Shown here piece by piece: positions 1-64,000 of a stretch of DNA of 64,000 nt. The notes below the pieces were generated by a model, which was not told where the DNA came from, did not search any database, and worked only from the letters and a program-made list of their open reading frames with translations. A program made the translations under genes and the position numbers. This stretch comes from Octopus bimaculoides (Eukaryota), in the NCBI RefSeq assembly GCF_001194135.2, contig NC_068983.1, positions 159,532,509-159,596,508 on the forward strand, read 5' to 3'. Position 1 is the stretch's first letter. The number at the start of each line of letters is the position of its first letter.

Positions 1-18
1 TTGTCTTTCCTCCCTTTT

Positions 19-81
19 AGAGTCGGCAAAATATGTACCGGTAGAGCACTGGGATAATCGACTTGCCCCACACCGAAATTC
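19..81 (+). mobile_element. SINE family B, 3' fragment
   Basis: gtaccggtagagcactgggataatcgactt resembles the tail of the copy at 40702-40935 (gaaccagttgaacactggggtcgatgtaatcgactt). Confidence 0.5.
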
Positions 82-94
82 TTCCAAAATTTGA

Positions 95-132
<38 letters not shown>

Positions 133-300
133 NNNNNNNNNNNNNNNNNNNNNNNNNNNNNNNNNNNNNNNNNNNNNNNNNNNNNNNNNNNNNNNNNNNN
201 NNNNNNNNNNNNNNNNNNNNNNNNNNNNNNNNNNNNNNNNNNNNNNNNNNNNNNNNNNNNNNNNNNNNNNNNNNNNNNNNNNNNNNNNNNNNNNNNNNNN

Positions 301-346
<46 letters not shown>

Positions 347-2190
347 GTATGTGTGTGTGTAATATATGAATGTGTGTATGTGTGTGGTTATGCATATTAA
401 GTAGGATATAATACTGTTGCTAGATAATTCGCAGTGTGTTGTATGTGAGTGTTACGTTATCTGTCAGAATTTGTATGAGTGGGGAGAGGTGAGCTTCGTT
501 TTCGTAGGAATGGCTACGAAAAAGGATGCAATTAGCGAAAATGCTGATAATCCCCAACCAAAAGAAAATGATAGGTAACATAAAAATACAAGAGAAGCCA
601 ATGAAAGAATTTTCAATTTATATGTTCATATATGTGTACGTGTGTATTAGAGAGCAAGAGAGATGGAGAAAGTAAGAGAGGGGAAGGGGAAGAGAAGAAT
701 AGATATTAAGATGAGGGAAGATGAACGAAGGAAATAAAATGCAACACGGTTTAGTCAAAATAACTACTAATTTCTTATTAAAGAGAGCCAGCTAGAAAGA
801 GGACAGCTTGATCAGAGAACAGCAATAGACAATAAAGAACATAAATTTGTGTGATAAGCATCCAATTATGAATTGAATAGTGACTACCAATCAACTCATG
901 ATTGCCCCATTAGAAAGAAGAAGGAAATACTTCACTGGGAAGAATGTAAAGATGAGTGTTTATGCAAATTGGTTCTGTTCCAAATAAAAAAAAAATTATA
1001 ATCTATAGAGTTGGTAACCCTATTCTCAACATTATTGTAAATCAGACAGTAATTTCTTTCCACCCTGTATAGACTACTAACAATTGGAGTACTTATACAG
1101 CTCTTAGCTAGTCAAATAAGCATTTTTTTCTTTTTCTATATCATATTTGCATTATGTTCAATACATCTCATGCATAAAAGGAGAACGATGTTAAAGAAGC
1201 CAATTTCACACACACAAACGCGCACACTTGCACATACACACGCGCTCACACGTATAATATATATTTTATGTACAACAAAAGCTTTCAACGAATGTATGTA
1301 CATTCTTACTTTTAACAAACACAAGATTCCCAAAACTTCATAGGAAACTCCGTAGTAATTATAATGTTACTTAACGACTTTGAATTCGATATTTTGTATG
1401 AAATTTTTCGTTACACGGAGGGGATAGCAAAATGAAGAATGAAAATAGCTTGAGAAAGCGCTAGTGTAGATTAAAAACATAGCTTTAAGCTGCCGTACGA
1501 GAATATGAAGAGGAAATGTCGCAATGTGCAACGAAACGTTTACCCCTATGAGCGAGCAAAGAAGAGCAGAGTAATCCTAGAACATTTTCTAAAGAACTTA
1601 CAAAGGGTTACAAAGTAACTTCTCATTGAAGTGATGACTAGTATTTTAAGAGTGCATATAAAGAACTTGGTTCTCACACCCAATACACCTACTGGGATTC
1701 AAAATTGGGGCCATATATTTCAATCTATAAAATGCCCTACAAAAATACGGTGTCAAATTCCAGCTGGAATATATATATGTGTATATGTGTGTGTGTATGT
1801 GTGAATGTGCTTACACACACACTCATACGCATATTTTTATACGTATATNNNNNNNNNNNNNNNNNNNNNNNNNNNNNNNNNNNNNNNNNNNNNNNNNNNN
1901 NNNNNNNNNNNNNNNNNNNNNNNNNNNNNNNNNNNNNNNNNNNNNNNNNNNNNNNNNNNNNNNNNNNNNNNNNNNNNNNNNNNNNNNNNNNNNNNNNNNN
2001 NNNNNNNNNNNNNNNNNNNNNNNNNNNNNNNNNNNNNNNNNNNNNNNNNNNNNNNNNNNNNNNNNNNNNNNNNNNNNNNNNNNNNNNNNNNNNNNNNNNN
2101 NNNNNNNNNNNNNNNNNNNNNNNNNNNNNNNNNNNNNNNNNNNNNNNNNNNNNNNNNNNNNNNNNNNNNNNNNNNNNNNNNNNNNNNNNN

Positions 2191-2230
<40 letters not shown>

Positions 2231-2392
2231 CACATACGCATACGTAAGTGGGTGAGTTTATGAGAGAAGAAAGGAAAAACAGAAAAAAGAATGCCACAAG
2301 AGTTGATGGTATCTCATAAAAATAAATAAGTATTGTGATAATCAGCGAAAGAAACCCTGATGTTAAGAACCTCTAGTGGATGATTAGTATAT

Positions 2393-2718
2393 AGGCGTAT
2401 GGCTCAGTGGTTAGAGCGTCGGGCTCACAATCATGAGGCAATGAGTTCGATCCCTGGACCGCGCTATGTTATGTTCTTGAGCAAGTCTCATTATTTCCTG
2501 TTGCTTCAGTTCACTCAGTTGTAGAAATGTGTTGCGACGTCACTGGTGCCAAACTGGTGCCTTTACTTTTCCCTTGGATAACATCGGTGACGTGGAGAGG
2601 GAAGGCCGGTATCCATGGGCGACTGCTGGTCTTCCATAAACAACCTTACCGGGGGTAAATTTCTAGGTGTAAATTTCTAGGTGCAAACCCATGATCATTC
2701 ATGGCCTAAGGGGCTCCT
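2393..2718 (+). mobile_element. tRNA-derived SINE family A, near full length, followed by (ATCT)n
   Basis: A-box-like ggctcagtgg and B-box-like gttcgatcc, then ttcttgagcaag body. Homologous along its length to 25156-25475 and 47214-47545. Internal 14-bp duplication taaatttctaggtg. Confidence 0.85.
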
Positions 2719-2797
2719 ATATCTATCTATCTATCTATCTATCTCTCTATCTACACACACACACACACACACGCACACACATATATATATATACATA

Positions 2798-3150
2798 CAT
2801 GGATTGGACGAAATAATGGAAACACCTTAAACAATCAAACGAATTAATTTCAATATGGGGTTGGACCGCCTTTGGCAGTAATTGCAGCTTGAATTCTATG
2901 AGGTATGGACTCGTACAAAGTTTGAGTTGTTTCCAAAGGAATTTTTGTCCATTCTTCAGCTAAAACAGTCTCCAGTTCTTGTAGTGCTGTACATCGGGTA
3001 TTTCGGAAACACCTTCAAGCAGTACCTCTCCAACCACAGATCTTCGTTCAGGATCCTGGAAAGACGATACGTCACTTTGTTGGCCAGTCATGTGTCATTC
3101 CTGAAGATCGAAGAGACTGACACGTAATCTCATGGAAAATCCTAGAAGAA
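2798..3150 (-). mobile_element. Tc1-family transposon 3' remnant with one terminus
   Basis: Minus strand reads ...ALQELETVLAEEWTKIPLETTQTLYESIPHRIQAAITAKGGPTPY* (stop at 2850-2852), the typical Tc1 transposase C-terminus. TA at 2796-2797 precedes a TIR-like catggattggacgaaataatggaaacacc. Upstream part is frameshifted and its extent uncertain. Confidence 0.7.
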
Positions 3151-3535
3151 TCGGGTCCTCACATCAACGGTAGCATGCGTTGCAAGCTGGGCATAAATGA
3201 ACAAGCGAGAGTATTAAAGGACTCCCTCAACCCGGGGAGCATCTTAAATTCCAGGAGAGAGTGCCTTTGGACCATGCTTACACTTCAAGAGATACCTTCT
3301 TAAGTCCTGGAACCCACACGCCGACCACGACGATTACGGATGGCGGTCTAAGGAAGAAATTCCTTTGCGCTTAAGCCTTCTTTGTCCGTACAATTAGCTA
3401 CGAGGTCTTTTATCCCTTCACATTGAAGAAATGTTACTGGCCATCAGCCACTAGGGTCTGAAGAAACGTCATATAACTAAGCACTTTATGGACGTGAAAC
3501 TCGGTAATCCCATTGACTGGCCTCAACTGTCGTTA

Positions 3536-3573
<38 letters not shown>

Positions 3574-3875
3574 TAGATAATATATATATGAAAATGTATG
3601 TATGTGATTTATTATATTCAAGCTATTATTGTTAGCTACATGGTGTGAAAAGGCACTGGTCCGACAAGTTTGTATAGCGTGTCGTGAGTTGTACAACCTT
3701 GTACGACCAATGTGTTTTCACAGCATGTTTTTACACCATGTAACTAATAGCAGCTCGAATTTAAATTCTGTATAACGTTATGATTTTTATCTCTCACGGG
3801 ATGGAGTATATAATGTATATATATATATATACAATAGTACATTATATATAAGCATTAACATACACACATACATAT

Positions 3876-3970
<95 letters not shown>

Positions 3971-4067
3971 GTGTGTGTGTGTATATCTATATATCTATGT
4001 ACATGTATATATTCATATGCGCATACGCACACACACATATATATATATATACATATACATACATTTG

Positions 4068-4388
4068 ACATATGGTATAATTATAAGCAGGGCAAATCTT
4101 AGCCATTTCTCCGCAGACTGGAAAAGAACGATGAAAAACCTTAATGGATTTTCGAACCTTACTGGGTTCTCATCAGAGGCATCTACATTGACAATCTCCA
4201 GAGAAACAAGTAGCCAAACTATTTATATACTCAACAAATGCAGCTGTTACTCTATGAAGGAGTCCGTAATTTGCATACCGAAAGCGTTTAACACTATAAA
4301 TACCAGCGGCCTGTCAACAGGGATCTTAGTCTACACAGTATCAAGGCATGATATAATATATACGTAACATATGGTATAATTATAAGCA
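4068..4388 (-). mobile_element. 277-bp insert between perfect 22-bp direct repeats, carrying a hammerhead ribozyme (retrozyme or PLE pLTR-like)
   Basis: acatatggtataattataagca occurs at 4068-4089 and 4367-4388, with the HHR core at 4130-4183 between them. Confidence 0.65.
4130..4183 (-). ncRNA. Minimal type-I hammerhead ribozyme motif
   Basis: Minus strand: GATG-CCT [CTGATGA] GAACC-cagtaa-GGTTC [GAA] AA-tcca-TT [A, cleavage after 4142] AGG-ttttt-CATC. All core nucleotides present, 5-bp stem II, 2-bp stem III, 7-bp stem I with a 5-U bulge. Confidence 0.8.
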
Positions 4389-4414
4389 TATATATATATA
4401 TATATATATATGTA

Positions 4415-5307
4415 CGTGATCTGATCAATAAGTATCCGGACCGTTGCTATAGTAACGAAGCTAAAGCACGTACAGTAAAGCTGCATGGCACAGGTTGACT
4501 TTCAACTCTGCTGTGCATGTACACTAATTTTTAACGTTCTAGCTCACTTTCCCCGTATACAGCTGTGCTTGGAAAAGAAGGTGTGTAGCGTGTGATCGTC
4601 GCATTGACCATAGCAGAAAGCTGCGCAGAGAATCTGCATCATATTTTGTCAAAAGCTTAACGATATCTACTCAGAGGCCTACGCGAATATTTCAAAAAGT
4701 TTTCATTGTTCTTGACACCATCAAGGAGATTTTGCACGACTGAAACCCTGGTGTCTTTTTTGTTAGCTGAAAGCAGTTTTGGCTCAAACTTCGCAGACAC
4801 GCGCCTCGTACCCAAATCTTCAGTGATAATGGACTGAACTGAACCGTAACTAATCTGCACATACTCTGATAACTCACGGATGGTGATTTGACAATTTCCC
4901 GTCACAGATGCACGCACCTGAGCGATGTTTTTCTTAGTTCTGCTGGCTCCGTGTCTCCCAGAACGTTCGTCAATATCGACATTTTTTCGGCCATCTTGGA
5001 ACGTCTGATACACTCGTACACTTATATGTGGCTCATACACTCTTCTCCATACACTTTCTGCAATTTTGCGTAGGCCTCTGAGCAGGTATCGCTATAACAA
5101 CTTTCTCTGTCGTGGTCAATGCGACAATCACACACTACACACCTTCCTTCTAAGCACTGCTCTATACAGCAGAAGTGAGCTACAACGTTAAATCTTAGTG
5201 CGCATGCAGAGCAGTGTTTAAGGTCAACCTGTGTCGAGTAGCTTTACTCTGCATGCTTTAGCTTCGTTATTATAGCAGCAGTCCTGATACTTATTGATCA
5301 AACCTCC
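4415..5307 (-). mobile_element. Non-autonomous mariner derivative (893 bp) with ~250-275 bp inverted arms
   Basis: TA at 4413-4414 and 5308-5309. Arms 4415-~4689 and ~5063-5307 are inverted homologs. ORF 4657-5040 encodes the mariner N-terminal region (DERSGR...TIRELSEYVQISYGSVQSIITEDLGTRRVSAKFEPKLL) with no catalytic domain. Confidence 0.9.
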
Positions 5308-5329
5308 TACGTATGTGTATGTGCATGTT

Positions 5330-5415
<86 letters not shown>

Positions 5416-5819
5416 TTCATGCATAGTCACCAGCGCATAGAATCAATGAATTATATTCTTTATTTCTGTCACACACGAACAATCTCAGTAACTTCGATAT
5501 AACTTGAAGTTGTTTTCATAATCAATCAAATGTTTATATTGAAGTGTTTCTCATGACAAGTTTTTAAAAATTAATTTCTGCTTTTGTTTCTTTTAGAATT
5601 ACAGAAATTTGAGATGTGTTTATGAAGAAAGTAAATATATAATTATTATCTTAGGTATATCATTTTATTACAAACATTCAAATTCATATCGTTACATGAT
5701 ATTTTCTTTCAACAAAGTAAATGAAATTCGTTTGCATTAACAATTAATATAGATTTACCTATAAAATAGAAAAAAATATTCTCACACTACATTTTTTTTT
5801 TGTATTATTGTTTCAGCTA

Positions 5820-6658
5820 GAATCTTTTGGTTTGCGTTACATAGCCTGATGCGTTTGTAGAGTTCTCTCCTGATGTAGTTTTGCAAGCTAATTCTAAAAG
5901 AAAAATTACATGCATGTTTTAAAGAAGTTGATAGAGTATAAGTTAGAAAAAGTTAACAATCGAAAGTTTCGATAATTTTAGCCAATCAGAGTTCCCCATT
6001 ATCGGCATGCCGCCTTGGCAATGAGCTGCCATTCCACCATTTAAAAAACATAGATGCGGCGGGCGGGACATACCTTGGGTAGATACATCGAATACGCCCC
6101 CACTTTTTTTTTTTCAAACTTTCTTCGGTTTCCTCTGTTATTGACAATGTAGATTTCAACTTAGACTTCCAAATAGCTATTCAAAATTTCCATTTCCACC
6201 CGAAATTTTTGTTTTGAAATGTTTTTGAATATATATATTCTTTTTTTTTTTTTTTGATGTTCAAAAATAAGATTAGGACTAAACGCTAGGCTTAAACATA
6301 ATCCTACCCACTAACCGTAATATCAAACCTGTAATCCTTCTGCTTTTCCAATATTTTCCTCCATTTTACATGCCGGAAAAGCCATATGGTTTGTAGGAGA
6401 TTTTGTCGTTACTTCTGGTATATAGAGCAACCAAATTGAAGGCCTTACTTTTATAGAAAAATATAGAAATTGCAATTTTCATTCTTTGTATAAGATCTTC
6501 TGATTGGCTAAAATTAGGAAATATTTGGATCGTTAAATGTCCATAACATTTTTATTATTAATTTCTCTAACAAATGAATGTGGTTTTCGTACTAAGAATG
6601 CAAAAACGGGTAGATTTTCCAAAAATCTCGGACTTTGTGATGTAACCAGAAAAGATCC
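5820..6658. mobile_element. Old MITE-like element, Merlin-like
   Basis: Termini gaatctttt / aaaagatcc. Flanks ttcagcta and ttcagtca (6/8 identical, degenerate TSD). Perfect 17-bp internal inverted repeat aattttagccaatcaga (5974-5990) / tctgattggctaaaatt (6499-6515). Confidence 0.55.
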
Positions 6659-8509
6659 TTCAGTCATTATTACTTTATGACAATTAATTCCATGCCTCTT
6701 TAACTGTACAAACTACAGTATCCTTATATAGACAAGGAGAAATAAATATTCATAGCAGTCTTGAAGCCGTCATGTGAATCATATTACCATATTTGTTAAT
6801 AAGAATTGGGGAAAATATCTAGAAAGATGAACTTCTCATGTTAATATGAACAGAATAATGTTGACACTCATCTACTGTTTCTGAGCATGCATAAATAATT
6901 TGATTTCTAAAAAAAAAAAAAAATCTATTTGTCTATGCCAACAGTTATACATTTCTGTACTTCGCAAATCGATTATTTCCACTTACTGCGAGGTAACAAT
7001 AATATGTACGCAGTTGTCTCCCTTATTAGGGAATTGAAAATTAATGGGTGAGTTGTCGATTAATATTCATTGCATATTTTATCCTAGTTTAGCGTTTGAT
7101 TATCTTTTAAATGAGTCATACATTAATTACGTTGATAACCACGTTCTTACCTAAATAAAGGTAGTATTTACGGAAATTAAAATGACATTGAAACTTCTTT
7201 ACTTGAAACATTTCGACATTCAATTTATTTCTCAGAGGAAAACTGTTACGAAATGCCTTACAAGTATAAGTTGATTCATTCACATTGAAGCAGTGATATT
7301 AATATTCCTAATGTATTTTCTATACCTTCAAAGTAGCTCAGTGTTTAAATTCAATAGTGTAGAAAAATTCTGTTTTGTATCTCTAAAATAGCAGTTAAAA
7401 TTTCCTTCAGAGATTCTTCCATAACAATCTTTGGTTAATATTCTTGACAGTCATTTCCAACTTGAAACATATTTTTCTTTATACATACATACATACGTAT
7501 ANNNNNNNNNNNNNNNNNNNNNNNNNNNNNNNNNNNNNNNNNNNNNNNNNNNNNNNNNNNNNNNNNNNNNNNNNNNNNNNNNNNNNNNNNNNNNNNNNNN
7601 NNNNNNNNNNNNNNNNNNNNNNNNNNNNNNNNNNNNNNNNNNNNNNNNNNNNNNNNNNNNNNNNNNNNNNNNNNNNNNNNNNNNNNNNNNNNNNNNNNNN
7701 NNNNNNNNNNNNNNNNNNNNNNNNNNNNNNNNNNNNNNNNNNNNNNNNNNNNNNNNNNNNNNNNNNNNNNNNNNNNNNNNNNNNNNNNNNNNNNNNNNNN
7801 NNNNNNNNNNNNNNNNNNNNNNNNNNNNNNNNNNNNNNNNNNNNNNNNNNNNNNNNNNNNNNNNNNNNNNNNNNNNNNNNNNNNNNNNNNNNNNNNNNNN
7901 NNNNNNNNNNNNNNNNNNNNNNNNNNNNNNNNNNNNNNNNNNNNNNNNNNNNNNNNNNNNNNNNNNNNNNNNNNNNNNNNNNNNNNNNNNNNNNNNNNNN
8001 NNNNNNNNNNNNNNNNNNNNNNNNNNNNNNNNNNNNNNNNNNNNNNNNNNNNNNNNNNNNNNNNNNNNNNNNNNNNNNNNNNNNNNNNNNNNNNNNNNNN
8101 NNNNNNNNNNNNNNNNNNNNNNNNNNNNNNNNNNNNNNNNNNNNNNNNNNNNNNNNNNNNNNNNNNNNNNNNNNNNNNNNNNNNNNNNNNNNNNNNNNNN
8201 NNNNNNNNNNNNNNNNNNNNNNNNNNNNNNNNNNNNNNNNNNNNNNNNNNNNNNNNNNNNNNNNNNNNNNNNNNNNNNNNNNNNNNNNNNNNNNNNNNNN
8301 NNNNNNNNNNNNNNNNNNNNNNNNNNNNNNNNNNNNNNNNNNNNNNNNNNNNNNNNNNNNNNNNNNNNNNNNNNNGCATGTAATACAATTTTTCTGAATT
8401 TTCAGATTTATTTATATGCTAGGCCACTGGTTTTAAGTTGATGTTAATTAAATTAATATTCAATTTATCACCCTCAGTATGTAAATATATATATATATAT
8501 ATATATATC

Positions 8510-8635
8510 ATTTAGAGAAAAGAACCAAAGTTCATGAACTCATCCATGAAAATACACAGTCACATATAGAAAAATTTTATAAGTAAATACACTAAAAAGA
8601 ACTGAGTTCATGAACTTTGGTTCTTTTCTCTAAAT
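8510..8635. repeat. 126-bp hairpin with perfect 33-bp inverted repeats
   Basis: atttagagaaaagaaccaaagttcatgaactca (8510-8542) versus its exact reverse complement (8603-8635), in TA-rich flanks. Confidence 0.85.
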
Positions 8636-9744
8636 TATATATTTATATATTACACACAGGAGTAAGACCGAATCTGAGACAAACTGAAATAATAATTGAA
8701 ATAGAATGCCCAGTAGAGATCTTACAGAAAATTTTCGCATCTCTTCAGTTTGGCTGCCAATTTTCGAAGATTCAAAGTTTATTGAAAATTCTAAAATTTG
8801 GTACATTAATGTAGGTTTCCAAGCTGAATCTTAGGCGATATTTCACTTTTTCCATAAAGTTTTATAAAAAACGTTATAGAGGTTTAAATTTTGATAACTT
8901 TCACCCAGTCAGGAAACAGGATTTGGAAGCTGTCATTTTGTGCGTGACGTGTTTTAAATTGAAACTGTAAAGAAATCAACTTCTGCATTACGCAAGACAT
9001 ATAATCCCACATAAATTTTTATCTTTTGGCATTTTCAGAAAATTTTTGCGAATTTGTATTCTACGCTCGGAAATTCATACGATTATGTAAAATCAAAATG
9101 CCGTCTTCCCTTCTTTTACGCAACAAGAACGACCCTAACGGCCCTCCCTGTTTGTATTCGTTTGGTTTGGTTTGTTGTATGTCCTATTTTTGTTACAAAC
9201 TTTGACCCTCCGCAAATCCCAAATTTTATTTTGGTTCGCGGGAGCAACTGCCTTCAAAGTCTTATCTTGTCTTTCATTGCTCGAAATAAGGAGTAGAATG
9301 ATAGCCAACAACTGATGAAGGGTCGTTTTTTATCTTACATGTCTTGTTTTCCATTTTTCCTCCCGTTCTTTGCGTACCCAAATTTATTTTCGTATTTCAT
9401 GTTGTTTATGTTTTGTGACGTCCTGTACCCATATATGCATACCTATATACATACATATGTATGTATGTACATATGTGTGTGCATATATGCATATATATAT
9501 ATANNNNNNNNNNNNNNNNNNNNNNNNNNNNNNNNNNNNNNNNNNNNNNNNNNNNNNNNNNNNNNNNNNNNNNNNNNNNNNNNNNNNNNNNNNNNNNNNN
9601 NNNNNNNNNNNNNNNNNNNNNNNNNNACATACAAAAATGTATGCATAAATGTGTACATGTGTGCGTGTGTACATATGTGCATTTGTGTGTATGCGTATGA
9701 GCGTGTGTCTGTTTCTATCTAGGTGTTCATGTTTATACTGATTA

Positions 9745-9899
9745 ATAAACGGCGTTATGTTACGTACCTTAGTGATTTAATAAATAAGGGCCGAAAAAAT
9801 AAGTACTGAGCTTCATATAATCAACTAAATCATTGAAAGTAGTTCTCCAGCATGGACGCAATCCAATGATTGAAACCAGTAAAAGAATAAAAGAAATAA
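9745..9899 (+). mobile_element. SINE family C, degenerate 3' tail
   Basis: aataagtact...ctccagcatggacgcaatccaatgattgaaaccagtaaaagaataaaag matches the tails at 48500-48600 and 22531-22600. Confidence 0.6.
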
Positions 9900-11699
9900 G
9901 TCTGATTCAGTGTCTCTCTCACTGGACATTGTATGTACAGGTTCGAAAGAGGAAGCTGGTAAAATTAATTAAAAATAATCATAAACATTACCGACATTAA
10001 TTGAAGCATTAAAGTTCACGGGAAAACAATACCTGTGTTTCCTCACATCACCGTATTTTAGGCCAAGCAATATGTTGTTACTATCTTATTTCAAATGGAT
10101 TTTAATTTCTACTCAGCATTAATGATTATAGAAGTGAAGTAAACATTTTTTAGAAAAAGAGGATGATATCAATTAAATCTACAGAGAGTGACTGATCTTT
10201 GTAAATTTCCTCTTTGAAGTTAAATACTCCGAATAACGATGGTAAAATTGATTTTGTTGTTGCTTACAGGATTAAATATATAAATGGCTGAATAAAGCTT
10301 AAGTTCAAAGGAATTATACAAAATTCCATAGAAGTTATTTTTTACCGCATTCTACAGAATCATTAATTAGGTATGTCTGTATTTGGTTCTAGTCTTGAAA
10401 ACCAGTTTGTCAATTTAAGTTATCACATAAAGATAAAAAAAAAATCAATAACAATAACTGCAGCAGCAACAGCAACAACAAAAATTAACTTTGAAACAAA
10501 GCTGTTAACGAATAACTAATATTCAGATTAAAATTTATTTTGTTTGTTTTCAATGAAAACGGTGGACTTATTTCGTGTAAACGTACAACAAGAGAACCAA
10601 TGGAAACACGTGAAATAGGTTAGTGCCATGAACTTAAATCAGTCAAGTAAGTGTTGATGTACTGAAGGAGCTACATGAGATTATTCTTAACACTTTTACC
10701 GTGAAACGCAGATGCATCCATTCAGAATTTCACGACCTTCAATTAGGAAAAGGAATTTTACACACCAGACTGTCTTTTGTTGAAGAGTGTCATGTTTGAA
10801 ACTATTTTCTGTTCAGATATGTCAAGTTATTGAGGCAACATATTTTGCAGAAAATACCAATTCTATTTTTGGTAGATAATTAACACTATTACTAGAATAA
10901 TCACGAAATTTAATTTCGCATTGAAATTTGTCTTATAGTGTGAGGTAACGAACAATTCTGAGGCTGCCGTTTGCCACTCTCGAACAACAGACAGATATTT
11001 TCAAGAAACCAAGAATTTCTCTCACAGAGAAGTGAATTTATTTTCCTGAGCTAAAAGGTTTAATTTTTGTTATCCCATGTAAATTCTCGAGATTTTCCGC
11101 ACTTAATTTTTTTATTTATGTATTTGTTTATTCATCTGTTCACTCGTTCAAACAATACGGACTCATTAATATGAGTATATCTCACTTCCGATAGGTATTT
11201 AAAATCCTCGTTACGATTTGTTAGACATTTAGAACAAAAAACAAACAAAACAAACAAACACCCCCCCACACAAACAATCATATATATGTATACACCCCCA
11301 CACACATAGCTACATACACTCACATATATATATGTATATGTATATGTGTGTATATATGAATTTCCAGCCACTGGGGATTAGCATCACGCTTGAAACTAGG
11401 TGTACCAAGGAGTTTGAATCAACCTGTGTTGATTCACACACACACACACACATACACACACACATACACACATAATACACATAATACAAACCAGCATACA
11501 CACATGTACGCACACACACATACACACTCATACACATAGATTTGCATACATATATAATACGTACAAATAATACACGTGTGTGTATGTGTGTGTGCATATT
11601 TGTATGTATATATGAATCACAAAAACAGGCATTCGTATATCAAATAACAGATTGGGTGTATTATTAAAAATTTATTTAATATGATATCCGATTTCTGTT

Positions 11700-12600
11700 T
11701 TTAACAAATGGTTTCATATATAAGATGGAGAATGAAATCCAGCAATCAATGGACATGGTTGAATGGGAAAGTATAGCCTGGGATATTCATTAATGCAGGC
11801 TTGTAAACATCACAACCGGTTTACGCGTTTTAGTGGTCGTGTAAAACCCTAAACAATATTTATGTTCTAAGGAATACAGACCAATACGAAAGAAAGAACA
11901 AAGTTTGCTCATTGAGCCTATCGGAATTATGTTCCTTGAATTGGGCCATTTTAAGCTGCGGCATGGCATGCTGGGACTCAATCGGTAAAATGTCCACTGC
12001 AGATTTGTATGTTGATTCTAAGATACAGAGAACATAATGGTGCAGTTGAGGAGCAATGAGGAGTAAGGAGTTAGGCGAGGAGAATGGGCAGGGGGTAGTG
12101 GAAATTTATTTTTAAATATGTGACCCCTTATAAGCATGCATTGATATAAGTTTGTATGTATAAATGATGGGGTGGGGGAAAATTAACTCCTCAATCATGG
12201 TCAGGGAAGTGCCGATACCGAAAGAGCCAACACTTATTCTTATGGTGTACCCAACCAATTGACTATTATATATTTGCGCTCATGAAGGCAAAGAGAAAAA
12301 CTTCACTTTAAAAGTTCAGGTATGCCTCTGGGCAGTGGGAAGTCTTCAATATGATTCTTTTCTCTCCTATACAGCATCTCCTAGTGGTTTTAAGGTAAGG
12401 TCTGGCTTTATATCTTTTGGTGGGTGTTTTCTTTTCATGTAAGCATATATCTGGCCAAAGTTGTGACATTACGACTCTCCTGGATATCATAAGAGTTCTT
12501 GTGGTTGTTGAACGTGGGATTGAAGATGTCTTACGCCGCACTCATATATTTCCGTACATTTTTGCTAGGTGTTCAAATAAAATATTCTTCAAAGCATGTG
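11700..12600 (-). pseudogene. Possible very old LINE reverse-transcriptase relic
   Basis: Broken minus frames give weak RT-like strings (NIIPIGSMSKL resembling NYRPISLLSK; LEHKYCLGF; GQIYAYMKRK). Motif resemblance only. Confidence 0.25.
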
Positions 12601-12837
12601 TTTTACTGATGTTTCTAAACCTATGTTTCTGTTAAATATAATTGTGTACTGAATTAAGGAATATCCTACCAATACAAGTTTCAGTATTAAGGAAAAAAAC
12701 TTTGTGTGTAAATCATATGACCTAACAGTGGCGTTTTCTATTGGCGAGATTAGAGCTAATCATATAACAAATTCTATTATTGAAGCCATTAGCAGCTAAG
12801 GCCTCGTTGTAGGACGGCGCTGTGTCATCGAAGATCT

Positions 12838-12874
<37 letters not shown>

Positions 12875-15800
12875 CAGTGCACATAGACACACACACACAC
12901 ATATATTCACGCACACACACACATGTATATATACACATATATATGAGTGTCTGTGTGGAAGTGGGGGTCGAGTGCGCGTGATTGTGAGCGTGTGTATAGA
13001 CGCATATATAAATTTATTTTGAGAGATATGCATAATGCCATGAAGAGAGAGATAAAGAGAAGGATACAAAGAGAGAATAATAACGATAAAGAGATAGTGA
13101 GAAAAGAAATAAAGATAAATTTGCATATAGTAATATACGACAAAAGAGGTAAATGGTGTGGCGAATGAGCGAGAAATTATAGACAGAATAGAAGAGATTA
13201 AGGGGAGCTAGAGAAAGATATTTTAGTGCAGAAGTTTTCTGTAAGATGTTTTCTGGCAATATAAAAGTTTGAAATAGATCACCGGAGAGTAGTTTTATGG
13301 GATCACTATTTCATTTATGACTTTTGACCCAGAACAATGACCAGGTCCAAATATAAAGATAATATAGAGTTTAACATAGGCATCGATATTATTATCTCTC
13401 GCAGACAAATACTGTGTAACTGTTCAATATTAGTTTATACTGATGTAATTAAGGGCATAATATCTCTATCATTGATTACAATAACTTTTCTATTTCGGAT
13501 CAGTTATATATGTCGAACATATTTTCCCACATCTCGATGGTCTGTTGCATCTAGGAACTAAATAACTTCGAAAATAGCGTCAAATTGGAGAAGATTTTTG
13601 TAAACAAACAAGTCCACTAAAATCGTTAATAGAATTTGTGATCATGTAAGAGGAAAATATGAATGAATAACTTAACGATAAGTCCATTACCCTTCAATTA
13701 TTAATTTCTTCCTCCGGCTATCTACTAACATATTGGATAGACATACCATCGTATGTCATTGAACATTGTAATATTACGTAATAATATAGGAAGAAAGATC
13801 ATTTTCTCACTGGGTGAGTGAACTACGAAAATATTCGTCGAGTGACATTAACGCGTGAGAAATTGACATACATATATTAAGCATCCAATATTTGCTTCAA
13901 CGATTATACTTCAGATGTTCAGTTGCCTGAGTATTACAGAATCAAATTGTGTATGATTGTATATACCACAGTCAATTGTACTCAAAATAATCCTTAGGCC
14001 CTTTCAGCATGACACAACGTGTAACACGGCCGATCCGATTTCAGTCTAATTTCATTCAGAAAATTTATGTTGGCCCAGATGTTGTAAATGAAATTCAGTA
14101 TAAATTGGTATGACAGAAAACACTTTCTCATAGTGCTGCACAAAGGGGATCAAATTAGAACCTCACAATCTTGAAGATTAGGTATAATGTTCACTGAGTG
14201 CTAAACGACCATGGAATCAACGCAATAAAAATAATAAGATGTGGTCCATTGCTCATTTAGCTTGTTCTCTGATACCACATCCATTCGGTCCATTCTGTAA
14301 ATTAGAAATATAGAAATTCAAAGCTTCTTATTGTGCGTCACAAAGAGAGCGTTAAGCCATACGAAATCTTTCAAAAGCCACACTCACTTTAATCAGTGAG
14401 AGCCATTCTAGATTGCTAATATTGATGATTTTTCATTATCAGAACAATCGTTTAAGCTAGGCGCAAAATCCGAGAGAGAAGTACGCTATTTATAATCATT
14501 CATAAGTCTCCTCTCTTCACATTGTCGAAAATGCCTTCTAGACTGAAACAGTCGTGTATCTATTAGTGAATGGCTCCAAAATGAAAAAAAGAAGCGTCTA
14601 TGTAATCGCTTAACCTGTAAGGAATAGCTATCAAATTTTCATCAAAGACCAATCTAGCGACATAAAAAGGAAAGTAATATTGAATAATATAATCCTATTA
14701 AGCATTATGTATGAAGGCAAAGCGGGACGACGCAAGGTTAAGACACAATTGATCATAGGTGTGGGGACCTCAGGCTACACATCAACACCAAAACTAACAT
14801 CAACGACAGCAATATCAAAAAGTGAATGATAATTTTGATGAGATTGAAATTACATCAACACCAAATAAGATATTCAATATATATACAATAAGATTAAATA
14901 TGTTTACATCAGAGCGAAACTAATTTTTTTAGCACACAGCTAGACAAGATATATTTAAACACAGTGAAAATAATTATATTTACAACATAGCTAGACCAAA
15001 CATATTTACAACATAGAAATAAGTATGTTTACATATATTGTAGTTAAATTACTTCTTGTAACGTCTGAGTAACTGGTAAGATTATGCATAGAACGATAAA
15101 AATTAATACCAAGTTAGTTTTACAGCTCAATCAGAGAACGTCCACAATACCACTCAACCTACAAGGAAATAACTAGGAAATATCCCTCAAACGATGATCT
15201 ATCATTGAAATATAGAGAAAAACGATAAATTCAAAAATCTTGTTTGATGTATATTGTGATAGAAAACACAGGATGGTCATAATTTTAAAGGCTTTGATAT
15301 AATCTGAGCGGGCTTAACCAGAGACAACAAATAAACCGATCAAAATAAACCGATCAAATTTAATGCATTCCAAAGCTCTGTTGCAGGTATTGAAGCATGA
15401 GAACAATCAACAAAGAATTTTCAAATAATATTCGTATTATCCCGGGGATCTATATAAATGCTCAAAACATTTGCAACAAGTGTATAATGGACAATATGAC
15501 ACATTAATATAATTTAATAAATGTGAGCTGTTGGACGGTGTACCTCTTTGAAGATATATTTTAGTGACTTTGACACATTTGAATTTAAAATTATTTTGGA
15601 CAAAACCAATCTTCATAATTTCAGCAAGAATTAACCACATCTTGTATAAATTTTATTGGCATTATACAATGAAAATTATGTAAAGCTAGTTGAGTAATGT
15701 GCTTAGTGACCTTATAGATGCGTACATACTTAAACTAAAACAAAATGGTAATGTTTTCAATGAATTTGATCTTAATCTGCCCAATCAAAACTAATCTAAA

Positions 15801-16366
15801 GTTAACCAGCAACAAAAATATATGTCGATTACTTTATGTACATATGTGTGTGTGTGTGACAAAAATGGGCTAAGAGAAATGAGTTTGTTTCGCTAGATAT
15901 ATGAAACTGGACAACAAACAGAAAAAAGATACTTATGCTAAATACTACACAATTAAAATTCTTGACTTAATGATTTTATCTTCGCTTCGAGAGCTGGTTA
16001 ACAATAGCGGCAATTGTTAACGACTCCGAATGGGAAGAAAAAAATATGAAACATCAATTTGAGTGTTTGGAAGTTGAATGCGTGTGTTGTTTGGCATATA
16101 TGTGTGCACTTAATATTCATGCTTGCGTGTATGAATTTGTGTGAGAGAGTGAATACTAGAGGCGTATGAGTGTGTGGATATATGTGCGTACATCTACGTG
16201 TCTATGTTTGTATGGTCGTAGAACAGCTTGGTATGGTGCGGCATTATGCGGTGTATAGAGTGCGGTGTGTATAGTGAGAAGGTTAAAACATTGGGTCTAG
16301 AATTAGATCTGTTGGGTAGAAGTTTCAGGAAAAATAAAAATTTTCATTGTTCTGCTTTTCTTGTAG

Positions 16367-16462
16367 GGTGGCTAACTCTGCAGGAGAAAGCAGAAAACGG
16401 AGAGACGTCGGATGAAATGGTGTACAGAATACAAACGGCATGCGAAAGGCAAACCCCATTAC
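16367..16462 (+). CDS. Candidate exon of an unidentified gene
   Basis: Acceptor ttctgcttttcttgtag| and donor TAC|gtaagg; 96 nt, GC-richer than flanks. One frame fully open (WLTLQEKAENGETSDEMVYRIQTACERQTPL), another open from ATG 16412 (MKWCTEYKRHAKGKPHY). Confidence 0.4.
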
Positions 16463-16752
16463 GTAAGGTGCTCTGTAAATAACTTAGCAAGTCGCCAGAA
16501 AGCTTGTGCGATATAAATGGAGGATAAGAACCGCAAACAAGGTACATCAAATAATAGCTATAATTTGTTTTCTGAAGTCTGCTTGTACATGGATTTCTAC
16601 TTCGGATACATATACATATATGCATACACATATGCAAGAGAGTTATAAAATATTAAAATATTAAAAAAAAAAAAAAAATTCAAACATCTACACCTATGAA
16701 CAATCCGACTAGAGGCGAATTCCGAGTGGACTACCAAATGTTTATACTCTAA

Positions 16753-16754
<2 letters not shown>

Positions 16755-16810
<56 letters not shown>

Positions 16811-16811
16811 A

Positions 16812-16848
<37 letters not shown>

Positions 16849-16853
16849 GTCTA

Positions 16854-16900
<47 letters not shown>

Positions 16901-16913
16901 GTCTGTCTGTCTA

Positions 16914-16944
<31 letters not shown>

Positions 16945-16983
16945 GCCTGTCTGTCTCTCTGTCTGTCTATCTATCTATCTATC
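16755..16983. repeat. Compound (TCTA)n/(TCTG)n microsatellite
   Basis: Direct reading. Confidence 0.95.
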
Positions 16984-18409
16984 TACACACTGACACAAAC
17001 CCAAATATGTGCATAGTAATGTATGCACATGCATATTGAGGACTATGAAAGAGAAAAGTCAATAGGATTATAGAGTATTGGGAGATATAAAACTTCAGAG
17101 TGAGCAAGACTTTTATCTTTTATAGTCAGGAATTGTCTGATTATGAAATGTTTTTAAAAATGGCAGTAGTACTTATAGGAAATGGAGTAGATTTAGAGAG
17201 ATATAGTGATCGTGCTTGTGGTGTGGTATTTTTCTATGTATGAAATTCTCTGTCTTGGTGTAAGATATAAGTAGGTGTGTTCAAATGTCACCGTTTTGTA
17301 TGTATATATGCATGCATACATGTATGTATGTATGTATGTATGTATGTATGTATGTATGTATGTATGTGTGTTTGTGTATGTTGGAATGTATATATGTGTG
17401 TCTATGTATGCATGTACGTACGTACGTATATATGTATGTGTGTTTACATTGGAATGGTTACAGGAACGAGAAAAGAAAGATAGAAACGTTAAATCGTCAA
17501 CATATGGGGTGGTATCCGCTTGGGTAGAAAAGGTGAAAATACTATACTTGTTTGTGTGATAAGATCTAATTCTGTGTCGGTGTGGTTCATTAGCGTTGTT
17601 GGATTTATGTGCCTAGAGTGCATACTGGTGGTTGGAAGGCTTAAATATATTTTGGCTGGTATGGTNNNNNNNNNNNNNNNNNNNNNNNNNNNNNNNNNNN
17701 NNNNNNNNNNNNNNNNNNNNNNNNNNNNNNNNNNNNNNNNNNNNNNNNNNNNNNNNNNNNNNNNNNNNNNNNNNNNNNNNNNNNNNNNNNNNNNNNNNNN
17801 NNNNNNNNNNNNNNNNNNNNNNNNNNNNNNNNNNNNNNNNNNNNNNNNNNNNNNNNNNNNNNNNNNNNNNNNNNNNNNNNNNNNNNNNNNNNNNNNNNNN
17901 NNNNNNNNNNNNNNNNNNNNNNNNNNNNNNNNNNNNNNNNNNNNNNNNNNNNNNNNNNNNNNNNNNNNNNNNNNNNNNNNNNNNNNNNNNNNNNNNNNNN
18001 NNNNNNNNNNNNNNNNNNNNNNNNNNNNNNNNNNNNNNNNNNNNNNNNNNNNNNNNNNNNNNNNNNNNNNNNNNNNNNNNNNNNNNNNNNNNNNNNNNNN
18101 NNNNNNNNNNNNNNNNNNNNNNNNNNNNNNNNNNNNNNNNNNNNNNNNNNNNNNNNNNNAATAAGGACACCACCATTGATAATAGCAAGGCAACAATTTC
18201 ACGCATGACTTTAAGGATCTGATGATATCCAAGTAAAGTCATCAAAGTTGCTACGACTTCTAAGTCCACTTCATTGACTTTTCCTGGAGATAGCACGTTT
18301 ATAAGTTAATAAAAACTACCCTATATATCAGCTTTCATTTAGTATTTCAATTAGTCGAAATGCGAGGAAGCGTCTTTTTGAGCATTTAAATTCGTTTCGG
18401 AGCAATCTA

Positions 18410-19080
18410 CAGGGTGGGTGGAAAGTAAGTAGGCATTAAAAATTCGCAATAAAATCCATATTCCTTTTACAAATTTATTGAAACAAATGATACATGTTCT
18501 TTATTTCCATGTAAGCACCGGTGGCGTCAACCAGCTTCTTCAAACGGCCAGGGATGGAACGAACACCCTTCTGAAGGACGTCGTCTGGGATATCATTGAG
18601 AACCTCCTGAATCCGTATCTCCGAGTCGTCCAGGTAAAAATCACTACAGGTAAAAATCACATTGAGTGAGATCTGAACTCTTGCGGTCACAATTTTCAGG
18701 CTTTAGCTTTTGCACGTAATGGAGTTTCCACGGACGAAAATTCAATTCTTTATACAACACCGTACGTGTTGTGTGTCTTGCTAGTCCACTTTCACAAGCT
18801 GCTTGACGTGTTGATTTTTGTGGGCTGCGATTAAACATTTCCTGCACTGTTGTCACGTTCTCCGCTGATCGGCATATGGTTTGACGGCCACTTCTTCATG
18901 CATCGTTCATCAGCTTTGCATGATAACTTTTTATTTTCTCTGGATGTATTGTTGCATGCTTACCTTTCCATGCACGCCACTATCCCTGAACCAAAACAAA
19001 GGAAATCTGCACTTCCTAGCGTGCTGCTATCTGAGCTCGCTCCTGAAATAAATAAATCAATAGGTCAAAAGCGAAATATC
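18410..19080 (-). mobile_element. Internally deleted Tc1/mariner-superfamily element (CAGGGTG terminus; maT/rosa-like motifs)
   Basis: TA|cagggtgggtggaaagt terminus at 18408-18410. Minus frames read RSGRQTICRSAENVTTVQEMFNRSPQKSTRQ...PWKLHYVQKL, fused to SSDLTQCDFYL (cf. SPDLTPCDFFL) and ...RSIPGRLKKLVDATGAYMEI. The other TIR was not found. Confidence 0.75.
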
Positions 19081-19240
19081 TCATGAACTCGGGACCAGAG
19101 ATGAAATTACCTGTCACCAATCCTTTCATTCGCGACTTCCATATCACCTCTCTCACGATTGCTACTACCACGAGAAAAAAAATCTTACCTTGTTTCGTTA
19201 GAAAAACAGGTGGGTCAATTTTTAGAATTTTAGACGAGAG

Positions 19241-19500
19241 TTTATTTCTTTATTGCCCACAAGGGGCTAAACATAGAGGAGACAAACAAGGACAGACAAA
19301 GAGATTAAGTCGATTACATCGACCCGAGTGCGTAACTGGTACTTAATTTATCGACCTCGAAAGGATGAAAGGCAAAGTCGACCTCAGCGGAATTTGAACT
19401 CAGAACGTAGCGGCAGACGAAATACCGCTAAGCATTTCACCCGGCGTGCTAACGTTTCTGCCAGCTCACCGCCTTACGTTTCTGCCAGCTCATCGCCTTA
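19241..19500 (-). mobile_element. tRNA-derived SINE family B, full length, with duplicated 5' 24 nt
   Basis: Reverse complement begins ggcggtgagctggcagaaacgttagcacg...gagttcaaattcc and ends in an A-rich tail; homologous to 40702-40935. Unit acgtttctgccagctca(c/t)cgcctt at 19452-19475 and 19476-19499. Confidence 0.9.
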
Positions 19501-21910
19501 AACGAGACTCAGACGAGAGTTGTACTCTTCTTGTATCGGACAACAGGTGTTCTATATAAGGCCACACTTCTGACACCTCCGGACACTGGACAATAGCATG
19601 CAGGACGGTTTCCCTCTCCTGCTCGCATCTTGGACAGGACGATGGGCCGGGATGACTGTGTCTAGTTAACTTATCCCGAACGAGTAAGGCTCCTCTGTAA
19701 TATTGCCAAACCAGAGACTTTCGTAAATTATCCATTGTCCGAATGTCCGTCGGAACAGAATGTCCAGTTGATTATCATCGAGACCCAAGGTCTTCTCTAG
19801 GGTATAGTCATATCCACACTCTACCAATCTACTATAAAAAAAATGCGGTTGTACCAAAACCGCTGTCATTGCCCGAGCGACGGAAAAGCAGGAGAACCTT
19901 CCGACACTCCGCGTATCAAGTACCCAACCTTGATCTTCGATGAAACCAGATTTCCCGTCCATTAAAACTAGTGAATCTGGGAAACATCCGTTTCTCCAAC
20001 GGAGACCACACTCGTTCACCACCCAGGAGGAGCCAAAGATACCTCAATCTCAGCGCATGTTTGCGCATCAACAGCTAAGGCACCCTTAGTTCACTTTTTC
20101 AAGGTTTTTGACAACAGATAGAACGTCTCACAAGTGGAGTCGATCCTTTCAACAAGAAGCAGAATATCTGTCTTTCCAACTTGCTCAACCACGAATCCGG
20201 AAAAGGAACGATGGTTAGGCGGTAGATGATGACCGATGCGATAAACACAATGGCCACCTCCACCCTCCCTTTCAGGGATAGCCACCGCCAGGACCAGCTC
20301 TTGACCATGTGGGTCACCTTACTAGATATCTCAGCCCAGTTATTTTCTACCTGGAGATCTGGACCAAACCTGACCCCTAACAATTTAACCGGGCCCTCCG
20401 TCCAATCCCACAACGCTGTCCGAAGGCACTGACTTGCCTCTCCAGATGCCGAGCTTCAAGCCGACCAATTTTCCCCAATAAATTTTACTCCTGCCACCGT
20501 CTCGTAAACTTAATGGTCTCAACTACCCTCTGTAGGTGTTCCATCTCAGTCGTGATGATGGTAATGTTATCTGCGTACGCTGAAACCGATCCTCCACAAA
20601 CCGGCTTCCTCGGGATGCCACTCAACTTTCGCAGTAACGGCTCAAGAGCCATCACATACAAAAGCAGCGAAAGCGGACATCCTTGGCGAGCCGAGGCTTT
20701 GAAAGAAAACTGTTCACGTGAACGATCGAGTCAATGTTATCGTACAATTGAATGATCCACCTAAGGAAGCCAAGACCCAGTCCGAACCGCGCAAGAACAG
20801 ACACAAGGTAATGATGGTCAAACCTATCGATGGTCAGCGCTATCGATGGTCAACCTTATCGACCTTGGTCTAAATGGACCAGTGCTCCACCCTTGCCAGA
20901 TTTACTATCAAACCCCTCCAAGGTGTAGCGTAGAAGGTGGAGATTGTCCTGAATGCTTCTGCCGAGAACGGCACATGTCTGTGCATCCCCGATCAGACCA
21001 TCCGCGACACACGCCAACCTTTTGCTAATACCTTGGCCAAAATCTTCAACTCTGTGTTTAGCAGAGTGATGGGCCTGAAATTGTCTACGCTATCCTCCTT
21101 GTCTGGGTCCTTCTTGACCAGCGTCACCACTCCTCGGCGCACAAATCTGGGAATCATCCCATTCTGCTGCCAGTTAGTGTAAATACTAGCCAGTAGGTGC
21201 CAGGACAAGTCTGGCATACTCTTATACAATTTGTAGGGCAGACCATCAAGATCCGGTGCCTTAACTACGACGCAGTCTGTTAAAGCCTCTATCACCTCCT
21301 CAGTTGTGATCGACCCTTCACAACAATTCGCATCCCGTCCCGAGAGACGCGGCAGCCCGGCGAGGAAGTCCGTAAGGTCCAACCTACTATCCGGCCCATC
21401 GCCCCTCCGGAGAAGCTGGGCGAAGTGCTCCTGAAAGGTCTTACACATCTCCTCGGGTTCGTTTATCAACTTCCCTTATTGGTTCACCAAAGATCGAACT
21501 GTAGAATCATTTCCACGTTGGGTTTCCATCACTCGGGCCCATCCAGCGGCCCTGATTCCCTTGCAGCCCATTGCACAAAGTCTAGCCATGACAATACACC
21601 CCATGTGCTTGGCTTCTAAGTGCTGGTTTAGTTCCAGTCTCTTCACCTTCACTTTCATCTGAGGTACACTGCCAGCCCTCATGGCTTCCTCTAGGGCCTT
21701 AACTAAATCTTGTTCCCGCTTACGCTTTCTAGCTACTAAATCTATGCTATATCTAATAGACTCAAATTTAATGTCTCGCTTGAGGGCATACCGCCATGTT
21801 TTATTAAGAATGGTTCCGGTTAGTGCCCTCTGTATCAATTTCTTAATCCGGTTCCTGTACTCTTCAATCGCTAAAAGGGACGTATTGAGTTTCCAGTAGC
21901 CGGAACCTTT
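19501..21910 (-). mobile_element. Tx1-clade LINE ORF2 pseudogene fragment (endonuclease tail, RT, zinc-binding region), truncated at both ends
   Basis: Minus ORFs give GYWKLNTSLL, KAPDLDGLP, NFRPITLLNTELKILAKVLA, VKLLGVRFG, WSWRWLSLKGRVEV and CPRCEQERETVLHAIVQCP, with many stops and frameshifts. Confidence 0.9.
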
Positions 21911-22247
21911 ACAATATAGCTTATGTACCTAGTATACTTAAGTGTAAAAGTGTCACAGAATGTTTGTGAGAAATACAAATGGAAACTTACCTAACAGATA
22001 GCCATGAGAGAAATCATATGTCATGCATGAGACACAATAGATTTAACCCACACATTTAGATTGAACTGCCTGTGTTCAGTCTACTGCAGGATGAAGACCA
22101 AAGCATCATCTCTCCACCAGCCACGGTCTGATGTGGAGGCTATGAATTTGAGCTTGTGTTCATACTTGTTTGATAAGCCTACTCTGCAACACTGGCTTGA
22201 CATGATTTGGCAGAGGGATGCAGTTTTTACACTCTTACCCAGAAGTA

Positions 22248-22378
22248 GTTGAGTCGATTATATCGACTCCTAAAAGAATAAAAAAGCAAAGTTGACCAAG
22301 CAGAATTTGAACTCAGAACGCAAAGACGGGCGAAATACCGCTAAGCATTTCATTTGGTGAACTAACATTTCTGCTAGC
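22248..22378 (-). mobile_element. SINE family B fragment
   Basis: gaatttgaactcagaacg...gaaataccgctaagcatttc shared with 19241-19500. Confidence 0.75.
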
Positions 22379-22530
22379 GTGCAAACGATTGTTAGTTAAA
22401 TCTGTCAAAGATATACGGTGATTGGCATAGATAATGTGGTAAAAATGTAGAAACATCTTTGTGGCATAAAAGTATTAAGCATGTAGAAAAGACCTGACAA
22501 AAAATATAACAAGGTGTGACAAATGATATT

Positions 22531-22769
22531 CTTTTATTTATTTATTTGTTTTAGTCATTTGAGTACAGCCATGCTGGAGTACCGCCTTGAAGGATTTTAG
22601 TCGAACAAATCGACCACAGGACTCATTTTTTAAGCCTAGTACTTATTCCATCGGTCTCTTTTGCCGAACTGTTAATTTACGGGAACGTAAACACATCAAA
22701 ACTGGTTGTCAAGAATTGATGGCGTGACAAATGTAGACACAAAGACACACACACATAGATAAATACATA

Positions 22770-22828
<59 letters not shown>

Positions 22829-22986
22829 GACGGGCTTCTTTCAATTTCCGTCTGCCAAATTCACTCACAACGCTTTGGTCGGCCCGAGGCTATAGTAGAA
22901 CACTCTTGCCCAAGGTAGAATGCAGTGGGACTGGATCCGGAACAATGTGATAGGGAAGCAAGCTTCCTACCACACAGCCACACCCT
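22531..22986 (-). mobile_element. SINE family C (tRNA head, ccttgggcaag core-like motif, internal microsatellite, A-rich tail)
   Basis: Reverse complement reads gtgtggctgtgtggtaggaagcttgcttcc...accttgggcaag...gaaagaagcccgtcg-(TA)n-(TG)n-body-ccagcatggct...aaataaaag. Homologs at 33776, 48054 and 48610. Confidence 0.85.
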
Positions 22987-23182
22987 CAGCCAAGACACAT
23001 CAGTACTTATTCCTCCATTCACAAGTGTGTATCTGGTTTCATCAGACTTTCATTGTATGCTATCATTCTACTAGCGAAATTCCACGGTTTTCACAAGTGA
23101 AAACTGAGAACTGTGGTTGTTTTGTTATTGTAATGGTAGAGAAAATGGCGAATAGCAGGAGAGAGGGAGGGGGACAGAGGGG

Positions 23183-23351
<169 letters not shown>

Positions 23352-23899
23352 TTCATATATGAAAAGGATTTGTAAGATGTTAGTTAACGGAAGTGATAGT
23401 ACAGGTTGTATGTAGTAAAGAGTTGAAAGTAAGCGATTTGTTTTTGTGGATAAAATTTTAAGGAAAATTACTGTTTGATTGAACGTAAAACGTCTCAGTA
23501 TCAGAAGTTGTCATCGAATATTGTTGTCGTCGTTGCCACCACCACTGCCATGACAGCTAGGAACAAACAACATCCTTGTCTCTCTCTCAAAAAAAAAAAC
23601 AGAAAAAAAGACACATCATAACTACCGTTGCCCACATTATTCATCCTTATCTCTTTTACTTTCTTTTTCAATTGCTTTCTCTTTTCCCGTTTCTTTTTCT
23701 CCCGCTATCTCTCTTATATAAATTCAAAACGCTTCTCTCTCCCTTTCCTCTCTCTTTAAATTCATTCTCCTGATTCTCCCCATTCTCGCCTCTCTTTAAA
23801 CTACCCCTTTTCACCATATATCAACACACACACACATAGTGTCAACCACCTCCGTCGCCACCGCTACCATAAATACCAATTATTTCAATTTTTACTCAG

Positions 23900-23927
23900 C
23901 TTTACTTTCCCGTGCGTGAGACAGAAG
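23900..23927 (+). CDS. Candidate 28-nt micro-exon (LYFPVRETE, phase 0 to 1)
   Basis: atttcaatttttactcag|ctttactttcccgtgcgtgagacagaag|gtaggt has near-consensus splice sites. Confidence 0.3.
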
Positions 23928-25001
23928 GTAGGTAGGAACGTACTATTGCATTAAGATATAGCGATTAGTAAATACTTTGAAACGCACAAAACAACAAGCC
24001 ACATCGGTATCGTTCTCTCTCAGATTAAAATCCACTACATTTGACATTCATGTAGTTTACATCTATCTCGATTGTATGACCATTTCTTATCTGGAATGAT
24101 CTAGTTTTCTTAAGACTTCATCGTCAAACTATTCCCATTTACCAGTGAAACAAAGAATATCATTATGATCATTTCAACAATACTTATCTATAGACAACAC
24201 TAAAATGGAGAAGTTCAGTTGAATATGAGCAGAAAGATTATTTATTTCTATTTAAGGCTGATTGAAATAGATAGTATTTGTTAGGATCATATATGAAAAT
24301 CTTAGAAAGAGCGAATACAACAGTTACGTACAGATAAATTTTCTTGCAATCATGTCGGCTGAATACGGTGTTTTGCTTAGCCCATCAGTTAAACATAATT
24401 GAAATTGCACATTAATATTGTTCAGCTAGCCACAGAAGTCATAGATATGTACATTGGAAGTCTTTTCAAAGTGACAAAATGAAATTGAAAGGGTCCAACA
24501 GGGAAATCAAAATTGTATCATGTATTCAAATCATCAAGAGCTTATCACTTAATTCGCTAAGATATACAAGTGGACTGCTTAGCAAATAACACAAATAATA
24601 TATATCTCTTTGAATAAAAATATCCCGCAGCTCGACAATGTATTCATTATCAAAATTGCAGCATTAAGAATGCTATACCGATATGTGATACCCAAATCTA
24701 CGAATCGAGGTTTCTAGCCCAAAGATAATATAAATAACATATTCATTGTTATATTTAAATTGTAATATATCTATATAATACAAGATTTCCTGTATTACTT
24801 GTATTGATATCGAATCAAAATGAAAGTAGAGTTGCGATTGATGCAATTATCCCTTCGAATCTAAGTTATTTCCTCGATGTACATTTTGAAATGTCATTAT
24901 CACTAATAGATTCCCCCGTTCTAATACCTAATGCACAATAATTTAAATTAGACAAGTTACAAAGTAATAATTCTCATAGGAACAATTTTTGTAGTTGAGC
25001 G

Positions 25002-25109
<108 letters not shown>

Positions 25110-25155
25110 CGTGTGTGTGTGTACGTGTGCGGCGCGTGTGTGTGTGTGTATAGTG

Positions 25156-25475
25156 AAGGTGCATGACTCAGTAGTCAAAATGTCGGGCTCACAATCATGT
25201 GGTGGTGAGTTCGATTCCAGGACCGGGAAGACTCTTTATTTCACGTTACTCCAGTTCCCTCAGCAGTAGAAATGAGGTGCGACGTCACTGGTGCGAAGCT
25301 GTACCGGACTTTGCTTTTCTCTTGGACAATATCCGTGATGAGGGGAGACTGCAGTGGATGGGCGACTGCTGGTCCTCCACAAGCAACCTTTTCCCGACCT
25401 GTGTCTCAGAGGGGAACATTCTAGGTGCAATTCCGTGGCCATTCGTTGTCAAAAAGAGTTTTTACCTTTACCCTT
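25156..25475 (+). mobile_element. SINE family A
   Basis: Homologous to 2393-2718; follows a (TG)n tract. Confidence 0.85.
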
Positions 25476-25483
25476 TATATGTT

Positions 25484-26322
25484 CAAGACGACTTTCGGGC
25501 CTGAACCTATGGACAACTTCCAGAGATCCCTGGCCTGGCAGTGCTACCGAGGGGCGCTACCCGTTCGGGATAAGGTCTACCGACACCGCTCGAGAAATAC
25601 GGGGCCGACCTGCCCGAGATGCGGTCAGAGCGACAAGACCGTTCTGCATGCACTCATGCAGTGTCCAACCATTTCCGACCTGTGGGCTTATGTGGAACGA
25701 CTGCTGTCACGTGTGGGACGAGTCTGTCTATCAACCGAGTCTATCGTCAATATCGTCATGCCTCCTTCCTTTAAACGGGAAGGAAAAGCTGTTTTTATTG
25801 AACTTGTGCCTATGGCGAAAGAATGTATCTGGTGGACGCGTCTGAAAGGATTAGAGACAAACACTTTCCTCTCTGGTCAATCTCTCATCAACTTTTTCAA
25901 GTATCACTTGAAAAGGAAGGTGAGAGTCGAGAGGCAAGTGTTGTCTAATGAATGTTTCCAAAAAAGATGGGTGAATGTAGCAAGGATGGCACGTATAAAT
26001 GACGAAACCACCTTGAGCATGATCCTATGAAACGGGAAAATTTTAAAGCAGAGAGTTACTTACCTTGTGTAATTAAATCTATTAATCATGTAACATTATT
26101 GCCCGAGGTAACCGTGGTCTTTTCGTAGGTTTTTCTTTCCACGGATAAACCTTCTCATTTCTTGGGAACTTTTTGTATATATTTATCTTTCTTGTACATA
26201 CCCCAAACGTTTTCGATTCCTTTTGATCGTTGTCCCTATTTTTTTTTCGCCCCATCGAAAAGAAAAGCTCTACATTGTATTTGTCCCACCTGTGTTCAGC
26301 CCTGTGTGGCTAATAAAGAAAG

Positions 26323-26324
<2 letters not shown>
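25484..26324 (+). mobile_element. 5'-truncated Tx1-clade LINE: open ORF2 C-terminus, 3' UTR and AATAAA
   Basis: ORF 25425-26030 (AWQCYRGALPVRDKVY...CPRCGQSDKTVLHALMQCP...) is homologous to 19490-19735. AATAAA at 26312-26317, then (ATCT)n from 26325. Confidence 0.9.
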
Positions 26325-26354
<30 letters not shown>

Positions 26355-26356
<2 letters not shown>

Positions 26357-26637
26357 CTCGAACTGGTAGTGCGCCCCCCTTGGCAATGCTATCGGGACGC
26401 ACTACCAGTTCGAGAGAAGGTCTACAGACACGGTTCGAAAACCACCGGACCGACCTGCCCGAGATGCGGTCAGAGCGACGAAACCGTTCTGCACGCACTC
26501 GTGCAGTGTCCAGATATTTCAGAGCTGTGGACCTTCGTCGAACGGCTGCTGTCGCGTGTGGGACGAGCCCGCTTATCGGCCGAGTCTATCGTGAATATTG
26601 TTCCGCCACCTTCCTTTAAACGGGAAGGAAAAACGGT
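26355..26637 (+). mobile_element. Second 5'-truncated Tx1 copy, runs into a gap
   Basis: WQCYRDALPVREKVYRHGSKTTGPTCPRCGQSDETVLHALVQCP..., closely similar to the preceding copy. Confidence 0.9.
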
Positions 26638-26930
26638 NNNNNNNNNNNNNNNNNNNNNNNNNNNNNNNNNNNNNNNNNNNNNNNNNNNNNNNNNNNNNNN
26701 NNNNNNNNNNNNNNNNNNNNNNNNNNNNNNNNNNNNNNNNNNNNNNNNNNNNNNNNNNNNNNNNNNNNNNNNNNNNNNNNNNNNNNNNNNNNNNNNNNNN
26801 NNNNNNNNNNNNNNNNNNNNNNNNNNNNNNNNNNNNNNNNNNNNNNNNNNNNNNNNNNNNNNNNNNNNNNNNNNNNNNNNNNNNNNNNNNNNNNNNNNNN
26901 NNNATCTATCTATCTATCTGTCTGTCTGTT

Positions 26931-27003
<73 letters not shown>

Positions 27004-27117
27004 GCTTGCCAGCTTGTGTGCCCGCCTGTCTGCCTGCCTGTCTGTCTGCCAACCTGTCTGCCTCTATGCCTTTCTGCCTGCCTACCTGCCTGCTTGCCTG
27101 CCTACCTGTCTGACTGA

Positions 27118-27164
<47 letters not shown>

Positions 27165-28578
27165 CTTGCGTCGTGCGCGCGCGCAGTATGTGTCTGTGTG
27201 TGTATAAATGTTATGAAGGATATCTGTATATATTTAGATGTCAGATCATCATAGTCGTTTAATGAAATAAGTTATTTGGTGTTTCATACTATAAATATAA
27301 AATAACAATTTGTTCTAAATCTCTGAGTGAAATATATACAATAATAGTACCGAATAGTAATGTTTATATACCAACAAATTGCGAAATCTCTCTCCACTCG
27401 GAAATGCTGTTGCGGTACTGTTCGGTATATTCTGTACTGCTACTGTATAAATCTCACTCAGAGATTTAAAACAAATTGTTTTTCTCTATACGAGATCAAC
27501 GACTGTGTGTCCCTTATAGAATATATAGCATTTGCGAGTGAAGAGAGCTTTCGTCACTAGCTTGTGATTATCTCACACTGAGAACGGGTAACCACCCAGA
27601 AACCTAAGGTCGGTGAGTATCACGTAAGGCTAGAGATGGGAGCGATGAACTCCCTTCCAAATTGCTAAACAAACATAAAGTGTGTGCTGATAGCCAGCTC
27701 GAAAAGATGTTTTCCTGGGGCTAAAACAACAGTAACATCGTCCTTTATAGGACTGCCGCATTTTGTTGGTATATAAACATTACTATAAAATAACAATTGA
27801 CTATAAGTTTCCTTTTGTTACCTTCACTGGACTTAGACTCTTTAATTTTATGTCTCTGCTTTCCCACTTTTAATGTCACTTTAATGTAATTTGCGAATAG
27901 TAGTGCATAACCGTAGTTAAGTGCTATACATATCTCTTGCTCTTTAACTCACAGCTAAATGCTTCTTAATTTGAGAAAGGTTTATATATAACGCGGTGTT
28001 TTAAATTGAATATAAATTGAATTATTCTACTTATTATATTGCTTGCTTCTATGGCTTCATTCTTTTAAATGAATTTAGCAGTCAAATAATATCATTCATG
28101 TAACTAGGAGAAACACCACATCTCCTCCCCGTGCACACACACGCACGCACACATACGTGCACTCACGCGCGCGCGCGCACACACACATATTTATGTATTA
28201 GGTAGCATTGTCCGAACCATATTTTACTAAACTCTAAGGAAAAATACAAACTAGTCAAACGGGGAAATATGAAAGGAAGACGAACAAATGTGCGACGATG
28301 TGTTCTCAGTTTCTGACAAGTCATAACTGCTAATCAGAATATTGCCAGTAATATACAAGTGAGTCAAAGTTTTAAGTTTGGTACAATATAAGAAGACAAG
28401 AGTACTGTAGTAAAAGAGAACTGCAGAGACTGTGCTGTAGTTTTTGAGTAATAGATGTTGAAAATAAAGAATAAAAGTGATACTTGTATCAGTGGAATAT
28501 TTAAGTGCATAAATATTTTAGATTGATTTAATAGGCTTAAAATTTTCATTACATTTTAAACCTTGCGTTTTGATTATA

Positions 28579-28870
28579 ATATTAATTTCAAATTTTGACA
28601 CAAGGTCAGCAATTTCGGGGAAGGGGAGTAAGTCGATTACATAGAAGCCAGTGCTTGAGGAGATGAAATGCAAAGTCGACCTCGGCAGAATTTGAACTCA
28701 GAACGTAATGATGGACGAAATGCTGTTAAGCATTTTGCTCAGACATTTTGATAATAATATATAGTATCGGGGTCGCTAAAATAAGTATCAGTTGAGCACT
28801 TGGGTCGGTGTAACCGGCTAACTTCCACTTCTGAAATTCCTGGCTTTGTGCCAAAATTTGAAACCAATAT
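28579..28870. mobile_element. Two SINE family B fragments in opposite orientation
   Basis: Minus fragment ~28579-28745 and plus 3' fragment ~28765-28870 with complementary tails (atttcaaattttgacacaagg / ctttgtgccaaaatttgaaac). Confidence 0.65.
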
Positions 28871-30311
28871 ATAAAGTATTTGGTGTTATAATTTTGTGTG
28901 ATCAGAACACATCTTTTTCCATCATTGAAAACAAAAATGTATTAATTTACTTTGCATAATTAGGTTTTGCTATCTTAGAATATAGTTGCTGCGAATAAAA
29001 GATTTTCATTTAATTAGAGTTCGAGCTAGATAAGGAACCTATCATTTTTGTTTGCATTTATTCAGAGATCTGCCATTAAGATGGTAAAGAAACAGTTTTC
29101 TGTATTCTGAATTTAGTAATTATTTTCAAATTTACCTGAATTATAAAACCAGGCAATATATTCACCTAAACGGTGGGGCAAATTGAAGACTACTAACATA
29201 TATTTTTGTTGATATACAAACATTTTGTTCCTGAAAAGACTAAAATCGATTCTACCAAAATTGATAATTTTTTGGTACTTATTGTATTTATAGCAGCGAC
29301 TCTCTAGAATTCGCTAATAATTAACTGGCTTATATATTAAATTCTGTTTCTTTATTAAAAATCACCAGAGAATAGTTAGAATTCTTGTCAAGGGATGATT
29401 TGTCTGGCATTCGTTGAATGCCACCTTAACAAGTAATCAGTACTGATCTAATGGACTCCGGATAATCATGAAGCGAGTATTCTGAATGAAATGATACTAC
29501 AATACGTTTAGGTTGCCAATCCTCTTTAAAGCTGGTATTCCTATGTCACTTTACTTTTATGTAAAACATCATCAGAGAAAAATTTGTCTCTCATTCGTTA
29601 TGTATCATGTCGTTATCTACACCTGAAATAGTGGTCTACACGCATAGTGAAAAAGAAACCAGTACTGTTTAATATCAAAGAGTATTGAGTTAACAGAATC
29701 GTTACGAGCTCCGGTTTAAATTCTAGTGTTGCAATATTTCTCTGTTCCTCCAAGTTTACATGCCTTGAGAACCAATGGAACAAGCCACTGGAAATAAACT
29801 CTATTTGTTTTGGCTTATTTTTGTTTAATGGAATTTGTTTGAGAGAGAAGGGGGAGGGAGGAGGAAGAGAGAGAGAGAGAGAGGAAGAAAGAGGGTGGAA
29901 AGAGAGAAGATGGGAATAAAGTCTGAGTGTGAGTGAAAGTAGGTCGCGCGTGTATGCCGTGTTTGCAGTAATATAACGTGTTATAAATACATAGTATTAA
30001 TGTGACTGTTATGTATTTGACCCTGCGTGTCAGATCACTTGAAATAGGAGTGTCACGGTTTGGGTAAGGTTTAGGCTCGACTGAATCATAGCTTGAAGAA
30101 AGTTGACATATATCGACTATCCATGGTACTTTATTATCTCGGAAGGATGAATGGTAAAGTTAATTTTGTTCGACACTAACGATTTTATCACTCTACTGTC
30201 CCAAGAAAAAAAAATTCTATTTTAATTGTGAGTGGCAAGTATCATAAAACTGCTACTGATCGAACCCAAAATGTGATTTCGATCCGAGTTTGAAACTTTT
30301 TATTTACTTAT

Positions 30312-30491
30312 GTCACTAATATTGGTTTGAAATTTGGGAATAAGGACAACAATTTTGGTGAAGTGTATAAGTCATTTACATCGAGACCAGTGCTCAGCGA
30401 AATTTGAATTCAGAACGCAAAAGCGGACAAAATGCCGTTAATCATTTTGCCCGTCGTACTATCGATTCTGCCAACTCGTCACTAATATTGG
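30312..30491 (-). mobile_element. Internally shortened SINE family B variant with 14-bp direct repeats (probable TSD)
   Basis: gtcactaatattgg at 30312-30325 and 30478-30491; aaatttgaattcagaacg motif between them. Confidence 0.7.
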
Positions 30492-31150
30492 AGATTGGTA
30501 TTTTGTGCTCATTCAAAAGAAACAGTTCAGTATGTATAGAGGAGAGTAAAGATAAAAACAAATGATTTAATATTCATGTAGTTTGTAAGAACATTAACAA
30601 AATTAAAGGAACGGCATGACTGATTGGGAACCGAAACCAAATCACTGACATTGCTCGTAAGGAACCTTTATTCTTTGGCATTTCATTATTTGGAATTTAT
30701 ATTGTTGACGAAGCTCAAAGGGGATTAAAGAGAAAATACATATAATATCGGACTAAATTAACGAAAGCAGAGTACAAGCTATAAAGTAATATTCCCTTGT
30801 GATTGATGGCTACAGTTTTATTCCTTTTATAATGATGTTAGAAACAGAAACAAATTTGCAATCAGAAATCGAAACTGAGCTGTCATTTAGATTTAGAGGG
30901 AAATTCACAAAGGCTGGCCTGAAAAATCGATCGATACAGTAGTCAAATCTCCCCTAAATCCTACTCGTCTTTAAGGACTCATTAGATAACACATATCTAG
31001 ATTCGGACTCAGTAGATAACCTATACGACTGAAAATAAGGCAGGATGATTGTTTATAACACAGACATCTTTGGTCGCCAGGGATGTTGACCTGAGTCTAA
31101 ACAACAACTATGAATGTAGTTGTTCTACAGCAATCACCACGCAAACACTA

Positions 31151-31186
<36 letters not shown>

Positions 31187-31312
31187 GCGCGCACACACGC
31201 ACGCGCGCACGCGCACACGCACATAATAGGTAGGTGTATGTGTGTGTGTAATTTTAAATTGATTTCTAACGTAGCAACAAAGTTATATATATGTGTATGT
31301 ATAGGAAAGAAG

Positions 31313-31908
31313 GGATCTTTTTTTAAACGGGGACCACATTTTTCATTAACGAAACACTTTGAAACTTGGAACACTGGTAGAATGTGTCATATAAAACATC
31401 TTTTTCTCTTAGTCTTCTTAAAAAAAAAAAATCCATAAGTTATTCCATGTTAAAGTTGTCGTATTTCTGTAATTTCAACCAATCACTGACGTCCATTCAG
31501 CCGATATACATTAAGTGCCGACTACATAAACAAACGATTCTGAAACAATTAACCCTAACCCTAACCCTAACTCTAACCCTAACCCTAACCCTAGGGTTAG
31601 GGTTAGGGTTAGGGTTAAAGCAAATTTAAAATGAAAAAAGCAAATAAAACGAAGGTATGGAGATTAAGTACGCTTTACATCGCTTAATCAGCCAAAGGAG
31701 TAAATGTAAACAACTGAATACTTGTCAGTGATTGGTTGAAATTATCGAAATAAGACAATTTTTTACATGAAATAAATTCGAATACAAAAATATTTTTCTG
31801 TTCTATAACACAAAATAGATAAGTATACGAAGTTTGAAAGTCTTTCCGTACCAAAAACACTACGTAAAACATTAATGAAAAATGTGGCCCCCGTTTTAAA
31901 ATAGATCC
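31313..31908. mobile_element. 596-bp MITE with long TIRs, perfect 8-bp TSD and central telomere-like palindrome (Merlin-like)
   Basis: TSD GAAAGAAG at 31305-31312 and 31909-31916. Terminal 39 bp match 35/39 and begin GGATCT. Arm homology extends to aatttcaaccaatcactgac / gtcagtgattggttgaaatt. Confidence 0.9.
31550..31617. repeat. (TAACCC)7-TA-(GGGTTA)4 inverted telomere-like array
   Basis: Direct reading; one TAACTC variant unit. Confidence 0.95.
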
Positions 31909-32149
31909 GAAAGAAGTATTGTCGGTTAAAATAACTACATGTAATACATGATACTAAGCTCATCGACTTTGCTATGATTTAAACACAAGACTCTGAAGGA
32001 GGACACTGCAAAGTGTGAATCATTTATAGCAACAGGCTATCACATCTACTTTACGAGTGGTTTTAGTTTAATATTGATTCCTTTTTGACTATCAGCATTT
32101 ACAGAGGTTGCATATGTTTGATTGTGCCTCTTTTACTTCTGTGGAATAG

Positions 32150-32205
32150 AATGCGAATGTGAACTCCGCAAAGCAAAGCCCGCCCCCAAGAAGGACGAAA
32201 AATAA
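32150..32205 (+). CDS. Candidate terminal exon (xCECELRKAKPAPKKDEK*)
   Basis: GC-rich island after cctcttttacttctgtggaatag|; phase-1 entry, TAA at 32203-32205 overlapping AATAAA. Confidence 0.35.
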
Positions 32206-33775
32206 ATGCTGTTTCTTATCTCACCATCAGACTACCGACAGTAAAATTAAAAATGTTTTAATATATCAAGCCCTACCGTTGCAGAACTGACTTCAAAAAC
32301 TTATAATTTTCTCAGCTAACCACTACTTAAACACAGCCGTTAAATTATCTTTCATCTATTCTTTAAAATATTTAAGTTATAAAACGTTCTTTACAAATAT
32401 GTCAAAACTTGAGGAAATTTCATAGCGGTTGTCTTTTTATCAATATTTCAATATTGGTGTTTTTATTTTCATCTTATTAAAATTGCTCTAAACCCACTTA
32501 TGCTAGTTTCATTAGATTTCTTTTTTATATTTGCACTATTACATTCAAGATCACTTCTGCTGATAAATCTGGTAATCATCGCTGTTAATATATTTACACA
32601 CATTCTTCTTCAATTTTCCGTGAACAATAATCAACATCAACAAACAACTTCTGAAAGAACCAAGTGAGCAGGGATCGTTTAAGAGGTAATATCGATTTTA
32701 TATGTCACCAACAAAACACGCTAATTCCGGGAAGTGAATTATTCTCTAAAAATAGCGTTGCAGTTTTTTCCGTGACTATTTCTAAAGTCTACATCATTGA
32801 TCTATTTTTATATTTCTTTTGCTCTGTTCTTTCATATTGACTTCTATTCCATTTCTGTTGCTGTTGGGATTTTCTTCCTTATTTATGTTTAGCACAATAC
32901 GTATTACCGCATTTTCTTCTGTGTAATGTACTTTCTGATTTATAATAAGTTGCTAGAAATAAATCGTTCATTGATGAGTTGCTCTTTTCGATTTTACCCT
33001 ATTTTTATCGAAGGATCTTTCTTAGAGCAATAATGTAACTATTGATGATACAAGATTATATTTCCTCATAAATATTCATTCTTTTACTCCTTAAATTATT
33101 TCTTAAGACGTTGATACTGGAGATGCAGATGTTTCTGGAAGACTCCATATAAGATTATCTGCTCTATTGATGAGTGTACTATATTTACCAAATATATGAC
33201 GCAATATCTTCATTGTATACGCCTAGATTTAATCTAGGGTAAACTATTGGACTAACTGAACTACGTAGTTACTTGGGCCATAAAGTTAGCAGCATATATA
33301 CTGAGTGATAATCTATATTCATATGGTACAGTATACTTTGTAGGTTTATCAAACAGCTTATAGGATATCATAATGATATTTCTGTTTTCTTTCTGTTGTA
33401 AATGATATAATTTTCAAAGATGAATTATTGCGATAATAATGTAGCATAAACGTAGCACTGAGGTTGTAAAATATTGACATTCTCTTGTTGATAGGGAGTT
33501 AACGGATTCTAATCAAGCTTAGCGAAATAGTACAGGAATAAGGCAAAAGAAGCTGATCAGAGAAAGACTTGTTCAGCTGTGTTTCTGTGAAAAAATATCA
33601 AAAAGCACTGGAGAGCTGAGATTAGAACTCAGGAACGTGTATGTTATTAATTAAGCCTTACATAATTATGACAATTTTGTTACTGATGATTTGGTAACTC
33701 ATCTAGCTGAAGTAGTGTAAAAGGTTGGAATAACCAGTTCATTACTCATTTAGTGTTTAAAATATGGCTATTGGT

Positions 33776-33934
33776 ACAGGCATGGGTATGAGGTTAAGAC
33801 GTTTACTTCGCAACCGTATGGTTTTGGTGTAGTCTCACTGTGCAGTCTCTTGGGCAAATGCCTTCAGTTATAGTCCCATGCTGACTAATGCCTTATGAAT
33901 GAATTTGGTTGACAGAATGTGTGTAGAAGCCAGT

Positions 33935-34004
<70 letters not shown>

Positions 34005-34081
34005 GATCTGATGTTTGTTCTCCGATCAATGTTTATATATATATATATATANNNNNNNNNNNNNNNNNNNNNNNNNNNNNN

Positions 34082-34127
<46 letters not shown>

Positions 34128-34490
34128 CATGTATGTGTGTATAGATGCATGTATGAATGTATGTGTGTGTATATATGTATGCATGTATGTGTGTGTGTAT
34201 ATATGTACATGCACACACATACATATATGTGTGTGTGTGAGTAAGTATGTAAGGTTTGTGCGCATGTGTGCATGCGTGCGTGTGTGTGTGTGAGCACGCG
34301 TCTGTGTGTTCATGTTTGTATTTGGCTAGCTACTGCTTGAAAATTGATGTTGGTTTGTTTACATCGCAATAACTTAACGTTTCCACAGAAGTTACCCATA
34401 TAATATGGACTAGACTTAAAATAAGAATTAGTGTGAATTTCCTTCACGAAATCTATACGATAATGCTACAGCATGGTCATAAACCATGTA
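33776..34490 (+). mobile_element. Degenerate SINE family C with internal (TCTA)n/(TA)n/gap/(TG)n
   Basis: Head caggcatgggtatgaggttaag...ttgggcaaatg...gaatttggttgacagaa; body resumes after the microsatellites. Confidence 0.65.
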
Positions 34491-36467
34491 AAAGAATTGA
34501 AGAATGTATGCTTTAGACCAATTTAGATTTTATGTACGACTGTTTACAAACAATTGTGTGTAGATGGAGATTAAAATACATTTTGAATAGTTGTATGTTA
34601 AAATTCATTATGTCTACATGAACACGTGTAAACATCAGCACGTGTAAAAGTCGGACAGTTTATTTGTAGATTAATGGGACTCATGTAACAATGTATAGAT
34701 CATCCAGGATAAAACAGTCACTATAACACCCTATGATATTCTACCGCACTACAAAAGACATCTCATACATAGGAAATTATTTATAACGTTCTATTTTCAC
34801 ATATTAAACCTCTTTTGTAGAGCAGTCTATGATGGCTCAAATAATTTAAAGCCCTCATATTTCTGAAAGAGGAGTCAAATCTAGCATGATAAAATGACAG
34901 TAGCACCTCCATCGAATGCTCCACATCATACAAACATTTAGATCTTACACCGGTTACACATTAGCCCCACCCAACTAAAAATAAAACTAGAGTATAGCAT
35001 AATTTACGACATCAAAAGCTACATTTGTTGTATTATATAATGTGCAAAAGACAGATTGCCGTCACTAGAATTAGCTCCTTCAACAATAACATGACTACTA
35101 TACTGTAAGAAGTTGAATAAGAAAAGTAAATTTATATGTAAAAGTAGGAAATCAAAAGAAAATACTGCTTAATTTTCTAGTACATTCATAATGAATTTTA
35201 ACTTTGCCACTCTGAGAATGGTATAAGCGAATGAGTCTTCCCTTGTATTCTACAGATGTGCACTGTTAGGTCAAGAAAAGGACGTAAAACAAAGATAACC
35301 ATGGTAATATCTGAAATCAGAATATAAAACAACAATTTATGTGTAAAGCCTTTAATCTTGCGCTGTTTTCTTTTTCCTATTCCAGTTTTGATTCAAGCTA
35401 GATAATATCAATCTATCAAATATTAACGATCTCTTCTAGTTTATGTGAAACCATATAAAAGCTGTTGTTTTTATATTTAAGTGAATAGGAAAATGCTTCT
35501 TGAATCTATCAGACAAGTGTAAGACAAGCTGAAACTATATTACAGTTTGGAAAACGTTTATTTAGTAACATTGGCACGCTGTAGAATATTCGTAAGTTCG
35601 CGAGAATCCGGGTTTGTAACAGTAGCTCAGTCCTTATATTTTACATCTTTTAGTTCATATATTTAAAAGAGAACACCATCTCTACAAAACTGACCTATTC
35701 TTGACTTAAAGACCATCTAACCACTCATTCAGGATTATGTATCGTTTGGTTTTCATTTGATGAAGAAATAGCCAACTATTAATTTTCGTAAGTAGAGTCA
35801 GATGTAGGATTTTAGGCAACAATTTATCAAATTAAATTTTCAAATAGATGTGTGATGATAGTACATCCATTGATCGTGAATTATATATGCTTAACGACGT
35901 ATCATTAAAATCAATCCAAAATAACTGATTCGTTTTCGTTGAACATCAAAGAAGAAACTCTGCTGAGAAAATTAAAATGTATCACTGAACTATTGAACTA
36001 TTATGAATGAACCAATGATTAAAGTAAAATAATCCCAGAATAGGTTTTTATGAATTTCTGACATAAATGGAATGGAAAGCTTGTCCTAAGAAAGGCCCTG
36101 GGAAATCTTCCCCTGCTATAAAGTTAATGTCGATGACTTAATATGATAGATCAGTTTTAACTTCATTATTAACTTCAATACGACCGTAACCACAACCACA
36201 ACCACAAGCACAACGACATCTACGAGTGCAACAGTATCACATCATCGGCATTATGAACACAACCACCGTAAATAGAATAGCGCAATTTTAAGGCTTCTTA
36301 GAGATTTCTAAGTTCTTGTATTGATGGCGTCAGATACTCTGGGATGGAAGTTCATAATTGCTTTTGCCCGATGCTCTTAAATCCCCATCACATTCTGTAT
36401 GTTTTGTATGAGACGTTATAAGTTTCAGAAAATACTTTAGTTATATACTATGCTAGAGTGATTGTGA

Positions 36468-36468
36468 A

Positions 36469-36525
<57 letters not shown>

Positions 36526-36560
36526 GCTGCTGCTTCTGCTGCTGCTGCTGCTACCACCAC
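36468..36560. repeat. (CTA)n/(CTG)n trinucleotide tract
   Basis: Direct reading. Confidence 0.95.
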
Positions 36561-37109
36561 CATTACCATTTTAGTTTCAACAAATAGGCATAGGAAAGCC
36601 ATGCTGTCACAGACTGAAAAAGTGGGATAGAGGACTGCTTTCTATGGTATGCTACTCGTGAAACTGCATGTTCTTCTGGGGTTGTTCTTGTACACTACAT
36701 AGGCTTGATATCATTACAGCTTCCTTCCGCAGCAGCGTTTTGTGCCGTTTCTTGAGTTTGTGATTAAGTTTTTTTTTTATAAAAGTGTTATAGTGAATGA
36801 CGTTGTCAACTTTACTAATTTGTCAACTAATTTTAATTTGGTGAGAAATTGTCAAATATTTCATTGAGAATTTGAAAAAAGGCCCACCTTTAGCAGACGA
36901 CAACTAACAAATTACGATGTAAGGAGCTAATGAAAGCAATTCAGATTATGTAACCTGTGTTCATTTCACATAAATCAAGACGTATAAGGATCTATGTTTC
37001 CAGCAAAGTGTTTTTTATTGAGCACGTTTATGCGTTAGCTCGACAAAGCAAAACAGACCACACACATACATTGCAAATATACACAGACACACACACATAT
37101 ATGTATGTA

Positions 37110-37181
<72 letters not shown>

Positions 37182-37660
37182 NNNNNNNNNNNNNNNNNNN
37201 NNNNNNNNNNNNNNNNNNNNNNNNNNNNNNNNNNNNNNNNNNNNNNNNNNNNNNNNNNNNNNNNNNNNNNNNNNNNNNNNNNNNNNNNNNNNNNNNNNNN
37301 NNNNNNNNNNNNNNNNNNNNNNNNNNNNNNNNNNNNNNNNNNNNNNNNNNNNNNNNNNNNNNNNNNNNNNNNNNNNNNNNNNNNNNNNNNNNNNNNNNNN
37401 NNNNNNNNNNNNNNNNNNNNNNNNNNNNNNNNNNNNNNNNNNNNNNNNNNNNNNNNNNNNNNNNNNNNNNNNNNNNNNNNNNNNNNNNNNNNNNNNNNNN
37501 NNNNNNNNNNNNNNNNNNNNNNNNNNNNNNNNNNNNNNNNNNNNNNNNNNNNNNNNNNNNNNNNNNNNNNNNNNNNNNNNNNNNNNNNNNNNNNNNNNNN
37601 NNNNNNNNNNNNNNNNNNNNNNNNNNNNNNNNNNNNNNNNNNNNNNNNNNNNNNNNNNNN

Positions 37661-37695
<35 letters not shown>

Positions 37696-37999
37696 ATAGC
37701 CTTCATAGACCCCCATCTCACTCGAGACTAGTGAGATTAACATATAATCTCTGTGTGTGTGCGTGTGTGTGCGTGCGTGTGTGTGCGTGCGCGTGAGTGG
37801 TAAAAGGTAGAGAGGGTGTTAGAGGGGGAAAGTTAAAAAAAGGAATTAAATGAAAAATAGAAATAATACAGAGAGTAAAGGAGCGAAAGAAAGGTATTTA
37901 GAGAGAAAGGAGGAATAGAAAGAGAAGGTAAAGAAGATATAGATAATAAAAGAGGGAAAAGAAAGATGACAGAAAATAGAAGTAAATCAAATCCTACTA

Positions 38000-38939
38000 A
38001 TATTGATGTATCATATTTAATCAATAAGTTGACCAAATTTAAAATGTAAGTGGTGGTAAATGTGAGAGGATGATGTCGATATTTTAGGTAGTGTTGGTGG
38101 TCGTAGGGATGATAGTATTAGTGGTGTTAGAGCTGCTACGACTGGTGGTGGTAGAGGAGGATTTTGATGGTTTTTTTCCATGATGATGATGGTGATGAAT
38201 ACGATGATGACGATATTAGTGTTGGTGATGAGGCTATAATTATAGTTGCTCTCGCTCGGTGAGAACAATGGCAAAGATGTAGGCGAGGGGGGTAGGGACA
38301 ATATTAATAACCATTTTGCTTGTCGGACTATTAGTAGCATTAGTTTGTTTTTTCAAGAAATCAGTACAAGAGATATAAGTGGCTAGAGCAGAAGTAGTAA
38401 CAGTGGTGGTTGTAAAGGTGTTGTGTCTGTGCTTAGTAGTAGTAGTGGCAGCAGCAGCAGCAGCAGTAGTAGTATTAGTAGTAGCGATGAAGCTGGTAAT
38501 AGTTGATGATTAGGATAATGTTGGCGATGATGATGGTGGTAGTGGACATTATGAAAATGACTGTTGTGATGATAACAATAACAGGCGGAGTTAGCAGTAA
38601 TGATGGAAATGTTATTAGTGGTGATGGCTCCGGCGATAAGTAGTAGTAGCAGTAGTAGTAGTAGTAGCAGTAGTAGTAGTAGTAGCAGTAGTAGTAGTAG
38701 TAGCAGTTGTCAATATAGAGATAAAGGGTGATGTCAGAGTGGTGGTAACGGCGATGCTTTTGAATCTGGTGTTGATTAGGATGGTGCCAGTTATTAGAGT
38801 ATGGGCTGTTGTCGAACAAGTGGTGGTACGCCTGTAGTTGAAGTGAGGGTGATAGAAGCTGTGGTAGTGCTGGTGGTAGTCATGGTGATGAAGTAAGGCT
38901 GTTTCAGGTGAAGTGATGATAGTCGGGGAAATTAGAGTA

Positions 38940-38980
<41 letters not shown>

Positions 38981-38993
38981 CAGCAGTAGCAGC

Positions 38994-39029
<36 letters not shown>

Positions 39030-39070
39030 TGTTGTAGTAGTAGTTGTTGTTGTTGTTGCTGTTGTTGGTA
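38000..39070. repeat. Cryptically simple (GGT/GAT/AGT)-rich region with (AGT)n arrays
   Basis: Direct reading; gives poly-S, poly-Y and poly-T pseudo-ORFs. Confidence 0.85.
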
Positions 39071-39734
39071 CTGTTTTAACCTAAGGTCAGCTCTGATTGA
39101 ACAGACTTTATGAGAAAGAACGTTCCAACCTTGACCATCTTTACTTTATTATCGACATCATGTATCTCAAAACTGTATTATCGAAANNNNNNNNNNATCT
39201 CAAAACTGTATTATCGAAAATTCCCAACCAGTATATACTACGCTATGATTTGAGGGAGGTATTTCGTATTTCTATGGGATGGAGGTCCCCTGATTGCTTC
39301 CCTTGTTGACGGCTGTATAATTATTGTTGTAGTTAGTGGTGGAAGATTGTAAACGTAGGTGTTGGTGATAGTGGAGCTAAATTAGTGTTACTTGTGGTGA
39401 TATTAGTTGTATTGTTTTACTGAAGACAGTTATAAAGGTATTGGTATTGATAATGTTAATTATTTGGTGTTGTGATAATTAAGGTATTGCTTGTGTTTTC
39501 ATTGCTAATTTTTATAGGGTGGTGGATCGGTTGCGTTGTTAGAACGTTAGAAGAAAATGCTTTGCGATATTGGTTCAAGCGTTGTATGTCTCAGTTCAGA
39601 TTCTGCTGAGGGCAACTTAGCTTTTTCATGTTTTCAGAGTCAATAGATTAAGTACCAGTGAAATAATGATATTGATAGCTGCACGTTCTGCTCCACCAAA
39701 TATCTATCCTTGTGCCAGACTCCGAAAGAGTGAT

Positions 39735-40626
39735 TCTTCTTCTTCTTCATCTTTTTCTTCTTCTTCTTCTTCTTCTTCTTCCCCCTCCTCCCCCTCTTCT
39801 TCTTCTTCTTCTTCTTCTTCTTCNNNNNNNNNNNNNNNNNNNNNNNNNNNNNNNNNNNNNNNNNNNNNNNNNNNNNNNNNNNNNNNNNNNNNNNNNNNNN
39901 NNNNNNNNNNNNNNNNNNNNNNNNNNNNNNNNNNNNNNNNNNNNNNNNNNNNNNNNNNNNNNNNNNNNNNNNNNNNNNNNNNNNNNNNNNNNNNNNNNNN
40001 NNNNNNNNNNNNNNNNNNNNNNNNNNNNNNNNNNNNNNNNNNNNNNNNNNNNNNNNNNNNNNNNNNNNNNNNNNNNNNNNNNNNNNNNNNNNNNNNNNNN
40101 NNNNNNNNNNNNNNNNNNNNNNNNNNNNNNNNNNNNNNNNNNNNNNNNNNNNNNNNNNNNNNNNNNNNNNNNNNNNNNNNNNNNNNNNNNNNNNNNNNNN
40201 NNNNNNNNNNNNNNNNNNNNNNNNNNNNNNNNNNNNNNNNNNNNNNNNNNNNNNNNNNNNNNNNNNNNNNNNNNNNNNNNNNNNNNNNNNNNNNNNNNNN
40301 NNNNNNNNNNNNNNNNNNNNNNNNNNNNNNNNNNNNNNNNNNNNNNNNNNNNNNNNNNNNNNNNNNNNNNNNNNNNNNNNNNNNNNNNNNNNNNNNNNNN
40401 NNNNNNNNNNNNNNNNNNNNNNNNNNNNNNNNNNNNNNNNNNNNNNNNNNNNNNNNNNNNNNNNNNNNNNNNNNNNNNNNNNNNNNNNNNNNNNNNNNNN
40501 NNNNNNNNNNNNNNNNNNNNNNNNNNNNNNNNNNNNNNNNNNNNNNNNNNNNNNNNNNNNNNNNNNNNNNNNNNNNNNNNNNNNNNNNNNNNNNNNNNNN
40601 NNNNNNNNNNNNNNNNNNNNNNNNNN

Positions 40627-40698
<72 letters not shown>
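39735..40698. repeat. (TTC)n, N-gap, (TTA)n
   Basis: Direct reading. Confidence 0.9.
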
Positions 40699-40699
<1 letters not shown>

Positions 40700-40701
40700 G
40701 T

Positions 40702-40935
40702 AAGGCAGCGAGCTGGTAGAATCGTTAGCACGCTGGACGAAATGATGAGCTGTATTCATCTGTCGCTTCATTGTGAGTTCAAATTCCGCCGAGGTTGACT
40801 TTGCCTTTCATTCTTTCGAGGGTCGATAAAATAAGAACCAGTTGAACACTGGGGTCGATGTAATCGACTTATCTCCACCTCCTCCAGGATGCCCTTGTGG
40901 CAATAATTTGAAATAATAATAATAATAATAATAAT
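40702..40935 (+). mobile_element. SINE family B, full length, (AAT)n tail
   Basis: ggcagcgagctggtagaatcgttagcacg...gagttcaaattccgccgaggttgactttgcc; homolog of 19241-19500. Confidence 0.9.
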
Positions 40936-40954
40936 AATAATTATTATTATTATT

Positions 40955-41460
40955 CAACAACCGCATATCCGTGTTCATGAGGTATGTGCAGTATTATATT
41001 GTTTTTAACTAAAACATCGGTGTTAGAAAGGACATCAATTTTGATTTCTTTGGGGCTGTTTCGGAGTTTCTTTTCTGTTGAGTAAAGTATGTTGTGTCTA
41101 TTTGATGTTATTTTAATTGGTTGGTGAATATCTTTCATATGTCTCGTGTGGATGATGCCATGTGTTTCAGTATCAGCCGTTCATCGTGCACAGATTTGGT
41201 GTGTGGCTTGTGTAGAATTAATGCATTGTAACTCTTCAGATCGTGCGTTCTGTGTAGTCTTTGGCGTAATTATGTTAGGTGCCAGTTATCTAGTTGTGTG
41301 TGCTGTGTTATTGTGTTGCATGTAGATAATTCATAATAAATGCAGTGTGGTTTGTGTTCTTTCATTGGGTCGTTCGAGTGTAGGTAATGTGTTGAGTATA
41401 GAGAAAGCTATTTAATTTGGATTATTGAATTGAAAGTGTTTTGTGTAGAGTATGGTCCGC
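40955..41460 (-). pseudogene. Possible old LINE endonuclease-region relic
   Basis: Strand-biased, coding-like composition with only weak motif resemblance. Confidence 0.2.
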
Positions 41461-41817
41461 ACATAAGTAGCATTAAAGCACCTTACTGTGAAACAGAACA
41501 TGAAGTCATATTGCATACAATTACTTGATCAAGCTTTCTGATGTATAAACATATGATATATTCTGTCTGCTATTATAATTTATTTCACATCTAGGTTACA
41601 TTACAGAATACAAATCGACTAAAAAACATGTCTGGTATTTTATTTTGTTGAAGAATGACGGTCAGTGCTGACTTTGGCAGCTGAGTGTGTTTGCATGTGT
41701 AGTATTATTAGCATTATCACAGAAACGAAGATTAAATTTTGGAATACTATCGCAATAACCTCTATTGATCCATTCTAGGACTTATTTGTTATTTTTATCT
41801 GACTGTTATAACTTAGT

Positions 41818-42200
41818 TGGTGGAGGCGCAATGGTCCAGTGGTTAGGGCAGCGGACTCGCGGTCATAGGATCGCGGTTTCGATTCCCAGACCGGACGTTG
41901 TGAGTGTTTATTGAGCGAAGACACCTAAAGCTCCACAAGGCTCCGGTAGGGGACGGTGGTGAACCCTGCTGTACTCTTCCACCACAACTTTCTCTCACTC
42001 TTACTTCCTGTTTCTGTTTGCCTGTAATTCAAAGGGTCAGCCTTGTCACACTGTGTTACACTGAATATCCCCGAGAACTACGTTAATGGTACACGTGTCT
42101 GTGGAGTGCTCAGCCACTTGCACGTTAATTTCACGAGCAGGATGTTCCGTTGATTGGATCAACTGGAACCCTCGATGCCGTAAGCGACGGAGTGCCAACA
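41818..42200 (+). mobile_element. tRNA-derived SINE family D
   Basis: Head ggcgcaatggtccagtggttagggcagcggactcg...ggtttcgattccc; 3' half nearly identical to the reverse complement of 47552-47726. Confidence 0.85.
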
Positions 42201-43240
42201 ATAAGTTAGTTGGTACGATAATCGGAAAGTAAATTAAGAGATCGCTGTAAGAGTCAACCAATACTTTACAAAAATGCATGGAAATATACCTGTGTAAATT
42301 ACTAAACATATTTTGGAAAATCATTCCAGATACTCATAGAAATTTAGTTAAAATATTTGTTACAGCAGTTAATTAATTGAAAACCAAACCGATTCACAAC
42401 CGAACTGATATGTAACTTTATATTAACCACATCAGCTTCAAATGTAATGATGGCGTTTACTTTGAAACGCTTCTTCAAAGCATTTTACAGCCACTAACCA
42501 GTTTTCTCTCTATTTCTTAAAAAAACAAAAAGAAAAACAAAACATTATCTTGCAATACTTTTTTTATTCAACAGTTTTTTTATTCATCAAAAGCGTTTTA
42601 TTATTATTTTTTGATACCATTTTTATTCTAAGCCTCACTTCACAACGAATTTTCTTTGTTTATATTCATTGATTTTCCTACATAATTTTTGTTCGTTTCG
42701 TATTTTAATTTTATTTTCATTGTATATAAATTCGATTAGAAAAGTTCATATAGTTTCAAATAAATATATTAAATAGTATGGAACCATTCGATTTCCATTA
42801 CAAAAAAAATCCGCTTTTATTCGGCCATTGCGTAATTAATAGGCACTAGAAAGCAATGACATCGCTTTAAAAGCAAAATGATTGCAATGAACAAGAATGT
42901 AATGCATTAGTGGAGAGGGTTGAAACAAGTAGGATGAGTGTTGAGACAATAGAGCTTTAGAAAGGTAGATAGCTGCTCACTTCGTACATTAAGAGAAAAT
43001 ACAGTCATAAAACACTTTCATTAATAATAAAGAAATGGAGTAAAAAAAGAAATGAACACACGATCAAAGACAACAGAAGTGAAAGAAAAATAATCAAATA
43101 CTTCAATACTGTTATGTTCTATGTTAGACGCCACAATGCAAATAATTCTTTCTTTTCAGTCGACACAGTTGTAGTTGGCAAATGAAAACAGTAATTTACG
43201 AAACAAATGATTTATACATACGTACATACATACGTACACA

Positions 43241-43342
<102 letters not shown>

Positions 43343-43550
43343 AATATATATATATACATATACATATAAATATATACATATATATACATATATATATATA
43401 CATCCACATATATACATACACACACATACATATATAAATAAATAGATATATATGCATACATATATATGTATCCATACATATACATATGTATATATATGCA
43501 TATGTATAGATGTTTATTTATATATATTTGATCACACACACACACATACA

Positions 43551-43597
<47 letters not shown>

Positions 43598-44449
43598 TAC
43601 ACACACATACACACACAAACACACACACATACAACGTACTCACTATCACACACACACACACACACACATATTATTATTTAAAACAGTTTGATTCGGTTCC
43701 CGGCGAATCAAAGTTTCGCCGGCTTCCCATTGAAACCCAACTCACTTAAGCTCAGATTATCGATTCGGTAATGTGATGTGAGCCCGAACGAGCGTGAACC
43801 GAATATAACAATTTAAAATAATAACACATCAAACTCCTACTAAATGTGTTGAGTGCCTTTTTCTTTTGTTTGTTCACTCACTCATATACGTATGTATGCA
43901 TACGTATACACATTATATATGCATGTATAAGTAGACACGTTATGTGTGTGCGTGTGTGTGTGTGTAAGTGTGTGTATGTTTGTGTGCATATACAAATTTT
44001 TGTGCATAAAGAGCTGGAAAAAGCACCACGTTCTTGGTATATTTATCGGGTTAGGAGATGCATTGTGATATAGTATTTTTCAATATACATTTCCCACGAT
44101 CCTGTGCCCAGTTAACTTAGGCACCGCCTATCCGAAATATTGAAAGGTATTAATGAGATGCGTAAGTACCTAGACCGAGAGTCTCCAGTCCGAATTTTGT
44201 CAACTGAAATCTAGATCAGGAAATATTTATGTTTCCAACAAAACATTAAACCCATATGAAATAGATGAGGCAGTACATATAAAGCTAGGATGCAATAACA
44301 TACTCAAACTTTCTAATAACATGTATATGTATGTATTTGTCTACCAGACTTGTATCCTTTGCTAAACGACTAATTTTAAAACCTATTAAGGACCATATAT
44401 AAAATATTGCATCTGGCTTTAAATCCTAAGCAGGACTACTTAGTAATAA

Positions 44450-45130
44450 GTTTCCAAACACGAAGGCCACAAACCTACATTACTAGTAGAGTAATAGAAT
44501 GATGTCATTTTCTGTATCGATAACAAGCAGACATACGGCAAACATATATAATTACTCAATTCGACTGTACGGAGCCCAAGGTTTGCTGAGCCACAATCAA
44601 ATAGATGATACTGATATTGATAACAATAAGTCATCATAAAGATAGCCTTCTGTTTCGCAAGGACTCTTCCAAAGTGGAAAAAATACCTTGGATTGAATAG
44701 ATACCATCAACATAATTATGGTGGCAATTGATAACACGGATGTTTGTGAGCTCTTAGGGCTTTTCATTTTAGACGTTCTTGCTTGGAAAGTTACAACCAT
44801 ATACTTTGGAATAGCTATAATTTAAAGCATTAATGGTGTTAGATGAAGTGAGAAAGAACATCATTCACAAATTAACACTTTCGGTCTTGAAATTACTATA
44901 ACCTAACTACTAGTGACTTTCTTGGCAAGATTTATCATTTACATTCCACAAAGCCAGCAGGAAGTGAAGCGAAAGTATCTCCTATAATAACCTGGAATGA
45001 TGCCCACCATAGTGTAGTGTTAAATCAACTCATGTACTACATTAGAAGTAGCATCCTGAATATCTTGCCAAATAAGAATACATTTAGGTATTCGACTTCA
45101 TCCTAAAATACGCTTTCCTAACTATTTTAC
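44450..45130 (+). mobile_element. Penelope-like element RT remnant
   Basis: Broken frames give KDSLLF, NIIMVAIDNTDVCELLGLFILD (cf. PLE MGSFDGAEVCELVGLFIL), FGLEITI and DFLG. Confidence 0.7.
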
Positions 45131-45959
45131 TCCGAAAGAAAATTACTAATCTACCTCTCTCCTTACCTTTAGAAATGAAAAAAATGATAATGAAATATAT
45201 GTTCTAACCCCTGATTTTCACTCAATGTAAAATCTAATAAAGGGAAACTTACATGAATAAACAAATACATCCCTCCTAGCCACAGATATATGAAATCTTT
45301 AAGAGGCACAATCTTCAAATTCATTACAGATGTACCAAAAACATTGAAACATAATATTATAGATACCAACAATGAAAGCAAGTGGTATATACCCGGGAAA
45401 GGTTAGTATGTACTAGACAAATTTTGCAGAGTAGAATCAATGATTTATCAGGCAGTAATCACACCTATAATACCTAATCTAGCAGAAAAATCTAACTGCT
45501 AGAAAGTTTATATAATTATATATTCTCGTATAAAACTACAGATAATATAATGATATATTCTCGTATATAATGATATATTCTCGTATAAAAGTACAGTATC
45601 TCTACAAATTGGGCATACACTTAGAAGAAATCGGATACACTTAGAAGAAGGATACACTTAGAAGAAAGCGGACTGCTATTTTCCAAACGTTAATTACTAG
45701 AAGAATTCAAACGATGACTCATTACAAGTAAAATGTGCGAATTATTCACGGAAGAGAAAAGAAAATATCCAGCTAATATCTTTATTAACAATATCTTTGT
45801 TTAAGCAATAGATCCGAGATGTCTGGAAAATGCAGATACTTTGAAAAGCACTTTTACAATACCACCAGTTAACATGAAATACAAATGTGCACCGGCACCT
45901 GATATTGCTTCATCTTAGCCTTTTTCTAGTCATTCTTCTACCAACTTCCTTTCTGCCAT

Positions 45960-46160
45960 TCATGTAATTTATTTTTGTTTAGATTGGCATACCCACTTTG
46001 GTACAGGGTTTTGAGATTTCCGTTTAAGAGGCAGTGTGTATTTAGTATATTTTGTCTATGTTGCGCTTGGAAGATGCATGGTAGGGAATGTCAGTGGTGA
46101 CAAGAATCATCTGCATAAAAGTGGATGTTGTGGGACTTGGACTAAGAGTGCATAGTTAGG
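45960..46160 (-). pseudogene. CR1/Jockey-group RT fragment
   Basis: Minus strand HNIHFYADDS followed by LNGNLKTLYQSGYANL (cf. LNxDLxxIxxWGxxNL). Confidence 0.5.
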
Positions 46161-46229
46161 TCTCGCTTTGAGAGATTGTAATAGTATATGGTCATTCTGT
46201 GAACTGTTGTTTATAATGCTTTCTTCCGT

Positions 46230-46547
46230 TACATCTTGTAGCATACATGTGTGCGTGTGTGTGTGGAAGTACAAACATGCATGCATGCATGTATGTCTTT
46301 ACTTACACACACACATATATCCATACATACATACATACATACATATATACATACATACAAACAAACCTGGATGGAAAGCACTCACATACAAAAGAAGACT
46401 ATGCATGAGTATGTTGCCCGGAAGCTTGAAGAAGACACGAAGCGCAGCCTCTCTTGGACACAAGACCATTACATCATATCACACTATGAAGGCTATGCGT
46501 TTGCAATCCAGGAACAGGAGATTGCATACATCGTGTAGCATACATGT
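46230..46547 (+). other. Mosaic insertion between 21-bp direct repeats: inverted copy of nearby DNA plus a LINE fragment
   Basis: tacatc(t/g)tgtagcatacatgt at 46230-46250 and 46527-46547. 46242-46390 is an inverted homolog of 48242-48374. 46391-46530 encodes KKTMHEYVARKLEED...SLSW...EGYAFAIQEQEI. Confidence 0.65.
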
Positions 46548-47213
46548 AACGAACAGGATACCATGACTTACATTCTTAATTATGGCACAACTGATTGATT
46601 GTTACCTTCCCCTGCAATCATACAAGGTTTATCTTTGCCTATGCATGCGCTGGAACGTGTTTAAAAAACTGATGGTGTTTCGTGAAGTAGTCATCGATAA
46701 AATGTGAACAATAATGAAATAATAACTGGAGATGTTCGGATCAACTAAGATTCTTAAATACGGTATCTCATCATCGTCGAAGTCCAATGTCTGAAACTAG
46801 TTGAAGAATATTACTTATTATTTATTTGAAATCAAATTTCTGGTAATTGGTTTAATATGAGGCTATTTCAATATTGGTTAGTTGCTTAATTAACATCTAA
46901 TGCCGCATCCCTTTCAGTGGAGGAAAATTTTATCTAAATGCTGTATTACTCAAATGCTGTGCACGTTATATGGAAATGTGTGTTAGATGCTATATTTCCC
47001 GTGGGGCACTTGATTGGTTATTACTGCAATTGACAGAAATATAAAAAATGGACACAGTCAGGGCAATGTAATTAAAATGTTTGTTTCACAATTACGTGGA
47101 CTTAATCTCGATCAATTTACACGGTATCTCAGGTGGGTGTTTTCTATAACCTCCATTTGATTAATAATGACGCGTGAGTGAGATTGCTATTGGATATCTA
47201 TTTGATTCAATAA

Positions 47214-47545
47214 GCATGGTTCAGTGGTTAGAGTGTCGGGCTCCCAATCATACAGTAGTGGGTTCGATTTCCGGACCGGACTGTGAGTTGTGTTCTTGAG
47301 CAAGACACTTTATTTCACATTGCTCCAGTTCACTCAGCTGTAGAAATGACTTGCGACGTCACTAGCGCCAAGCTGTATCGGTCTTTGCCTATCCCTTGGA
47401 TAACACTGGTGGCGTGGAGAGGGGAACCGGTATGCATGGGCGACTGCTGGTCTTCCATAAATAACCTTTCCCGGATTTCTGCCTCGGAGGGGAACTTTCT
47501 AGGTGCAAACCCATGGTCATTCATGACCGAAGTGGTGTTCCTTAA
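47214..47545 (+). mobile_element. SINE family A
   Basis: Homologous to 2393-2718. Confidence 0.9.
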
Positions 47546-47551
47546 CGTGAA

Positions 47552-47726
47552 TGTTGTTGGCACTCCATCGCTTACGACGTCGAGGGTTCCAGTTGATCCG
47601 ATCAACGGAACAGCCTGCTCGTGAAATTAACGTGCAAGTGGCTGAGCATTCCACAGACATGTGTACCCTTAACGTAGTTCTCGGGGATATTCAGCGTGAC
47701 ACAGTGTGACAAGGCTGGCCCTTTGA
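47552..47726 (-). mobile_element. SINE family D 3' half, tail-to-tail with the SINE A copy
   Basis: Reverse complement of ~42030-42200. Confidence 0.9.
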
Positions 47727-48053
47727 AAAACGTGAATATTACTATTATATATTAACCTATATGACGGTACTTCCTGCCTGTTTCGATGTTTGAGAATTTG
47801 AAGGAGAGTAAAGTTTTCTCTGTAGATTGAAAATAAATAAATAAATAAATAAATAAATAAATTTACAACCTTAATCAGTTTTCGAACCTTATAAGGTACT
47901 CATTACATGTGTCTACATCATTTTGACCAATCTAAGAAAAACAGTCAGCCAATATATTTATATATTCAACAATTCCAGTAGCTACAGAGGACTGGAGCTG
48001 TTAATTAGTTTACCGTATGTGTTAACACTTTATTTAACACCGAGACCTGAGTC

Positions 48054-48800
48054 GCAGGCATGGCTGTGTGGTTAAGATGATCGCTTCGCAACTACGTGCT
48101 TTTGGGTTCAATCACACTGCACAGAACCTTGGTACTTTGCAATAAGCCCGAGCCTATTGTCTTCCACTGTAACCCAAAGCTGACGCTCTTTGAGATTATT
48201 TGAATTTGGTTGACGGAAACACTATATTGAAATCCGTTGCATGTAGGGTGAGGGCTTTCCGTACAGGTTTGTTTGTTTGTTTGTATGTATGTATGTGCGT
48301 GTGTGTGTGTGTAAGTACAACATATATGCATGCATGTATGTTTGTACTTACACACACAAACACACACATGTATGATTGCGTGCCTCTGTGTTTGTGTTTA
48401 CCCTTCTTTTGCTTGAGAACAGCTGTTGGCTTGTTTACTTCCCCGCAGATTAGCAGTTCGGTAAAAGAGAGGGATACAAAAAAGTAACATACTTTTGCAA
48501 AAAGAAGTACTGGGGTGTATTTGTCCGACTAAACCCTTTAAGGTGTTGCCCCAGCATGGTCGGAATATAATGACCAAAACAAGTAAAAAAATAAAAAAAG
48601 ATAAACAGACGCAGGCGTGGCTGTGTAGTAAGAAGGTTGCTTCCCGACTACATGGTTCCAGACTCAGTCCGACTATGTGCCACTGTGGGCATATGTTTGT
48701 ACGGTTTGTTCGGCCGACGAAAGCCTTGTGAGTAGATTTGGTAGTTGGAAATTGAAAGAAGTCCGTCGTATATACATACATACATACATACACACACTCA

Positions 48801-48832
<32 letters not shown>

Positions 48833-49140
48833 NNNNNNNNNNNNNNNNNNNNNNNNNNNNNNNNNNNNNNNNNNNNNNNNNNNNNNNNNNNNNNNNNNNN
48901 NNNNNNNNNNNNNNNNNNNNNNNNNNNNNNNNNNNNNTATATATATCTATGTGTGTGTGTATTTGTGTCTATGTTTGTTCTCCCACTACTGCTTGACAAC
49001 CGGTGTTGGTGTGTTTACGTCCACGTAATAGCGGTTCAACAAAAGCGATCGGTAGAATAAGTACTAGGCTTAGTAAAAAAGTACTGGAGTACTTCTTTCT
49101 ATTCGAGTAAAAATTCAAGACTGAAACATGTAAAAGATAT
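48054..49140 (+). mobile_element. Head-to-tail pair of SINE family C copies (48054-48600 and 48610-49140)
   Basis: Two gcagg(c)atggctgtgt(g/a)g heads, each with an internal microsatellite and A-rich tail. Confidence 0.8.
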
Positions 49141-49937
49141 AAATAAAAAAGCTAAAATTACTGTTTAAAACATAGCAAAAATTTCTGTTTTGATGTTTTA
49201 GATATGGTTGTATGACATATAATTACTTCAGTATAAGAGATGTAAAAAGAATGCTTTAATCCCCCGGAAAATTCAGCTTTCCAAATTAGTATTCAACTAA
49301 AACGAAAACCTAGATTTACGTTTGTAGTCGAAATAATTTTTATGACGAATCCATTCATGCAAATTAGAGAAAAGAACATGCGCATTCATCCAAATATAAG
49401 CAGAAAACTTTCATTTAATCAAATAGAGACTTAGTAATTTTGTTACCTGTTAAAATTATCTTCTCTAACAGCCGCACTTGTGAGTAAGCAATTGTGAGTA
49501 ATAATGTAATTTAATCCAGAAGTTACGTCTAGCATTTGCTTTCCCTTATTTGTGTTTATGTTATTCTGCATGAACATCCCTTAAAAACAAGTCAGCCTCT
49601 TTATTTATTATAGCTGACATAATATTTAACGAAGAAGAATATAGGAAAAAAAAATTCCGAAGTTATTCGCTCTAGATTTTCATAGTAAACTAAAACGGAC
49701 CTTTAGCAAAACAATTACGAAGGTAAAGCAACATGATTAGATTGCAATCCACAACATTTACTTTATTTCAATGAAGTATCAGTTACTAAGCTTAAGAATG
49801 CTTGAACGCTTTGATTTTGAATTGCGATGTACATATTTTTTATCTTCAAAGTTTATAGATGTCTTATAACAAAAAAAATAACACCCCCTTATATGTATGT
49901 ATGTATGTATGTATATGCCTGTCTGTCTCCCAGTCTA

Positions 49938-49939
49938 CT

Positions 49940-50002
<63 letters not shown>

Positions 50003-50012
50003 NNNNNNNNNN

Positions 50013-50075
<63 letters not shown>

Positions 50076-50095
50076 CTCTCTCTCTCTCTCTCTCC
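49938..50095. repeat. (TTTC)n plus (TC)n with a 10-N gap
   Basis: Direct reading. Confidence 0.95.
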
Positions 50096-52621
50096 CTCCT
50101 TCTCTCATACACATACACACATACAGTACACTGAAGGCTCTGTACTCTTGTCTAAGTAAGATCTCTTCTGCCACAGAGTATCTTTTCAAACAGTCACGTA
50201 CAGTGTAGTTTCACCACTGTGTGCAAGAGATTTATAGGTCCTACAGTGTATTGGACAACGTAAATGAAATTAGAAAATTCTGAAGATGGTGATGATATAT
50301 ATCAGGAAGAAATTTTGTGTTAATTTCCTTTATGACAGCTTGAAAAAAAAAAAAAAAAAAAAAAAGAAAACAGTGGTTATTCCACCTTTTGAGCAATCAA
50401 ATAGATGTTTTCTTTTGAAATATTGACTTACATTATTTTACGAGCGGCACTTTTCATCCTTGCATAATTCAAAAAGGTAGCTTTAAAGACTAGGTGCTCT
50501 TCATAAATATTCATCCATTTACATAAGTTCCATGTTGAGACCTTTTACTTCTTGAATTCAACTTTAATACATTTTGCAGGGTATCTAGGTTAATGCCCAT
50601 TCAGTCAGCCCATTCCAGTTCGGCCGTTCTAGTAGTCAGTGTCCGCGACTCCAACGAAATTCTGGCATAAACAATTCTTTAAAGTGTGTATATTAATGCG
50701 TATGTGTGTGTGCGTGTGCGTGTGCGTGTGTGTGTGTGTGTATGTGTTTTAGATGAAAATAAGTCGCTATAACAAAACTGAAATAATTTTTCTATGGTTG
50801 TGTGCTGAAGATCATGCTTGTATTGAGTTTTCTAAACGACAGTAGATGCTATATTTACTTTATCATTTATATCTACATCATTGCGTGGAACTATATAAAC
50901 ACTAGAGTTTATATAGTAAAGTGACCCCCAAAAAAGGTAGCCTTTTATTATTTGTGCTGAATTCTAGTAAAAATTTGTATTTTATTATATTCAACATGGC
51001 GGTTTCTTAAGTAATGTGGTATATTCACGAGAGGAAAATGAATTAACTTCGGCATAACAGTACCCACAAACGTAATTAAAACTGTCGTAGTGCTATGGTG
51101 CTAACCGTAAATGTGTAGGATTTTCTCTTTAAGCGATGAAAGTTCTGCCTGATAATCTATATCTTAAAAAGACACACCTGTGAATATTTCGAAAAATACG
51201 AAAAGGAACAACCGAAAGAAATGAGACATTTTCCTGCTTAACAGCATCGCCAACTGGAAAAAGGTGAAAGTGACCTTTTGAAAACAACTTCATCTAGTTT
51301 ACTGCTGCATATCTATTGAAATGTTTACAAATCTTGGGAAAGATCCAAGCTTTCCCATGTTACATATTGATCACAGAATATGTGTTTATTGAAATAATTC
51401 TCAGCAGCAACATATATGAAAGTGTTAGATTGAAAACATTCTGATAGGACACATGACATGCTATTTAAAATAGAACTATCACTATTTTAGTTTCTGTCTT
51501 GTTTCCATTTATGACATCTGTAATTTCATAACGTTAAGATGATATAATGTTCTGGCAGATAGAAAACGTGTTAAGTGATCTAAGATCCAATACAAGGTGA
51601 GCACCATTTCTTTACCATAAAAGATATCTTTGAAAATAAATTATTGAATCTTTGGATTTTATGCTTCGCAAAATTTACACTGATGTGTACAAATGTTTCA
51701 TAAGTGCAGCATATGGAAGTAAAACAAAATGGTCTTTTGTTAAATCTATGTAGGCCCTGTCAGAAATATAATGTAATCAATTAGCTACCCATTTTCTCAA
51801 TGTGGGAGTGTCAAACATACTTATGAGTGTGTTTTGATGGAAACATATATTTTACCCACTGTCAACTGACAACCAGAAGAGAGCTGCAGAAAACGATGAT
51901 CATTTCAACGAAGCAACCATTCACTAACATTTATTTCCTTGTTTCTGATTCCCTCCCTTTGTTTTCCGTTGGACATATTTCGGACAGGGCTGCCATATAG
52001 ATGCTATACCAGCTATATTGCTAAGTTTCTTTGGCTGTCTGAATTTGAAAAATACAATAAAACAAATATGTAGTTGTTTTTCACAAGAAAGTCGTAAAAA
52101 AACTAAACTAGTGGTTGTCTGGCTATCACAAATAAACACATAAAATTTTCTCACAAAAAGTTCTAATAATTGGTGAATTTTCATTATGTTGATAACTTAT
52201 CTTTTTTTATCTTCGGATATGTTTTACTTCTACCATTTTCAGAGTGAATATTTCTTTTACTTCTGTTTTCTTAACATCTACAGCACTGCTGCCACACCAA
52301 AAATGCCGGTGGCCGTCAGCATTTAAAATAGTCTGACGCAAGTGTGATTAGAAGATGGAATGGAAACAAAGAAAGACAAGAGAAAGTTTCTTTCAGAAAA
52401 TAATAAAACAGGTGAAAAACAAAAGTCGAAGGAAAATAAGGGAAACAAAACGAAGAAAATTTACCAATTATAACTTTTTTTCATGAGAGCGTTTCTTTGC
52501 AGTCACTTTGTATTATGTCTTTCAAATATGACAATAGGAAATAAATACCTAGAGTCTGAAAGTAGATATTTCACCTTTCAACCTATCTCTCTTCTCCCTG
52601 ACATGTTTTTACGCATATGCG

Positions 52622-52820
52622 TATTTTTAGTTATTGGACAGCGACCATGCTAAGGCACTACATTAAATTAAACAGTCGACCAAATCGACCCCAGTGTCTA
52701 TTTATTTTAAAGTCCTGCACATATACTGAAGACCACTTTTTGCCGAATCTCTAGATAACGGAGAAACAAAATACACCGTTATTTGTTGCCAAACGATGAC
52801 TAACGCTGAAAGAGATACAC
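52622..52820 (-). mobile_element. SINE family C 3' fragment
   Basis: ccatgct...agtcgaccaaatcgaccccag...ttttgccgaa shared with 22560-22670. Confidence 0.65.
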
Positions 52821-52835
52821 ATGTATATATATATA

Positions 52836-52867
<32 letters not shown>

Positions 52868-53103
52868 AGTATGTATATGGACAGTTAGTCTATTTCTGTC
52901 TGTCTTTCTCTGTGTGTGTGTGTATGTGTGTGTGTGTGTGTCTGTGTGTCTGTATGTATTCTTGTGTTTGGGGAGAGTCATTCACTTTTATTGTCTTATT
53001 ACTAAACACACTCACCGGTTCGATTTCCTCTCATTTACTTATTTCTTCAAAAGTTTTCTTTCCGTTTTCCAACCTCTTCAATAGCCGTTGACTCTGTCCG
53101 TTA

Positions 53104-53155
<52 letters not shown>

Positions 53156-53427
53156 TTATATATGTATGTATATGTGTGTGTGTGTGTGTGTATAAAAATC
53201 TATACATATATATATATATAATAAAGGTTATGAAGGGTAATGGAATTAACCAGACCCTAAAGATACAGGTACTACCGAGTAAGTGGTGTATACCGACTAG
53301 TTTTGCCATATATATATATATATACATGTAAGTATCTGTCTAAATATGTATGTGCATATATTTAATACATGTAANNNNNNNNNNNNNNNNNNNNNNNNNN
53401 NNNNNNNNNNNNNNNNNNNNNNNNNNN

Positions 53428-53475
<48 letters not shown>

Positions 53476-53980
53476 GTATATACATGTATCTGTCTAAATA
53501 TGTATATGCATACATTTAGTATATGTAAGGTTATATATATATATTAGTTCTCTATATCGGACAATATAAAAGAGTTACTACTTTTATTGCTACGTTGTTT
53601 TAAACAACACGTTGACCTTCACAGTAAACTCCCAAGGTTCAGACTCATACCTTCTCTAATTCTGGCAACCTATCTAAAGTGTTCCTGTGACTTGTGCCAA
53701 TACCTGATTTATAGGAGCTAATGAGCCTGATGCTCCTTAAGAGAAAAACGACACGTAGCCAAAGGTTTAGAACAATAAAAGGTTCAACACTCGATCATAT
53801 TCCCAGCATAGTAAGGTGAAGACCATAAAAAATCCTGATAGCCTAACGTGCAGAATTCAAGTCATGTTTTAGTTATAACAAACACAGAAAATGTAATTGA
53901 GGTTTAAAGCTTTATATAACATATGCCTATTTTGCAGCAAAAAATGCCAAACGAGATTGAATGCCTACCCTTAAACATAT

Positions 53981-54735
53981 ATTCATCGGAGGCTTTTAGC
54001 ACAATACGGGGACAGTGCACTATCACGTAGAAGTGTGGTGTGTATGAGTGGATCGAGAAGTTTCAAAGTGGGCCAGTGTGACGCACGAAGAGGGAGAAGG
54101 GCGCCCGTCATCCTCCACCACTGACGAGAAGATTCAGAAAGTTCGAGATACGGTAATGGTGAACTGTTGAGTTATCATCGATGAGGTAGCTCGTTCTCTG
54201 CAGGTTAGTCATGGCTCTGCCTATACAATCATCCATGATGAGCTCGGCCTCCAGAAAGACTGTGCAAGATGGGTGCGAAGAGAGCTTACTGCAGAGTAGA
54301 AGCGAAAAGGTCTTGAGCTGTGCCAAAGTTTACTGATCGCGCTGCAACAATGAGGGTGAGGAATGTTTTAGCAGAATAGTCACAGATGAAACATGGGTCC
54401 ATTATTATGAGGCAGAATCCAAAAGACAGAGTATAGAGTAGAAACATCCTGCCTCGCCAGCGACGAAGTAATTCAAGGCTCAGTCTTCCGCGGGAAGGTG
54501 ATGCTAACCCATTTTGAAGACTCAAAAATGCCTATACTGGAATACTACCTAGAAAATGGGGTACGATCAACACTGCAAGATACAGTGCTTTGCAGTCCAA
54601 CAAACTGATGCCAGCACTTCGCACCAAACACCGGAGCCTATTGTGGAAGAAAGTTTTGTTGTTGCATGACAACACACAACCACACACCGCCACACAGACC
54701 GTTGAAACCATTAGCCAATTGTGCTTAAAGCCTCC
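53981..54735 (+). pseudogene. Mariner transposase pseudogene (termini lost)
   Basis: IHRRLLAQYGDSALSRR...YEW...GRPSSST...SHGSAYTIIHDELGL..CARWV.REL...DETWVHYYE.ESKRQS...GKVML...LLLHDN, with stops and frameshifts. Confidence 0.9.
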
Positions 54736-55483
54736 AATGAATTTCAGGACCTGATAAACATTCCGACCATAGAAATCGGATCACTGCTCTTTGTTCTTCT
54801 TTGGTGCACATTGCAATCAGGCTCAAACTTCCATCATGTGAGCATAATAGTACCAACTATAAGCACACAAAAGGCAGTGTAACAATAATAAAGATATGTC
54901 ATGGCGAAATATCCTAGATTACACTGGTTGAATATCTAACATTATAGGTACATACATATATATTATTAATATTATTAAAAACCATGAGAGAAGATGGAGA
55001 TAAGATTAATAAAAGTTTATTAATACATTGAAAAGACCAGACCTACAATTGTTCCAATTCTTCACATGTAACATAAACCAAATTTAATTTAATTTAGCCT
55101 ATTCAATTTAGTTAATTATTACAAGTGAAAATATATTCAGGGAAGGAGTACAAATTTAACATATTTAAAACCTAGTGAAAACGTTAAAAAGGAAGAATAC
55201 AATGTACCATTAAAAATTAAATATATATATATATATATTAATAAAAATAGATAAAGTTATGACAAAATAGATATAGTCATGAATTAATATAAATGATAAT
55301 AATGATGCAGACATACCCATACAAAAATATGAATAATGGTGATATGTAAAAAAAAAAAACAAAAAAAAAAAGACCGATTATTAAATTATAGGAGTAGAGA
55401 AGTGAAATAATAAGGCATTCCATATAAACAATTATACACATATGCACATATACATGTACACATACTCACACNNNNNNNNNNGC

Positions 55484-55547
<64 letters not shown>

Positions 55548-56639
55548 ACACACACATACACAGATACAATACTAAGCATGATTAATTTACTAAAATGATT
55601 AAAGTAATTAAAATTATCAATCAATAGGAAGTTAAAGGGAGAACATATTAAGATTTAAGTGATGCTATGATATTAAGAGAAAATAGAAAATAGAAGAAAT
55701 TGTGCTTAAATGTGCTTAAATAGATGGGTTCAGATAGAAGGAATGTAGGTAAACACAACAAAAATATATGGTAAATTATTAAGCGATGTTTAGAATAAAT
55801 AAAGATGAACTAGAAGATAATGAATGAAACTATTATTATATATACCATTTAAATGTTAATTATAGGAATCTATATATTCATATAATCTAATTATCTTGCA
55901 AATACATGCACACACACTTATATTCGTATATATATAAAATATATATGTACACACGCACAGATAGACACACACGCACACACACACATATATACATACCTAG
56001 TCATGCACATAAATACACATATGCACAGACACATACCTACACATATACTACGGTATATGTGTAGGTATGTGTCTGTGCATAAGTGCATATGTCTGTGCAT
56101 ATGTGCATATGTCTGTGCATAGATGAAGAAAAAAAGAAAGTGAAGAAATTATAACGATCATAAATTAAGTTATTTAATCTATTTAAGATTGGGTGAAAAA
56201 ATAGTTATGAATATACCCACCAAAACATATATATATATATATATATANNNNNNNNNNNNNNNNNNNNNNNNNNNNNNNNNNNNNNNNNNNNNNNNNNNNN
56301 NNNNNNNNNNNNNNNNNNNNNNNNNNNNNNNNNNNNNNNNNNNNNNNNNNNNNNNNNNNNNNNNNNNNNNNNNNNNNNNNNNNNNNNNNNNNNNNNNNNN
56401 NNNNNNNNNNNNNNNNNNNNNNNNNNNNNNNNNNNNNNNNNNNNNNNNNNNNNNNNNNNNNNNNNNNNNNNNNNNNNNNNNNNNNNNNNNNNNNNNNNNN
56501 NNNNNNNNNNNNNNNNNNNNNNNNNNNNNNNNNNNNNNNNNNNNNNNNNNNNNNNNNNNNNNNNNNNNNNNNNNNNNNNNNNNNNNNNCAATATATGCAC
56601 ATACACACACGTAAACAGCTACTAAATATACAATCGTAT

Positions 56640-56705
56640 TTTCATTTTCATTTCATTTTATCTAGTTTCAGCTCTTGAGCTGTAGCCATGCTGGGGCACC
56701 GCCAT
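56640..56705 (-). mobile_element. SINE family C tail
   Basis: ttttatctagtttcagc...gccatgctggggcaccgcc. Confidence 0.55.
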
Positions 56706-56745
56706 TTTGTATATATACCCAAAATATGCATATACACTCACAAAA

Positions 56746-58130
56746 ACACTAATAGGTAAATAGCTATCCACAAGTATAAAAATATAAAGATATGGATAGA
56801 GAAAAATTAAAGTAAAAGCATATAAACATATAGATAAAAGAAATAAACATTTAGATATGAATAACTGAATATAAGGATAAAAAGAATTATATATATATTT
56901 CTACACACACATACATATACATATATATACATATAATACACATACACATACATACATACACACACACACATAAACACACACATATAAATATATGTATATA
57001 CACACAAATATATATATTTGTTTCTCACTCACACCATATATTACCATATATTGGGAAAAAATTAAAAAGAAGAGGAAATAAAATGTAATTAAAATAGTTA
57101 AAATAAGGTATCATATCCCACTATATAATTTATATAATTTACAAATATATATGAACATAACAAGTTAGCAAGTTATATTACATATTTATTGCAAAAATGT
57201 CCATTGATAGATAATTAAAAATGATATAGAAAACAAAAAATAATTTATTCCATATAATAACTATCCCTTCCCAGAGTTATATCCTCTATATAAGAATTTG
57301 TACTATAGATATATTAATAACACTATATTGATATCAACTATATAAATAACTTGCAAAAACAGATTTATTATTTATTAATACTAATGAAATATTAAAATTC
57401 TACTTATATTTAGCAAAAAGAAGTTTACTCGCATGGTTAGAGGCTAAAATTGTATCAGAATGTGTGTTCAAAAGAACTCACATCTTTTATTTGCGATATT
57501 ATAAGATTTCGCATGGCTAATGATATTCCAGTCCAATTTAAAATCTATTTTCTTATCTTTACGCTCCCATATGATTTTACTCAGATAGGTTGTGTTAATC
57601 TATTTCGTATCGTTAAAGCTGTTTAAGCGGTTAAAGAGCGAGTTTTAAATTTATTAGATGTCGATCCAATGTACGTATACTTATTGTTAAGTACATCAAT
57701 CTCACATTTATTTACAGTAATATCTTAGTTCATTTTTACTTACAATCCTAGTTTTTGAAGATCTTATTCTTTAAAAGTTCATGGTATTTCGTGACCCATC
57801 CATCTGGTATAAATATGGTACAAAGATTTTTAAGTTGGCATCCACCTATATCATTTCAGAATTTATTATTATAATTATAATTATCATCATTATTATTATT
57901 ATTATTATTATTGCCAATTCTATTACCATAGAAGTTGTCGAGTTTTCTGTTATTTAAAGATGAAATTATTCGAAATAAATTTTTGGTTAAGCAATGACCA
58001 ATCATGATATTATTAGTATTAATTATTTGCTATATTTATTATTCATGTTGAAATACTTATCAATTAATTTATATATTTGTCTAATTATCTTCTGTTCATA
58101 TTCATAGCATAAGGGATTATGTACCAATTA

Positions 58131-58203
<73 letters not shown>

Positions 58204-59567
58204 ATCTAAATTTATCATTAGTATATTTAATTTTACCCTTATATCCGGCCTTTTCTAATACGGCATTATAAAAATCAGCATGTCAACTAAAAATCTCCTT
58301 ATTAGATGATAAACATGATATTCGTTTTCAATATTTTAAATTAAGGTATTTCTAATTGCAGCAGGATGATTGCTAAAATCATTGATCTATCTTAACATTG
58401 TATTTGGTTTATGAAATGGTTCATGCTTATCAGTTACAAGATGAAGGTTAGCATCCAAAAAATTAGCAGATCAGTTATCTTTTACAATAGAAATAGCAAA
58501 GTCATTCCTCTTAAAATATTTATAGAGATGTGTCTTATAGAAGTCCAGTTTTCTAGGAGTAGTATTTTTAATAGCAAAAAGACATCGTCCTCGATAAAGA
58601 CCAACAATAAATTCAGAGAATTCACTTTTAATTTGGGATAGCAGGTGAATTCTGACTATTTCAGTAAACTGGGCAGAGTCGGCAGGTACCATGGTAATAT
58701 CAAAATTTTTATAAGTGTCCCTACGAGCCCAGTATTTATTGTCAAGTCTAATCAGAGATTACCTTGCGTTTAATATAATATTGATTTCCTCTTTGCTAAT
58801 GTTAGTAAAATTTCTTAAAACAATGAGTGCTTTATTAAGGACTATAGGGTTAGTAGACGAGTAATAACTACTAATATCAACTTTTCAAAATTTATATTTA
58901 TTCTTACTAGTAATATTATTAAACCAGTTTAAAGCTTGGTAGGTGTTAACCCATAATTCAAGATTAATTTTTTCCTAGCTATAGGTATATTTATCTAAAA
59001 TGAGTTTACTAAGTTTATCTAATTCAGATCGGCCAACACAAATCAATCTAACTTTAGGGTCAATATAGAAGTTTTCCTTATGGTCCACCAGTGTAATCCG
59101 TGGTCGCATAGGTGCGAAAGGTTCAGTTCTATCCTGGATATGAAACTGGTGCATAATTTTCTTGGTTTCAAGGTTAGTAGTTCTTACTTCATTTTTACTC
59201 ACAATCCTATAGTTTTTGACAATTTCATTCTTCAAAAGTTCATGGTATTTAGAGACATCCATATGGTATAAACTATTAGTTTTATCCGATTGGACAAAAA
59301 TTCCATCCTTACTTCTAAAGATTTTAACAATATTAATAAGTTTTCTCTGGTGAGCATTTCTCCGCAGCGGATCTTTTTGAAGCTTAATATTTTTAATTCT
59401 ATTACATAATTCACTTTCGAAATGTCCCAGCTGTTTATTTCAAGGCGAGATTTGCTAGGTCTGAAATTTCTTTTAATATTATCAACCTCAATATCAAGTT
59501 CACTCATAGAATAGTTGTGTAGAATCCTTTGTATCATAATGCTACACACTTTATCTGAGCATTAATG

Positions 59568-59600
<33 letters not shown>

Positions 59601-59769
59601 ATGTATAAACACACACATACACACAATATATATAATTATTTTTATCCTTTATTTATTTATATATAAACGTTTATTTTTTATCTATATGTTTGTATACTTT
59701 TACTTTAATTTTACCCTATCCCTAACTTTATATTTTTATATTTGCGGATATTTATCTCCCTATTAGTGT
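56746..59769 (-). mobile_element. Rearranged Penelope-like element bounded by ~145-bp inverted repeats
   Basis: Minus strand gives DHKENFYIDPKVRLICVGRSELDKLSKLILDK (58975-59262), thumb SNHPAAI...RISCLSSNKEIF...YNAVLEKAGY (58220-58380) and GIY-YIG TYIGSTSNKFKTR...LSKIIW...DWNII (57430-57700). 56746-56893 is an inverted homolog of 59627-59769. Confidence 0.8.
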
Positions 59770-60593
59770 ATATGTGTGTGTATATCCATATGTTGCGTAT
59801 GTATACATATCATTATGTATATGTACATATGATTGCATATGTATTAGTTGCTTATGGGCGTGTATGTGCATATGTTGTGTGTATATATGCATATACATTT
59901 ATATGAAGGTGTATCTATTTATATGTATAAATATGTGCGTTTATATGTGTATGTATATATATGTTTGTACATTTATATTTGTATAGATCTATGTATGTAT
60001 ATATGTGTGTATATAGATATGTGTGTATATATGTATATATGCATATATATATATATAAATAATATATATGTATACGTGTGTGTATTTATGTATGTATTCA
60101 AGTATATCTATCTATCTATCGATCTGAAGGATCGAGGCAAACCTACCACTTACCTATATATATATATATATATATNNNNNNNNNNNNNNNNNNNNNNNNN
60201 NNNNNNNNNNNNNNNNNNNNNNNNNNNNNNNNNNNNNNNNNNNNNNNNNNNNNNNNNNNNNNNNNNNNNNNNNNNNNNNNNNNNNNNNNNNNNNNNNNNN
60301 NNNNNNNNNNNNNNNNNNNNNNNNNNNNNNNNNNNNNNNNNNNNNNNNNNNNNNNNNNNNNNNNNNNNNNNNNNNNNNNNNNNNNNNNNNNNNNNNNNNN
60401 NNNNNNNNNNNNNNNNNNNNNNNNNNNNNNNNNNNNNNNNNNNNNNNNNNNNNNNNNNNNNNNNNNNNNNNNNNNNNNNNNNNNNNNNNNNNNNNNNNNN
60501 NNNNNNNNNNNNNNNNNNNNNNNNNNNNNNNNNNNNNNNNNNNNNNNNNNNNNNNNNNNNNNNNNNNNNNNNNNNNNNNNNGTATGTATGTTA

Positions 60594-61661
60594 TGTCGTG
60601 AAGTAGGAAATTTGTAGAAAATTAAAAAATGTTTGCTAATATTTTATAAATACAAGAAAAAGTTTTATTCATCAAAGTATGCACCCATATTGTCAATACA
60701 CTTTTGCCATTTCAGGGTTAGCTTGTCTAGCACGGAACTGTAAAAGCCTGGTAATCTAGAGTCAATAAAATCTTGGAAGACCTGTTTTACAGCATCGTCG
60801 GAAAAAATTTGTTTTCCTATCAAAACGTTATCCAAATTCTGGAAGTGGTAGTCAATGGGGGTAAGATGAGGTGAGTATGGTGGATGATGGAGAACTTCCA
60901 ATTCCAACTCCTGTAGTTTCACCAACGTCATTTTTGCGATGTATGGTCTGGCGTTGTCTTGCAATAAAATAGGAATGGATCTGTTGACTAATCTAAGCTG
61001 TTTTTTGTAAGTTTCCGCATCATTTGGTCCAGTTAGCTGCAGTATACTTCGGCCGTGATTGATGAGCCAAGTTTAATGAAATTATAATGGATCACACCTG
61101 CGCCAGACCACCAAACACACACCATCAGCTTCTTTTGATTTGATGAATTTTGCTTTTTGGATTGTGTTTTGGTGACTCATCTTTGCCCAACTATTGTGCT
61201 GAGTGTTTACGATTGTTGTTTTGGATTTATTTCTCATCACCTGTTACAATTCGATTAAAAAATGACGAGAAAGTAGCATAATGCAGGCTTCCAAACGTTG
61301 CTGTTTCTTATTTTCGTTGAGTTCATGTCGAACCCACTTATCCATCTTTTTTCACTTTACCGATTTGAACTAGGTGAGTCAATATCGTTCGCTCGCTAAC
61401 ACCAAACAACAACGATAATTCACGGGCACTTGAGATGGATCTGACTCGACGGTGACTTTCAGTTCGTCATTATCCACCGCGTTGCTCATTTGTGAGGTCA
61501 ACGTTTCCAGAACGAAATTTTGCAAATCAATTTGATACTGTCTGCTGTGTAATAACATTAGAATGAAATACTCCATTAATATTCCGAGCTGTTTGTGATG
61601 CTGTATTTCCAAGAAAGAACTCATATTTCAAAAGTGTACGAATTTCCGACTTATCCAACCC
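60594..61661 (-). mobile_element. Internally deleted mariner (Hsmar1/cecropia-like motifs) with both TIRs degenerate
   Basis: QDNARP...HPPYSPHLTPIDYHF...WQKCIDNMGAYFDE* (60665-60964), GDEKW upstream and VDNDELKVTVESDP N-terminal piece. TIR cores aagtaggaaatttgta / tacgaatttccgactt; TA at 61662-61663. Confidence 0.85.
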
Positions 61662-62099
61662 TAAACAAAAATACTAAAAAACGATTTATAAATACGTTAT
61701 AAAGCGCAAAAGAGTTAGAATAAAGAAATAGATGTGTCAGCTTTCTAGCAAAAAATAAAGATTGTCAAAATATAATAATTGTGCAAAACGAGCAGCTCTG
61801 AAGGTTTACCATATACCTAACTACAAATTTCATACCTGACGATTTAATATGTATACATTTCGGCACGTGTGTATACTTCTTGAAGTAGTTTGACTTTACA
61901 GTCCCATTAAAACGTGTGGCTTTTACGGAAAGAACAGCCTTTGTTATTATAACGTATTTTATATATAAAGGAACAAACTATATACCTTGTATTAATTTAT
62001 TTCTGCAATTGGTTTTGCCCGCTGGCTACTCGATAAAATCTTTTATAGATTTTATCCTTAGTTGAACCCATGTGGCGCTCCTTTGTGTCACATGGGCTC

Positions 62100-62640
62100 A
62101 ATGCTCCTCCCCGCTTCATATAACCCTCCTTCTCTCTCCACTCACACCTACTTGCTCCCACTCACACCTACTTGCTCCCACTCACCTCTGACACCTACTT
62201 CCTCTCATCACTCCTACTCACCTTCTCTCTTCCACCCTCTCCCTTCATCGTCACCCCTCCCACATTAGTCCTCCCGTACACATTCCAACCCACCATCCCT
62301 ATACGTCCCTATACCCCATTCTTGGTAAATTCCTATACCATCCCTATACCTCATTCTTGCTTTCTCCACTCTCGCCTCCGCCACATCCCAACACCAACAC
62401 ACCACACACCACCACACAACACACCACCATACCGCACCACATCACCCCCCACACACACACACTCTAGCACTGACCACTTCCCAGCACCTACACCATCATC
62501 CATACTCTTACACATGCACATACACACGTCAATGTCACCATCCCCCTTCCACACGCACATACAAACGCACGCGCATCTTCATTTTGGGATCACGACTACT
62601 TTATTATCTCCCCTTCTTCCTAGCTTTCCTGTGTGACTCC
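62100..62640. repeat. C/A-rich low-complexity tract including a 20-bp tandem unit (ccactcacacctacttgctc)
   Basis: Direct reading. Confidence 0.8.
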
Positions 62641-63723
62641 TCTGTCAGGCATTCGCCGTGATTGATCGCTAGCCACTAAACGTTTTCTATTTTCTCTCAC
62701 TGTTTATTTCTGTGTTCCTTTCTGTCGAAGAGCGTAGGATCGAAACATAAAAGACTTTCTCACAGCCCGAGCATTAAACTAATACATCTGTTTGTCGTTT
62801 ACACACCCGTCTTCGTCTTTTGTTTTTTTGTAAATTCTCACTATATATATATACAGATACACACACACACGCACACACATACGTATCTATATACATATAT
62901 ATACACACACACAAACACATACATACATATATATGTACACATAAATAGAGGCACCACACAAGCGCACGCGCACACGCACATACAAACACACGCACATATA
63001 GTTTCAATTATTCTCCACTATCTGAAAAGATTGCCAAAGTGTATCTATGTTTTAGCGCGCTTACCAAGCCGTGACAACTAAGCCGCATGCTGACTGGTTT
63101 ACATAGATTTTGTAAGATACACCCGGCTGAATCCTGCTGGAAAGTATTTAAAGGAGAAACCGAAGCATCCTATTACTGTTATCGATTGTGAAACACAATT
63201 GTAAGCTACCACTGCTATGATATAATTCTGAAAATTAGGGAATGTATGAAAGTACTTGTTTTCTGGCTGGTGGAGCCTACCGGTGAATATTTAAGGGGAG
63301 ATTTGGCAGGATGGTCATCCGCCCGCTGACATTCGTTGACGCTGCATCAAACAAACCAAAGCACAAATAAAAAAAAGGAAAACGAAAAAGCGCGCTCAAC
63401 ACCAGTGCTGAAGACTCCTCCGAAAGAGGCGTCGGGCTCGCTATGTCGAAAACGGTTGAGGAGTAGGGGTCGAAACCGGTCGTGGTTCATCCTGATAATG
63501 TCTTTAGCCAATAGATCCTATAAAGGAGTTGTTGAGGTAGCGATTCAAGAAACGTGGTAGGAATTCCTCCTCGTAAATATGAAAATTTTTTTAAAACAAA
63601 AAATTATTGCAAAAACCAGACTATGTTGGAATTTCATTGGCTCATACATTTACCAGTACACAATCATACGAATTCTAATATATGTATATGTATACATGTA
63701 CATATACATGCATACATACATGC

Positions 63724-63757
<34 letters not shown>

Positions 63758-63759
<2 letters not shown>

Positions 63760-64000
63760 CATCATCATCATCATCATCATCGTTTAACGTCCGCTTTCCA
63801 TGCTAGCATGGGTTGGACGATTTGACTGAGGACTGGTGAAACCGGATGGCAACACCAGGCTCCAGTCTGATTTGGCAGAGTTTCTACAGCTGGATGCCCT
63901 TCCTAACGCCAACCACTCAGAGAGTGTAGTGGGTGCTTTTACGTGTCACCCGCACGAAAACGGCCACGCTCGAAATGGTGTCTTTTATGTGCCACCCGCA
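63758..64000 (-). mobile_element. 3' end of a SINE/LINE with RTE-like tail and (GAT)n end, runs off the window
   Basis: ggatgcccttcctaacgccaacc motif adjacent to (ATC)n. Confidence 0.7.

Follow-up and report, generated by a model that had tools for sequence, protein, structure and literature searches.

A short non-coding insert with a type-I hammerhead motif and 22-bp flanking repeats in Octopus bimaculoides, a probable solo copy of the Penelope-dependent hammerhead class

Introduction

Metazoan non-LTR retrozymes are non-coding units of 170–400 nt with low GC content and no LTR, PBS or PPT that carry canonical type-I hammerhead ribozymes (HHRs) and whose target-site duplications (TSDs), where present, exceed 4 bp (PMC7229834). 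Monomeric derivatives are common among them, and their origin has been traced to the pseudo-LTRs (pLTRs) of Penelope-like elements (PLEs) (PMC7229834; bioRxiv 10.64898/2026.07.22.740005). PLEs themselves are 5′-truncated on insertion, have terminal-repeat HHRs near their 3′ end and insert into AT-rich or (TA)n targets; their reverse transcription starts shortly downstream of the ribozyme, leaving a ‘tail’ (PMC4209133, PMC8557442, PMC11167929). The HHRs reported at PLE ends are atypical minimal variants (PMC7229834). Other short hammerhead repeats include Sm-alpha and Sj-alpha of Schistosoma and satellite 2 of newts, which measure a few hundred bp and have a weak helix III that favours dimeric action (PMC6765202, PMC4209133). 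We found no report of such hammerhead elements in the cephalopod lineage in the literature.

Here we analyse a 277-bp insert, copy A, in a 64,000-nt stretch of the Octopus bimaculoides genome (contig NC_068983.1; hereafter the window, with positions counted from its first letter). A first-pass annotation had offered two readings of the insert, as a terminally redundant retrozyme monomer or as a lone pLTR fragment of a PLE flanked by a long TSD, presumably mobilised by PLEs of the same window. We find that copy A is a real, hammerhead-bearing mobile-element copy of an already described class, the PLE-dependent hammerhead elements or animal ‘retrozymes’.

Boundaries and composition of the insert

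The insert is bounded by a perfect 22-mer, ACATATGGTATAATTATAAGCA, which recurs with a period of 299 bp (Table 1); direct reading confirmed both the repeat and the period given by the first-pass annotation. Five perfect non-microsatellite direct repeats of at least 18 bp, spaced 50–1,000 bp apart, occur in the window, and the 22-mer is one of them. Its GC content of 23% is nearer to that of the outer flanks (12–17%), which are (TA)n-rich microsatellite on both sides, than to that of the insert (39%), and it carries on the ACAT/TA microsatellite, itself degenerate, that makes up the left flank. Because the 22-mer is target-like in GC content and unlike the insert, the 22-bp repeats are most likely a TSD. 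This composition also speaks against the terminal redundancy that had been proposed for the unit.

Stops interrupt all three sense frames of copy A, and to that extent the earlier statement that the insert has no open reading frame stands; it needs qualifying for the antisense strand, where a stop-free frame runs through 3852–4364. That frame is closed in copy B, a second family member described below, and its 4068–4364 part returned no homologs when used as a protein query. Copy A lacks a poly(A) tail, as had been noted, and likewise a simple-repeat tail. With PLE proteins as queries, tblastn found no PLE protein remnant in copy A or copy B, nor adjoining either of them in the right orientation. 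Between the 5′ end fixed by the TSD and the HHR lie 183 nt of non-coding sequence, and a further 52 nt separate the predicted cleavage site from the 3′ end. Folded as a whole, the unit shows no unusual degree of structure (z = −1.05) and no sign of a rod-like or especially stable form. Being non-coding, 277 bp long, 39% in GC and flanked by a 22-bp duplication, copy A has the make-up of a non-LTR retrozyme unit; with a sense HHR near its 3′ end, an AT-rich microsatellite target and an apparently 5′-shortened relative, it also has the layout of a PLE tail.

Sub-threshold Rfam matches of the mir-466/mir-297 type at 3950–4080 were rejected as miRNA genes, since they are hairpins of (TA)n/(CA)n microsatellite.

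Table 1 Coordinates of copy A, its relative and the PLE remnants in the window
Feature	Positions	Strand	Basis
Direct repeat, 3′-side copy in element orientation	4068–4089		22/22 identical to 4367–4388
Copy A, non-coding insert, 277 bp	4090–4366	− (RNA sense = minus)	Bounded by perfect 22-bp repeats
Type-I hammerhead motif (HHR)	4130–4183	−	Direct reading, descriptor scan, shuffles, folding
TATATAAA box, putative promoter element	4222–4229	−	38 nt upstream of stem I
Direct repeat, 5′-side copy in element orientation, then (TA)n	4367–4388		Direct reading
Copy B, diverged, apparently 5′-shortened, hammerhead decayed	47801–48049	−	blastn, MAFFT, nhmmer
5′-truncated PLE fragment: GIY-YIG region (2990–3267) and 3′ UTR, ends at (TA)n	2985–3535	+	tblastn with PLE proteins, reading
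Minimal hammerhead candidate of the PLE fragment	3453–3511	+	Relaxed descriptor
Weak PLE reverse-transcriptase (RT) remnants	44565–45463	+	tblastn, E 5e-5 and 1e-3
Degenerate PLE: N-terminal part and RT (59466–58205), GIY-YIG (57632–57480)	57480–59466	−	phmmer, tblastn down to E 1e-70

A complete hammerhead core with a weak predicted fold

On the minus strand, the 5′ strand of stem I (GAUGCCU, 4183–4177) faces the 3′ strand AGG-UUUUU-CAUC (4141–4130), giving an open helix I of 3 + 4 bp across a U5 bulge at 4138–4134, or of 4 contiguous bp with a G-U pair, and thus the type-I topology. The core strands are CUGAUGA (4176–4170) and GAA (4153–4151). Stem II, GAACC/GGUUC (4169–4165/4158–4154), has 5 bp including G10.1–C11.1 and a CAGUAA loop, and helix III (4150–4143) consists of AA/UU, that is, 2 bp including the A4150–U4143 pair, around the 4-nt loop UCCA. 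H17 is A4142, the triplet is UUA, and cleavage is predicted between A4142 and A4141. Every conserved core position is in place: C3, U4, G5, A6, N7, G8 and A9; G12, A13 and A14; the A15.1–U16.1 pair; and an H17 that is not G. Our reading agrees with the first-pass account of a complete minus-strand core with a 5-bp, CAGUAA-capped stem II, a 2-bp stem III and a UUA triplet, and divides the 7 bp of its stem I into 3 + 4 bp around the five-U bulge.

A strict hammerhead descriptor matched this site alone in the 128 kb formed by both strands of the window. At the quality level set for the shuffles (helix I of at least 4 bp, helix II of at least 5 and helix III of at least 2), a motif at least as good arose in 0.7% of 300 dinucleotide-preserving shuffles of the window. 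This is clearly unusual for a single window, yet such a rate implies many chance motifs per genome, so the context of the motif matters. The Rfam hammerhead models, which the first-pass annotation had put forward as a check, gave no match at the gathering score across the whole window and none at E ≤ 10 on stretches of 551 nt and 96 nt.

Folding predicts −2.5 kcal/mol for the active conformation of the HHR, compared with −11.2 kcal/mol for the minimum free energy structure. Predicted pair probabilities are 0.00 for helix III and 0.02–0.03 for distal helix I, which makes both helices thermodynamically negligible in the model. The first-pass annotation had placed stem III one substitution from a palindrome and noted that retrozymes can act as dimers through a palindromic stem III; the dimer duplex predicted for helix III of copy A is of poor stability, at −2.4 kcal/mol compared with −8.1 kcal/mol for the true palindrome AAUCGAUU. 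Efficient cleavage of the monomer is doubtful, given these unfavourable predicted thermodynamics, and for one PLE hammerhead cleavage has been demonstrated only in the presence of its protein.

A putative TATA box upstream of the ribozyme

The TATA-type box that had been placed about 39 nt upstream of the hammerhead is present at a distance of 38 nt. It forms part of a block, TTGTTGA(G/A)TATATAAATA..TTGGCT, that is conserved in copy B; indeed, conservation between the two copies is highest in this TATA-box block (TTGTTGARTATATAAATA..TTGGCT) and in the ribozyme's 3′ half. Its sequence and conservation suggest that TATATAAA may serve as a promoter.

A second kind of promoter was also considered. 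On the minus strand, GGTTCGAAAATCC (4146–4158) extends across helix II, GAAA and helix III and is similar to a Pol III B box. About 50 nt upstream of it, TGGCTACTTGT (4206–4216, minus) is a poor match to an A box, and a T5 run follows the HHR cleavage site. Copy A showed no clear Pol III A box, and ARAGORN reported no tRNA-like structure or gene. A Pol III promoter reading of these motifs is possible but weak.

A diverged second copy in the window

The first-pass annotation had seen no homolog of the insert elsewhere in the window. This proved wrong: copy B, the sole other copy, lies 43 kb away in the same orientation and is about 70% identical to copy A, which as the only query recovered it with nhmmer at E = 3.9e-13. 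The alignment starts at position 54 of copy A and runs to about the same 3′ end. Just after the ribozyme, copy B contains an (ATTT)n expansion at 47831–47862.

The hammerhead of copy B keeps 11 of the 13 core positions, the exceptions being C3→G and G5→A, and 10 of its 14 pairs, with the other 4 broken. Compensatory changes between the copies number 0, in a comparison of two sequences of which one is decayed. Since copy B retains most core positions and pairs, the parsimonious reading of the two sequences would be a ribozyme already present in the ancestor of the family and lost in copy B, rather than a chance feature of copy A.

A start at position 54 combined with about the same 3′ end is what target-primed reverse transcription in the sense of the HHR would leave if it stopped short of the 5′ end. 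An inverted tRNA-like SINE head (48056–48275) adjoins copy B on its 5′ side, and the short 5′ end may reflect either interruption by this SINE or 5′ truncation. Neither the copy A locus nor the copy B locus shows a tandem arrangement.

Further afield, two patterns, TAAGGTTCGAAAANNNATTAAGGTT and CTGATGAG-N14-CGAAAA-N3-ATTAAGGTT, had no match in collections of metagenomes, viral genomes and prokaryotic genomes, and no copy of the element was present at the loci of other organisms (L001–L008) that we reached through relatives of the LINE and PLE proteins.

Penelope-like elements and other repeats in the window

Copy A shares the window with three to four PLE remnants. Those that the first-pass annotation had placed at 44.5 kb and 57–59.7 kb were recovered at 44.5–45.5 kb and 57.5–59.5 kb, and a further one came to light at 2985–3535. 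This last fragment, with the GIY-YIG motif VYIGYFGNTFKQYLSNH and about 210 nt of 3′ UTR, lies about 550 bp from copy A, and the 3′ ends of the two face each other. We considered copy A as its inverted partner or pLTR and rejected this, given the roughly 550 bp of unrelated sequence between them, their different ribozymes and the TSD that copy A has of its own. The fragment seems to be inserted into a Tc1-like transposase remnant (2750–2985, minus).

Near its 3′ end, the fragment carries a candidate minimal hammerhead in which CUGAAGA (at 3458) is followed by an unpaired A and a stem II of ACGUC/GACGU with a 20-nt loop; helix III is A-CUCGG-U, and the cleavage site, just past A3506, would lie 29 nt short of the fragment's 3′ end. 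The relaxed descriptor that found it gave 2 matches in the window, where 0.34 were expected. A typical minimal PLE hammerhead, CUGAAGA-U-CCC-UUCG-GGG-U-GAAAC, occurs at 2288–2411 of L008, a PLE homolog contig in the public assembly of another organism, about 45 nt past the stop codon of the open reading frame and with a palindromic helix III, ACCAUGGU.

The degenerate PLE at 57480–59466 has the GIY-YIG motif YIGSTSNKFKTR. With its fragment 58978–59439 as query, HMMER (phmmer) returned 853 relatives, many of about 720 aa, which supplied the tblastn queries for mapping the PLE remnants; the closest named one is a protein of the octopod Argonauta hians. A word-based protein search with the N-terminal PLE fragment returned nothing, and Pfam did not recognise the PLE fragments. 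An intact hammerhead was not found in the 3′ UTR of this element; CTGATACA...GAGTAAAC, near 57400–57440, may be a decayed one. The element is interrupted by (AAT)n tracts, and a segment of its N-terminal coding part (‘KYHELLKNEI’) is duplicated in short form at about 57750–57800. A blastn comparison of copy A with UTRs of the window's PLE remnants gave no match, and so pointed to none of them as its partner.

The surroundings are those of an AT-rich draft scaffold (GC about 33%) with many transposon remnants and 16 runs of N of 10–874 bp, in which tandem hammerhead arrays could have been collapsed or hidden by gaps. GC-richer remnants of LINE reverse transcriptases lie at 19500–22000 (minus) and 25300–27300 (plus); the latter region contains a zf-RVT domain and a direct duplication spaced by 845 bp, with perfect repeats of 30 bp and 24 bp from 25605 and 25764. 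Mariner/Tc1-type transposase-like sequence is found at 60668–61072 (minus), with a sub-threshold match to Pfam DDE_3 (19.7 bits; cut-off 28.6), and, from reading of the translation and with no Pfam match, at 4660–5091 (minus), about 270 bp from copy A. Apparent tRNA-derived SINEs, of two kinds and in several copies, lie at 2437–2655, 25209–25421 and 47259–47621 (plus), and at 48056–48275 and from about 48640 onward (plus). One kind translates as ‘VLEQ..LF...PVHSAVEM’, three times over, and ARAGORN called none of these apparent SINEs a tRNA.

Discussion

The features of copy A combine to match the published signatures of PLE-type insertions, from which we infer that it is a solo insertion made by target-primed reverse transcription. 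As to what was inserted, we lean towards a short, non-coding hammerhead retroelement dependent on PLEs and present here as a solo, dead-end copy, in other words a monomer of the non-LTR retrozyme type. Judged from the sequences, such a non-autonomous status is favoured by the canonical G10.1–C11.1 hammerhead, the conserved TATA box, the size in the retrozyme range and the dissimilarity to PLEs of the window. Against it stand the presence of two copies only and the lack of a tandem array. The class named by the first-pass annotation thus holds as a hammerhead-bearing, non-coding retroelement insertion of PLE type, whereas a retrozyme in the strict sense, with tandem units that yield circular RNA, is not borne out by a locus with a single hammerhead and no tandem array.

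In the mechanism we envisage for such a monomer, the element would be a module of TATA box, type-I hammerhead about 40 nt downstream and 52-nt tail past the cleavage site. At source loci with at least two units, or with a PLE-style tandem arrangement, transcription from the TATA box would give RNAs that are cut at the UUA|A of every unit; as helix III is weak, cutting would probably need paired ribozymes or the help of a protein. An RtcB-type ligase could then close the unit-length RNA into a circle, and a PLE RT could copy it. At the present locus, the RT and GIY-YIG endonuclease of a PLE would have turned RNA of minus-strand sense into a genomic copy through target-primed reverse transcription, and staggered cuts in the AT-rich, (TA)n-flanked target would have produced the 22-bp TSD. 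The transcript of copy A itself would be cut once at most, and because the locus has only one HHR, no circle would be excised from it.

The main competitor, which we regard as possible though less likely, makes no appeal to a separate family: copy A would be a severely 5′-truncated autonomous PLE, reduced to the hammerhead and tail of its 3′ UTR or pLTR and flanked by the 22-bp TSD. PLE insertions are usually 5′-truncated, with an HHR placed close to the 3′ end in their terminal repeat, the nearby fragment at 2985–3535 displays this very layout, with a 3′ UTR of about 210 nt and a hammerhead 29 nt from the end, and the 5′ end of copy B appears to be shortened. However, neither copy runs on into PLE coding sequence, the TSD fixes the 5′ end of copy A, with 183 non-coding nt between that end and the HHR, and no similarity to copy A was found in the UTRs of the window's three PLE remnants. 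Its canonical G10.1–C11.1 hammerhead also contrasts with the minimal variants at PLE ends, namely the one at 3458, the one in L008 and those in the literature. Improbable by comparison is a reading in which the 22-mer belongs to a 299-nt unit. The copy would then comprise about 1.07 units, produced by reverse transcription more than once round a circular or multimeric RNA, and the true TSD would be hidden in (TA)n. Retrozyme circles have been proposed in the literature as templates for tandem cDNA, and TA-rich microsatellite flanks could mask a short TSD. Over the first 11 nt of the 22-mer the flank of copy B agrees at 8 of 11 positions, and over the whole at 12 of 22, which is weak and non-significant given the freedom of alignment; past the midpoint of the 22-mer, similarity is down to background level. 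Further points against this reading are the target-like GC content of the 22-mer, its continuation of the left-flank microsatellite, and the common, defined 3′ end that copies A and B seem to have, which is easier to reconcile with a linear template than with entry at random points of a circle.

Similarly improbable is the related proposal that the 22-bp repeat is the overlap left when a PLE RT went slightly more than once round a 299-nt, hammerhead-processed circle, and so the footprint of rolling-circle retrotransposition. Least credible of all, and in our view very unlikely, is a chance or long-dead motif in an unrelated short repeat, such as a Pol III SINE-like one, with neither a ribozyme role nor a link to PLEs. 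The Rfam models and the comparison of the copies, with neither a match nor covariation, are what such a motif would give, as are the weak predicted active fold and the many chance motifs per genome implied by the shuffles. The B-box-like GGTTCGAAAATCC and the T5 run after the cleavage site point the same way. Yet in the diverged copy B the corresponding site still has most of the core and of the helices, and ARAGORN finds no tRNA-like structure. The position near the 3′ end, long TSD, (TA)n, lack of poly(A) and co-occurrence with PLEs all match PLE-type elements that bear hammerheads.

Retrozyme monomers and truncated PLE tails are both known kinds of sequence, so copy A is ordinary under either reading. 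As it stands, the locus holds one copy, probably inactive, of a class already described, and it opens no new question. Should the family prove abundant and tandem elsewhere in the genome, it would add the cephalopod lineage to the animals with hammerhead retrozymes, and its module of TATA box, hammerhead and tail, together with clean TSDs, would lend itself to the study of how PLEs choose their templates.

Comparison with known systems

Among described systems, Sm-alpha and Sj-alpha of Schistosoma and newt satellite 2 share with copy A a short non-coding repeat in which a promoter, putative in copy A, is followed by a type-I hammerhead with a weak helix III. Those families are very high in copy number and often tandem, and their cleavage has been demonstrated (PMC6765202, PMC4209133).

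The pLTR or 3′-end hammerheads of PLEs (Cervera & de la Pena 2014, PMC4209133; Craig et al. 2021, PMC8557442; PMC11167929) come closer in layout. Like them, copy A has a sense HHR tens of nt from the 3′ end, an AT-rich or (TA)n target, an apparently 5′-truncated second copy, no poly(A) and a promoter-like element in the same module. It differs from pLTRs in being unattached to a PLE open reading frame and in having no similarity to the PLE UTRs of the window. Whereas its helix II has 5 bp with G10.1–C11.1, the minimal hammerheads at 3458 and in L008 each have a nucleotide at helix II that is left unpaired.

Metazoan non-LTR retrozymes (Cervera & de la Pena 2020; Li, Clavereau & Pollet 2026) are recognised by at least two tandem HHR units, which allow a unit to be excised, and by unit-length RNA in linear and circular form, whereas 4068–4388 holds one unit with one ribozyme and neither locus studied here has a tandem array; the helix III of copy A is non-palindromic and the unit is not predicted to be highly self-paired (z = −1.05). 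In other respects the likeness is close: copy A and these elements have in common a canonical type-I HHR, a non-coding unit of 170–400 nt with low GC content, a TSD of more than 4 bp and co-occurrence with PLEs, and dispersed monomer derivatives have been described among them.
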